The position numbers and the translations under genes are program-made. From Octopus sinensis (taxonomy: Eukaryota), in contig NC_043019.1 of the NCBI RefSeq assembly GCF_006345805.1, positions 18,537,360 through 18,601,359 of the forward strand: DNA of 64,000 nucleotides, in the 5' to 3' direction. Below the pieces are notes generated by a model that worked only from the letters and a program-made list of their open reading frames with translations, had not been told where the DNA came from and did no database searches. Positions 1-64,000 of this stretch are shown one piece after another. The stretch's first letter is position 1. Each line of letters begins with the position of its first letter.

Positions 1-411
1 ACCTGCAAATAGCTCACAGTATTGTACTCTCTTGAGAGAATTACGTACATAATTTACACATACATCGAAGAATAGACGTGTGTGTTTGTGTATGTGTGCG
101 TTCATACATCTACTGTGTCAGGCTATGTTCAGTTATAACATACAACCTATTTGTCGCTTCTGATCAACAAGCTACAGGAGAACTTCCTCTCTTCGCGATT
201 AAAAATGAAATGTCGAGTGCCAAAGGAGTCTTAATTACTGAGAAGTACAATCGAAATATGTTAAAGATAAAATAGAATTGATTGCACATATGTAGCAAAT
301 TACTGATGAGATAAGCAGTAGGCAGAGTTCAAATTTGTCAAAGCTAATAATAAAGCTCACACGTTAGTATTGAAGGAGAATTTCTGTACTTTATTTCAAA
401 GGTGTGAAGAC

Positions 412-1790
412 TTAATGCATGTTTTTTATTTCATCAGACCTTGTTCGTCTCGGAATGATTGGTAATGTCTGCCTGAAGTCTTCTGATAAAACTAATGTAA
501 TTCCCCCTATAGACTTATTGTTGCCTCTTATGTCCTGTAACACTTCTGCTGAACTTGAACCTTTGCTTATGTTACAAATTGGACTGTCATTTGTGACCAG
601 GTTTAGCAAAATGAGCTGTTTGTCCTCCTGGGAGAATGGTGGCAGCAATGTCAGACGATGTTACAGCAACTGCAATTCTTTTGTGCTGCCTTGCCTTGAA
701 GAAAAGCAATGTCGTTACAAATATTTTACCTGTACCACCAGGAGCATCAAGAAAGAAAATTCCTCTACATTTTTTCTGTGACTGACGAAATAATTTTAAC
801 ATATGCTCAACGTTATTCTGGAAGAAATTTAGGTTCATGTTCATTAATAAATGCAGTCAAACTCTGTGATGCCATAATTTGGCTCTCTTGCTATGTTTCT
901 TAAAGTTAAATCACTAATTTGATAGTTTGTTTTTGGCAGACTCTTGCAAATTTTTGTCACCCATGGCCACAACTTGATCCTCAATTTCAATCAATGCTTC
1001 ATTAAAAATTGTTTCAGAGAACTGAATATTGATATCTGGGTTTTCCTGTTGAACTGCATACTTTAAGTCCTCAGACATGTCCTCACGATGTTTCATCCAA
1101 AGCTGTAGGAGAATGCCAAGTTGACACATGTTCAGTATAATTGCAAAAAAGGTTGCGGAGTTTCCTTGGAGAATCTGATACAGGTACTTCAGTCAATGCA
1201 AGGTCCCAATGCTCACCATTTTTAAAAAAAGCCTTGTTGATAGCATGCTTCCCTATAAGTTTCACACATGCAACCATTTACTTTCCTCAAATCTGAAAAT
1301 GATTTGGGACCACATACTTCATGCATTCTGCTTGGCTTGGGTGGACACTGTAAACTTGTGCAAGAGCATCAGCCCCATGTTTCCTCTCATACCATTTATT
1401 GTTTCTCCAAGTGTAATACTTGAGTAATTGTGGGTAAAGAAGTTTTCTTGCATCTTCATCTACTTGACACAACTTAAAAAAGGCAGTAAGGGTAGTTTCA
1501 TTTGTAGAAAGTGTTTGTTGCAAGGCTGTTTGTTTTGTGAAGATAACCCTGTGGTCATTCTCTCGATGGTCACTCAAATGAATGATGGCTGGGTGCCTCT
1601 CACAAATGAGAAAATTGAAGAAGTGCCAAAAAGTCTCATTGGTACTCATGTATCTTCCTTTGTTATACTTTGCAACTTCGTCATTTTTATTTATCTGTTG
1701 ACTGCCATTTTACATAAGAATGTATGTTGTAACATCTAAACTTTTGTGTATATGTTTGCAAACATACTTAATAGAGTTAATAGAGTTTCA
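412..1790 (-). mobile_element. Degenerate Helitron Rep/helicase (PIF1-like) fragment
   Basis: Frameshifted minus-strand ORFs give FFLDAPGGTGK (Walker A), GGITLVLSEDFRQTLPIIPR (PIF1 GDFRQ motif), and HPAIIHL..H.EN / TTLTAFFKLCQ.DEDARKLLY, typical of Helitron RepHel proteins. Confidence 0.85.
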
Positions 1791-1816
1791 GAAGTCTACA
1801 TTGACAACTTTGAAAA

Positions 1817-2560
1817 TTAAAGGTTGCCTACCTTCCTTTTTTTCCCCTTTTTTTCCGGAGAGGTCTCTACCTCCTCGACTACCTCCATCTCTCCCTCAAG
1901 AGGAGGAGGGGTCTCTTCTACAACCAACTGTTCCAGGATCCTACTCTGGTCCTGGGGACAGTTCTTTTTGATGTGGCCCAGTTCCAGGCACAGGTGACAC
2001 TTTTGGTGGGGGGTATCCCTCAAGAATCGCTGGGTACCTGCAACCGGCCAGTTTAAAACAATTTGGAAAAGCCAGATTCTTAGCTGGTCAGCTTTTGACC
2101 CTACCCAATCAGCCACCAGCAAAATTTTAACATTAAGCTACTTGGATCCACTGCCACCCAGACCCCGGCAGAGAGTGTCCTCTATCCACTCGGGTTATTT
2201 CCTGGGTGGCAACCTGCAGACCCAAGCTCTTGTCAACTTCTTCCCACCTTACGTGGGAAGAAACAAAATATCTTTGCCTTCCAACGGCTGGCTTGCAAAT
2301 TTGCAAACCTCCTCAGGGGTGTCAAATAGCAACCACACCGTTGCATATTTGACCCCACAGGAGGTGAATTTAATAGTTGGCAAATACTCTGCCAACTCTT
2401 TTTCAATTTGAGTCTTTTATAAGAGGGCGATGGTGTCGAGCGACTTTGAATAAGTCCTTAGCACCACCATCTTCTCTTCACAGTCTTTCATCCACTGTTT
2501 GGATAGGACAATCTCCCACTCCAACTCAGTGTTGTTTGACTTTTTTGCCATTTTTGGGGA
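1817..2560 (-). mobile_element. Gag-like / LINE ORF1 fragment with CCHC zinc knuckle
   Basis: CHLCLELGHIKKNC (CX2CX4HX4C) at about 1958-1999, followed by an acidic then basic tail; the upstream extent is approximate. Confidence 0.55.
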
Positions 2561-3150
2561 GGGGGAGTTCAAAAAAGCAAAAACGAGCAACAAATCCCTA
2601 CTGAATCCCCAAAAAACAAATGCCTTACCTTGTAGTTGTGCTTGTTCAATAATTCACGATGTTAGTGTGCAGCGACATGACTCCTAGCAGTGCAAAGAAA
2701 ACACTGACCAACGCATGCGCAGGGAAGCAAGCTTCTTACCACACAGCCACTCCTCCCACCACCTTGCCATACATTGTGCTAAACCACCACCTTGCCATAA
2801 CTTGTGCCAACCAAAGCTGTTCGTCATGAACTCTATAAACCTGCGAAGGATTATCTGAATATTCTGGCTGATTACGTCCTTATACTAACTTTCCCTTGGA
2901 GAATGCCTTGATTAATACAGCTAATGTTAGTCAAAATCAGTATGGAGAGCACAAAAGTAACGTAGCCATGTTGGACTGGTCCCCATACACACTGGATTTT
3001 AATATAATCGAATATTTACGGTACATTTCTAGCAGTACACGGGAAGTCGCTTTATAGATCGGCTCGCCCTCGTTTGAAAAAGAATTAAATAATAACAACA
3101 AAAACAACGAAATAATGAACTCTAACATTGTCAAAGAGTTATATATTTAA

Positions 3151-3348
3151 CCCTTTTGTTACGAACCCGGCTGAAACTGGCTCTGGGTACAAATGCCTTA
3201 TTTTCATAAGTTTTGAATAAAAATCTTCCACCAAACCTTAGTCACAATTTATGTTTCCTAATAGCTAAATTATTTTACTAAATTCTTTGTTATATTTAAA
3301 GTAATTGAAAGAAACACAGCATCTCAAAAAAACACAGTAACGAAAGGG
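3151..3348. mobile_element. piggyBac-type MITE
   Basis: TTAA|CCCTTTTGTTAC ... GTAACGAAAGGG|TCAA: 12-bp TIRs starting CCC, flanked by TTAA and a mutated TTAA. Confidence 0.7.
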
Positions 3349-3651
3349 TCAACTTGTTTTGTGACATAACCAGTCAAATACTGGGGATGGATTAAGCTAC
3401 AACTTTACCCTCCTTCCAAAATGTGTGATTGTGTTATGATAGGAATATTACCTATGTTTGTATCAACGATTCTCCATCGATTATTGAACCATCTACAGTC
3501 TTTAAATATACACGTATCAAATGCACGGGAAAACCAAGCTGCCTTGCTGCAGATGCAGTAACCAAATATAGGGCAACCAGAGCAAGCTACTAAAAAAAGG
3601 AAATGGAAGACATTATGAAATAACAAATATCTAAATTACTATTAAGAATGG

Positions 3652-3688
3652 CATTGAAGTTTCGGTCAAGTAATCCACCATCAGACTG
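3652..3688 (-). ncRNA. Degenerate minimal type I hammerhead motif
   Basis: Minus strand: cagt CTGATGG t gg-attacttga-cc GAAA ct TC aatg; several core and stem mutations. Confidence 0.4.
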
Positions 3689-4195
3689 ATGCATTTCAGT
3701 CATTGCTTGGCTTTATATTGTCTTTGTTGAGATAAAAAGATTATCTTGGGCAGGCAGAGTTCTCTTGAACAGTAATTAGGTTGTAGGGTACGATGTGATG
3801 GATATATATATATATATATTTTGTCAGCAGATGTATAACTAGTTTTCATTATTGTTGGCTTCATTGGGTTTAATCCTTTACTTTGAGAATGTAGAGGTCA
3901 GAATTCAAAGTTTAGTCCACATTTAATAATTTGTAATTGGGTGTGTCAGCTTTTTCACAAGAGATTTTTAAGGCTTCACATAAGAATGTAAGTGGTATGA
4001 TTCAGTTGGTCAGCAAGTTTCATTACTTGTCACTGACGTTATTTGGTCGAGCTTACTCTGTACTCCATACTTTTGTACTCTACAAAAGAATGGAGTAATC
4101 GCTCATATTAATGTAATTATTTTTAATCATAACTGAATAAACAAACATGGACGCATACATACATGTATATATACATATATATATACATATATATA

Positions 4196-4819
4196 TCTGA
4201 CTCCTCAGATTTTTTGAATGCTGGACTACTGGTTTTAAATTGATATTAAAATTAATATTAATTTATCTCCCTCAATTTTTAAATATTTAAATAAATGCGT
4301 TCCCTAGTTGTAAGCACTATCCGCAGTGAATTATTCACTGCAGTCCTTCGCTTCAGGAGTCTCTCAGCGCGCCAGAACCAAGACATTTGAAATTTTATTC
4401 CCGATGTAATCAGTAAGACTAAGCACGTGTCTGTCTTGACACAGAGAGCTGGGGTTAGTCTTGCGGTTTGCATCACGAGGACCGAATGTGCTGAAGAAGT
4501 CACGGACACTTGAATTATGCAAGTAATTCTTTTGTTAAGACCGAAACCGAGGTATGCATTTAAGTCTGTTATTTATTTAATTTTTCATATGTCCTGCCCG
4601 CCAAAGTTGGTTCTGGTGTTCGCTGAATTCTTCCTCTAGAGAATTTCCCTTGTAGTTTGATCGTTGATGATCTTCTTCTAGCATTCTGGCCGGCTACCTA
4701 GCAGGCCAGCCCTGCCAATATACACATATATTTGAATTTTCTCTGACTCCTCAGATTTTTTGAATGCTGGACTACTGGTTTTAAATTGATATTAAAATTA
4801 ATATTAATTTATCTCCCTC

Positions 4820-4825
<6 letters not shown>
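4196..4825 (+). mobile_element. Non-coding Penelope pLTR / retrozyme-like unit: 546-bp monomer plus 84-bp terminal direct repeat
   Basis: 4196-4279 is repeated at 4742-4825; a hammerhead lies inside; flanked by TA-rich microsatellites. Confidence 0.75.
4484..4561 (+). ncRNA. Type I hammerhead ribozyme with extended stem II
   Basis: gaatgtg CTGAAGA agtc...gaattat-GCAA-gtaattc...gacc GAAA ccgagg TA tgcattt; predicted cleavage after 4554; A-C mismatch at the base of stem II. Confidence 0.7.

Positions 4826-4900
<75 letters not shown>
4826..4900. repeat. (TA)n microsatellite
   Basis: Pure TA run. Confidence 0.98.
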
Positions 4901-4903
<3 letters not shown>

Positions 4904-5128
4904 GAAATATTAAAATTACTAAGTCTCTCTAAAAGAGATCACGGCAGCGTTCCTGGAAAATAATAGTTATCGCCATACTAACATGGCATTCTTATAAAAA
5001 TAAGAATAAAGCTGTCCGCTTATTAGCTCCATGAGGCCATCGCCTTAAGTTAGCTATTTGATACACAAACTGTATCCATATAACCTTCGAACAAGGGAGG
5101 TCAGTCGCTCCACACTACTTGATCGACA

Positions 5129-5170
5129 GCTACAGACGCGTTTCGGGGTATTGCCCCTTTTCAATGTAGC
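5129..5170 (-). ncRNA. Minimal type I hammerhead ribozyme, U3-A8 core variant (appears intact)
   Basis: Minus strand: gctaca TTGAAAA gggg-caata-cccc GAAA cgcg TC tgtagc; perfect stems I and II, palindromic CGCG in stem III. Confidence 0.85.
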
Positions 5171-5467
5171 GTAGTCAGACCAGTAGGTGTCGCTTCCGAC
5201 AATCTCTGTTCGAAGGTTTTATTTACCTAGTTTCAGTGGCCTCATGGAGCTAATAAGCGGACAGCTTTATTCTTATTTTTATAAGAATGCCATATTAGTA
5301 TGGCGATAACTATTATTTTCCAGGAACGCTGCCGTGATCTCTTTTAGAGAGACTTAGTAATTTTAATATTTCTATTATTGAAAACAAGTGGATGTATTCC
5401 ACTGAAACTAGGTAAATAAAACCTTCGAACAGAGATTGTCGGAAGCGACACCTACTGGTCTGACTAC

Positions 5468-5509
5468 GCTACATTGAAAAGGGGCAATACCCCAAAACGC
5501 GTCTGTAGC
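5468..5509 (+). ncRNA. Second copy of the same hammerhead, G12A mutant (probably inactive)
   Basis: gctaca TTGAAAA gggg-caata-cccc AAAA cgcg TC tgtagc; GAAA to AAAA at 5494. Confidence 0.8.
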
Positions 5510-5672
5510 TGTCGATCAAGTAGTGTGGAGCGACTGACCTCCCTTGTTCGAAGGTTATATGGATACAGTTTGTGTATCAAATAGCTAACTTAAGGCGATG
5601 GCCTCATGGAGCTAATAAGCGGACAGCTTTATTCTTATTTTTATAAGAATGCCATATTAGTATGGCGATAAC

Positions 5673-5730
<58 letters not shown>

Positions 5731-6319
5731 ATATGTATGTATGTATATATATTACATGTATATATGTATAGGCAATTATGCAGATAAATAAATTAGGTAG
5801 ATTAATTATTTCAAATATATTGAATAACATTTTTGGGGTATGAAATACAAAATATTATCATTCAACCACAGTAGTGGTTAAGTCCACCATTACGTCAGTC
5901 ACAGCAACTTCCAAGCTTCACCACTAATTCAGTTCTCAACTAAATTTCAAACTGTTAACAGTTTTAAAGAGGACACCTCCTTAGTTACACTTTGGCATAA
6001 ATAGTTTGAGATTTGGTTCAGTGGAACAAAAGTTACATCAAAATATCTGCGACCTCAAGGGAGGCAGTAAGGTAGGTATTCATCTTCAATTAGCATAATT
6101 TTAAAAATTTTAATATAAGTGTATACTTTTCTTAGGCTTAAATGATAGAAAAATGCAGAAGGAATTCAGAATCGTTAGTTGCATTGAACAAACATTAGTA
6201 GAAATAAGTATCAGGTAGAATACCACGAAATTTAATGTCAGTAAGTTAGGAAGTAAGGGTGTAATGTCCCATGCAATAAGAATAAAGAATGTATTTCTAA
6301 AATGAATGTTTACTTTCTA

Positions 6320-6425
6320 AGGCGGTGAGATGGCAGAAAAGTTAGTGTGCCGGGTGAAATGCTTAGCGGTATTTCCACTGAGTTCAAATTCTGCTGAGGT
6401 CGATTTTGCCTTTTATCCCTTTTGG
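6320..6425 (+). mobile_element. tRNA-derived SINE head fragment
   Basis: ggcggtgagatggcagaa ... gagttcaaattc with A/B-box-like motifs. Confidence 0.5.
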
Positions 6426-8299
6426 ATCTATTCAAAGTGACGTACAGGTTATTTAATTAATTCTTTTAACTAAACACTTTGAAACTTCCGATACTGGTAC
6501 AATGATTAAATGCCACGCAATATAGGGAAGATCAAGTACATCTTCGAATAACGAGCCTTCCACAAATCCCGAATGAATATTGATGCTCTGTCATCTCAAT
6601 TACTCTTACACATTGTGCACAAAAGTTTTCTCCATTGAAACATTCAAATGCAGAGGTTTTTATATCCCTGATTTTCCAGTTTGAGTGCAAGTTTTTTTGA
6701 TGTTCATGTATTACCAGCTACCCTCCACTATTTTAAGCTTCCAGGCATCCTCGATAGTTAGTTGAATTAAGGTGAAATTTTGAGAAATATTGGTCTATTT
6801 TCGTCAATAACAGATATATTGTGCAATGAGTCCAATGTGCATGCATGAAGGTATTTAGGATGCATAGCGATTAAAATGTAATAAGAGTGAGGAGAAATTG
6901 TGTGGATATTGACACACTTTATTGAAATAAATACGTTTCCCCAAAATTAAACGTATGCAAAGTATATTTATAGCAACTCACACATATATAAATACAATTC
7001 ACCATACACTTAACCACATACACACTATCATACACATTTTACCCAAACATGCCCATAAACACTCACAAACATTCACATACACAACGTGCATACACATACA
7101 ATTGACCCTTACACTAAAAATATAAGTGAGGCTGACCTAAGTAATTTTGGATGAATGGGTTTATCTTTTGTTATCTTGTTCTACTAAAGTGTAGTAAGTA
7201 TGTTTTTTAAAGAGCATTATTATGTAGTTTTTTTAAACTTCAGGGGGACCACCTTCATGAAATATCGTGATATAGGATGTGGCCCGTTTGGGGTCAATCG
7301 GTTCAATTGGCCTAAGACCAACCCTGTACGTAGATGTTACTACACTTTATTATTCCTTCATCTTCTGCTCATATGCTACACCTGCATGCAATTACAGTCT
7401 GTTGGGCTAAACCTGGCCTGAATATATTAACAGAGTGCTTGAAAATACCTTCCACTGGGTTTATACAAATTATTTTCTCTTTCAACTTCACAAAGACACA
7501 CTCATTGGCGCTACAAATACTAAGCCATTAAATCACTGTACATTGTTCCTGGTGAACAAACATCCTCAACAAATACGACAAGCAAATATGCAGGCAAACT
7601 GACACAGAACCAGTGGCTGAGACAATGACGGGCACCTATAAGAGATGAAGGTAGTGTCAAGAGCAACAGAGGATATTTATGTGCAATAAACGGTGGTGCC
7701 GTGTACAATGATGGTGGAACACAAGCACATTTACAGCAGAGATTTAAGGCACGTCCCTGTACCGACACGCAAGAAGCATATCATGTAATGACAAGATTTC
7801 TTTCCTAACCTCGTCCTAAATTTCCACAGTAATGTTGATACGATAGATAAGAAATAATGACAAACCTGCAGCTGCTGGTTCAGCAAAAAATAAAAGCATA
7901 ATTGCCAGAACAGTCGTCATCTGTAATGAAAAATTAAATAAAGATGTGATACGTTTGCAAACATATCTTGTGAGAAAATTTAATTCAGATGATGACTAAA
8001 ACACTATCTTACTTATGAGTATGCAGAATACAGCTGGTTTCCTTTATGGAATAGATCCTAAGTGGGTCTGAAGAAAAAATATTACAGTCATCAAACCTGT
8101 TCGAATAACACATGAACTATTTGATAGGGCTACTCTGTAAAGTCACGAGTGAGAAGAGAAATTTTGTGAAAAATAAATGAGACTAAGTTCGATACATTTT
8201 CGAGTATAGGCCAGCCGACATAACAGAGCCGTGATCTCTTTTCTGTAAAAGCATTCGGAAACAGTTATGTAGGATTTTACAACTAAAGTGTCTGAACAT

Positions 8300-8600
8300 A
8301 AGCTGGACCAGGGGCTTTCTAGTTTGATATCTTTTTCAAACATTTAAAAAAAAAATTTCCCTTCGTAATATCTATATTCTCTAGCCTTGACTTATTTTCC
8401 TGTTCACTTTTAAACTCCTGAAACTAATCTGTTTTGTTGTTGTGTTGAACTTCCTTGCTCCAGACATCTAACCAAAAGATCCTTGCTGCTTCAACATTTG
8501 GTATATTATTCCTTTGATATTCATTCTCTTTGTTCAGCCATTGATAAAATTTCCTTTCGTTGTTCCTAAATATCCTGTTTTACTGATAATACTTTTAGAA
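8300..8600 (-). mobile_element. R4/Dong-clade LINE fragment (region upstream of RT)
   Basis: Hand translation: NRIFRNNERKFYQ...FWLDVWSKEVQHN...KKISN*KAPGP, similar to the element at 43930-47700. Confidence 0.55.
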
Positions 8601-9409
8601 TGGAACTAGAAGGCTCCCGATACCTGTGGAGTGTCTCCTTCTCTCATTACAATGATTTTTTTATAGTCTTAGGATTCTGGAACTTGAAGACGAAGAGGCT
8701 TACAAGCGGATGCAATTCAATAGTTGTTTATTTGGTTCTCATTTCATGGGGTTTGCTCCCAGTGACCATCTGTATGTCAGCGCGTAGTTCGTTAGCTCCG
8801 TTTGGGAGAGATACATTACCTCTGGAGATAATGGGTAAAGTTAGAGCGAGTTAAGGAGTTAAGAATCTGCTGTGAGCTGCTAGGTTGCAGTGTTGTTCAT
8901 CGCGAGCGCCAACGCGAGAGAAGAGAACGGGTTGCTCAATACACCTCCTTAAATAGATGTTGCCCACGAGAGGCTTGCTGTCTTCTCGCGCATGGCAAAC
9001 ATGGTTCTAGGCGAGATCTTGCTCTTGTCTTGGACCTGGCAATGGCCGCCAGCGAGATCTCATATAAAATGGCGCTGGCTTCTTGTGTCATGCTACACTT
9101 TCTTTGTTTTTGCTTTTTTTCTGCCTTAGGTTTCTACTCTATTTTTCCTGTTTGACTTTTAACTCTTAATTTTTACAGCAACAGAAGCTGCGCAATATAT
9201 TAGATAATTTACTTTTGTTATGTTCCCGTCTTTGATTTTCGCAAATAGTTTACCTGTACATGAGATCATTTATGTATCATTACTATTATAATTATTATTA
9301 CAAGGGGGATCTGTAGAATTCCCACGGAAAGAAAAACATTAAGAGAAGCTATTTAAGAAAGAAAGGATATTTTTTATTTGAGTGTAACAGGACATCTGCA
9401 AAGATCCTT

Positions 9410-9440
<31 letters not shown>

Positions 9441-9731
9441 TAATATATGTCAATGAAAATATGGATTAGAAGCAGCTCAAGGCATGTAAACAATATCGAA
9501 CACACATATAAAGGTATGTATTTTGCTAGTTCGTGGATAAGCGTAAGAGAATATATTCTCAGCAATGCACCTGGCGTTAAAACACCAGTGTATGTGTGTT
9601 CGATATATATATATATAATTAGCATCTGCATTGAGAGACTAATAACCCATTGTAGAAGCCACTATACATATATTTTAGTACGAAGTATTAGCTAAGTATA
9701 GAAATAAGAAAGAGAGATGACAACGGAATAA

Positions 9732-9950
9732 ATTATCATCTTATGGACTTCATTAGCTTACAGCTGTTTCTGTTATATAAGAAGCAGTAAACTCACAGTT
9801 GTCTGCCTAAATAACACTCTATAGCTTCATCGGACCTTCGAATATGAAGCCGGAGCTCCGATGAAGCTATGGAGTGTTATTCAGGTACTCAACAATGAGT
9901 CCACTGCATCTTATAGAAGCTGTGAACTAATGATGTTCATAAGGTAATCA
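9732..9950. repeat. Decayed inverted repeat containing hammerhead-like remnants
   Basis: Arms about 9732-9834 and 9857-9950; minus arm reads CCGATGA ... GAAA cagctg TA agct. Confidence 0.55.
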
Positions 9951-9959
9951 TTTGTTCGT

Positions 9960-12792
9960 TTGTTATCTTGCATGGATGCCCAGAAGACGACCCGCAAGGA
10001 GAAGAAGGGTCTGGAGACTTAAAGATCCTGCTAACGGACATAGATTTAGAGACATATTACTCGGAGCCTTTGACGAAATAGAAGCGGATATAGCTTCACA
10101 TGGTATAGAAGAGAACTGGAGGTTCCTACGGGACAACCTGCTAAGGGCCACCGACCAGCTCTGTGGATGGTGCAAAGTCCCCTCTCAACCCAAATTAACG
10201 TGGTGGAACAATGTTGTTTATAAGGCTATTAGACAAAAGAGACAGGCTTGGAAGGACTTGAAGAACGGTGGTAGCAGGGAAGTGTATCAGACTGCCAGAA
10301 GGGAAGCTAGGAGGCAGGTTTATTTAGCCAGAGGGGAAGCAGATAAGAAAAAATTTACCAATGTTCTGTGCTGTGAGGACCAAAGACTTGAGGTATTTTG
10401 TGTTGCAAAGACAGTGAGTGAGAGAGAATCGTGATGTGGTAGGAGAGAAATGTGTTCACATGGAAGACGGGTCACTTGCGCTAAATGAGGATGCAAAGAG
10501 AGAGGTTTGGAGACGCCACTATGAAAGGTTGCTGAATAAAGAAAATGAATGGGATAAAGAGAGTCTGCTGAATGTCGACCCAACAGAGGGACCAGCTATC
10601 CGAGTTGACAGTTCCATGGTAGTTAAGGAAATTAGAAGTATGAAGACAGGGAAAGCCCCAGGCCCATGAGGAATCACTGCAGAGATGCTCAAAAATATAG
10701 GGAAGTGTCAGCTATAGCCTAGTCACTCATATAGTTAACCAGATGATACACGAAGGAGTCATACCCAATGACTGGTGTAGCAGTGACGCCCTAGATACAA
10801 ATAATTACAGAAGTATCAAGCTGTTGGATCAGGTAATGAAGGTTATGGAGAGGGTCATAGCCCAACTAATTAGAGAGAGAGTTAGTTTAGATGAGATGCA
10901 GTTTGAGTTCGTGCCAGGGAAAAGCACCACTAATGCCATATTTCTGGTAAGACATCTGCAGGAGAAATATCTAGCCAAAGATAAACCCCTGTACCTGGCT
11001 TTCGTTGACATGGAGAGAGCTTTTGATAGGGTCCCCCCATTCCTTATCTGATGGTCAATGAGGAAACTAGGGATAGATGAATGGTTAGTGAGAGCTGTGC
11101 AAGCCATGTACAGGGAGGCTGTAAGTAAGGTTAGGGTTGGCAACGAGTACACTGAAGAATTCAAGGTAGAGTTTGGGGTCCAGTCCTCAGCCCCCTCCTA
11201 TTTATCATAGTCCTCCAGGCAATAACAGAGGAATTCAAGATAGGATGCCCCATGGGAGCTCCTCTATGCTGACGACCTTGCTCTAATTGCTGAGTCACTA
11301 TCAGAACTAGAGGAGAAGTGTGGAAACAAGGATTAGAATCGAAGGGCCTTAGAGTCAACCTGACTAAAACCGAAGTCCTAATAAGTAGGAAGGTTGGCAA
11401 ACCACAAATGCCTTCAGGTAGATGGCCCTGCTCGATCTGTAGTAGAGGCGTAGGTGGAAGCTCTATAAGATGTACCCAGTGGAAGACTAACTGGGAAGAT
11501 AGCTTTTGTATGTGGCAGATGCTCAGGTGCAATAAACACTGACAATGCGCAGGGAACAACTTCCGCCACATTCCAGGGGGAAAAACTAGAAATAGTTGAT
11601 AGCTTCCGTTATCTAGGTGACCAACTCAGTAGCGGAGGAGGGTGCGCTGAAAGTGTAGCTGCTAGAATAAGTATAGCTTGGGCAAAGTTCAGAGAGCTCT
11701 TACCTCTGCTGGCGACAAAGGGCCTCTCGCTCAGAGTAAAAGGTAGACTGTATGATGCATGTGTACGAATAGCCATGTTACATGGCAGTGAAACATGGGC
11801 TGTGACTGCTGAGGACATGCGTAAGCTCACAAGGAATGAAGCCCGTATGATCCAATGGATGTGTAATGTCAGTGTGCATACTCGACAGATTGTAAGTACC
11901 TTGAGAGAAATGTTGGACCTAAGAAGCATTAGATGTGGTGTGCAAGAGACACGACTGCGCTGGTATGGTCATGTTGCGAGAATGTATGAAGATAGTTGTG
12001 TGAAAAAGTGCCACACCCTAGCGGTTGAGGGAATCTGTGGAAGACCTGGGAGGAAGTGGTGAAGCACGACCTTCGAACATTAGGTCTCACCAAGGAAACG
12101 ACTAGCGACTGAGACTTTTGGAAATATGCTGTGCTCGAGAAGACCCGGCAAGCCAAATGAGACCATAACCCGTGGCCTATGCCAGGAGCGTAACCAGCCC
12201 GCTTATGCGTACCTTTTCCTTCCTTCTTTGGTCACTAAACTCTGCTGGCAAAGACCTGTTGAGGCAAGTGAAATCAAAATCAAAATCAATTCGATGACTG
12301 GCATTTGTGCTAGCAGGGTGCAAAGAACACCATACGAGTGTGATCGTTGACAGAGTGGCTATTCGAGTGTGATCGTTACCAGCGTCGCCTTACTGGCACT
12401 TACGCCTGTGCTAGTAGGGTGCCAAGAGCACCAGCTGAGCGTGATCGTTGCCAGAGCAGCCAACTGGCTTCCGTACCCGTGGCACGTAAAAGGGAACCAT
12501 TCGAGCCTGATCGTTACCAACGTCGCTTCACTGGCACCTGTGCAAGTGGCACGTGTAAAAAGATTCAAGCGAGATCATTGCCAGTACTGCCTGACTGGCC
12601 CTCGTGCTGGTGGCACGTAAAAAGCACGCACTACACTCTCGGAGTGGTTGGCGTTAGGAAGGGCATCCAGTTGTAGAAACTCTACTAGATCAAGATTGGA
12701 GACTGGTGCAGACATCTGGTTCGCCAGCCCTCAGTCAAAATCGTCCGACCCATGCTAGCATGGAAAGCGGACGTTAAACGATGATGATGATG
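9960..12792 (+). mobile_element. RTE-clade LINE, 5'-truncated, frameshifted RT
   Basis: KAPGP, NYRSIKLL, LAFVDMERAFDRVP, LLYADDL, LHGSETW motifs; 3' UTR with tandem repeats; ends GACGTTAAAC(GAT)n. Confidence 0.93.
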
Positions 12793-12815
12793 GTATATAT
12801 ATATATATATATATA

Positions 12816-13138
12816 GGCATAAGCGTGGCTGTGTGGTAAGAAGCTTACCGAAGACCTATGAGGGGATTTGTAGACGGAAATTGAAAGAAGTCTGTCATAT
12901 ATATGTATGTATATATTTGTGTTTGTATGTTTGTATTTGTCCCTCTACCATCGCTTGACAAGTGATGCTGGTGTGTTTATGTCCCTGTAACTTAGTGGCT
13001 CAGCAAAACAGTCCGATAGAATTAGTGCTAGGCTTACAAAGAATAAGTTCTGGGGTCGATTTTTTCGACTAACACTCTTTAAGGTGGTGTTTCAGCATGA
13101 CCGCAGTCAGATGGCGAAACAAATGAAAAGAGTAAAAA
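12816..13138 (+). mobile_element. tRNA-derived SINE (same family as 42038-42450)
   Basis: gtggctgtgtggtaagaagctt head; shared body ...aagaataagt...ggtcgattt...cagcatgaccgcagt. Confidence 0.7.
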
Positions 13139-13144
13139 GATGAA

Positions 13145-13148
<4 letters not shown>

Positions 13149-13213
<65 letters not shown>
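13149..13213. repeat. (GA)n microsatellite
   Basis: Pure GA run. Confidence 0.98.
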
Positions 13214-13220
<7 letters not shown>

Positions 13221-13660
13221 TAAAAGGAGAGAGGTAGATATATAGATAGATATTTATACATTTAAGAATAAGGCTAAGGACTTTGCAGACTTACCGTTTA
13301 ATTAGAAAGTTGTTTGTTATATTTTTGAGTACAGTCTAAGGAATACGTTACACTGATGCTACGGCAGAAAAGGTGGATTTTGTCATCAACTGTGACACAT
13401 CAGCAAAGGTGTGTGTGTGTGTGCGCACTCGTAATGTCTGTTATAATAGCCATTAGTAATTTATCATCAGTTGAAAATTCAATAGAAAATCCCACCAAAC
13501 ACTTGTTTACTAGCTGCAATTATATATTTATGCCTGTTTACTTATCTATATCTTTCTTTAACGCTTTGTTAAGAACAAACGGGTAATCTGCAGAGTTGGA
13601 GTAATAATAATTCACTCATAGAGCTATTTACTTTTCTTTTTAGACTGGCATGGTTTAGAG

Positions 13661-14007
13661 CAGTGGATCTTAACCTAGATGATAGCGCCAGTTTTGGAGC
13701 GTTGCGAGTTCACAGAGGCTCAAAAAAAAATGTGAAGTAGTTACTACAGGGTCGCTGAAGAAATATTTTAACAAATACAGCACATTCGTTTAAACACATT
13801 TTCGAAATAGTTGCAAGAATTGGGATATGAGAAGAACAGTGTAATCAGAAATATGGCTGATGAGTTTCAAGTTCCAAAATAATAAGTCTTCTCTTTCTTT
13901 CAGAATTTCTGTACAAATTCAGCATAAGAGCACACTACTTCATGTAAAATATCTAAAACGATGCACATGCACGGCGGACCTACTGTAAAAACTTATGGAC
14001 ACCACTG
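13661..14007. mobile_element. Possible hAT-type MITE
   Basis: Starts CAGTGG and ends CCACTG; no clear 8-bp TSD. Confidence 0.3.
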
Positions 14008-17000
14008 CGCAAAATTGGGTTCAATTTGATTACAATAATCTTTATTTTTTTGTAAAACGGTGGGAAAGACATTTGTCAAATACCAGCTACAAAATATTGT
14101 GAATCTGTTTTCTAAAGGAAGGGGTTGTTTTCATGGCCTTTGAGGTCAACATGGTTACTGTTTCTTAAAACATTTGAAGTTGATGGCAAGAAGAAAAACG
14201 TGTAATTATTCAGTTATTTCAGAGATTTTAATATGGGCTACCACATTATGAAAGACACATATAAGAGAGTTTAGTGAGTCTGGAGAGGGTTAATGTAGGT
14301 GGTGAGAGACCAAACAACTTCCAGAAGTAGACACCATTGCAATGGTAGTAACAAAGGTAGATAGTGAGGAAAGGGAACTTTCGTGTGTCAGAAGTTGTAG
14401 TGCGTTTATGGACAACTTCATGTTCATCAATCTTGGTGTTGTACAGCCTCAGTTGAGATCTGGTCCAGCAAACTTTTGACACACAGATAGTAAACCATCA
14501 ATTAGGTTCGATTCACAAATGTGTTGCACCAGATATACCATGGTTCTGTCTGGCTAACGGGTATACATTTTACATTGATATGAAGTGACCAAACACTTTC
14601 AACTCACAATGTGGCTGGTCAAAGTGAGGCACTATAGAAGATACCTGCTAAGGCTGCCATACAGCTAGTTCGAACTCAGAACCACCTAGATGTGAATTTA
14701 AACTTTTAACCACATAGGCATGTTTGTGTTCCTTCAAGTGATTTATGTCTATATCGTTAATCAATAGTTTAGGTAGAAGATTTTGCTATCGTTAAGCCCA
14801 ATGTCAGTTTTGATAGAGCAGACCTGTGATCAAAGGCGTTCCAGCCATCACCAGCCTTTCTGTTTTCAGGCATATTTATCTAAGACTGCATTATCCTATT
14901 TCTCTTTTCTTTTTTAGGATAGTAGGGTGTGGTTTGAGGGAGATTTTGCTCTGCTTTCTATCAAGTGACCACTTACAAGCATTATACTTACGTTAGTTGA
15001 GTAGGGGAAAAAAGTGAAGACTACACCAAAACAGGTAACATCTGGTAAGAATACATTGTTAAATATATTTATATTGTATATTCGATGCTGACTGGTGTCA
15101 TAAAATGATGAATTGCTACTAATAAAACAGTTGTTAATCTATAAAGTTACTAAGACATAATGTAATGAAGCTAACACATGGAACATATTTCTTATTGTTC
15201 TTGGTGACTTTTATCTTTTGTAAGTCTTTGTAGCTGTCTTACTCTTTCCCACATTCTTGCCGCTGGTGTCGCCAGTGCAAAACCTGAATCTTTTCCACAC
15301 CCCAACTCCCTTCGTCGATTTGTCTCATCCCATATACGCATCCCTGATTGACTCTCAGATACTCCAAGTACTATGATTTCTTTCTCACCTGCAACTACCG
15401 GGTCATCCGTTACTGCCTCGTTGTAGTTAGCCAGCACATTCTTATATCATACATCATCCTTACAGTTTGGGTGGTGTTTACCAAGCACTACATCTTCAAG
15501 GTCACTTCCCAAATCGCAAAAGGTAATTTAGTGCATTGTATGTCCCTCAAGCTATTTTGCCATCTAAACTGTACCCGATCCTTTTAGTCCCACCCACAAA
15601 AGTGGAGAAGTATACATTTTTAATCAGCTTACGTACATTCGGATCCATTGGTATTATATAATTCTGGGATTAATTCAATAAGCATATTGATCAATTCATA
15701 TTCATTTATGCTAAATTTACTTGGCTAAAAGAAGCTTGGCTGAAATTATAGCAGTACGTAACACAAAGAAGTTTCTTGAAGTGAATTTGGCCAACTCATT
15801 TAATAACTGTAATATGGATTGTAGTAGCAACAATAACAATAATATTGGCAATAATAATATTAACCACAGTGGCAATAGTAAGGAAGATAATATTTTAGTA
15901 ATGATAGTGGTACTAAAGGTCATAGTACTAGTAATAATGAGGTTAAGGAAAGTAATGATAAAAAACTACAAAGGATTACACGTAATAATACCGAAGTAAC
16001 AAGCATGAATTATGAAAGCATATATATCGGATGTGTCGTATCTTAATGTAGATGGGACTACTTGCTAAACACCTAATATAGATAGAATGTGAAATTTTTT
16101 AATAAGTCTCTTAATTACAGGCTAAACCGTTTATATAGCTATAAAGCAAATCGCCTAAAATGTCCACTAAGAAAGAACTTAGTGTACAAATGCTCATTAA
16201 CAACAGGGAACCTACTTACTATCACTTAGGTTTTTATGCAACTGTTACATGATCACATCACTTCGTTCAAATTTAGGAAAAAAAAGAAAACATCATTTCT
16301 CTTCAAAAAATTCGTCCGGAGCCTAAAGGAGAGGATTGTTAGGTATGATATAAAATTATCTATAACAAGTAAAGTTCTGCCATATAATGATGGTGAATTA
16401 ATGATCTGTTTTGAAATTTCAGCTGTTGAAAATTCTGTGGATTACCCAACAAGTCGTTGTTCACTTGTTTACATGGCTGCTTGATGAGCTTGGAAGTTAT
16501 ATACTGTGTTGCGTACTCTAAATGATACATCAAAAAAAAAAAACTCCTAGTGAAACAATTGTAGCAATGCTTGAAAACCAATTCGTTTGTTTTATCTGTT
16601 ACACCACATTCAAGGTTCCACTCTTGGAATTGCGAAGTACCTAACACTGACTTTACTTCATCAATACTTTATATGCTTGGATAACAGATTACTTCACTAT
16701 CTTCTCTGGGTGCTTCTGTCAAGTTAATTTGTTGCATTTTTCACTTTGATAAGCCTTGATCATCAATGAATCTATTGTATATATATATATACATACATAC
16801 ATACATACATACACACACACATATATACATGTGTGTGTGTGTTTGTCCCTCTCTCTCCCTCACTCCTCCTCCCTTGTTCACATGGTTCATACGTGACCAT
16901 CAGCTATCTTTCTTTCTACTCCTAATTTGTGTTTCTTTCTCTCTGTTGTAGCTGAAACAAGGAAGACATGTTCTTGTCAGTCTCCTGTCCAAGTTTGATT

Positions 17001-17049
17001 TATGTGTTCACCATCACAACCTCATTTGCCAAGTGTGCGATAAATAACA

Positions 17050-17304
17050 CAAGAGTTAAGGAATAGAGTATGGGAAATTCGGGCTACATATGTTTCATAG
17101 CGACTGGAACCTCAGAAGTGGTAAAATCCAAGTGAGGTGTATACCGGCGGATACTTTTCAGTAGCCTTTAATCCAATCAAGATATCCTTGGCCTAAACAG
17201 TAGCTGATGGTATACACCATACTTGGATTTTACCACTTCTTAGGCTCCATTTGCTATGAAATATATATAGCCCAGATTTCACAAACTCCATTCCATAACT
17301 CTTG
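17050..17304. repeat. Inverted repeat with hammerhead 3'-half motif
   Basis: Arms about 17050-17145 and 17209-17304; minus arm has GAAA catatg TA gccc. Confidence 0.65.
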
Positions 17305-17306
17305 TA

Positions 17307-17344
<38 letters not shown>

Positions 17345-18553
17345 ATCCACCATATGAGAGGCAAAAATACATGTTTGTGTGAGAGTGTGGTTCTGAGTGT
17401 ACATTAGATTTGTTTCTCAAATTATGGTTATATTATATTGAATATATATTATATATACATATGCAGATACATACACAGGCAAATATGCAAGATATCCTTG
17501 ATATACAAACCATCAAAGAAGCCTCTGCGGGATCACTAGATATGTTAGAAATAACAGACTCATGTCCCTCACAAGACATTGTGAGACATAGACATAGGTT
17601 AAAGAAAGGTGAGACAATTTTGACTGAAAAACCATGCAACCACACACCTGCTGTGTACGAGTTTCAAATTGACCTTGCACATAATCACTCTATCTGTGGA
17701 AAGAGTAGGAAAATCTCTTTCAAATTACATTCTTTCAGAAGGATATAATGATGTCGTGGTTATAATATTTTGGGTGGTTGGGGAAAATGGTCTTTTGATT
17801 CAGGTTAGTTATGCTGCTAAAATATCACCAGATGTAGAGAAAATTATTGAATGGTAGAGTGACTGTAACATGTTGAGATTATTACACTGTGCCACATACT
17901 ATTCTTTGCTTCATGTTACTGTGTAAAGAAACAGCTTGGTCTGTGGACAGAGTACAAAGTTTCAAAACTGAAACACTACACCCAATACAATGTTATTTAA
18001 TGTGTAAATGTACTGAATTGTCTCGAGCTAGACAGTGACACGATATATCTATTGGTGAGAAATCTTTTTATTCGGCTGATAACTTAACTGCAACAACAAG
18101 TATCTTGCAAGTCCCTAAGTATGTGAATTCTCCCACTCCCCTGGCTCATTACAGCTGCTGCCTCAACTAAGCTAATTCTAAAACATGTCAGTTGGTAGAT
18201 AGACATAAATTTATAAGTACATATGGTAAATCGCTGTTTGAAATACATCATCTGATAATTTATAGAACGCAAACTACTGATGGCGAAATGTTAACAGAAA
18301 ACACATACTACTCGCGCTCGTAGATTTTCACATGTACTTACATGCATAAGCAGGCATATACACACATAGATGCACACATAAATGCACACATAAATGCAAT
18401 TCTTCCTTACTGCCATAATATCTGTCTAACATATCCTTTATGCTGTACCAAGAACTAGCATATACAATTTTTTTACTGAAAGGTAAGTCAGCAAGTTTCT
18501 AAACTACATTTGTAAGGACTTATATATACATACATATATAATATAAAGCAGTT

Positions 18554-18625
18554 TGGAGATGCCGGGGATCGAACCCAGGGCCTTTTGCATGCTAAGCGAA
18601 TGCTCTATCATTGAGCTACATCCCT
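18554..18625 (-). tRNA. tRNA-Ala(AGC), probably a pseudogene
   Basis: 72-nt cloverleaf AGGGATGTAGCTCAATGATAGAGCATTCGCTTAGCATGCAAAAGGCCCTGGGTTCGATCCCCGGCATCTCCA; G3-U70 Ala identity pair and TTCGA loop present; A1-C72 mismatch, lost D-loop GG, anticodon-stem mismatch. Confidence 0.85.
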
Positions 18626-18736
18626 GTATGCGTGTTAACTACATCCCAAAGATGGAGCCTTGTATCTGTTGGAAACCAGCTCCCTCCTCAATGGAATATT
18701 TATAGTAATTAAAAAATATAAGAGACACACACATAC

Positions 18737-20571
18737 ATCATCATCGTTTAACGTCCGTTCTCCATGCTAGCATGGGTTGGACAGTTCGACCGGGGATCTG
18801 GGAAGCCAGAAGGCTGCACCAGGCTCCAGTCTGATCTAGCAATGTTTCTACAGCTGGATGCCCTTCCTAACGCCAACCACTCCGTGATTGTAGTGGGTGC
18901 TTTTTACGTGCCACCGACACAGGTGCCAGGCGAGGCTGGCAACGGCCATGATCGGATTGGTGCATTTTACGTGCCACCGGCACGGAAGCCAGTCAAGGCG
19001 GCGCTGGCATCGGCTACGATTCGGATGGTGCTTTTTACGTGCCACCGGCACGGAAGCCAGTCTAGGCAGCGCTGGCATCAGCCACATTCAGATGGTGCTT
19101 TTTATGTGCCACCGGTACAGGGATCACAACTGCAGTTTCCATTGATTTTGATGTTGGTGTACTTGACTCAATGGATCTCCTCAAGCAGGGTAGAAATGGT
19201 GTTTCTTCACTTGCCACCTGCACAGGAGTAAGTCCAGCGGTCCTGGCAACTGCCGGGTGCTAGTCATAGGATTGGTTCAATTTCGATTCCGATTTCACTT
19301 GCCCCAACAGGTCTTCGCAAGCAGAGTTTAGTGTCCAATGAAGGGAGGTTGGCATGGGTGCCTGTCGTCGGATGAGGTTCGATTTCGACTTCGCTTGCCT
19401 CAACAGGTTTTCGTGTGTCCAAGGGAGAAAAGGCATTCATAAGTGGGCTGGACTCACTTGTCCTGCCGGGTTTTCTCACGCACAGCATATTTCCAAAGGT
19501 CTCGGTCGCTAGTCATTGCCTCGGTGAGGCCTAAAGTTTGATGGTCGTGCTTCACCACCTTGTCTCAGATTTTCCTGGGTCTACCTCTTCCACGGGTTCC
19601 CTCAACTGCTAGAGATTGGCACTTTTTCACACACCTATCTTCATCCATTCTCGCCACATGACCATACCAGCGCAATCGTGTCTCTTGCACACCACAGCTG
19701 ATGCTTCTTAGGTCCAACATTTCTCTCAAGGTACTTACACTCTGTCGAGTATGCACACTGACATTACACATCCATTGGAGCATACTGGCTTCATTCCTTG
19801 CAAGCTTATGCATGTCCTCAGCAGTCACAGCTTATGTTTCACTGCCATGTAGCATGGCTGTTCGTACACATGCATCATACAGTCTACCTTTTACTCTGAG
19901 CGAGAGGCCCTTTGTCGCCAGCAGAGGTAAGAGCTCTCTGAACTTTGCCCAAGCTATACTTATTCTAGCAGTTACACTTTCAGCGCACCCTCCTCCGCTA
20001 CTGAATTGGTCACCTAGATAACGGAAGCTATCAACTATTTCTAGTTTTTCCCCCTGGAATGTGGCGGAAGTTGTTCCCTGCGCATTGTCAGTGTTTATTG
20101 CACCTGAGCATCTGCCACATACAAAAGCTATCTTCTCAGTTAGCCTTCCTTTGACATTGCTGCACCTCTTATGTGTCCATAGCTTACACTGGGTACATCT
20201 TATAGAGTTTCTACCTACGCCTTTTCTACAGATCGAGCAGGGCCATCTACCTGACGGCGTTTGTGGTTTGTCTACCTTCCTACTTATTAGGACTTTGGTT
20301 TTAGCTAGGTTGACTCTAAGGCCCCTCGGTTCTAAACCCTCCTTCCACACCTGAAACTTCTCCTCCAGTTCTGATAGTGACTCAGCAATTAGAGCAAGGT
20401 CGTCAGCATAGAGGAGCTCCCAGGGGCATCCTGTCTTGAATTCCTCCGTAATTGCCTGGAGGACTATGATAAATAGGAGGGGGCTGAGGACTGAACCCTG
20501 GTGGACCCCAACCTCTACCTTGAATTCTTCAGTGTACACGTTGCCAACCCTAACCTTACTTACAGCATCCC
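18737..20571 (-). mobile_element. RTE-clade LINE, 5'-truncated
   Basis: GVHQGSVLSPLLF, LLYADDL, LHGSET, LRWYGHV motifs; same 3' UTR and tail as 9960-12792. Confidence 0.93.
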
Positions 20572-21479
20572 TAGAATTGTCTTAGATAATTTAAAAGGGT
20601 AAAAAATGCTTTGAAAGCTGAAATGATGCATGTTAGATATTTTTTCAGTCTTCTCCATTTCACTATAATAAACCTCCACGTGATTAGATGTCAGCCGATA
20701 TTCACTATATTTCGTGGTTCACATGAATATCTATACTTTATCAGACCGATTTCTATCTTTCAAACATACCTATCTGTTTACACCACTTGATCAGTATGGT
20801 ATATTATACTGAAATAGCGAACACTATTTTTGGCTAAAATGTATTGCTTTAGCTTCCGTAAAATTCAATATTTCTTATTTGTTTCTTTGATTACTACCAA
20901 TACTTTATCAATGCAAACTTACACACACACCTCACTATGAAATGGGATTTTTTGTATTCTTTTTAGTTTGGCTACGAGGCAGTAACGTGACTCAGTAGAA
21001 ACGTCTGTTGATGCACAGTCTCTCTGTTGAAGACAAGCATGAGTACAACTACAATCATATGATATTTTATGAACATAATAAATAACCTAATGGTTACCAT
21101 ATTCACACCAGAGCGGAGGTTACAAGGTTCAATCTATCCAATAAGAGATTAACAATAGAAGAATGTGTGTTACTATTCCTAGTGTAAGGATAGTATGTAG
21201 TCAAAGAAAATCAACATCAAGGCAGGACCAACAAAGGGTGATCTTACACTGCATTCTAGATATTATTATCAATAAATCTAACTGCTTTCGCTTAAAAGTA
21301 TTTGTATTTTGTGTAGCTTTGGTACCATCAAGCAAACCATTGTTCATAAAATATGCACCAAATTAAATATGTTCTTCGATCTATTTAGGCTAATCATACC
21401 AATGAATGTTTTGTTCTGGTTTCTATTCTCTCTGCCATTCTCTTCGAAGTTAGTCTTTTTCCTCAACAAGAAAGGCATA

Positions 21480-21900
21480 TACATATCAATTTGGTGCTTA
21501 TGAGCAAATAATGATAGCTTTTCTTATTCATTAGGAAGATATTTGAAACCTTGTATTTTTTAAAAAGAAGACTTTTTAGAGGTGTATGCTATTCGATGTG
21601 TTCCTTCCAATATTCTCAAGAACATTTTTGATACAGTAAAATTTTGTCTATAAAATAATTGTATTTATTGCACCATACCACATTTGAATATATGAATGTC
21701 AGATATATCATCGAACTGTAGTGAGATAGTAATGGTCTATTATTTACATAGGGTCTAATCTTGAAAGCAATACCCATGAGACTGGACAATATATATTGAA
21801 ATCCCCACTATTATTTTTTCCAATTTAGATCTTCATTTATTGCTATACCCAAAAACTTCATACAATCCACCATCTTAAGAGCAGCACTATTTCTCATCAA
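21480..21900 (-). mobile_element. Old LINE RT C-terminal remnant
   Basis: KFLGIAINEDLNWK resembles the KFLG..D..L.W motif of CR1/L2/Jockey RTs. Confidence 0.4.
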
Positions 21901-22421
21901 TTGTTTGACCATCTCTGGAGCATTTTGCTGATTAGTTTTATCAGCATTGATCGAAAGTTTATATATATATAGAGAGAGAGACATACACTTATACGCACTT
22001 ATATACACACACACACACACACCACATATATATACATACACACTCATATGTAGACACGCGCACGTACAAATACTTCCACACACAAGACCTCATGCACATA
22101 TATACGCACACACGTGTGTGTGTATACATACATACATTCATACATACTTTTATATATATGTACATACAATAATTGACGCATTAGTTTTCGTTAATAAATG
22201 CTTAAAGGGGAATCTGGATAAACTGGGATTTTCAGAAAGACAAATTGACCGGCTAATTCATACAAGTGCAATCTGTGAGTGGAACAGTAAAAATATACAA
22301 GATTTTTTTAAAGTTCCAAATATGAATTTGTCTGTGTTAACTACATCCCAAAGATGGCGCCTTGTATCTTTGTTGGAAACTTCCTCAGTGGAAGATTTAT
22401 AATAATTAAAAAGTAGAAGAG

Positions 22422-22500
<79 letters not shown>

Positions 22501-22506
<6 letters not shown>

Positions 22507-24835
22507 TAGATAAACTTAGATATGTTTCGACCAAAGATTGGTCCAGGCCATGTCTAACTTAATAGCACCACCTGATAGGATTATTTGAATCCTGTTTAAG
22601 TCAAGTTTTGTTTATGGTCCATTCAAGTTGTGAGTTTTTGTTGGATGAGTTGTATTCAATTATGGGTGGCTTATCTGGTATTCCTTGAAGGAATCTATCC
22701 AGACTCCGTTTAAAGTTGATGGGATCCTGTTCTTCTTTAATCTAGGGCCTGTTGAGGAAAAGAAATTATGTTGTAGTGTACATGTATGCTGTGATCTTGA
22801 ATTGGGCAGGGGACGTATGGCCCGTGGTCCCAGTCTTGGATGAACCTTGAAGCTAATGTTCAGGTTGTTTGGGCAAAGTTGGCGGTATATTCTCCACATC
22901 GTACAAATGATGTACCGCTCACGGCGATGCTGGAGAGAGTAGAGTTTCAAGGCTTTAAGGCAATCCCAATAATCGAGAGCAGCCATGCCTTCAATTCGTT
23001 TAGTGAGTGCTCTCTGGGGTGATTCAATCCTCGAGATGTTTTGTCTTGTATGGGGAGACCACAGTGGGCAGCAGTATTCGAGGTGTGGCTGTACAAAGGA
23101 GGAGAAAAGTGGTATGATGACACCTTGTTCTCTGGACCAGAAAGTTCTTAAGATCCAGGAACTCATCCTACGAGCTATATCGACCTTCTTGTTGATGTGT
23201 GCACTCCAACTGAGATCGTCATCAACAATTACACCCAGGTCTCTGATATTGTTAGAGGCTGTGAGCGGTTCCCCTGAAGGAAGAGAGTATGGCTGTTTTA
23301 GTGAGGAATTTCTTCCAAAATGCATCAGCTCAAATTTTCCCTCGTTCAGTTGCATTTTGTTTCTGTCTGCCCATTGACTCACAGCATATAGATCAGACTG
23401 GAGTTGAGTTCGGTCTGCTTCTTCATTGACGATTTGCTGGAGCTTAGTGTCATCAGCAAATATTTTCACTTTGCAGTAATGTACGACACTGGAAAGGTCG
23501 TTTATGTAGATTATGAAGAGTAGCGGACCCAAGACAGTCCCCTGGGGGACACTGCTGGTGACTTTTGCTGGGCTTGAGTGGACTCCATCAACTACAACAT
23601 GTGTTCTATTCACCAGGAAATACTTGATCCAGTGTAGAACTTTTCCGCGGATTCCAACATTTGCCAATTTTGAGAGTAGGATATTATGGTCTACCCTGTC
23701 GAACGCTTTACTGAAGTCAAGATATATGACATCAGAGTTCGAACCTGTTCCCAAGGCTTTGAGTACATCTTCAATGTGGTGTAAGAGCTGTGTTAGACAT
23801 TCCCTGCCACAGCGAAAGCCATGCTGATTTGCATTTAGGAGTTTGTGGGTCTCCAGGAAGTCAGCTATCCTTGATCATAACACTATTTCAAACACTTTGA
23901 ATAATGGGGGAGGTGAGTGATATTGGGCGATAGTTGAGTGCGAGGGATCTGTTTCCCTGTTTGAAAACCGGGATGACTGACTGGGATAGAAACTGTTTCG
24001 GTATATAACCTGCGTCTAACGAATTTCTCCAGAGGTTGGTCAGAGGGACTGCAAGTTGGTGTCTACATTCCTTCAGGAGACTAGCGGGGAATCTATCAGG
24101 GCCTACAGCAGAGTAGTATTTGACCTCATTTATTGCTGCTGTGATGTCAGTGGCAGTGAAGGTTATGTCTGAGATTTTATGTTGAGATTCAACTTCGTTC
24201 GCTTCTCTTGCGTCAATATCAGTGGGAACACTAAAGACAGAGTAGTATTGTTTCTGCAGTATTTCTGCCATTTCTTTAGCATCGTGTTAGGGAATGCCGT
24301 TATCATCAATCAATGGCCCAATGGGTGAGACAGTGGTTCTATGCTTATTTGCATAAGAATAGAACACTTTTGGGTTCTGTTTGATGTTTTTGATTACCCA
24401 CTGTTCCTCCACAGCTCTTTGATTTTCAATGGAGGTTTTCATGTCGTTCTGTAGATGAAGTTTTTCCAGCTCTAGCCTTTTCATTGTTGTTGAATTTGGA
24501 TGTTGTATGTGGGAATATTTTAATTGGTTGATATTTTTGTTGAGTCTTTTGATGCGCCTGATGAGTGTTTTTTTCTTTTTAGGGAGCCGGTTTCTGTTTG
24601 TGTTAGTAGATTTCATGGGAGCGTGTTTAGAGCATGTATAGGTGACAATGTTTTCAAAGTGCTGCCATGCGGTCTCAGTATGGGTGGAATTGAGAGTAAA
24701 AGACCAGTCGATGCAAGATAGATCCTTTCTGATTGCTCCCCAGTCCGCTTTGTGGAAGTTTATGTTGTCAAATGAGTGCCATGAAGTGGGATTGGCTGGT
24801 TTGGTTTTTATATGTCGGGAATTGAAATTGCAGAG

Positions 24836-24840
<5 letters not shown>
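22501..24840 (-). mobile_element. CR1-type LINE (RT plus 3' end), decayed
   Basis: YLDFSKAFDRV, VPQGTVLGPLLFIIYIND, IFADDTKL, RDLGV, PHLEYCCPLWSP, NYRPISLTS; 3' stem-loop and 10-bp tail repeats; bounded by (TA)n. Confidence 0.92.
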
Positions 24841-24880
<40 letters not shown>

Positions 24881-25179
24881 GCACACACTCTCAAACACAT
24901 ACATTCCCACTCTGTCATATGCAGACATGCAAACACACACACACACACACTCACACTTTCCACCTCCCTGCTCGTTGACTCACACCATCAAACGCACATC
25001 ACTCACACAAACACAAACAGATACTACCACACACATACATATTGACTGTCTACGTACTCGCTTGTCCCCCAAAAAACACTTTCTCTATCTCTTTCTACTT
25101 CTAGTTACTTCAGCAATGTAACCACACACGTGCTGTTTGCAATTTCCTTTCCTTCTTTGGCCTTTTCCCTTTCTCCTTT

Positions 25180-25204
25180 CTGACAAAGAGCTATCCTCGA
25201 AACA
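25180..25204 (+). ncRNA. Degenerate minimal hammerhead core
   Basis: CTGACAA a gag-ctatc-ctc GAAA c; G8A change, stems I and III not recoverable. Confidence 0.3.
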
Positions 25205-25401
25205 CCAAACTCTCTATTTTCATCGACTGTCAATCTAATACATTCCTTGTGCACGTCCTTTTGTTGTCCTTCATATATATATATATATAAATCTTTAGGT
25301 AAATATATTCAATAAGAATATTATATACTGAATTTATATTGAGTGCTCCATTGTATAAAAATATTAATACTATTAAAGTATATATTTAATATGAGCGATA
25401 T

Positions 25402-25775
25402 ATACTTATATTTTTTAATAATATATTATTATTAATAATATAAGGAAATCAACCTTATTGTATTAAAAATATATATAAATAAATAAATATAAAATTATAA
25501 ATATAGTGTATAAGATAAATTTGAAAGATTAAAAGTTTTGAATTCATTATTTAAAGCATCTTACGATCGTTTCGCAGAAGAGTTGTCCCTAGAATGAAAT
25601 CCTATATTGATAAGCATATATTTATCTTATACATTATATTTATAATTTTATATTTATTTATATATATTTTTAATACAATAAGGTTTTTCACACGGGTATA
25701 TCTTTATGATGAGTTCAATATTGATTTCCTTATATTAATAATAATAATAATACATTATTAAAAAATATATGTATA
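25402..25775. repeat. AT-rich inverted repeat with hammerhead 3' half in the spacer
   Basis: Arms about 25402-25520 and 25620-25775; minus strand 25556-25573 reads GAAA cgatcg TA agatgc. Confidence 0.65.
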
Positions 25776-25817
25776 TATATATATTAAGAAAAAAGGTTGT
25801 CAGAATCTTGGAAAAAA

Positions 25818-26212
25818 AATCATTTTAGTTCATCATCATCAGCGTCCTCAACGCTTCTCGAACTTGTCAAATAGAATTTTGTGAATGTACAAACAGCTTG
25901 TTCATATATATAAAACAGATGCTCCCCGGGGTTTCTGTCTAGAAGGGGCGAACATTGTTTCTGCCCCACCCCGGGCGAAGTTCCATGATAATGGAGACAG
26001 ATAGATAGAAATATAGGTAGGTAGGTAGGTAGGTAGGTAGGTAGGTAGGTAGGTAGGTAGGTAGGTAGGTAGTAAGTAGATAGATAAATATATATATATA
26101 TATATATAGATAGATAGATAGACAGAGGAACAAGCTGTTTGTACATTCACAAAATTTTAATTGACAAGTTCGGGAAGCGGATGAGCGCGCTGATTATAAT
26201 GAAGTAAAAAGA

Positions 26213-26215
<3 letters not shown>
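25818..26215. repeat. Foldback with ~85-bp arms enclosing a GC-rich hairpin and (TAGG)n/(GATA)n
   Basis: 25818-25903 is inverted at 26128-26215. Confidence 0.7.
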
Positions 26216-26297
<82 letters not shown>

Positions 26298-26411
26298 ATA
26301 TTTCGGAATGGTCATTTTGCCAGTTTAGCCAATAAAAACACACGCACTATATATTTGGTATTATTTTGCTTCAGTGATATTTATTATTTACATTAATCTT
26401 AATCTTATTTC

Positions 26412-26455
26412 GGTCAGAGTTCTTTCGTCACACTCCTGTGACCGCATCAGTGGTC
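26412..26455 (-). ncRNA. Hammerhead-like motif, CUGAUGCG core variant
   Basis: Minus strand: gacca CTGATGCG gtcac-aggagt-gtgac GAAA gaac TC tgacc. Confidence 0.6.
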
Positions 26456-26567
26456 CTTTGTTTTCTTCTTTCTTATTTATGTGTCTCTCCTTATTGATAC
26501 AATAGAAATACAAAATGGCTGACGGTTAGTAAGGAGAGACACATAAATAAGAAAGAAGAAAGCAAAG

Positions 26568-26611
26568 AACCACTGATGCGGTCACAGGAGTGTGACGAAA
26601 GAACTTTGGCC
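26568..26611 (+). ncRNA. Hammerhead-like motif, CUGAUGCG core variant (second arm)
   Basis: cca CTGATGCG gtcac-aggagt-gtgac GAAA gaac TT tgg. Confidence 0.6.
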
Positions 26612-26940
26612 GAAATAAGATTAAGATTAATGGTAAAAATAAATAACACTGAAGCAAAATAACACCAAATATATAGTGCGTGTGTTTTTATTGGCTAAAC
26701 TGGCAAAATGACCATTCCGAAATATAACAATATCTGTTTCAACACACGATTTCACATAAAAAATCTTGCACAACAAATATATATATGTGTATATATATAT
26801 ATATATATATCATAAATGCGAAAAGTAATTTCTGTGCGTTACACTTCAATCCTGTCTTTCACTATTCATTGACACTTCTACTATTTCTCACACTGGAGTG
26901 AGAGTAATTGTAGGAATAGAGACGATGAGGGTTGTGGCAA

Positions 26941-26986
<46 letters not shown>

Positions 26987-27706
26987 TGAGAGATAAAGAA
27001 ATTTAAGGAGAGTTGATGATGTTTTTATTAAAAGTAGTAGTGTTGATGGTGGCAGTGGGAGTAATAATAGCAGAGAGAGAAAGTGTGGGTGTGTGAGAGA
27101 AAGAGGAACTGAACACTGAGCCAACATAATGAAGGAACATGCTGAACACAATTCTTTTACACACACATTTAGCCTTTTTGAGATGGTAATGGGGTGATAG
27201 TTATAGTATGACCTGTAGTTATGATAGAGGTGGAGGCAGCGGTGATAGTGGTGGTGGTAGCTGAGGCAATGAGAGTAAGTGGTATGAAAGACAGTGGTGA
27301 TGGTGGTGGAGGGGAAGGTGGAGTCAAAGGTATTGATGGTGGTAGTGTCATACGCCTGAATGGTGTGTGTGTATGGCAGATACAATGGAGATAGTGGGGG
27401 TACTGTTGTTTATCATGAAGCTTTGCAATAAGTTCCAAGTCAGACAAATTATATCATTGTTCTGATGAAAATTGTTCATTGCTTAAAAAATATTGTTCAA
27501 GTTAATAAAATTTAATATGTACTCAATGCTTGAAGTGTCATTGCTGGGCCCAAAGCCTAATGAAGAACCCTTCTTTTTTTTGTGTATCGTCTATCTGGAT
27601 GTTTAGTTGTCCCTTTTTGTATCACCTAGTTGTCCAGATGTTTTGCATTCTTGTCCCATTTTGTATTTTATATATATATACATATACATATATATACATA
27701 TAGAAT

Positions 27707-27950
27707 ATGGTTTCCATGGCTGAGGAGAGGAGAGCACAGCTGTGGTTGGACAGGCGGGACAGGAGGAGGACAACTGCAGCAACACCCCACACGTACCCAT
27801 CGATGTTCGTGTGCAGCAACTGTACCAAGGACTGCCACTCTAGAATTGGACTGTTCAGTCACAGCAGACGCTGCACATCATCAAAGTAGGCCCCACCCTT
27901 GGCGCAACCCATTGTCTATCAAGACAGACGGGGATAAAGAAAAAAAAAAA
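27707..27950 (+). mobile_element. BovB-like RTE 3' end
   Basis: FVCSNCTKDCHSRIGLFSHSRRC C-terminal zinc-finger motif, short 3' UTR, A-rich end. Confidence 0.8.
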
Positions 27951-28035
27951 GAATATGTGTGTATATATATATATATATATATGGAAAAAAAAAGTTAAGG
28001 TAGAAAATGCTAAAATAATTTTATAAAAAACATTT

Positions 28036-28071
28036 CAGTACTGGTTTCAGTAATTGAGACTTTTTCAACTG
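28036..28071 (-). ncRNA. Minimal type I hammerhead, U3-A8 core variant (second family)
   Basis: Minus strand: cag TTGAAAA agt-ctcaatt-act GAAA ccag TA ctg. Confidence 0.6.
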
Positions 28072-28429
28072 TAAGTATGGAAAACAATTAAATTTTGGAA
28101 AAATTAAATGATAATTATTTAAAAACAATATTTGCATAGAATTCAAATACAAGGGGCATTTTCTCTGTCTCTCTTGTTTACTCTTGTGGGTTCGAGGTCG
28201 TTATGAATTCTTGGCAGAGAAGAAGAAAATAATGCGGGAGTGCTATGATAGTAGTATGGTGTTAAATGGTCTAATGCCCTAAAAGTGACTTGTGGATGGT
28301 AGTAGTTTTTGAATTCTTGAGATATCTCTTTTGAATGTATTGTTTATAATATTTGCGTAACCCTAAACAGCAGTAGTAGTAATGCACACACACACATACA
28401 TATATATATATACACATACATACATACTT

Positions 28430-29745
28430 TCTGAAAACCCCTTGTCATTCGTGTTGAGGAAGTCTGAAGGATATCGCACTGGTTCACAAGGAAACAGAAA
28501 TACCAAAATTACACACTGTTTCTTTGTAGACGACTTAAAACATTATGCAAAGAATATGCATGTGAGGAAAAAGAGCCTTGACCTAGTTGCAACATTCTCA
28601 AAGGATGTAGAGTTGGAGTTTGGTCAGGATAAATGTTGTTATATGGTTGTGAAAAGGGGCAAAATTATAAACCAGACTAATAACATCTCCATCAACGATT
28701 TGACTGTTTCCCCCGTATCTGACGAGGAATGTTACACATATCTAGGGGTGGCTGAAAATATGTTTTACAATGGCACTTGCAACAAAACATGTGTCACTAA
28801 AGAATATTACAACTGAATAAAGAAAATTTGGACCTCGGAACTCTCTGCATTGGCCCACAATGTGTTTTCAATGCCAGTATTTATACCAACATTTGGGCTG
28901 CTTGAGTGGACGCTTGATGAGATCTGAGCCATTGATGTGGAAATCTGAGAAATACTAACAAGCACATATAATTTTCACATAAAAAGTGACGTAGACTGTC
29001 TCTACCTAAAACGTAAACAAGGCGGCAAAGGCTTAATGTCAATCCAAAATGCCTTTGAATATCGCATCATATCCCTTTGGCAACATGATTTAACCACCAA
29101 GCGTCTAAGTGCATCCCTTGACCAAGTTTGCATACATGAGGCTGATAACATGATAAGACTTGGCAGGCAGCACCTTGAGTAACATTCCTTGTCTGATAAC
29201 CTAGAATACATACCCATAGAAGTCGCATGACTCTACCGCAACATATTATCAGATGAAAAGATGAGCCTATATGAGCAGAAGACTATGTATGGATATGTTA
29301 GTAGAAAGCTGTGCGATGATAGTAACATCAATTACTCTATAATGAAATCCGTCGGAAGGATAATCCTGAAGACAAAGAAATAAAAATCCACAATATGGTA
29401 GAAGCCTCTCATAATAAAAAGGAATACTGGTGGAATGTACCAGTAAAGACTTCAATAAAATTTAAGTGCAACAGACCTGATATAAAGATTTGGGATAGAA
29501 AAGAGAAACTGTGCCACAGCTGTGGAAATTAGCTGCCCAGCAGATGTTATCATAAAGCTGAAGATCAGTGGAAAAGAGAACACCTATGCTGAACTATCGA
29601 GAAATTTGCAGTTACTCTATCCAGATTACAAGTTCAGGTTTATACCTGCAATTATTGGGACTCTAGGATTTGTTACACACTGCCTAAATACCAATCTTGA
29701 GAAATTAGGCTTCTCAAAACCAGAAAGGAGAAAACTAATTTTCTG
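28430..29745 (+). mobile_element. R4/Dong-clade LINE fragment (RT plus REL endonuclease)
   Basis: ITHCFFVDDLK, LEFGQDKC, YTYLGV, NRPDI, EISCP...KENTY...IIGTLG. Confidence 0.85.
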
Positions 29746-30139
29746 CCTTCAGGTTGTGAGGCCAGCTCTGAGAGTCAAATTCATCTGCATTCAACTCAAA
29801 ACATGCAACAGTTAAACAAATAGGTTCTCTTTTCCTGGCTGCTTGTTACACATTAATCCATTTTAATTTTAATTCCTGAACTCTTTGACTTCATCAGTTG
29901 CTTTTGACCAAATATACTACGGAGTGGAGGGGGATGAAAAAATTCATAAATTGTCGGGGTTTTTTTACTGCAAAGGTGTCTCTCATTGTTTTACAAAGTG
30001 CGTAAAAAAAATTGGACAAAATCGGTCAAGAAGTTGGGGAAAAGGAATTCATAAACAGAGAAAATCCAACTTATGTGGATGTGTGCTAAATCATTATATT
30101 TTGAAAATTACCCGGCAACGATGGGATACTCAGCTACAT

Positions 30140-30176
<37 letters not shown>

Positions 30177-30475
30177 CACATATATATACAAACTTTTCCA
30201 TCCTGGGCAATGTAATCCTAGTTACTACAACATATGTTGGAAAAAACCTTTGCCAATGGATATGTTGATATGTGTGATACACATCTACCTAGTGGTACTG
30301 TTCTTTTCTTTTTCATGCTGGTACTCTAGTCCCTATTGTGCATGCTTCGTCAGAAAATGTGTACTCGAAGGCGGTATAGTGAGATCAAAACCAAAATTTT
30401 AAGGTTGTGAAGCAAACATCATCATGCCTGCAAACATACCAATCTTTTATTTGTATCTATTTTTTTCCATTGCAG

Positions 30476-30530
30476 ATGAAGGCTTTTCTGATGATTATGT
30501 TTATTTTTCTAATTACACCAACTAATGAAG
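30476..30530 (+). CDS. Candidate signal-peptide exon (MKAFLMIMFIFLITPTNE, phase-1 end)
   Basis: Strong acceptor ttttttccattgcag directly before ATG, hydrophobic peptide, donor G|gtttgt; no homology support. Confidence 0.3.
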
Positions 30531-31187
30531 GTTTGTTATTATTTCTCATCTATCTTATCGATATTACTGTGGAACATTTAGGATGAAATTATGAAAGACG
30601 GCTTGTTGTAATTACATTATTCACTTCTTACATGTCAGTACACGTATGTGCCTAATGTTCATGAGTTGAGTGTGCTTAAGGGACACCACCCTTGTACACC
30701 ACTCTATCGTTTACTAAACATAAATGTTGTGTTGCTGTTGACAGTGCTTCCTTCTTTTGCGCAGGGCTCAGATTTAGTTGCAGCAGTGGTGGCCGTTGCT
30801 TCTGTACTCCTGTGTATTCGCTCGTCTCTCACTAGACCGACTCTAAAAATGAAGCAACGGGTGAGCTTCTACATAATTAGTTAGCCTGCTAAAAACAGCA
30901 GTCAGCACCTCTTCACGAGACTCTATCGTATTGGAGGTGGTCATGGCTGGAATACTTTTGATAATAGGACTACTGGACGAAATCCCTGATAAAGTGATAC
31001 TACAAAATTTTCAGCAAGAGGACTTTTTAAACTATTGAATGCTCTTTGCAGCACATTTATCGAATTGATTTCAATATTTTATTTACGAACATTTCCAAAT
31101 GATTCGTTTATTTTAGACTGTTTTCACAAATATTGACTTTAAAGTTTGCCAGTCTTAAAAAAGATTTCAATTCTTATATGATGAAGA

Positions 31188-31990
31188 TCATCATCATCAT
31201 CATCATCATCATCATTTAGGTAGCATCTACTCCTCATTGCGGGAACCATAACCGTAGCCTCCATGTATGCCATGGAAGCCCCCAGCATGTCGTTCGTCGA
31301 TGAGGTAGTCTGCAGTAGGCTGTCATAGAATCGGTCTTTCTGTCCATCGGGTAACCCTGGTTGAGGGGCATAGGCCGATATAATGGTTGCTAATCCATGA
31401 TGAAGCACTAATCTAATCTTAAGTATTCTGTCACATACTCTGATTGCCTCAATTACCTTATCTACCCATTTTTCAGCGATAAGTATACCCACGCCCCCGA
31501 CCCCGTCAGTGTTCCCAGCCTAGAAAATCTTGTACCTGTGTTCTTTGCCTGTGAGGAACCTAGCAGAACCTCATCTCCACCTCACTACTTGAATGCAGCA
31601 CATATCAACACACTTCCATTCAAGCAACGCAACAATCTCACCAGACCTACCTTTCAGTGTGCCAACGTTGAGGGTGCCAAACCTGAGGGTGTGGGGGGTA
31701 TAGGCCCTAGGCACCTTGGGACTGGGGGACAGTAGCTTCATGAACCTGAAAAGAAAACTCGCGTTTAGCAGGATTCATAGACAAACAAAAGACTTAAGTT
31801 CAAACCGCGTACACTACACTATCGTATTTTGCAATGTATGATCACTACCTTTTATGGCAGGGGGTGGGGGTGACGTAAGACTTTTGATGTGTACATGGGA
31901 GACAACCAAGGATGACAAAATCTGGGACTTCCTGTAAAGGGGGAGAGGGTGGGTACACCGCGAAAACTAGCAGCCATGAAGAGGCGCCTC
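31188..31990 (-). mobile_element. RTE LINE 5' region / AP endonuclease fragment
   Basis: TLNVGTLKGR, GVGILIAEKW, DRILKIRL, IISAYAPQ; abuts a (GAT)n tail. Confidence 0.85.
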
Positions 31991-32769
31991 TCATTTCTTG
32001 AAAAAGGAATACTTAGTAGTAGGTATAAGAGACCTAATTGAGAGAGAGATATTTTGCAGATTTAGGGGAGATGCGTGAGCTAAATTTATCTTAGACAATT
32101 GAGAGGAACCATAGAATTATATATATATTTAACACGAGACGTGAGGCTGAAATGGACAGAGTCAAACAGAATAGAGATAACTAAAGGTTAATCAATTGCG
32201 CAGAAATATTACTAGGTAGGTAACTGGATGAATTTAAAGAATGCTTATCTGTCGGTCATCTTTCCGTTCGTAGTTTACAGCAACAGTTTTATATTTTCTG
32301 GCTTAGATGTCGTTCTGCACACACATGTTTCATTGTACTCACTAAATGATGTCTTATTAAAGATATTGTTCTTTGAATTATCATTTCGGGTGAAAAAATA
32401 TTATCATGATCTTCAAGGTAAAGTCCACCGTGTAAGTAGCACCTAGTATCATCATATTATTTTATCATTTATATCGTCCACCCGCAAATCTCCTCTATAT
32501 CTATGTCTTCAGACAAGTTTTCTCGATTATCAATGATAGCAAGTTCTTGGAAATAGTTATTCTTTGAATTTGGTGGTACTCAATTTTGAGATACTAGGTT
32601 GGAAAGAAAGTCTTGTCACATTTTTATATGACCAAATTATGAATACATTTTCAATACTTACACCAAATTAAGCATTAATTTTTACATTCTGATGTTATTT
32701 TTTTCTTTTGCAGAGTTCTTTAGACCATAGTGGTAAAATTTGTATCGATTTTACCCTTTTAAAATGAGT

Positions 32770-33627
32770 CAGATGTGGTGTACAAGAGAGACGACTGCAC
32801 TGGTATGGTCATGTGGCGAGAATGGATGTGGATAGCTGTGTGAAAAAGTACCACACCCTAGCAGTTGAGGGAACCTGTGGAAGAGGTAGACCCAGGAAGA
32901 CCTGAGATGAGGTGGTGAAGCATGACCTTCAAACATTGGGTCTCACCGAGGCAATGATTAGTGACCAGGACCTCTGGAGTTATGCTATGCTTGAGAAGAC
33001 TCGGCAAGTGCAAGTGAAACCATAACCTTCCCAGCAAGCGCAAGTGAGACTATAACCTTGTGGCCTATGCCAGGGGTGTAACCAGTCCACTTATGCGTGC
33101 CTTTCCTTCATTGGACACTAAACTCTGCTTGCAAAGACCTGTTGAGGCAAGTGAAATCGAAATTGAAATCAAACTCGGTGACTGGCATCCGTTGCTAGTG
33201 GAGCACTAAGAGTACCATACGAGTGAGATCATTACCAGAGTAACAAGCTAGCCTTCGTGCCAATGGCATGTTAAAAACACCATTCAAGTGTAATCGTTAC
33301 CTGCGTCGCCTTACTAACACTTGTGCTGGGAGCATGTGAAAAAACATTTGAGCGAGGTCGTTGCCAGTGCCGCCGGACTGGCTCCTGTGCAGGTGGCACA
33401 TAAAAGGACCATTTGAACATGGCTGTTGCCAGTACCACCTGACTGGCCCTCGTGCAGGTGGCACGTAAAAGCACCCACTACACTCTCGGAGTGGTTGGCG
33501 TTAGGAACGGCATCCAGCTGTAGAAACTCTGCCAAATCAGATTGGAGTCTTGTTCGTCAGACCTCAGTCAAATTGCCCAAACCACGCTAGCATGGAAAAC
33601 GGACGTTAAACGATGATGATGATGATG
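32770..33627 (+). mobile_element. RTE LINE 3' fragment
   Basis: WYGHVARM / GRGRPRKT coding end, tandem-repeat 3' UTR, GACGTTAAAC(GAT)n. Confidence 0.9.
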
Positions 33628-33779
33628 AACTGTCAGACACTGTATCCTGTATAAATTTAAAAGGAATTCTTCAATAAAAGACGTAACAAGAAATTTTCAT
33701 TCTGTCTTTGAAAATGAAGTTTTAAATGTCTAAAAATGACAACAATTTTGCTTGGAAAATTTTTTCTTGTAGATTCCTC

Positions 33780-34400
33780 TCGATCTGAAAATATCGAGAT
33801 TCTGAAAACCGTAGTGAGGAAACTACAAAACAAGATGCATGAGAATTAGCAAAACAGTTCAATTCGAGTCATATTTTGATTAAAAAACACCTTCATCAAC
33901 AAGTGTTTAAATTTGGTCAGTGGGCCCCTCAGCATCTGGTTGTTTCTCAGCTGAATCAAGGAGTTGCACTCTGCTCATCATTGAAGAGGAGACTTGCTAC
34001 TGAAGCTTTCCTGGGTAGAATCATCACAAGTGAGGAAATGTGGGTTCTTTATGATGGTATCCAACGAATACAGCCAATGTAAAAATACATCCCAAGACTA
34101 GGGGTACCCTCGAAAGACATAATGCTCTGAATCATCAACTGGAAGCTTTACACAAAATTAGCAGAAAAGGGGCCTATCATTGGTCAGTCATAAAAGGATG
34201 TTGCTCTTAAATAATAGTGCAAGACTACATATTTCCATGGTCACCCAGGAAAAGATTACAGCATTAAATATGTAAGTTTTGTCTTGATCCATCAGACTAC
34301 CATCTTTTCAGATCATTGCAATATTATTTGGAGGGAAAACAGTTTGGTAATCGTGAAGAGATTAAATGTGATACTGATTGTTTTTTTGCTTTGAAACCAG
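33780..34400 (+). pseudogene. mariner (Tc1/mariner) transposase relic
   Basis: GQWAPQHL (WVPHEL-like), FLGRIITSEEMWVLYD (RIVTGDEKW-like), PSDYHLFRSLQ..L.GK.F. Confidence 0.8.
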
Positions 34401-34992
34401 AAGAATTTTACGCCCACCGAATCAACAATCGTCCAAGCATTATTTTATCAATAATAAAGATTATGTAATCAATAAAAACGAGACATATTATCTTCATTAT
34501 ATATATATATATATATCGGTTAAGAAGGTCAATGTCATAATTGTTGATTCAACAAACTGGAGAGATTGTAGATTGCTTTTCAGAGGGTCTATCAACTAAT
34601 GGATGACTGAAGTTCCTTTCCGTTCAGCTTCCTTCGTTATTCGTATCTATTTACATATCTAGTAGACTCCTTTTCCTGCTCAGAAGTGTAAATCCAATCA
34701 ATTTATTGTCATCATTTTGTTGTTGAATATATTGAGATGAGATTACAGATATTAAAACAATTACTTCAAGGGAGATTAATCTATCAAAAATATGCTGATA
34801 TCTCGTTATACATTTAATACATTCAAAAGAGTTTCATTCTTATGACAGCTTACCTCTGCTTGTACAAGTTAAACACCTTGCTTGCTTGATATATATATAT
34901 ATATATATATACACACATGTACATGTGTGGGGCGGGGTGTATGTGTGTGTAGAAAATTTATAAAGATATATAAATATGTATATGCATATGTA

Positions 34993-36596
34993 TCATCATC
35001 ATCATCATCGTTTAACGTCCGTTTTCCATGGACGGTTTGACCAGGGTCTGGGAAGCCAGGAGGCTGCACCAGGCTCCAGTCTGATATGGCAGTGTTTCTA
35101 CAGCTAGATGCCGTTCCTAATGTCAACGCGAGTGTAGTGGATGCTTTTTACGTGCCACCAGCGCAGGTGTCAGCGGAGGCTGGCAACGTCCACAATCGGA
35201 TGGTGCTTTTTACGTGCCACTGGCACAGAAGCCAGTAAAGGCTGTGCTGGCATCGGCCACGTACGGATGGTGCTTTTAACGTGCCACCGGCACAGGTAAC
35301 ACAACTACAATTTCCATTTGATTTTTTTCATGCTGATGTACTTGACTCAAGCACAGCAGGCCGTCCTGTGATCCAAACCACTTTAGATGGGCTGGGGCTT
35401 CTATGTGAAGCTGGTGCAGGAAACAGCTATGAGCTCACATTATTTGTCGGGTCTTCGCAGTCACAGCATATCTCCAGAGGTCTTGGTCTTTCGTCATTGC
35501 CTCTGTTAGAGGTCATGCTTGACCACCTCATCCCATGTCTTTCTGGGTCTACCTCTATCCCGGATTCCTTCAACTGTTTGGAAGTGGCACTTCTTCACAC
35601 ATCTCTCCTCATCCATCCGTAGTATATGACCATACCAGCACAGACGTCTCTCTTGCACACCACATCTGATGCTTCTTATGTCCTGCATTTCTCTCAGGGC
35701 ACTTACACTCTGTTGTGTATGCACACTGACATTACACATCCAGCGGATCATGCTAGCTTCATTTCTTTCAAGCCTACGGATGTCCTCTGCAGTCACAGCC
35801 CATGTTTCACTACCGTGAAGCATAGAAGTTTGCACACATATGTCGTACAATCTATCTTTTACTCTGAACAAGAGACCCTTTGTCACCAGTAGGGGTAGGA
35901 GCTTTCTAAACTTTTCCCAGGCTATTCTTATTCTAGTGATGACACTCTCTGAGCATCCACCCCTACTACTAACTTGGTCATGTAGGTAGCGGAAACTATC
36001 AACTACTTCTAGTTTCTCCCCCAGGAGTGTAATGGAATCTGTTTTCTGAGTCGCACACAAAAGCTATCATCTCGGTTAATTTTCCTTTGATGGTGCTGCA
36101 CCTCTTATGTGTCCATAGCTTACACTGGGTACATCATATGGAGTTTCTACCAAGCCCTTTTCTCCAAATCGAGCAGGGCCACCTGCCTGAAGGGGTGTGT
36201 GGTGTGTTTGCCTTCCTACTCACTAGAACTTTGGTCTTTGTTACATTGACTCTAAGGCCTTTTGATTCTAAACCTAGCTTCCACACCTGAAATTTCTTTT
36301 CTAGTTCTGGTAGTGATTCTGCTATGAGGGCCAGGTTATCAGCATAGAGCAACTCCCAGGGGCAATCCTTCTTGAATTCCTCTGTTATAGCCTGGAGGAT
36401 TATGATGAATAAAAGGGGGATGAGGGCTGAACCTTGGTGGACGCCTACTTCTACCCGGAATTCTCCACTATACTCATTGCCAATCCTAACCTTGCTGGCG
36501 GCCTCTCTGTATAGGGCCTGTACAGCCCTTATTAACCATTCACCAATCTCCAGCTTCCGCATCGCCCACCAGATAAGGGATCGGGGACCCTGTCAA
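34993..36596 (-). mobile_element. RTE LINE, 5'-truncated
   Basis: GVHQGS, WELLYAD, LHGSETW, WYGHILRM motifs; 3' UTR and (CAT)n on the plus strand. Confidence 0.92.
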
Positions 36597-36938
36597 ATTT
36601 TCCAGTAATAATATACTATAGCTTGGTATTTTTTGCTTCTATAAGCTTGAATATATTTTCATAGATAAAATAAATATTTATATCTATTTATTCTACTTTT
36701 ATTTATACCACATTTTTAACAAGATAAATTTATTTTAAACACTAAGTCCTACGTATTAAGTTTAAAGATTTTAGTTAACAGAATATATTCAATAAGATAT
36801 TTTGTGTTTTTGCTTTAAGATATACTGTTGGATTTTTGTTCGATTTTTTATTGAAAGATTACGTATTTTTATATATATTTATACTTTCTTATTAGATAAT
36901 ATACGTATATTCATTTAATTATTTTATTGTCTTTATCT

Positions 36939-37023
36939 TGGACCTGATGAGTGACTATATTTAAATTGAATTGATTTTACTGTTATCAGTTTGAAAATAT
37001 AGCCACGAAACGCATGTAGTCTA
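36939..37023 (+). ncRNA. Type I hammerhead ribozyme with canonical core and long stem II
   Basis: tggac CTGATGA gtgactatattt...aaatatagccac GAAA cgcatg TA gtcta; predicted cleavage after 37018; inside an AT-rich pLTR-like tract 36600-37275. Confidence 0.82.
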
Positions 37024-37280
37024 TTTACTAATTATATACTATTTATTTATTATTTTGTACTTAATTTAGTTTTAGGTAAATGTTTTATCATATCTTCAAT
37101 TTTTTTTCTGTATGGTATGATTTAAGTATATCATTGTTGAATTGCTACATGGTGGTTCTTCCCTAATTTATATACATATATTATATATTGTTAAATTCAA
37201 TTTAGTATTACTAAATTGAATTTTTCCCTGTAAGTTTGGAATCATATTCCCTAATATTATTATTATTATTATATATACAC

Positions 37281-37662
37281 ATGGCACTCCATCGCTTACA
37301 ATGACGAGGGTTCCAGTTGAATCCGATCAACGGAACAGCCTGCTTGTGAAATTAACGTGCAAGTGGCTGAGGACTCCACATACACGTATACCCTTAATGT
37401 AGTTCTCGGGGATATTCAGTGTCACACAGAGTGTGACAGGGCTTGGCCTTTGAATTACAGGCACAGCAGAAACAGGAAGTAAGAGTGAGAGAAAGTTGTG
37501 GCGAAAGAGTACAGCAGGGTTTGCCATCATCCCCCTGCCGGAGCCTCGTGGAGCTTTAGGTGTTTTCGCTCAATAAACACTCACAATGCCCGGTCTGGGA
37601 ATTGAAACCGCAATCATATGACCACAAGCCCGCTGCCCTAACCACTGGGCCATTGTGCCTCC
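37281..37662 (-). mobile_element. tRNA-derived SINE (second family)
   Basis: Head GGAGGCACAATGGCCCAGTGGTTAGG ... GGTTTCAATTCCC with A and B boxes. Confidence 0.75.
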
Positions 37663-38892
37663 ACATATATATGCAACTGTATCATTGTGTGTGTAGACCA
37701 CTCTTTTACCATCCGGGACATGCAAGCAGACAACCTCATTTGCCTTCTTCCCCGCCCAATAATAGTGGATTATAACCCTTTTAATACACATCTTATTATT
37801 TCTATATCTTTATATCACACTGCCCCTTGGTAACCAGATCGTCTCTTGCCCTGCTTTTCCGCTTCTGATCTGTAAATGTCAAAACACAGTACTGACCAAC
37901 TTTTTCATATACTTCGGGATGACTCTTATACCTTATTTATTGTTTTTGCTTTGTGTCGGCCATTTGTGTATGCTACTTGTTTGTATCTGTTTTATATTTC
38001 AATTTTATTTGATGATGTGATTCTGGATTGACATAATCGAATATATTTTACAAATCATATTTCATATCTGTGATTATTCATTGGTCTTCATTGATCACAG
38101 AAACATTCGTAACATACATCAAATAGAAGAAATTTCATGTTTTATATTATTTTCTCATACTAGAAGCACTCTTCATACTACGTAAGAGCCTTGCACTGGT
38201 TGTATGTTCCTTTACAAGATCATGTAGCAGAGGTGGGGAGTAGAGGATTCACACTGCCTGCTTCTTATTTCTGCGATCACAAAATAAATTCTTTACAATG
38301 ATCAGCAACTCATTTTAGATCATTTTGCTTTGGCAATTATCTTTATATATTTGTTGTTGTTGTTTTTTTTCTTTAGCTTTACAACCAAAATGCATCGGCT
38401 GCAAGGTTTTGGGTGAATGTATTTGTGGCAGGTCGGTTTGGGTTACTGAAACAGTAGATCTATGTATGATGAGGGAATGTCGATGTGTCTACGAAGAATG
38501 GCGAGTGATCGGTGCTTTCATAGGTAAGAATACACTAACATTTTCTGCAGTGATTAATAATTTCAAATACCGAATTCTATCAAAGCGACAAGCTCATATA
38601 CTTTTGAGTACGATGGATAAAATCGATTTAATTACTCCAATACTCTTCAAGTACTTGTTTTATCGAGTACCAGCAGAGTACTGGGGTAATTAAATCAATA
38701 TTACATTTCTTCAAAATGTGTGCTGTTTTGCCTTTGATAGAATTCAACAGTTCAAAGTATTTAGTCTTTCATTTTGGCTATTGTTCCTGATTAGCATCCA
38801 TCTTTATTCATACATAGTCTAGCTAACAGTTAACTTTCTTTGTGATTATTCATACCTGATTCATCAGACACATAATCATCTTCTACTTGGAA

Positions 38893-38957
<65 letters not shown>

Positions 38958-39049
38958 CATACATACATGCTGTATATATTGATAGACCACTAAATTAAAC
39001 ACACTACATTGTTCATTTTCAAAATGAAATGAAGTTATGTTCACAAACA

Positions 39050-41960
39050 AATGCATGGTGGCAATCACATCGACAATGCCCTTCTTAATACATGTGACGT
39101 TCCAGTTAAAACAATCTTTTGTACTTCTTGGTAAACAAGGGATCATTCTCAAATAATTTTGAGTTCCTTCTTTGATCATTCTTAGTGTTCCTACAATCAC
39201 TGGTATTGTAACCGCCTTGAAATGCCACATTTTTTCAATTTGAATGAGCAAAATCTTAAAATTTTCTGAGCTTGTCTAATTCTTTTTCCAAGATATTATG
39301 TTCACAAGGAATGTTCATGTTGATCGATAAACAAACTTTATTGTTTTGGTCTTTCACAATATCCGGTTTATTAGCTTTGATGGTTTCTGACTGTATGTAC
39401 TGGACATGGAAGTCCCAAAGAATCGTTAGATTTTCTTCCTCTGTTACAACCTTAGGGCAGTGATTATAAACCTTGTCAGTAATTTTGACTTTATAATACT
39501 GTCATATTAACCAGCGTAGATATAGGCTAGCTCTGTCGTGTTTTGATGTTTACTCTGCTGGTACTAAAACTTTAGATCTAGAGAGTAGGTGGTTCACTGA
39601 CTCAATTATATCCTGTCAGAATTTGCATTTTGAATCAACTCCCATTTTCTTCATATTGGCTTGGTATTTCCAGGTCAATAAGTTTTGATACAGGGCAGCT
39701 AATATGAAGCTCTCGCTCTCTACCTTTAGCCCTGAACACCATAGCCACAGATGGGTATGCTTCTGATCTACATCATTTTGTTTGCTACGGACCACATATT
39801 TGCCATGCAGTGATTTCTGCTCCCACCTATCAGCCAACTGCTTGTACGCATTTTACTTCCCTCAGGTTGTCCAGCCTGGGCATCATGTGTAAAATCAACA
39901 TCATTTTTATTTTTGCTCTCCTTTATGACAGAATGAAGTTTCTTACGTCTCTCTTGGTTTTCAATGAGTTTTAGCATCCAGTCGTTTGTTGTTTCAAATT
40001 GGATCAGGCCTTGACCTCCATGGATTCTGAGAAGGTAAAAAGGATCCACATCTACCTTTGGATGGTGCATCTTATTACAAATGAGCAACTTGCGTATTTT
40101 TGTCGATTTTCTTCACTTCAGTGGTATTCCAATTCAACGCATTATATTTATAAGTAACAACTGGAACTGCTAAGAAATTTATGTGCATTTAGCTCAGATT
40201 TTAAGACTGCTCAAACTCTCCTAGAACATTCCTTCCTGATCTTCCCTTTCATGATTGCATGTTAAATACCACAGTCTTCATTTATTCTGATTTGTTCTGG
40301 CAGAAGTTCTTTTATAACTTTGTCAACATCTCGGTGGCATTTTATCATGTCCAATAATTTATTTGCTTTCTTCTTGACAAATTCTTCTCCTCTGTTCGGG
40401 TTTATGCCTCTTATGACTAATGAGGCCGATTCTTGGATGGAAGCGTCTGGTGCAAATTTCACAAGAGATCCATGATAGAGACTTTGGTCATTGCAGCCTC
40501 CATTTTATTTCTTGTCATTCCTCTTTCTCTTTCTTCTGTCGTTCAGCTTCAAAATGTCACAGTGGAGATGGAATGATGCCAGCAGGGCCTGTCCTGAACT
40601 TCAATGTCTCAAGCTTTGGGATTGATTCCAGTCAGTTTTAGGCTTTGCTACAGTTGATCTTTGTATCGACAGAGGGGAAGGCCAAGGAGTCGTCTTCCAG
40701 TGGAAAGTTCACCATATAAAATTTAACGCGGCAGCCTGGTTTCTTTCATTCTTGTTATGTGGCCCGCAAATCTCAGACAATGTTTCAGGATGGTAGCCAC
40801 GATGCTACTGATTTTAGTTCTCTCCAAAATGGAAACATCGGTAACATAGCCATTCCATTTGATATTCATAAAGAGCAGAGCTTCTGCTGATGAAATCACT
40901 CTAGTTTTTTGATGTCACTTCAGTAAAGAGTCCAGATTTCACAACCATAGAGGAGAGTAGAGATCACAACTGCTTGGTAGGCACTCAATTTTGTTTTGTG
41001 GTTCAGATCTTTGTTCTTAAAGACCCTTTTGCGAGTCCAACAAACGCGGTGTGAGCTGCTCTTAATCGGTTCTCCAGGTCCTCTTCTGATGTGCACTTAT
41101 TCGAAAGCAAATTTCTAAGGTATGGAAAGTGGTCAACATCTAATACAACTGAATTTGTGGTCTTCAATTTCCATTTCTGGGAAGTGGGCTTGGCACACTT
41201 ATCAATACCAAACTTCATCCCGATATCATCAACGAATACTTTCACAGTACGTAATAGACCTTCAAGCTTATTACTATCTTTGCCATAGCATTTTACATCA
41301 TCCATATAAAATAGATAGCTTATTTTCTTAATGTCAAGTTTACACCCATACCCTGTTCTGTTATGTTCATTTGTAAGGGGTTTTAGAGCTATGTAAAAAA
41401 ATTAGAGATGAAAGTGAGTCACCTTAGAAAATGTCACAATTGATGATAATATTGTTTGAAGCTATCATCCCAATATAGTGAGATTTGTATTCCCCAATGT
41501 CACATTATGCTTCAGGAAGTTTGAAATTACTGGAGAAATTTTGAAGATGTCCAGCGATTTCAAGATCAATGAATGCGATATGCTGTTCAGAGCCTTTTTT
41601 TAAATCAATCCATGCGAGACTGAGATTTCTGCAATTGTTGTGACAGTTCTTCAGGATCATGTGATTAATTAGGTGTTGATCTTTGCATCCATATGAGCCT
41701 CGACGGTACCCTTTTTGTTCAGTGAGGAAAATATTGTCCAGTTCCATAAATGTATATGTTTACTCCACGAAGACAGATGTTAAAATTTTATATAGGTTTT
41801 TTAAAATTTTGGCTTCATTATTCTTTTGGAGTAGGTAAGTAATACTATTTGCTAATCAACTAAGCATTTTTCTTAGGATCCCGCATAATTTTATTAAACA
41901 GCTGAATTAAATTTTCGTGTGCACACGGGAGCGATGAGGGCCAGAAATTTGGCACCCTGT
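39050..41960 (-). mobile_element. R4/Dong-clade LINE, decayed, interrupted by an RTE
   Basis: EQKGYRRGSYGCKDQ, MDDVK...FGIDKC, HHPKVDVD, SLHGKY...GLKVESE, IPVIVGTL. Confidence 0.88.
40332..41131 (-). mobile_element. BovB-like RTE 3' fragment nested in R4/Dong, with 10-bp TSD
   Basis: FPYL..LLS, LLYGCEIW, CEICTRRFHPRIGLISH; TSD GTCAACATCT at 40322-40331 and 41132-41141. Confidence 0.85.
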
Positions 41961-42037
41961 GTATACACCATTGATCTATTTTTTCTTTTTACAATGTTTA
42001 GTGAAATTTTCCTGTACTTTAGAGTTTTTGTAATTGT

Positions 42038-42450
42038 GTACTCTTTTTACTCCTTTTTACTCTTTTTACTTGTTTCAGTCATTTAACTGCGGCCATGCTG
42101 GAGCACCGCCTTTAGTCGAGCAAATCGACCCCGGGACTTATTCTTTGTAAGCCCAGTACTTATTCTATCGGTCTCTTTTGACAGGGACGTAAACACACCA
42201 GCATCGGTTGTCAAGCAATGCTAGGGGAACAAACACAGACACACAAACATATTCACACACACTTATATATATATATACATATATACGACAGGCTTCTTTC
42301 AGTTTCCGTCTACCAAATCCACTCACAAGGCATTGGTCGGCCCGGGGCTATAGCAGAAGACACTTGCCCAAGATGCCACGCAGTGGGACTGAACCCGGAA
42401 CCATGTGGTTGGTTAGCAAGCTACTTACCAAACAGCCACTCCTGCGCCTA
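42038..42450 (-). mobile_element. tRNA-derived SINE, near full length
   Basis: Head GGCGCAGGAGTGGCTGTTTGGTAAG ... GGTTCAGTCCC; tail of GTAAAAAG(A/G) repeats. Confidence 0.8.
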
Positions 42451-43329
42451 TAGTTTCTTAATATAACAGTTACTTATTTTCTGTTGTTGATATTATTTCT
42501 AGCAAATCTATCCGTCTACGATGGGGCCATAAAACGAGGGAAGGAAGTCATAACAGAAGTATGTATTGAGATAAGTCCATGATAGATTACTGGGTGATGT
42601 CTTGGGAAAATCACATTATTGTTGGTAATACAGCATTCTATAGCAGCTATATGACATGTGTTTGCGATTAAGTGACGTGATGATGATCCACTCCCAAACT
42701 GAAATAGGCTCCCAGCCTCTGTATCATGAATGGTTATGTGGACCACTCCTAACGAAAGCCAAAGCTTCTTTCAACCACTACATAAAAAGTATTAAGAAAA
42801 AATTGTTACTTAGATATACTTTTATTTTAGTTGTTTACACTATTTTATGCTGGTTTATACTCTTACACATTCAAAGTTCACAAATTTCCTTATTTAAATT
42901 ATGAATCATATTCCTTTCGATAAAATCAATATGATTACAAAACTTCTTTGTAGACGATATTTTCTGTTTGGTGTACACTAATTTTCAAGTTGCTCTACTC
43001 ATTGCGATGTGTAATTGGCCACATGTAAACATTGGAGTGGGTAAAAATACGCCTACACAATCTAAAGCCTGGCCCAGTGTCTTCTTTACTGTAAATGTGC
43101 ATGCTGAATCATTAGGGTTGCAAATACTTAAACTAAGACTTGCCGCTCACTGTTCTGTGCAAATAATGTCTGGATGTTCTTGTACCATGGGTTATTTTGA
43201 TCGACAAAACTGAGATGTAAACAACAGCTGCTTCGATTAGCGGTTTCGAATCTTGCTCGAGACCTTGTATACTGACACACACTTTTTCCATTTTATTTTT
43301 GCTATTAACCGTCCTCATGACCCCCTTCG

Positions 43330-43900
43330 TATCTACGATGGAGCCACGAACTATACAATGAAAATCCAGAGTTACTCGTGGTTGGTGAATTTTTTCATAA
43401 ATATGCGAAAGTAGTTTAGCAATTCAAAAATCAATATCCACAAAATAATCATACTTTGTGATGTTTTAATGCTAAAAGCCTTCCTTACGACCATGTTTGT
43501 AATCCTGAAAACTATTGTAACAATTGGTCCAGCTGTGAAGAGGGAACAGACAAAGAGATTGAGAGACGGACGTAACTTCCATTATAGTAAGATAGCAAAT
43601 CTCCTCATCTACGATGGGAAATAAAGGGATATTATTGCAAATCTAAACCCTCTAAATTCATGAACTATACGGGATGGGGGGATTCCAAAGTTAATCCTCG
43701 TCGCCGGAATTTAAAAACAAAAAAAATCAAAGGTGATTTAGTAATACAAATCACAATATCCACTAAATAATCATACTTTTTCACACTTTTTTTGCTAAAA
43801 ATCTTCCTGATTACCTGCTTCATAATCCCGACCATTGGTCCAGTCATTTGAGCATGAAGAGGGAAAAGAGAAATGGACATAATGCCCATTATAGCAAGAT
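43330..43900. repeat. Two tandem decayed copies of a ~300-bp non-autonomous element (Helitron/Helentron-like)
   Basis: Both start near TCTACGATGG, share aatatccac..aataatcatacttt, and end CCATTATAG(T/C)AAGAT. Confidence 0.45.
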
Positions 43901-43929
43901 TGTTATTATTATTATTATCATTATTATAT

Positions 43930-46900
43930 GCAAACTCACAGCTTATTTTGCTGGATATGATGGAAAATGTCAGCTGTCCACGGGTGACACATGTTTACTG
44001 AGAATGCTTCAAGAACCTCGCAAAGAATTCTCGCAGTTCCAAGTAATGCTGATTTTTGTAGGTGTTCTACCTTCACACTCGCATTGATCTTTTTCAGCCA
44101 TGTTGGCAGTTGAGTGATGATACTGCCAAGTGCACCAATTACTATTGGTACCACATCTTCCCTCTTCATTGACCACAACCTTTGTATTTCCCACTTCAAA
44201 TTGTTATAGTTGTTTATTTTTTCTCCTTCTTTCACATTGATCCTGTTGTCACCAGAGCATGCTATATGGATTTTCATACACGTTCTTACTTGCCACATCC
44301 AAGATATCTCAGTCTCAAGGTTCTTATATTTGGACAATTTTTCAAATTCCTTTGCTGAGATGTTTCTATCAGTAAGCACTGTCATATCAATTAACAGGCA
44401 GTTTTTTTGTTGTATATCTCTGATGTCGATATCTGGTCTGTTAGCATTTATTTGCCTGTTTGTATCCCATAATCCTATAGGATGGTAACATTTTCTCTCT
44501 CAGTGACTGGCTCTGGATGGTGTTCATACTAGTTCTTAGTGGGCGGGATATGGTATATGAGGCCAGTGCAAATATTGGCCTGGTTTTATATCCTGTAAGG
44601 GCAGCCAGCAACGATGTGATCAATACTCTCAAGTTTGTCATTGCAGAGTCTACACTTTGTGACTACTTCATTGTGTATGGCATTAGATTGACAGTTCCAA
44701 GTGGGGAGACTCTGATTGTGTGCCACTAGGATAAATTCTTCTGTTTCGGCTTTCAAACTGACTGCAGCCACTGATGGGTTCTTCTTACATCTACATCAGC
44801 TTCCCCAGCTTGTTTGGGGCATTGTCCAATGGTTTTCTTGCCTCAGTCACGATATTTTGTTCAAGATTTCTTGTCTATCTTTTGTTTTATACTTTTTTGC
44901 TGCCTTAGTGAGTGATGTGTCCTTCTATCATCATCATAATCAGTGGAGTTAAGCTCTCGTCTCTATTTATATGCCTCTTTGAGATTGAGTGCAGTTTTTA
45001 CTCTGTTCATGTTGTCTTCCCAGCTGTATCATCCAGTCGGTGTTACTTGGAATTCTATTGTGGTTGTTTCATAGGGCATTTCAAGCTGGATAAAGCCTCT
45101 GCCGCCTTCCTTTCATGGAAGATAGTGCCTGTGGACGTCTGATTTTGAGTGGTGCATCTTGTTTCTCGCCAGCAGTTTACTGGTCTTTATATCCAAATGC
45201 TGGAGATCACTCGGATTCCAATTCATCGCATTAAATGTATACTGGACAGCTGGTACCACCAGTGAGTTCATAGCTACAATTCTATTCTTTGAGTTCAGCT
45301 CAGTATTTAGGTCCCCTCTGACAGTCTTTAATACCCTTTCTTGATCTTCTCTTTCATTGATCCGTGTTGAATCCCTTTCCCTTCCTGTATCCCAAGATAC
45401 TTATAAAAGTCTTCTTGGTCCTGGTCCTTGATAGATGTATCCTGATCAAGTTGGGTCGTGCTATTAGCTTTCAATTTACCACATATGAACGAAGCTTTTG
45501 CGCACTTGTCAAGGCCAAATTCCATGCTAATGTCATTGTTGAAATGTTCCACATTTACTAGTAGCCCTTTCAGATCTTTGTCGTCTTTTGCATTTAATTT
45601 CAGATCATCCATGGAGAACAAGTGTGAGATGATCTTGTCAAACATTTTGTAACCGTAATTTGTTCTATTTAGCTCGTGGGACAAGGAAATGAGAGAAAGA
45701 CCGAAAAAGAGAGGGAAAAGTAAATCGCCTTGGAATATTTTGATACTCTTTATTGAGAAATAATTTTGTGTTCCTCAGTCCTATACTGTGCTGTAGAAAA
45801 GCTTTTAAGAAAGGAGTGATCCTGTGTGTATTTAGTATCATTAATATCCAGCTATGTGGGACACTGTCAAATGCCTTACCATAGTCAATCCATGTTGTGC
45901 TAAGATTTCGTTTTTTGGATGAGTAATTTTCAAGTATCACATGGTTTATTAATAGCTGATCTTTTCAAACGTATGAGTTCCTTTTGCACTCTTTTTTGTT
46001 CAAGGAGAAGGATGCTATTTTCATAGGGAAATTGATACATCCTTTCGGTGAGGATGGATGTAAGTATTTTGTACATAGCAGTCAATCAAACAAGTTATCA
46101 GCCTGTAGTTTTTTGGTTTTTGTACTACTTGTTTTAGGGAGTAGGTATGTTATCTCTAATGTTAGCCAGCTTGGAGTCTTTTCGGGGCTTTTGATGACAT
46201 TAGAGAAGCATTCCATTAACTAACGGTGTGTTGATGAGAGGCAATTAGGCCAGAAGTTTGGAATTTTATCATGTCTAGGAGACCTCCACTTATGAGTATT
46301 AGATAGAACTCAGTTCCCGCATTGTAACATCGTTGCATCCCTGACCTTCAATTTTAGCCATTCTTTCTTCTCTCCCAACCCATTCAGCTTCCTTATTGAA
46401 TTCCTTTCTTCTGCTCCATATATATATGTATCAGGTGAGTCTTTTACTTTGATCGATTGTTTCCCCAACTCACTGTAAAATTTCTTAACATCAATTTTAA
46501 ATATCTTATTTTGTTTGTAAAATTTGTTTCTCTTTCCATAAGCGTTGGACCTGCATGTTATGCGTAACCATCTCTTTTGCTCTCAGTACTTCATTCAAGT
46601 TTATCCGATTGTATTTTCACTGTATCTTTCTAGCCATTCTTGTCTTTACAATATTTCTTTTGGAGAGTTTGTCTGAGATCGATAATTCCAATTGGAAGTT
46701 CTCGATTGCCTTATTTATGCGCTCTTTCCACCTTCAATAGTCATGTGCTTTTTTGTGAGCCTTTTTCTTTATTTTGACATTGCCCATTTTCTTTGTGACA
46801 GCAGCAGCTGTTGAGTACATAAGGTGGTTTAATGGAGTTAAATCACTCTCAGTCTCAAGGAGAAGCTGCTTCAGGGCAAAGTCATATATTTTGATCGTAC

Positions 46901-47700
46901 AGTGATTTGACTTGGTTTTTTGAAATTTTGGTAGTTGAGCACCCTCATTCCGAGATGTTTAGGGATTCCTCGCTCTCACAGGATATCCTTTTTTGCCTCA
47001 AGTATTTTCTCTTTATTGGCTTCAGCAAATGCATCAGCCATTGCCGCTTCAGGTTCATTTCTACTTCCTGTTACTTTACTTTCTGTTCGGCCATCTACAA
47101 CTTCAGGTTCTAAGTTGCCTAAATCAATATCATGTTCAGGGGTGTCTATATTAATAAGTTGAATGTTTTCCTCCTAGTACCTGTACCATGTAGTTCAGCT
47201 TGATTTTCTGGGATGGTAGTGGCATTATTTCTTATTGTCTCTAATTCTACTTTTGGCAGGTGCTTATTACACATAATGTCTCCACGTACTTTTTCTAATT
47301 TGCTTGCATCAATATAATCAGGGGTGCCATCCCCTATCATTTTTCTCCAAATATTGAAACACGACTCAGTCTTAATGTGACCTTGTTGGTTCTGTGCTGT
47401 GTAGAATGCTGTCTGAAATTGCTTATACTCCTCTCACGTCCATCTATTTTTAGTGATCCTTTCGAATTTATGGTGTGGAGGCTGATTTCTCGGTTCTGAT
47501 TTCCATTAAGATCATTTTCAGAGGAGTTTATTCCAATTTTCAACTTTTCGACCCCAGGTTGGTTCCGCTGTGGGGAACACATCCCTTGGTAACCCATGTG
47601 ATGGATGATGAGATCTAATCTGTTTCTAATCTGCGTTTTACATGAAGAATCCATTTTAACTTTGTTGGCAAGGAGTGATTTTCATCGCTACTCTAGACAG
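43930..47700 (-). mobile_element. R4/Dong-clade LINE, near full length but decayed
   Basis: WIDYGKAFDSVPH, HLFSMDDLK, FGLDKC, YKYLG, LKAETE..QSLPT, CRLC..HIVAGC, KLSKYKNLE, IVIGALG, LQKSALLGTARIL; 3' end at (TTA)n. Confidence 0.92.
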
Positions 47701-47715
47701 ATTTGCTTCATCAAG

Positions 47716-48661
47716 CTTGGAGGGGTCGTCTGTCTGCCCTCATTTGGATGGGCTGTGCTGTGCTGGACATCAACACAGTATTCACAACCCTACAGTAGTG
47801 GATTAAGCATTGCTTTTTAATTAAAACTTGTAGTTTTTGTTCGAGGCATTAAAATACTGTGCAATTGATGCTTGTTTCTATGGTGTACGTATGTGAATTG
47901 TATAAACACAAATATTATATTATATTGCCTAAGAGACAAACTTTCTGTAGAAATGTTCCTATTTCTTTCAACCATTTGTCTATATCTTTACTTACTGTTT
48001 GCACTGCACAAGTTATTGCAGGCACAACTTTTACAAATTCCAAATTGTAAGCGATTGTATTTTTCATCCTCTTTCTTTACAATCCTCGAGTCAAACGTAC
48101 CTCTTCTTCCACATAACATTCTTATGTGCGTCTCATTTGTCTATATATGCAACTATTTGCATGTCCACACACAACTGCACAACTCTATACATATATGTGC
48201 CTATTTGTATATGTTTATATAGATATTGTAGTATCTATTATGTATAGCAATGTGTTTCTATGTAATAACTTTTTTTCGCTGTATTGTGTATTTGTTTCGT
48301 TTTGTATCTAATCATTGTTATGAACCTTCTATATATAAAGGCAGTGTTGTGCATAGTACACCACCTGCACCCATGTTAGTGTATTTACGTGATATTAAAC
48401 AATTTCTGAGGTGAACTTTGTAGTGTAATGGGTCAAATGGAGTTCTAGATAAATGGTTCCATGCTATGCATTTAGGCACATAAATAACGAACTGTGTGTG
48501 TTTCTTGTGTGACTTCATATATTTGTTTCTCTCATCCTTAAGTCTTAAATTTCTTGGAGGGGTCTGTCTGCCCTAATTTAGATGAGCTGTGCTGTGCTGG
48601 ACATCAACACAGTATTCACAACCCTACAGTAGTGGATTAAGCATGGCTTTTTAATTAAAAA
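47716..48661. repeat. ~110-bp direct repeat (47716-47826 and 48553-48661)
   Basis: cttggaggggtc...gctgtgctgtgctggacatcaacacagtattcacaaccctacagtagtggattaagc...ttaattaaaa, nearly identical. Confidence 0.9.
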
Positions 48662-48965
48662 TGTTTTTTTATTGCTCAGGAAGTACAAACTCTTCTCATG
48701 CTGTATTGCATGGGTGTGCGTTTGTAAGTATGTATGTATGTATGCATACATATTCATGTGGAACAGGACAAGCAGGTATTATCAATGTTATTTGGTGATA
48801 TTTAATTGTAAAAGTGCTCCGCTTTTCACCTTCAAATCCCAAGGTCAACTTTCTGTTTCATACCTCCAATGTGGATAAAATAATAATGAACTGTTTCCTC
48901 ACTTTAAAACATTTATAGTCATGTACACATGTCATCTATGAAATTTCTATTCCTCTCTTTTTTAG

Positions 48966-49037
48966 ATTGTAAAGATGTCTATACAACACTTAGAAATCCA
49001 TCAAGGTTTGTTTTCGAGGGCGTGTCTCATTGCACAG
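48966..49037 (+). CDS. Candidate 72-nt internal exon (phase-1 reading DCKDVYTTLRNPSRFVFEGVSHCT)
   Basis: Long polypyrimidine acceptor ...ctctttttttag and donor CAG|gtaaat; frame-preserving; no homology support. Confidence 0.3.
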
Positions 49038-49334
49038 GTAAATAATTATGCTATAGCAGTAATTGTTCATCATTTTACCACAAACAGATGTAAAACAGAA
49101 ACTATATAAAATTGTAACACAGTGACATTTCTTAAATTTCTTTCATTTATTTTGATTTTTATATTCTTTCACTGGTTTTATTCACTGAAATTTGACAATT
49201 CTTGGGCATTAAGAAGTACTCTGGCAGATATATAGGGCAAACAACCAACACGTATCAATATCACACAGCCTAATCATAACATTTCTCTAGTACTCCTATC
49301 CCAATAAGCACACACACACAGGAACTGGTGTATA

Positions 49335-49367
<33 letters not shown>

Positions 49368-49462
49368 GAAATAATTAAGATTCATTTGAGGCACCAGGTC
49401 AGTCCAGTATTATCTGCACAGCTCGAAGTAAGGTGAATAAAATCAAAATAAGTAACAGGATG

Positions 49463-49548
49463 TGCAATACGACCATTTCAAGTGGTTCCATTTAATTGAA
49501 CAATGCAAGCATTATATCAATTTAAATACTCTGCTGTCTTCAGTTGCA
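49463..49548 (-). ncRNA. Type I hammerhead, long stem II, partly decayed
   Basis: Minus strand: tgcaa CTGAAGA ...atttaaattga..aatgc-tt-gcatt..tcaattaaat... GAAA tggtcg TA ttgca; perfect stem I, base of stem II disrupted. Confidence 0.65.
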
Positions 49549-49659
49549 ATAAACATGGGTTTTCAACAGACAAGATATATTAATATAATTTTTCTCAAAC
49601 ATTTTGCCAGAAATAATTTCATGCTGCCACTATTGCAGCATGAATAATCTAGACTCAGC

Positions 49660-49941
49660 AATTGACACCCTGGTCTCGCGCCATTTCCGCTCTAGTGGTC
49701 ATTCACTACAACACCTATCTGTGTTCGGATTGTCTTTGCACAGAATCCATCCGGACTCCCGTCCTCGGCATGAACAAGAATTAATCTTCTCTCTTCATTC
49801 TTTTGCCCCACATGGGCTCAACTCTCCCCCTCTCCTCTTTTTATCTGACACCTACTTCCTCTCTTCATTAACACCCCTTCCACCCACACCCCATTCCCAC
49901 ATACCCCACTCTTACCCCCACACCTCCAACCACACCCACAT

Positions 49942-49945
<4 letters not shown>
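49660..49945 (+). mobile_element. Penelope-like element GIY-YIG endonuclease C-terminus and 3' region
   Basis: VSRHFRSSGHSL..LSVFGL...RHEQELIFSLHSFAPHGLN matches the PLE HF...H..E..I..L....P.GLN signature. Confidence 0.8.
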
Positions 49946-49985
<40 letters not shown>

Positions 49986-50339
49986 CCGAGAGAAATACAA
50001 ATACATTTATACGTACATAAACACATACGAGATACATTATTTATATTAAATTATAATTGAATATTATAATGTAATATAGTATATATAAGGTCTTGCTGAA
50101 GCCATCATTTCTTGGTGATACCCTGCTACTCCTGGTAGATAACACTTTGAGCCACACAGGTAACAACCCTCCAACAACCCATTATTCTGTTTGGGTAGTC
50201 ACTGCTCGTGAGGTATTTACGAGTTCAAAGTTCAGAGTGCAAATCTACTTCAACATTTTAAAATTACCTTTTATAGCATAAAGAGGAAAGTTTGGGTCTA
50301 TATGTTCACATGCCAGCACCCTGACATGATGTTAAAGAG

Positions 50340-51110
50340 AGCAGTTGAAATGAAATAGTTCTATCTTAGCATTGTAATGTGAGGTGAGTATGATTTTTAT
50401 AGAGGATGGATAGCAGGGGACTAAGCTTTGGGTGGATTTTGACAATTTTATTGGAATATTTTCCAGATCATACAAATGATATTGTGCTCACGGCATTTGT
50501 GGGAATAAAGTTTGAGTTTTTTGAGATGATTCCAATAATCAATACCTGTAATGTGGTCTGGGTTTCTTTTTTGTGATTGATCTCTGAGATGCTTCAATTT
50601 TTATAATATTTTGTTTCATGTAGGGAGATCACAACAGACAACATTTTTCAAAGTGAGGACGAGCAAAAGTGGAGAGGAAAAAGGTAATGATAGGAAAATC
50701 TCTTTACAAAAAAGTCCTGAGAATACAAGAGCACACCCTTCGGAACATGTTGACTTTGTTGTTTATATGAGCACTCCAACTTAAGTTACTGTCGCCAGTT
50801 ATTCTGAGGTCCCTATGGGTACTTGATGTCACGAGGTTTTCACCTGAGGAAAGAGTGTATTGTAGTTTAAGTGCAGCCTCTATTGAAGTCGATTAATTTG
50901 AATTTAGCTGCATATTTTTTTTGCCCATTGCATAACTGCGAGAAGATCTGTTTGGAGATTAGTTCAGTTTCCTGTCCTGTTGACAAAAGAAATTGTAATA
51001 CTGCTGTTTCATGATATCAATGTAATTGGTGTAAGTAACGAAAAGGAGTGGGCTCAATATGGTGCCTTGTGAAACTGCACGCAATAGCCGTAGATCCGTA
51101 AACAAGCTTT
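50340..51110 (-). mobile_element. Old CR1-type RT remnant
   Basis: Hand translation: VSQGTILSPLLF, ILRTF, RPHFEKCCLL*SP. Confidence 0.6.
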
Positions 51111-51330
51111 CAAAAGCAAACTACAAGTTTCATACTCAAACTGAATCTGTGTACGTGTGTATATGTCTGTACACATTTAGTTTAATTTGGGCAAAAACCT
51201 TGAAATGCGCTCTTTAAAGCTTGTATGCTTCATGTCATCTACCACATGCTAATTCCATCTCCTTGAATAATCTAATGGTATGGGAATGTATGTGGAACTC
51301 CTTTATGTTCAAGATGAATATAATAATAAT

Positions 51331-51360
<30 letters not shown>

Positions 51361-51361
<1 letters not shown>

Positions 51362-52489
51362 TACAACTGGAAAACTACTATAAAATAACCACCATAGGAC
51401 TGCAAAAATATCTACTTCAGAAGGAAGGAAAACTGATACAAATAGCGGCAAAACACAAGCAAAACAAAAAACTGTTCTCAGTATTTAAGGAAGCTGACAA
51501 ATACAAACAAGAAATCATACCACCTAATAAATATGAAGAAGAAGAAGAAGATGAAGAAACAACAAAAGCTATAAAACAAATGAAATCCAAACTAAAAATA
51601 GAACAGCAACAAACCATGATAAAACGATGGCAAGAAAAGCCCCTTCATGGTAAATACTGCACTAAACTAAGCGCAAAAGAAATAGACAAAGAAAAATCCC
51701 AGCAATGGTTGAGAAGCTCAGGACTCAAAGCAGAAACAGAGGGATTTTTAATTGCAGCACAAGACCAAAGCCTCCCCACCAGAAATTACCAAAAACATGT
51801 AATGAAAAGAAATATAACAAGTAACTGCAGAATATGTGGAGATGGACAAGAAACAATAAATCATATTATCTCTAGCTGCCCAGTCCTGGCTAAGAAGGAA
51901 TATATTCACAGACATGACAGAGTTGGAACCTACATACATTGGAAGCTATGCCAACATTATGGAATAACAACAGAAAAAAGATGGTATAGGCACACACCAG
52001 AAAAGGTCACAGAAAACGAGAAAGCAACCATACTCTGGGATATGCCGATACACACTGATAGAGAAATTAAGGCCAACAGGCCAGATATAGTTGTCAGAGA
52101 TCATGAAGAAAAAAAATGCTTTCTAATTGATGTATCAATACCGGCAGATGACAACGTGTCTCTAAAAGAAATGGAGAAACTCTCAAAATACAAAGACCTG
52201 GAAATAGAGGTAACCAGAATGTGGAATCTAAAAACAGAAACAATTCCTATCATAGTAGGTGCATGAGGCATGATAAAAAAATATTCAGACAAATACATAA
52301 CAAAAACACCAGGACTTACAAACACATATAACATACAGAAAATTGCACTACTAGGCACTGCACACATCCTACACAGAACACTTTCCATACATTAACCATC
52401 AGAGCATCACAACAAATCAGAACACATACCCAAAGCACACAGAGCTGCGCTCGGTAGTGAAGTGAAAGCATGCTATAAAAATAAAACTA

Positions 52490-52495
<6 letters not shown>
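51361..52495 (+). mobile_element. R4/Dong-clade LINE 3' part (zinc knuckle plus REL endonuclease), young
   Basis: PLHGKY, GLKAETEG..AAQDQ, CRIC..HIISSC, HRHD, NRPDIV..LIDVSIP..EKLSKYKDL; one internal stop at 52264; (AAT)n on both sides. Confidence 0.93.
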
Positions 52496-52527
<32 letters not shown>

Positions 52528-52641
52528 TAATAATAATAAAATAACACGAGGGTGGAAAAGCATAGGCTTTGATTATGCATTGCAACATATAGTTCTTCAC
52601 TATACAACATCATTTGGTGGGAATTTTTCATATTCATGTAA

Positions 52642-52790
52642 TCTTATTAAAACTGAAAATGTTTGTGTGTATTGGTATGTCCTCATTTTGCGCCAAAACG
52701 GCTTGACCGATTTTTCTTAAACTTTACACCCACATTGCTTATGAGTCTGGGGAGGTTTTAAGTATAAATTGATTTCGAAAAATGTTCAGG
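52642..52790 (+). mobile_element. Non-autonomous Helitron-like 5' end
   Basis: TCTTATTAAAA...tgtgtgt...aaaacggcttgaccgattt...aaacttt pattern. Confidence 0.4.
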
Positions 52791-53555
52791 TAAACGGCAG
52801 GAGGAATAACATTTGGGAATAGTTGGATGGTAGGCGTTCCTTCGTAAATTAAGGTTTTTAAGCTTCCAAGGGAAATAACCTATTCCCTCCTTTGTAAATT
52901 ATTTGGTAAAAATGAAATTGAATATACTTATTTCTTAGTATTTGAATTATTTTAGTTATTTTCTCAGTTTGTCCAGTACAAGGCTTAAACAAGTTAAAAG
53001 TATTCTCCTAAACAATAGATCCACTTATTTTGGTTAGTGATTTATTCACGAATATACCAACTCTAGCGCTGCTGAGGGTAATATTCTCTGGGAATGCACA
53101 AAAGCTTTCTTTGTTAATTACTTTGAATTCTTATTATCTCATATCTGATTAGCATGTTGTTGCATAACATGTTTCACGATTTTAGTATACATACCTTATT
53201 AGTATTTTCTCCTAAGTTCTATATACTCTGAGAAGGCATTAAAGCCCTTTCTGGGGCCACTTTATTTGAATTCTTACTATCGGGTACCTAATTTCATGTT
53301 ATTACATAACTGACTTCACAATTTCATAACTTATTAGGAATTCCTAAAAACAAGATCCTTTGTAAGACAGTTCAGTATTCTCAATAAATATACAAAAACC
53401 GTTTTAAGGGCTACTTACATTGTACTGTTACTAGATTCTGCTTTCCTAGGAATTACTGGGCATGTCACCTGGTATATATATATATGTATGTGTGTGTGTG
53501 TGTATATATATATATGTATGTATGTATATGTATATATATCAGAAGGCTTTCCCAT

Positions 53556-53908
53556 AGGTGCTGGAGTGGCTCTGTGGTCAGTAGCTTACTTACCAACCAC
53601 ATGGTGCCAGGTTCAGTCCCACTGTGTGGCACCTTGGACAAGTGTTTTCTACTATAGCCTCGGACCGACCAAAGCTTTGTGAGTGAATTTGATAGATGGA
53701 AACTAGTAGAAGCCCATCATATATGTATATGTGTATATATATTTGTGTGTCTGTGTTTGTCCCCACCAACATCGCTTGACAGCCGATAGTGGTTCAGCAA
53801 AAGAAATCGATAGAATAAGTACTAAGAATAAGTTCTGGAGTTGATTTGCTTGACTAAAGGCGGTGCTCCAGCATGGTCAGAGTCAAATGACTGAAACAAG
53901 TAAAAAGA
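53556..53908 (+). mobile_element. tRNA-derived SINE (same family as 42038-42450)
   Basis: Head ggagtggctctgtgg...ggttcagtccc; end gactgaaacaagtaaaaaga. Confidence 0.8.
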
Positions 53909-53909
53909 C

Positions 53910-53949
<40 letters not shown>

Positions 53950-54101
53950 CACACACATACTTTTTACTCTTTTACTTCTTTCAGTCATTTGACTGCGGCC
54001 ATATACATAGAGATATGTGTGTGTGTGCATACATATATATATATATATGTGTGTGTATGTGTGTATGTGTATATATATATATATGTGTGTGTGTATGTGT
54101 G

Positions 54102-54151
<50 letters not shown>

Positions 54152-54160
54152 GGTATATAT

Positions 54161-56736
54161 ATATGCTTTCAATGCAAATGGTTTTGTTATACGACGCCGT
54201 ATTTTACAATCATCATCATCATCATCTTCGTTTAGCGTCCGCTTTCCATGCTAGCATGGGTTGGACGGTTCAACTGGGGTCTGGGAAGCCAGAAGGCTGC
54301 ACCAGGCCCAGTCTGATCTGGCAATGTTTCTACGACTGGATGCCCTTCCTAACGCCAACCACTCCGTGAGTGTAGTGGGTGCTTTTTATGTGCCACCGGC
54401 ACAGGTGCCAGATGAGGCTGGCAAACGGCCAAGATTGGATGGTGCTTTTTACATGCCACTGGCACGGGGCCAGGCGAGGCTGGCAACGGCCACGAACGGC
54501 TGGTGCTTTTTACGTGCCACTGGCATGAGGCCAGTCGGGGCGGCACTGGCAACGGCCACGTTCGGATGGTTCTCTTACGTGCCACCAGCACTGGTATCAC
54601 AGCTGCAATTTCCATTGATGTTGATTGGTTTCGATTCTCACTTGCATCAACAGGTCTTCGCAAGTAGAGTTTTGTGTTCCAAGAAGGAAGGGTATGCATA
54701 AGTGGACTGGCTACATCCCAGGTAGAGGCCATGGGTTATGGTCTCACTTGTCCTGCTGGGTCTTCTCATGCACAGCATACTTCCAAAGCTCTCGGTCTCT
54801 AGTCATTTCGTCAGTGAGACCTAAAGTTCGAAGGTCGTGCTTCACCACCTCTTCCCAGGTTTTTCTGGGTCTGCCTCTTCTACGGATTCCCTCAACCGCT
54901 AGGGTGTGGCACATTTTCACACAACTATCTTCATCCATTCTTGTCACATGACCATACCAGCACAAAGGTCTCTCTTGCACACCACAACTGATGCTTCTTA
55001 GGTCCAGCTTTTCTCTCAAGGTACTTACACTCTGTCGAGTATGAACACTGACATTACACATACATTGGAGCATACTGGCTTCATTTCTTGCAAGCTTACG
55101 CATATCCTCAGCAGTCACGGCCCATGTAGCATGGCTGTTCGTACACACGCGTCATACAGTCTGCCTTTTACTCTGAGTGAGAGGCCTTTTGTCACCAGCA
55201 GAGGTAAGAGCTCTCTGAACTTTGCCCAAGCTATTCTTACTCTAGCAGTTACACTTTCAGCACACCCGCCCCCACTACTGACTTGGTGACCTAGGTAACG
55301 GAAGCTATCAACTATTTCTAGTTTTTCTCCCTGGAATGTGGCAGAAGTTGGTCTCAGAGCATTTTCAGTGTTTATTGCTCTTGAGCATCTGCCACAAACA
55401 AAAACTATCTTCCTAGTTAGCCTTCCTTTGACATTGCTGCACCTCTTATGTGTCCATAGCTTACACTTGGTGCATCTTATAGAGTCTCTACCTACACCTT
55501 TTCTACAGATCGAGCATTGCCATCTACCTTAAGGCGTTTGTGATTTATCTACCTTCCTACTTATTAGGACTTTGGTTTTAGCTAGATTGACTCTAAGGCC
55601 CTTCGATTCTAATCCTTGCTTCCACACTTGAAACTTTTCCTCCAGTTCTGATAATGACTCAGCAATTAGAGCAAGGTCATCAGCATAGAGGAGCTCCCAG
55701 GCGCATCCTGTCTTGAATTCCTCCGTTATTGCCTGGAGGACTATGATAAATAGAAGGGGGCTGAGGACTGAGCCTTGGTGGACCCTTACCTCTACCCGGA
55801 ATTCTTCACTGTACTCGTTGCCAACCCTCACCTTACTAGCGGCGTCCTTGTACATGGCTTGCACAGCTCTCACTAACCATTCATCTATCCCTAGTTTCCT
55901 CATTGAGCACCAGATAAGGGATTGTGGGACCCTGTCAAAGGCTTTCTCCATGTCAACAAAAGCCAGGTACAGGGGCTTATCTTTGGCTAGGTATTTCTCC
56001 TGCAGCTGCCTTACCAGGAATATAGCATCAGTGGTACTTTTCCCTGGCACGAAACCAAACTGCATCTCATCTAAACTAACTCTCTCTCTAATTAGTTGGG
56101 CTATGACCCTCTCCGTAACCTTCATTACCTGATCCAACAGCTTGATACCTCTGTAATTATTTGTATCTAGAGCGTCACCTTTACCTTTGTAGCAGTTGAC
56201 TATTATGCTGCTACACCAGTCATTAGGTATGACTCCTTCATGTATCACCTGATTAACTATACGGGTGAGTAACCGACACTACCAGATAATTTGAGCATCT
56301 CTGCAGTGATTCCTGATGGGCCTGGGGCTTTCCCTGTCTTCATGCTTCTAATTGCCTTAACTACCAAGGAACTGTCAACTCGGATCCTGTAAATAATAAT
56401 AATGGTATTTTTATATAAGCTCAAAGTTTATGGCGTTCACCATGCAATTACTTAGGAAAATAGTCTAATAATGTCGACAGACAAAAGTAGGCTTTCCCAT
56501 CCGCGTGTGAAGGTAACACACTTAGTCATGTTAACAACGGAATGTGGGTTCACATCCCACGCTGATGGGAAAGCCTTCTTTTTTCTGTTGAGGGCATATA
56601 TGCCCCATGATTAGACTATTTTCCTTAGTCATTGCATGGTGAACGGCTTTAAGCTTATATAAAATACCATTATTATTCTTTACAGGATTGTAAAATACGG
56701 TGCCATATAATAAAGCCATTCACACCGAAAGCATAT
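54161..56736. repeat. Foldback element whose left arm (54161-54211 + 56384-56507) is split by the RTE; right arm 56558-56736
   Basis: Reverse complement of 56684-56736 matches 54161-54211, and that of 56558-56688 matches 56384-56507. Confidence 0.8.
54210..56385 (-). mobile_element. RTE LINE, 5'-truncated, relatively young
   Basis: 239-aa RT ORF: NYRGIKLL, QFGFVPG, AFVDMEKAFDRVP, HQGSVLSPLLF, LLYADDL; 3' UTR and tail. Confidence 0.95.
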
Positions 56737-56737
56737 G

Positions 56738-56802
<65 letters not shown>

Positions 56803-56814
56803 ATATATATATAT

Positions 56815-57100
56815 GCTTATTATAGCCTCAGGCTGATCAAAACCTTGTGAGTGGATTTCGTACTCGGAACTGTCGTATATACGTAGATTTGTGTATGTGT
56901 GTGCCTGTGTCTTGTGTTTCTACTCCCACCATTGCTTGACAACTGATGTTGCTGTGTTTACATTCCTGTAACTTAGCGGTTTGGTAAAAGACACTGACAG
57001 AATGAGTACTAAGCTTACAAAGAATAAATCTTGTGGTTGGTTGATTCGACCAGCAGCGATGCTCCATCATGGCTGCAGTCACATGACTGAAACAAGTAAA
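56815..57100 (+). mobile_element. tRNA-derived SINE fragment (headless)
   Basis: Body shared with 53556-53908. Confidence 0.65.
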
Positions 57101-57310
57101 GCAATGAAAATCTATGCCATTTTAATCCCAAGCAAGGCCAGGTATCTCTCAATAATAATACATTTGGATACTTTTTTAGCTTCATAGCTAGTGTGGATGC
57201 TTCTTCAAACAGGATACAACTAAAGAACTATTACCGAGATTCGCAAGGAGCCATGAAAGCATCAATTTGTGAGTTCGATTCTGTCTGAGATTAGCTCCTC
57301 ATTTTTTCAG

Positions 57311-57740
57311 TCATCATCATCATCATCATCATCATCGTTTAACGTCCGTTCTCCATGCTAGCATGGGTTGGACGGTTCGACCGGGGTTCTGGGAAGCCAG
57401 AAGGCTGCACCAGGCTCCAGTCTAATCTGGCAATGTTTCTACAGCTGGATGCCCTTCCTAACGCCAACCACTCCGTGAGTGTAGTGGGTGCTTTTTACGT
57501 GCCACCTGCACGGGTGCCAGGCGAGGCTGGCAACGGCCACGGTCGGGTTGGTGTATTTTATGTGCCACCGGCACGGAAGCCAGTCGAGGCGGTGCTGGCA
57601 TCGGCCACGAGTCGGATAGTGCTTTTTACGTACCACCAGACCAGGGATCCTGGCTGGTTCAATTCGGTTTCGATTTCGATTGCCCCAACATGTCTTCGCA
57701 AGCAGAGGGGGTTGGCATGGGTGTCTGTCGTCGGATATTT
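57311..57740 (-). mobile_element. RTE 3' UTR-only copy
   Basis: (CAT)n plus GTTTAACGTCC and tandem gtgccac repeats, as in the other RTE copies. Confidence 0.9.
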
Positions 57741-57855
57741 GTTTATATTTTGATTGTCTCTTCAAATCAGAGAATGAATTTCATTATGATATATATTATA
57801 TACAGTTATTATACAGTTATCTATATACACACATATATATAGGTATGTGTGTGTG

Positions 57856-57927
<72 letters not shown>

Positions 57928-58717
57928 TATATACATATATATAATATATATATACATATATGCATGTGTATATATATATATATATATTATTGTTGTGTGA
58001 GTGTATAGCGAAAGAAAAAGAATTGCTCTTTCAAGAACATCTAAAATTTAAATCAAAAAAAGTTGACCACATCCATGCAACTATTCTGTAATGAATACAG
58101 AATAACAAGACCTGGAAATGCAATTATAATTTTTACTGAAGAAAGTCAAAAACAACATCTGGTTTTTCAAAGAAAACCTTGACCAATTCAAATACAAAAC
58201 TTCTCCCCCCCCACTTAAAAGGCCACTTGGTACTAAACAAACAAGTAGGACCATACCAATACAAAAGCCATGCCTCTTAACCTCCCCCTCCTTCTTGAAA
58301 ACTTTTTCTTCTCCCTTGATTTTTTTTATACATAAAATGGCCAAAAAATCTAACTTTAAACTGCCTTTTTATAAATCCGATTACGGAAGAAAGTGCTAAA
58401 ATGTAAATTAAAAAATATATATATATAATCATTCAACATTCTGACTACCTTATTATTCTAAATATCTGTACATCACTTCAAACTCTCTCCCTTTCTATAT
58501 ATAAATACATATATATATATATATGTATGTATGTATGTATGTATTTATATATTATATATCTGTATGAGTTAAAGGTTAGGCAAACATGTAAGATAGTAAA
58601 TATCCAATATACTACTGGATGTATACCTATGTATTTATATCCAAGTGCTTACTGTTGCAGGGCAATATCACAATTGAATAATAGGTATGGGGGAGTAAAG
58701 CAGAAATTTACCCAGGG

Positions 58718-58938
58718 TTTATAAGGCAAATAAGAAAATGGAGAGGAAACACAATTGACAAGCATCAGCCTGTAAATATTCAATTATAATCTATTTATGA
58801 ATTGATTACAATCCTATGCATTCGATTATTTGGATCACTTATACATATGTAATCAGTTAATAAATAGATTATAATTGAGTGTTTTCAGGCTGATGTTTGT
58901 CGATTGTTTATCCTCTCCATTTTCTTATATGCCTTATA
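58718..58938. repeat. ~95-bp-arm inverted repeat
   Basis: 58718-58812 is inverted at 58848-58938. Confidence 0.75.
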
Positions 58939-59288
58939 GATATATATAATCCATTTAAGAGAAATCTTTCGGTTTTCCAAGATGTCTTACATTAAAACAG
59001 TTTTCTTTCAATGTTTTTGCGGATTCCGTCTTCGTGATGGGTTCAGATTTGATGTATCTTCCATGCATCTTGCTGTCACTCATCCATGCTGTTTGCTATG
59101 CACTGCTGTCTTCTGCTTATTATTATTGTTAGCTTCTAATGCTGGAGATGTACCAGCTGTTCGCTACCAGTGAACTAAGGTAACACCTCTTTTTTTCGAG
59201 TACCTTCCAGAGTATTCGAGCAGTTCCCAGCAGTGCTGTTTTCTGCAAGTGCTCCGCCCTTATTGTAGCCCCTATTTGTTCCATGTTG

Positions 59289-59325
<37 letters not shown>

Positions 59326-59346
59326 TATTATTATTATCTTCATTAT

Positions 59347-59702
59347 TATCATCTCTACCTTAGGAAGGCGGAGGTATTTTTTCAGTTGTGTATGTATGGA
59401 CAAAATATCTCAAGAACTGCTGGATGGATTTGGATGAGACTTTCAGGGATGTTTGGCCTTGTGACTGACACAAACCAGTTAGATTCTGAGACCAATCCTG
59501 TATCAGACTAGGATTCTGGATTATTTTTCCTATTTTTTTAACTTAATTTTTGAGAGTGTTCAGGTTCATTTATAGTATTCTCACTAGTGAGAGCAGCCGA
59601 GTTTATTTCAGATATTCTCATTTTAAAAATCATCTTTGGCTAATCATTGACAAAACATTGTTGTTGCCTTGGCAGAGGTTTACACTATCTGAATGCTCTT
59701 GT
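59347..59702 (+). mobile_element. Non-autonomous Helentron/HINE-like element
   Basis: 5' ...ggcggaggtattttt, 3' ttggcagaggtttacactatctgaatgctcttgtt; sits between T-rich microsatellites. Confidence 0.45.
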
Positions 59703-60135
59703 TGTTGTTGTTGTTATTATTATTATGTTTTTTCCTTCTTTCTTCAAATTTTCTTCCGTTCTCGCCGAGTGTTTTCCATACACCTAGAACAGAGAAGGGC
59801 ATTGTATGCATTCCCAGATTACATGTGCAAATTCACAGACAAAATATGTATTTAAAAATTAATAAATTAATAAATTCATGGATGGATGTTATTTTCACAG
59901 CGATAGTGCTCTTTTCAGTACATGGGCCGTTCCAGTTAATACGATTTTTTGCACTTCCTGTAGGGATAGTAAGCCTGGAATCATTTTCAAATAGGTTTCA
60001 GTACCTTTTTTTTATCATTCCTAGAGACCCTACAATCACTGGTACTGTAGTCGCCTTGAGATGCCACATTTTCTTAATTTCTATTAGCAGGTCTTTATAT
60101 TTATGCCACATTTTTTCAATTTCTATTAGCAGGTC

Positions 60136-60185
<50 letters not shown>

Positions 60186-60186
<1 letters not shown>

Positions 60187-61636
60187 TATGTCTGACTTTT
60201 GCTTTATGTCTGTACAAGTTGGCTCCAAGTCTCACCCAGAGACCTCAAGAGACAACAGGTTGGAAGTTCACGTTGTTATGCCATATATTTGGTTTTTTTT
60301 TTTTTTGGTGTTGTACTAGTGAATGTCTAATAAATAAATTTAAAAAAAAATTTTTTAAGTTTGTTTTAAACCTTGGGATTACATAGAGAGTATTTTGCGT
60401 AGGATATGAGCAGTTCCCATGAGCACTATCTTTTGAATTTCTGCCATTTTGGGGTTTCCTGGTATCTGAGTTAGGTAGCAATCAGCCCCTTTCGCTATCA
60501 TTCCCAGGGCACCTATGACAACAGGTATTGTTTTAGTCTTCAGGTTCCACATTTTGCTGATTTCTATTTCCAGATCTTTATATTTGCTCAGTTTTTGGTA
60601 GGTCTTGACAGATACGTTTATATCGATTGGGACAGTCATATCAATGAGGAGGCATGTTCTTTGTCTGAAGTCTTTCAATATGATGTCTGGCCTATTTGCA
60701 TCTATCTTTCTGTCAGTTTGAATGGTGAAGTTCCAGAGGAGTGAGATGTGGTCATTTTCAAGCACTGGAGGTGGATTGTGTTCCCACCAGTTTTTTTCAT
60801 GGGGCAAATCCAGGTTTTTGCAAATTACCCAGTGAATATATTGTGCAGCTCTATCATGCCTGTTGAGGTACTCTGTAGGCGCTAGAAGACTGCATTTGGA
60901 GACATGATCAATGGTTTCATTTTGTTGTTGGCATACACGACATGTTGGGCTACTGCCGTTCTTTAATATGTTGGCCTGGTAGTTTCTTGTTGGTAAGCAT
61001 TGATCTTGAGCTGCTATGATAAACCCTTCTGTTTCAGATTTTAAGCCAGAGGCCATTAGCCATTGATGGGTCAGGGCTTTGTCAATATCTGCATTATTCG
61101 CTCTCTATGGCAAATACCCAAAGAGAGGTTTTTCTTGCAATTTATTATTCAGAATATTTATGGCTGCAGTTTTGGCATGGGTTTTCATGCGCCTAGCTTT
61201 TTCTGTGCTTGTTTCTTGTATGTCTATCTCTAATTCCGAAAGTTGTTGTATTCGGAATTCACTTAGATATTCCTTTGCCTGTTTTGTTACTGAGTATGAT
61301 GCTTGTTTACATGTTTTGAGACAAGTTTTAACATCCAGTCCTCAGACTTTTTCAGGTAGGTGTCTAGGCCAACTGTAGCAATCTTCATTGTTATTGCCAG
61401 TTGTAAAAGTCCATGGCCTCCCTCTTTTCTTGGCAAATAAAGTCGTTCTGTATCTGCCTTAGGGTGGTGCATTCTATGCATTGTCAACAGTTTTTCGTAT
61501 TTTTCTATCGAGCTGACATATTTCAGTAATTGACCAGTTAACGATATTGAAACTGTAAGTCACGATTGGTATGGCTAATGCATTGATCGCTTCGATCCTG
61601 TTTCTTGCATTCAGCTCTGTCTTGAGTATTGCTCTA
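60186..61636 (-). mobile_element. R4/Dong-clade LINE 3' part
   Basis: HHPKADTERLYLPRKEGG, GLKSETEG..AAQDQ, CRVC, NRHD, RPDIIL..LIDMTVP..KLSKYKDL; (ATT)n on both sides. Confidence 0.93.
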
Positions 61637-61859
61637 TTATTATTATTATTATTATTATTCAGTAGTTTTATTTTTATAGCGTGCTTTCACTTCACTACCG
61701 AGCGCAGCTCTGTGTGCCTTGGGTATGTGCTGTGATTTGTTGTGATGCTCTGATTTTGTATATCTGTATGTGTTTCTGTGCATGTTTGTTTTGGATGTGT
61801 GCCTGGGGGTATGTTAGAGTATGTTTAATTGTGGTCTGTATTTTTGAATTAAATTATTT

Positions 61860-62400
61860 TCCCTATTTATTCATGTTTGGTCTGTGGTATTGTCTGGGCA
61901 TTGGTATAGTGGGGAAACTAAGAATTTGGGGGACTTATTGTGTGCACAGAGGTCTAAGTGTCCACTAAGTGGTATCTGTCTTGTGGTGGGGTCCCTCAGT
62001 TCTTGGCGGTGAACTGTCATCCTTTCTCTGAGGGTAAGGCTCGTTTGCCCTATGTAGTCTTCGTGACACCCTTCACATCTTATGACACAGATGCGCAGGT
62101 GAAATTATTTTTTATGATAAAGGTGTATCCCGACTGGAACTTGTACGTCGATCCCTCAAAGAGGTGGATGCAAGTCCTGCAGTTGGAACGACCACATTTT
62201 TTGACGGTGGGCAGTGGGTTTGTGTTGTGTAATTTTGAGTTGGTGAGTAGGTTTTTTAGGGATTTAGGTTGTCCCTTACTTTTTATTATTTTGTGAGTTG
62301 CGAGTAATTTTTTTAGGCGTGGGTCTTGATTTAGCTGTGGAATGTTGTTGTATATAATAGTGTAAGCTTCTGCATTTCTTGGGTTGTGTGTTGAGAGAAG
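61860..62400 (-). mobile_element. Penelope-like element GIY-YIG region, decayed
   Basis: Hand translation: QPKSLKNLLTNSK, KCGRSNCRTC, FTCAS, then frameshift to C..CHEDYIGQTSLTLRERMTVHR. Confidence 0.75.
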
Positions 62401-62478
62401 AGACAGCTACTGGGTCGAAATAATGGTTATACTGAATAAAGATTCATACCAAATTCATTTTCCGTTTTCCTCATCAAT

Positions 62479-62543
<65 letters not shown>

Positions 62544-63079
62544 ACATAATTCTGTTGATCAGTCTTGGCCTGATTACGACAATGTTGGAAGATACAAACC
62601 AGGAATTTAGGCCAGATACCTATTTGTATTTGAAGCTATAACGAAAAATACTACAATTTGTTTTGTAAAAGCACTACTTTTTAAAACTATGTCTTAAATG
62701 TATATAAGGTCTACTCTGTCAAGACAAATATCGCAGTTTCTAGGCTTACAATAGAATATCTGCGTTAATTATGATATACAGAATGAGGACTAATACTTCT
62801 TTAGTCGCTACTAAACAATTTAGGCAGCGTGATCCATAGTAGTATTAGCTGAGAGTCTATGTGTGTATTTTATTGCACACACACACACACATGCGCATGC
62901 ACACACGCATATATATATAATATTAGTTTGACACTCGGGAAAATGAACAAGTTTTTTACGTTTTGAGCCTATGCTCTTCAACAGAAAGGAATAAGAGAAA
63001 ATAAACAGATGAAAAGGAGAATGAAAAAACTTGTAGATTTCAGCAATCCAGCATGGCAAATGATTGGAAAAAAAAAGTT

Positions 63080-63500
63080 ACATCTACTTCTAGAGATCTC
63101 TCCAATGTATGCCATGTTTTTGTCCTTACAAGAACCTTCTTCGCACCTTATGCTGTAGACTACATTTCTAATTTTACAGTTAATGCCAGGGGTTAATCTT
63201 ACATACTGCGCAGTTCTCATTAATGCATGTGGTATTTCCGAAGGGTCTTCATCCTACATAACTGCAATCTGATGGAGCCACCTGTCTTCTCAACGATCCC
63301 AACACTGAGTCTGATCTCCTTTAGAACCTTCCTGAATCTACAGGCTGATTCCCCATAAGATGTGGCCTCTACAAACATCACCCCTTGGTATTTGTCAGCC
63401 CTGTACCATGTGTTCACTCTTTTTGCTTTGTCACTAATCCTGTTTACTATTCCAGTTTTTACATTTGTATCTAGGGTGGGTACCACTGGCTTCATCACAT
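63080..63500 (-). mobile_element. Penelope-like element linker plus GIY-YIG N-terminus
   Basis: VMFVEAT..G, IVEKTGGSI, C...NVVYSIRC....C....YIGEISRS. Confidence 0.7.
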
Positions 63501-63742
63501 GTAATGTTATCTAATTACCTTCTAGCTCCCCTATATACACAAGTCATATCTTTCTGGTCATACCCAGAGAATTGCATGCAGTGTATGAAGTTCTATATAT
63601 GTTACCTTGTTTCATAGGGTTTGCATAGGGGGACATGTTATTCATTATCGTATGTCTGCTATCAGTATTGTAATTTTCATGAAGTGTGACAAGGCTAATT
63701 TCTTGTGTACAACATATTTAGAAGCTGTGAGTTTCATGTAAT

Positions 63743-64000
63743 GTTAGTTAGTTAGTTAGTTAGTTAATTTGGCTCAAAAGCAAATAGCAAGGCCATGTAG
63801 GGGGACATGGAGTTAAGTACAGGGTGGTGTTCATGTAAAGAGTTCAGTCCACTTGAGGTCCAGGGAGGCTTTTAACAAAGCGGTCGTTGGCATCTTCACC
63901 ATCTCGTCTGGCAGCTTGTTCCACGGATCCGCAACCCGGACGGAGAAAGCTCCTCTCCTTCGATTGAGATGAAATCGTCGCAGGTAGAGCTTTTCGGAAT
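63743..64000 (-). mobile_element. CR1-type LINE 3' end (runs off the window)
   Basis: RRRGAFSVRVADPWNKLPDEMV...LKASLD; 3' tail (CTAA)n. Confidence 0.8.

Follow-up and report, generated by a model that had tools for sequence, protein, structure and literature searches.

An ORF-less, hammerhead-bearing non-LTR retrozyme, that is, a nonautonomous Penelope-like element, is the best explanation for the repeats at positions 4898 to 5678 of the window (the 64,000-nucleotide stretch of the Octopus sinensis genome that we analyzed; contig NC_043019.1, positions 18,537,360 to 18,601,359), where a (TA)n tract is interrupted by two arms joined head to head. We assign this explanation as a whole a probability of roughly 0.8, which covers the element class, the fixed outer ends, and the likely origin of the arms as two cDNAs primed on one RNA.

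Based on repeat comparison and alignment, we numbered a 362-nt unit from 1 to 362 along its full copy in the right arm (5237 to 5598, plus strand). The unit is followed by an exact 80-nt repeat of its positions 1 to 80 (5599 to 5678, plus strand, repeating 5237 to 5316 at a spacing of 362), the outer end of which is the “short” start site (position 80). The left arm (4898 to 5239, minus strand, 342 nt), read from 5239 to 4898, aligns without gaps to unit positions 163 to 362 and then 1 to 142, with the “long” start site (142) as its outer end; its terminal bases blend into the TA tract. Inverted matches of 280 nt (4960 to 5239 versus 5399 to 5678) and 142 nt (4898 to 5039 versus 5237 to 5378), each 99% identical, relate the arms, which meet at a head-to-head junction (5237 to 5239) where both share TGG. 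Unit positions 81 to 142, lying between the two fixed ends, form a 62-nt “tail” that only one arm carries at its outer end (4898 to 4959, minus strand). The left and right parts of the (TA)n target lie at 4825 to 4900 and 5676 to 5770, and the TA sequence masks any target duplication at this locus. All of this bears out the initial annotation, which described a 362-bp monomer with an 80-bp repeat, a left inverted part continuous across the monomer junction, and a join through TGG microhomology. It had also reported copies differing at a couple of positions, and the arms mismatch at exactly two sites, 5144 versus 5494 (unit 258) and 4982 versus 5294 (unit 58). Position 258 is G in 74 loci of the family and A in 4, and 58G is present in 1 of 90 loci; a second assembled version of the locus lacks it.

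The first 12.8 kb of the window recurs on contigs C10 (4.226 to 4.246 Mb) and C8691 (200.5 to 220.5 kb; loci L227 to L230), with flanks 97.9 to 99.3% identical to those in the window. These copies carry their own substitutions and have the same left arm and TGG junction, and their right arm holds only unit positions 1 to 80. Unit positions 143 to 162 are present in the right arm of the window and missing from its left arm, so the simpler reading would be that the other copy lost one unit lying between the 80-nt repeats. The comparison places both arm differences after the insertion, as their frequencies in the family also suggest. As judged from these alignments, the insertion is young, in line with the recent event originally proposed, yet older than the split of the assembled copies. 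The TA tract of the C10 and C8691 copies also holds a third hammerhead array, with 3 to 4 units of ∼559 nt, and three hammerhead families (362-, 546-, and ∼559-nt units) are thus stacked within one microsatellite.

Scanning the whole window for type I hammerhead motifs, we obtained three, one of them inside the left arm (5129 to 5170, minus strand). This minimal motif is intact by motif scan and column conservation and consists, in order, of helix I, the core UUGAAAA, a 4-bp helix II, GAAA, and a palindromic ACGCGU helix III, with a predicted cut after C, between 5135 and 5134. Its core is the U3-A8 variant which, together with a palindromic helix III, is described for Penelope-like elements in the available text of PMC4209133, where such minimal hammerheads are thought to act as dimers and to have low activity. 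A second motif in the right arm (5469 to 5509, plus strand) has G12 changed to A at 5494 and is predicted to be inactive. Each unit bears a type I hammerhead motif, that of the window's right unit lacking G12, and the earlier description of a hammerhead-bearing unit of ∼362 nt agrees with both the scan and the 1,296 exact matches to the core found genome-wide. In 74 to 75 loci not selected by motif, core positions 238 to 244 vary only at the free N7; core conservation is taken from these loci, as the search motif itself dictates the U3-A9 columns of the covariation alignment. Older subfamilies retain the pairing of helices I and III. No Rfam hammerhead family matched at the gathering and E-value thresholds. 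Fold prediction and covariation suggest a long rod extending helix I (5078 to 5222, minus strand). The arm fold has a z score of −6.8, with 0 of 100 shuffled sequences as stable, and across 52 rod pairs in 50 rows, 4 showed two-sided change, 11 showed one-sided change, and 10 were broken in at least 3 rows.

To place the insertion in a family, we searched the genome (2.7 Gb in 13,516 contigs). The DNA search gave 2,168 first-look candidates, of which the best 40 were scored; exact matches included 913 long ends running into TA and, for the young subfamily only, 305 short ends running into TA, indicating a family of about a thousand copies. We collected 135 loci and removed 7 duplicates, leaving 128 for analysis, the window included (40 best matches, 29 picked by the long end, and 59 by the short end). 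Head-to-head arms occurred in 105 of the 128 (92 long plus short, 2 short plus short, 0 long plus long, and 11 other), and the remaining 23 had no inverted pair under the rule used. Long plus short thus accounts for 92 of 94 classifiable pairs overall and, in the 40 loci unselected for ends, for 26 of 27, with 1 short plus short and 0 long plus long (binomial P = 2 × 10^−7). Breakpoint mapping on these copies showed that throughout the family the outer ends fall at two constant unit positions, ∼80 and ∼142, 62 nt apart, and that the inner breaks are spread around the unit, clustering on the 3′ strands of stems. The term “circularly permuted” used originally therefore suits the inner ends but not the outer ones. 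Each fixed end falls within the motif CTATTAT(T), a sequence that could base-pair with TA or TAA ends. TA flanks both sides of 74 of the 105 paired loci and one side of 23, and the sole two long-plus-short loci with readable, non-simple flanks both have 12-bp target duplications.

Arms longer than one unit (70 of 184) agree with the claim that the template exceeded one unit, whether circular or multimeric; unit repeats continue up to the junction in paired arms, and locus L048 has arrays of six full units. At L175, L187, L196, L018, and L027, entire two-arm insertions are tandemly duplicated along with their TA flanks.

The TA tract that holds the 362-nt insertion also contains another ORF-less hammerhead family, which consists of a 546-nt unit plus an 84-nt repeat (window positions 4196 to 4825, plus strand), with a canonical hammerhead core at 4486 to 4559 and 1,431 first-look candidates. 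It has two fixed ends ∼100 nt apart and pairs long with short in 7 of 8 inverted loci; one long-plus-long pair in this family counts against our reading. Elsewhere, the window contains another type I hammerhead motif with a canonical core and a long helix II (36939 to 37023, plus strand), a tRNA-like match of 53.8 bits (18554 to 18625, minus strand), and several broken LINE reverse transcriptase frames.

Because each arm has its own outward-facing fixed start, one arm of a pair is long and the other short, and the inner breaks are independent, we infer two priming events joined by microhomology. A borrowed Penelope reverse transcriptase (RT)-endonuclease would likely cut both target strands. 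Very probably, each cut strand would then prime from either of two internal start sites, as occurs in vitro for an anole element, and both cDNAs would stop randomly or at RNA stems and be joined head to head. Microhomology would serve to join these independently ended cDNAs, and direct-repeat recombination could later add or remove whole units. The anole precedent, as given in the accessible portion of PMC11167929, is that the purified Penelope-type protein of PAc, a Poseidon element of the green anole, cuts and extends both strands of AT-rich DNA and uses two adjacent internal RT starts, the spacing of which equals the genomic tail; a dimer is predicted.

To examine the template, we typed 90 young paired loci at 16 polymorphic sites. 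Arms within a locus differed at 11 of 629 comparisons, versus 36.6% between loci; neighboring units differed at 18 of 867, and 28 haplotypes were found among 62 fully covered loci. Both arms were probably copied from one RNA molecule, or from transcripts of one source locus. At sites covered at least 3 times, 132 rare variants were present in one unit, 15 in some units, and 10 in all. The 15 suggest that units were duplicated locally afterward or that templates were mosaic, and they weigh toward linear multimers or such duplication. The 10 fill all 3 to 5 units of their locus (9 span both arms and 4 are single-locus variants) and favor passage through a single unit, as a circle would provide. 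Whether the template would have been a circle, formed by hammerhead cleavage and ligation and copied by rolling reverse transcription, we regard as an even call.

We lean slightly against an alternative that differs from the best reading in the template only. In this account, which keeps Penelope-type double priming, the RNA copied would be a linear multimer that had partly cleaved itself, or else a short transcript lengthened through terminal-repeat jumps, with no role for circles, and long arrays would grow later by unequal crossover. Arm ends coincide with the predicted cut site (266 to 268) in 6 of 210 cases (expected, 1.7; P = 0.009), and 4 of these 6 arms (L004, L005, L008, and L010) had passed intact sites, a pattern that would fit linear multimers cleaved in part; this peak, however, does not rise above those at other stems (306 to 308, 12 ends; 279 to 281, 8 ends). 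Stepwise variant patterns in L060, L186, and L054, the difference of one whole unit between copies of the window locus, and the finding that ribozyme cleavage was dispensable for insertion of the anole element in vitro (PMC11167929, in the part available) also favor a linear template. Against it, the 10 all-unit variants and the many haplotypes, each constant across its locus, call for a bottleneck of a single unit. Building on the circular template, we put forward more speculatively that an RT-endonuclease dimer might bind one small circular ribozyme RNA asymmetrically, prime each cut strand at its own start site, and roll both cDNAs around the same circle, a step that might give rise alike to the tail, to the inverted pseudo-LTR, and to the arrays of animal retrozymes.

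The initial annotation favored one cDNA with a template switch, and this part of it was not supported. Self-priming on an antisense template has been proposed (PMC3846280, available text), and a single cDNA that switches template or folds back to prime itself, so that the inverted arm copies the first arm or antisense RNA, would account for the one haplotype per locus, the short overlaps (at least 2 nt in 62 of 90 young junctions), and the 5 of 92 pairs that are near-symmetric. Under such routes, junctions should be symmetric or a second fixed start should be missing, and we observed neither. The inner breaks of paired arms were independent, with 5, 12, and 14 pairs within 5, 15, and 30 nt, compared with 3.9, 9.2, and 16.2 in shuffled pairs, and this test largely refutes the fold-back or switch route. 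The left arm in the window also extends 62 nt past the end of the right arm and so was not copied from that end, and long and short arms are alike in length (medians, 283 and 268). Arm ends did not accumulate at the start site of the other RT (0 and 3, versus ∼5 each), which left a model of collision between an RT and the other RT's start site unsupported as well. Taken with the fixed outward starts and the pairing of long with short ends, these results make a single-cDNA origin improbable.

Coding Penelope-like elements in the same genome bear on the enzyme source and on whether the unit is itself part of a coding element. Intact frames of 775 to 784 amino acids with RT and GIY-YIG domains are present, with RT scores slightly below the Pfam cutoff. 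From a GIY-YIG profile search we scored the best 150 of 5,029 candidates, extended 16 loci, and followed three chimera or neighbor families. The clade labels used here, Neptune-type and Hydra-like, are provisional and based on sequence motifs together with features described in PMC8557442. In a coding Neptune-type family, all 6 readable inverted pairs (7 fetched) joined an arm with a tail to a short one, which makes the end-pairing rule general to these elements in this genome and, with the 105 loci above, upholds the Penelope-type inverted layout claimed at the outset. The young Neptune-type elements L121 (C1, 207.47 Mb), L124 (C19, 35.63 Mb), and L297 (C3, 57.63 Mb) have an additional upstream frame of 437 to 479 amino acids that overlaps the RT-endonuclease frame; the one such frame searched had no convincing Pfam match. 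Two Hydra-like coding families (L303 to L331 and L138 to L166) have hammerheads, an N/S-rich stretch preceding the endonuclease, and tails of ∼150 and ∼95 nt, which exceed the 30 to 40 nt of published Penelope-like elements. Tails of coding families measured ∼30 to 37, 95, and 150 nt, and that of the 362-nt family is 62 nt.

Hints as to a partner conflict, as the U3-A8 core matches Neptune-type families and the chimeras are mostly Hydra-like. Four chimeric loci (L023, L027, L051, and L077) join the unit to 3′ parts of coding Penelope-like families, in three cases (L023, L027, and L077) to Hydra-like elements. In L023, a short end of the 362-nt family is paired with a long end of a Hydra-like family, and in L051, the unit is inverted relative to the endonuclease frame. 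We discounted an apparent extension of the L077 frame into the unit as a one-off joint, since the sequence continues differently in 39 other copies of the element. No sequence was common to the unit and seven sampled coding families, and comparison of the unit with the 3′ regions of six of these gave z scores of at most 2.2, with −0.7 for the 3′ end of the seventh. This result counts against the best explanation, as do the differing tail lengths of the coding families, the 23 loci without an inverted pair, and the lack of an Rfam hammerhead match.

It is very unlikely that a coding Penelope-like element supplies the unit as its pseudo-LTR and that the copies are 5′-truncated inverted insertions of that element. 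Coding families here do show the same layout, and the 128 loci examined come from roughly a thousand or more. Among those 128, however, we found no RT or GIY-YIG frame belonging to the unit, only one-off neighbors or chimeras (including both loci with an endonuclease frame at an arm, L077 and L051); the flanks of single arms have no common upstream sequence, and the longest ATG frame on a multimer of the unit is 21 amino acids. The early statement that the element has no coding sequence therefore stands, and of the pair of features that had been named as telling against it, fixed ends and an attached Penelope ORF, we found the first without the second. Assembly artifact can be set aside almost entirely: none of the contigs listed from four sequencing runs spans the junction and two assembled versions of the locus differ, but the same junction recurs in two other assembled copies that carry their own substitutions and is therefore no artifact, 105 analogous loci exist, and contigs from runs X1 (possibly from the source sample) and X2 contain many other left-to-right joints, as well as ends at 142 followed by TA.

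The type of element is already known, in that one-ended tails, tandem nonautonomous forms, and retrozymes of similar size are all described in the available text of PMC8557442 and PMC7229834. Animal non-LTR retrozymes are ORF-less tandem units of 150 to 450 nt with low GC and a type I hammerhead per unit, occur as monomers to multimers, and in mussels have units of 350 to 390 nt (PMC7229834 and bioRxiv 10.64898/2026.07.22.740005, in the parts available). The 362-nt family has the same properties, with a low-GC tandem unit of a few hundred nucleotides, no ORF, and a type I hammerhead. It differs in its inverted two-arm insertions with fixed paired ends (the word “inverted” occurs 0 times in the available text of PMC7229834), and whereas RNA and circles have been shown for animal retrozymes, the evidence for this family comes from genomic DNA. 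Animal retrozymes have been proposed to be nonautonomous Penelope derivatives, a case made from co-occurrence and trees with the mechanism left open (bioRxiv 10.64898/2026.07.22.740005, accessible part).

Endonuclease-positive (EN+) Penelope-like elements show an inverted pLTR, a one-ended tail, microsatellite targets, and variable target duplication (PMC8557442 and PMC3846280, in the sections available). The 362-nt family carries this signature, with an inverted, 5′-truncated arm, a single tail, an AT-rich microsatellite target, and variable duplication, along with the U3-A8 minimal hammerhead (PMC4209133). Unlike those elements, it has no RT or endonuclease frame, its tail is 62 nt rather than the usual 30 to 40, and the whole 362-nt element is the repeat unit. 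Two adjacent starts and an AT-rich target cut on both strands recall PAc, but PAc is coding, its starts occupy an AC-rich loop that has no homology to the target, rather than CTATTAT(T), and use of one start site per strand was not seen for it in vitro in the available part of PMC11167929. Nonautonomous Chlamys elements such as MRC1 are likewise Penelope-like with head-to-tail copies; as characterized in the available text of PMC8557442, they resemble the 3′ ends of their partners and have no canonical hammerheads, whereas the 362-nt unit has a hammerhead and no partner homology among the seven sampled coding families. Our literature search, confined to accessible papers, returned no account of the 362-nt family or of counted end pairing or arm haplotypes in retrozymes.

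The origin of the Penelope inverted repeats with a one-sided tail and the mobility of retrozymes are open questions in the available text of the papers cited. The approximately one thousand young insertions in this octopus offer three countable rules, namely, long-plus-short ends, one haplotype, and independent inner breaks, which count against fold-back models and directly connect a retrozyme with Penelope chemistry. In vitro work could start from the 362-nt RNA, whose two start sites are mapped, and from the intact enzymes that this genome encodes.
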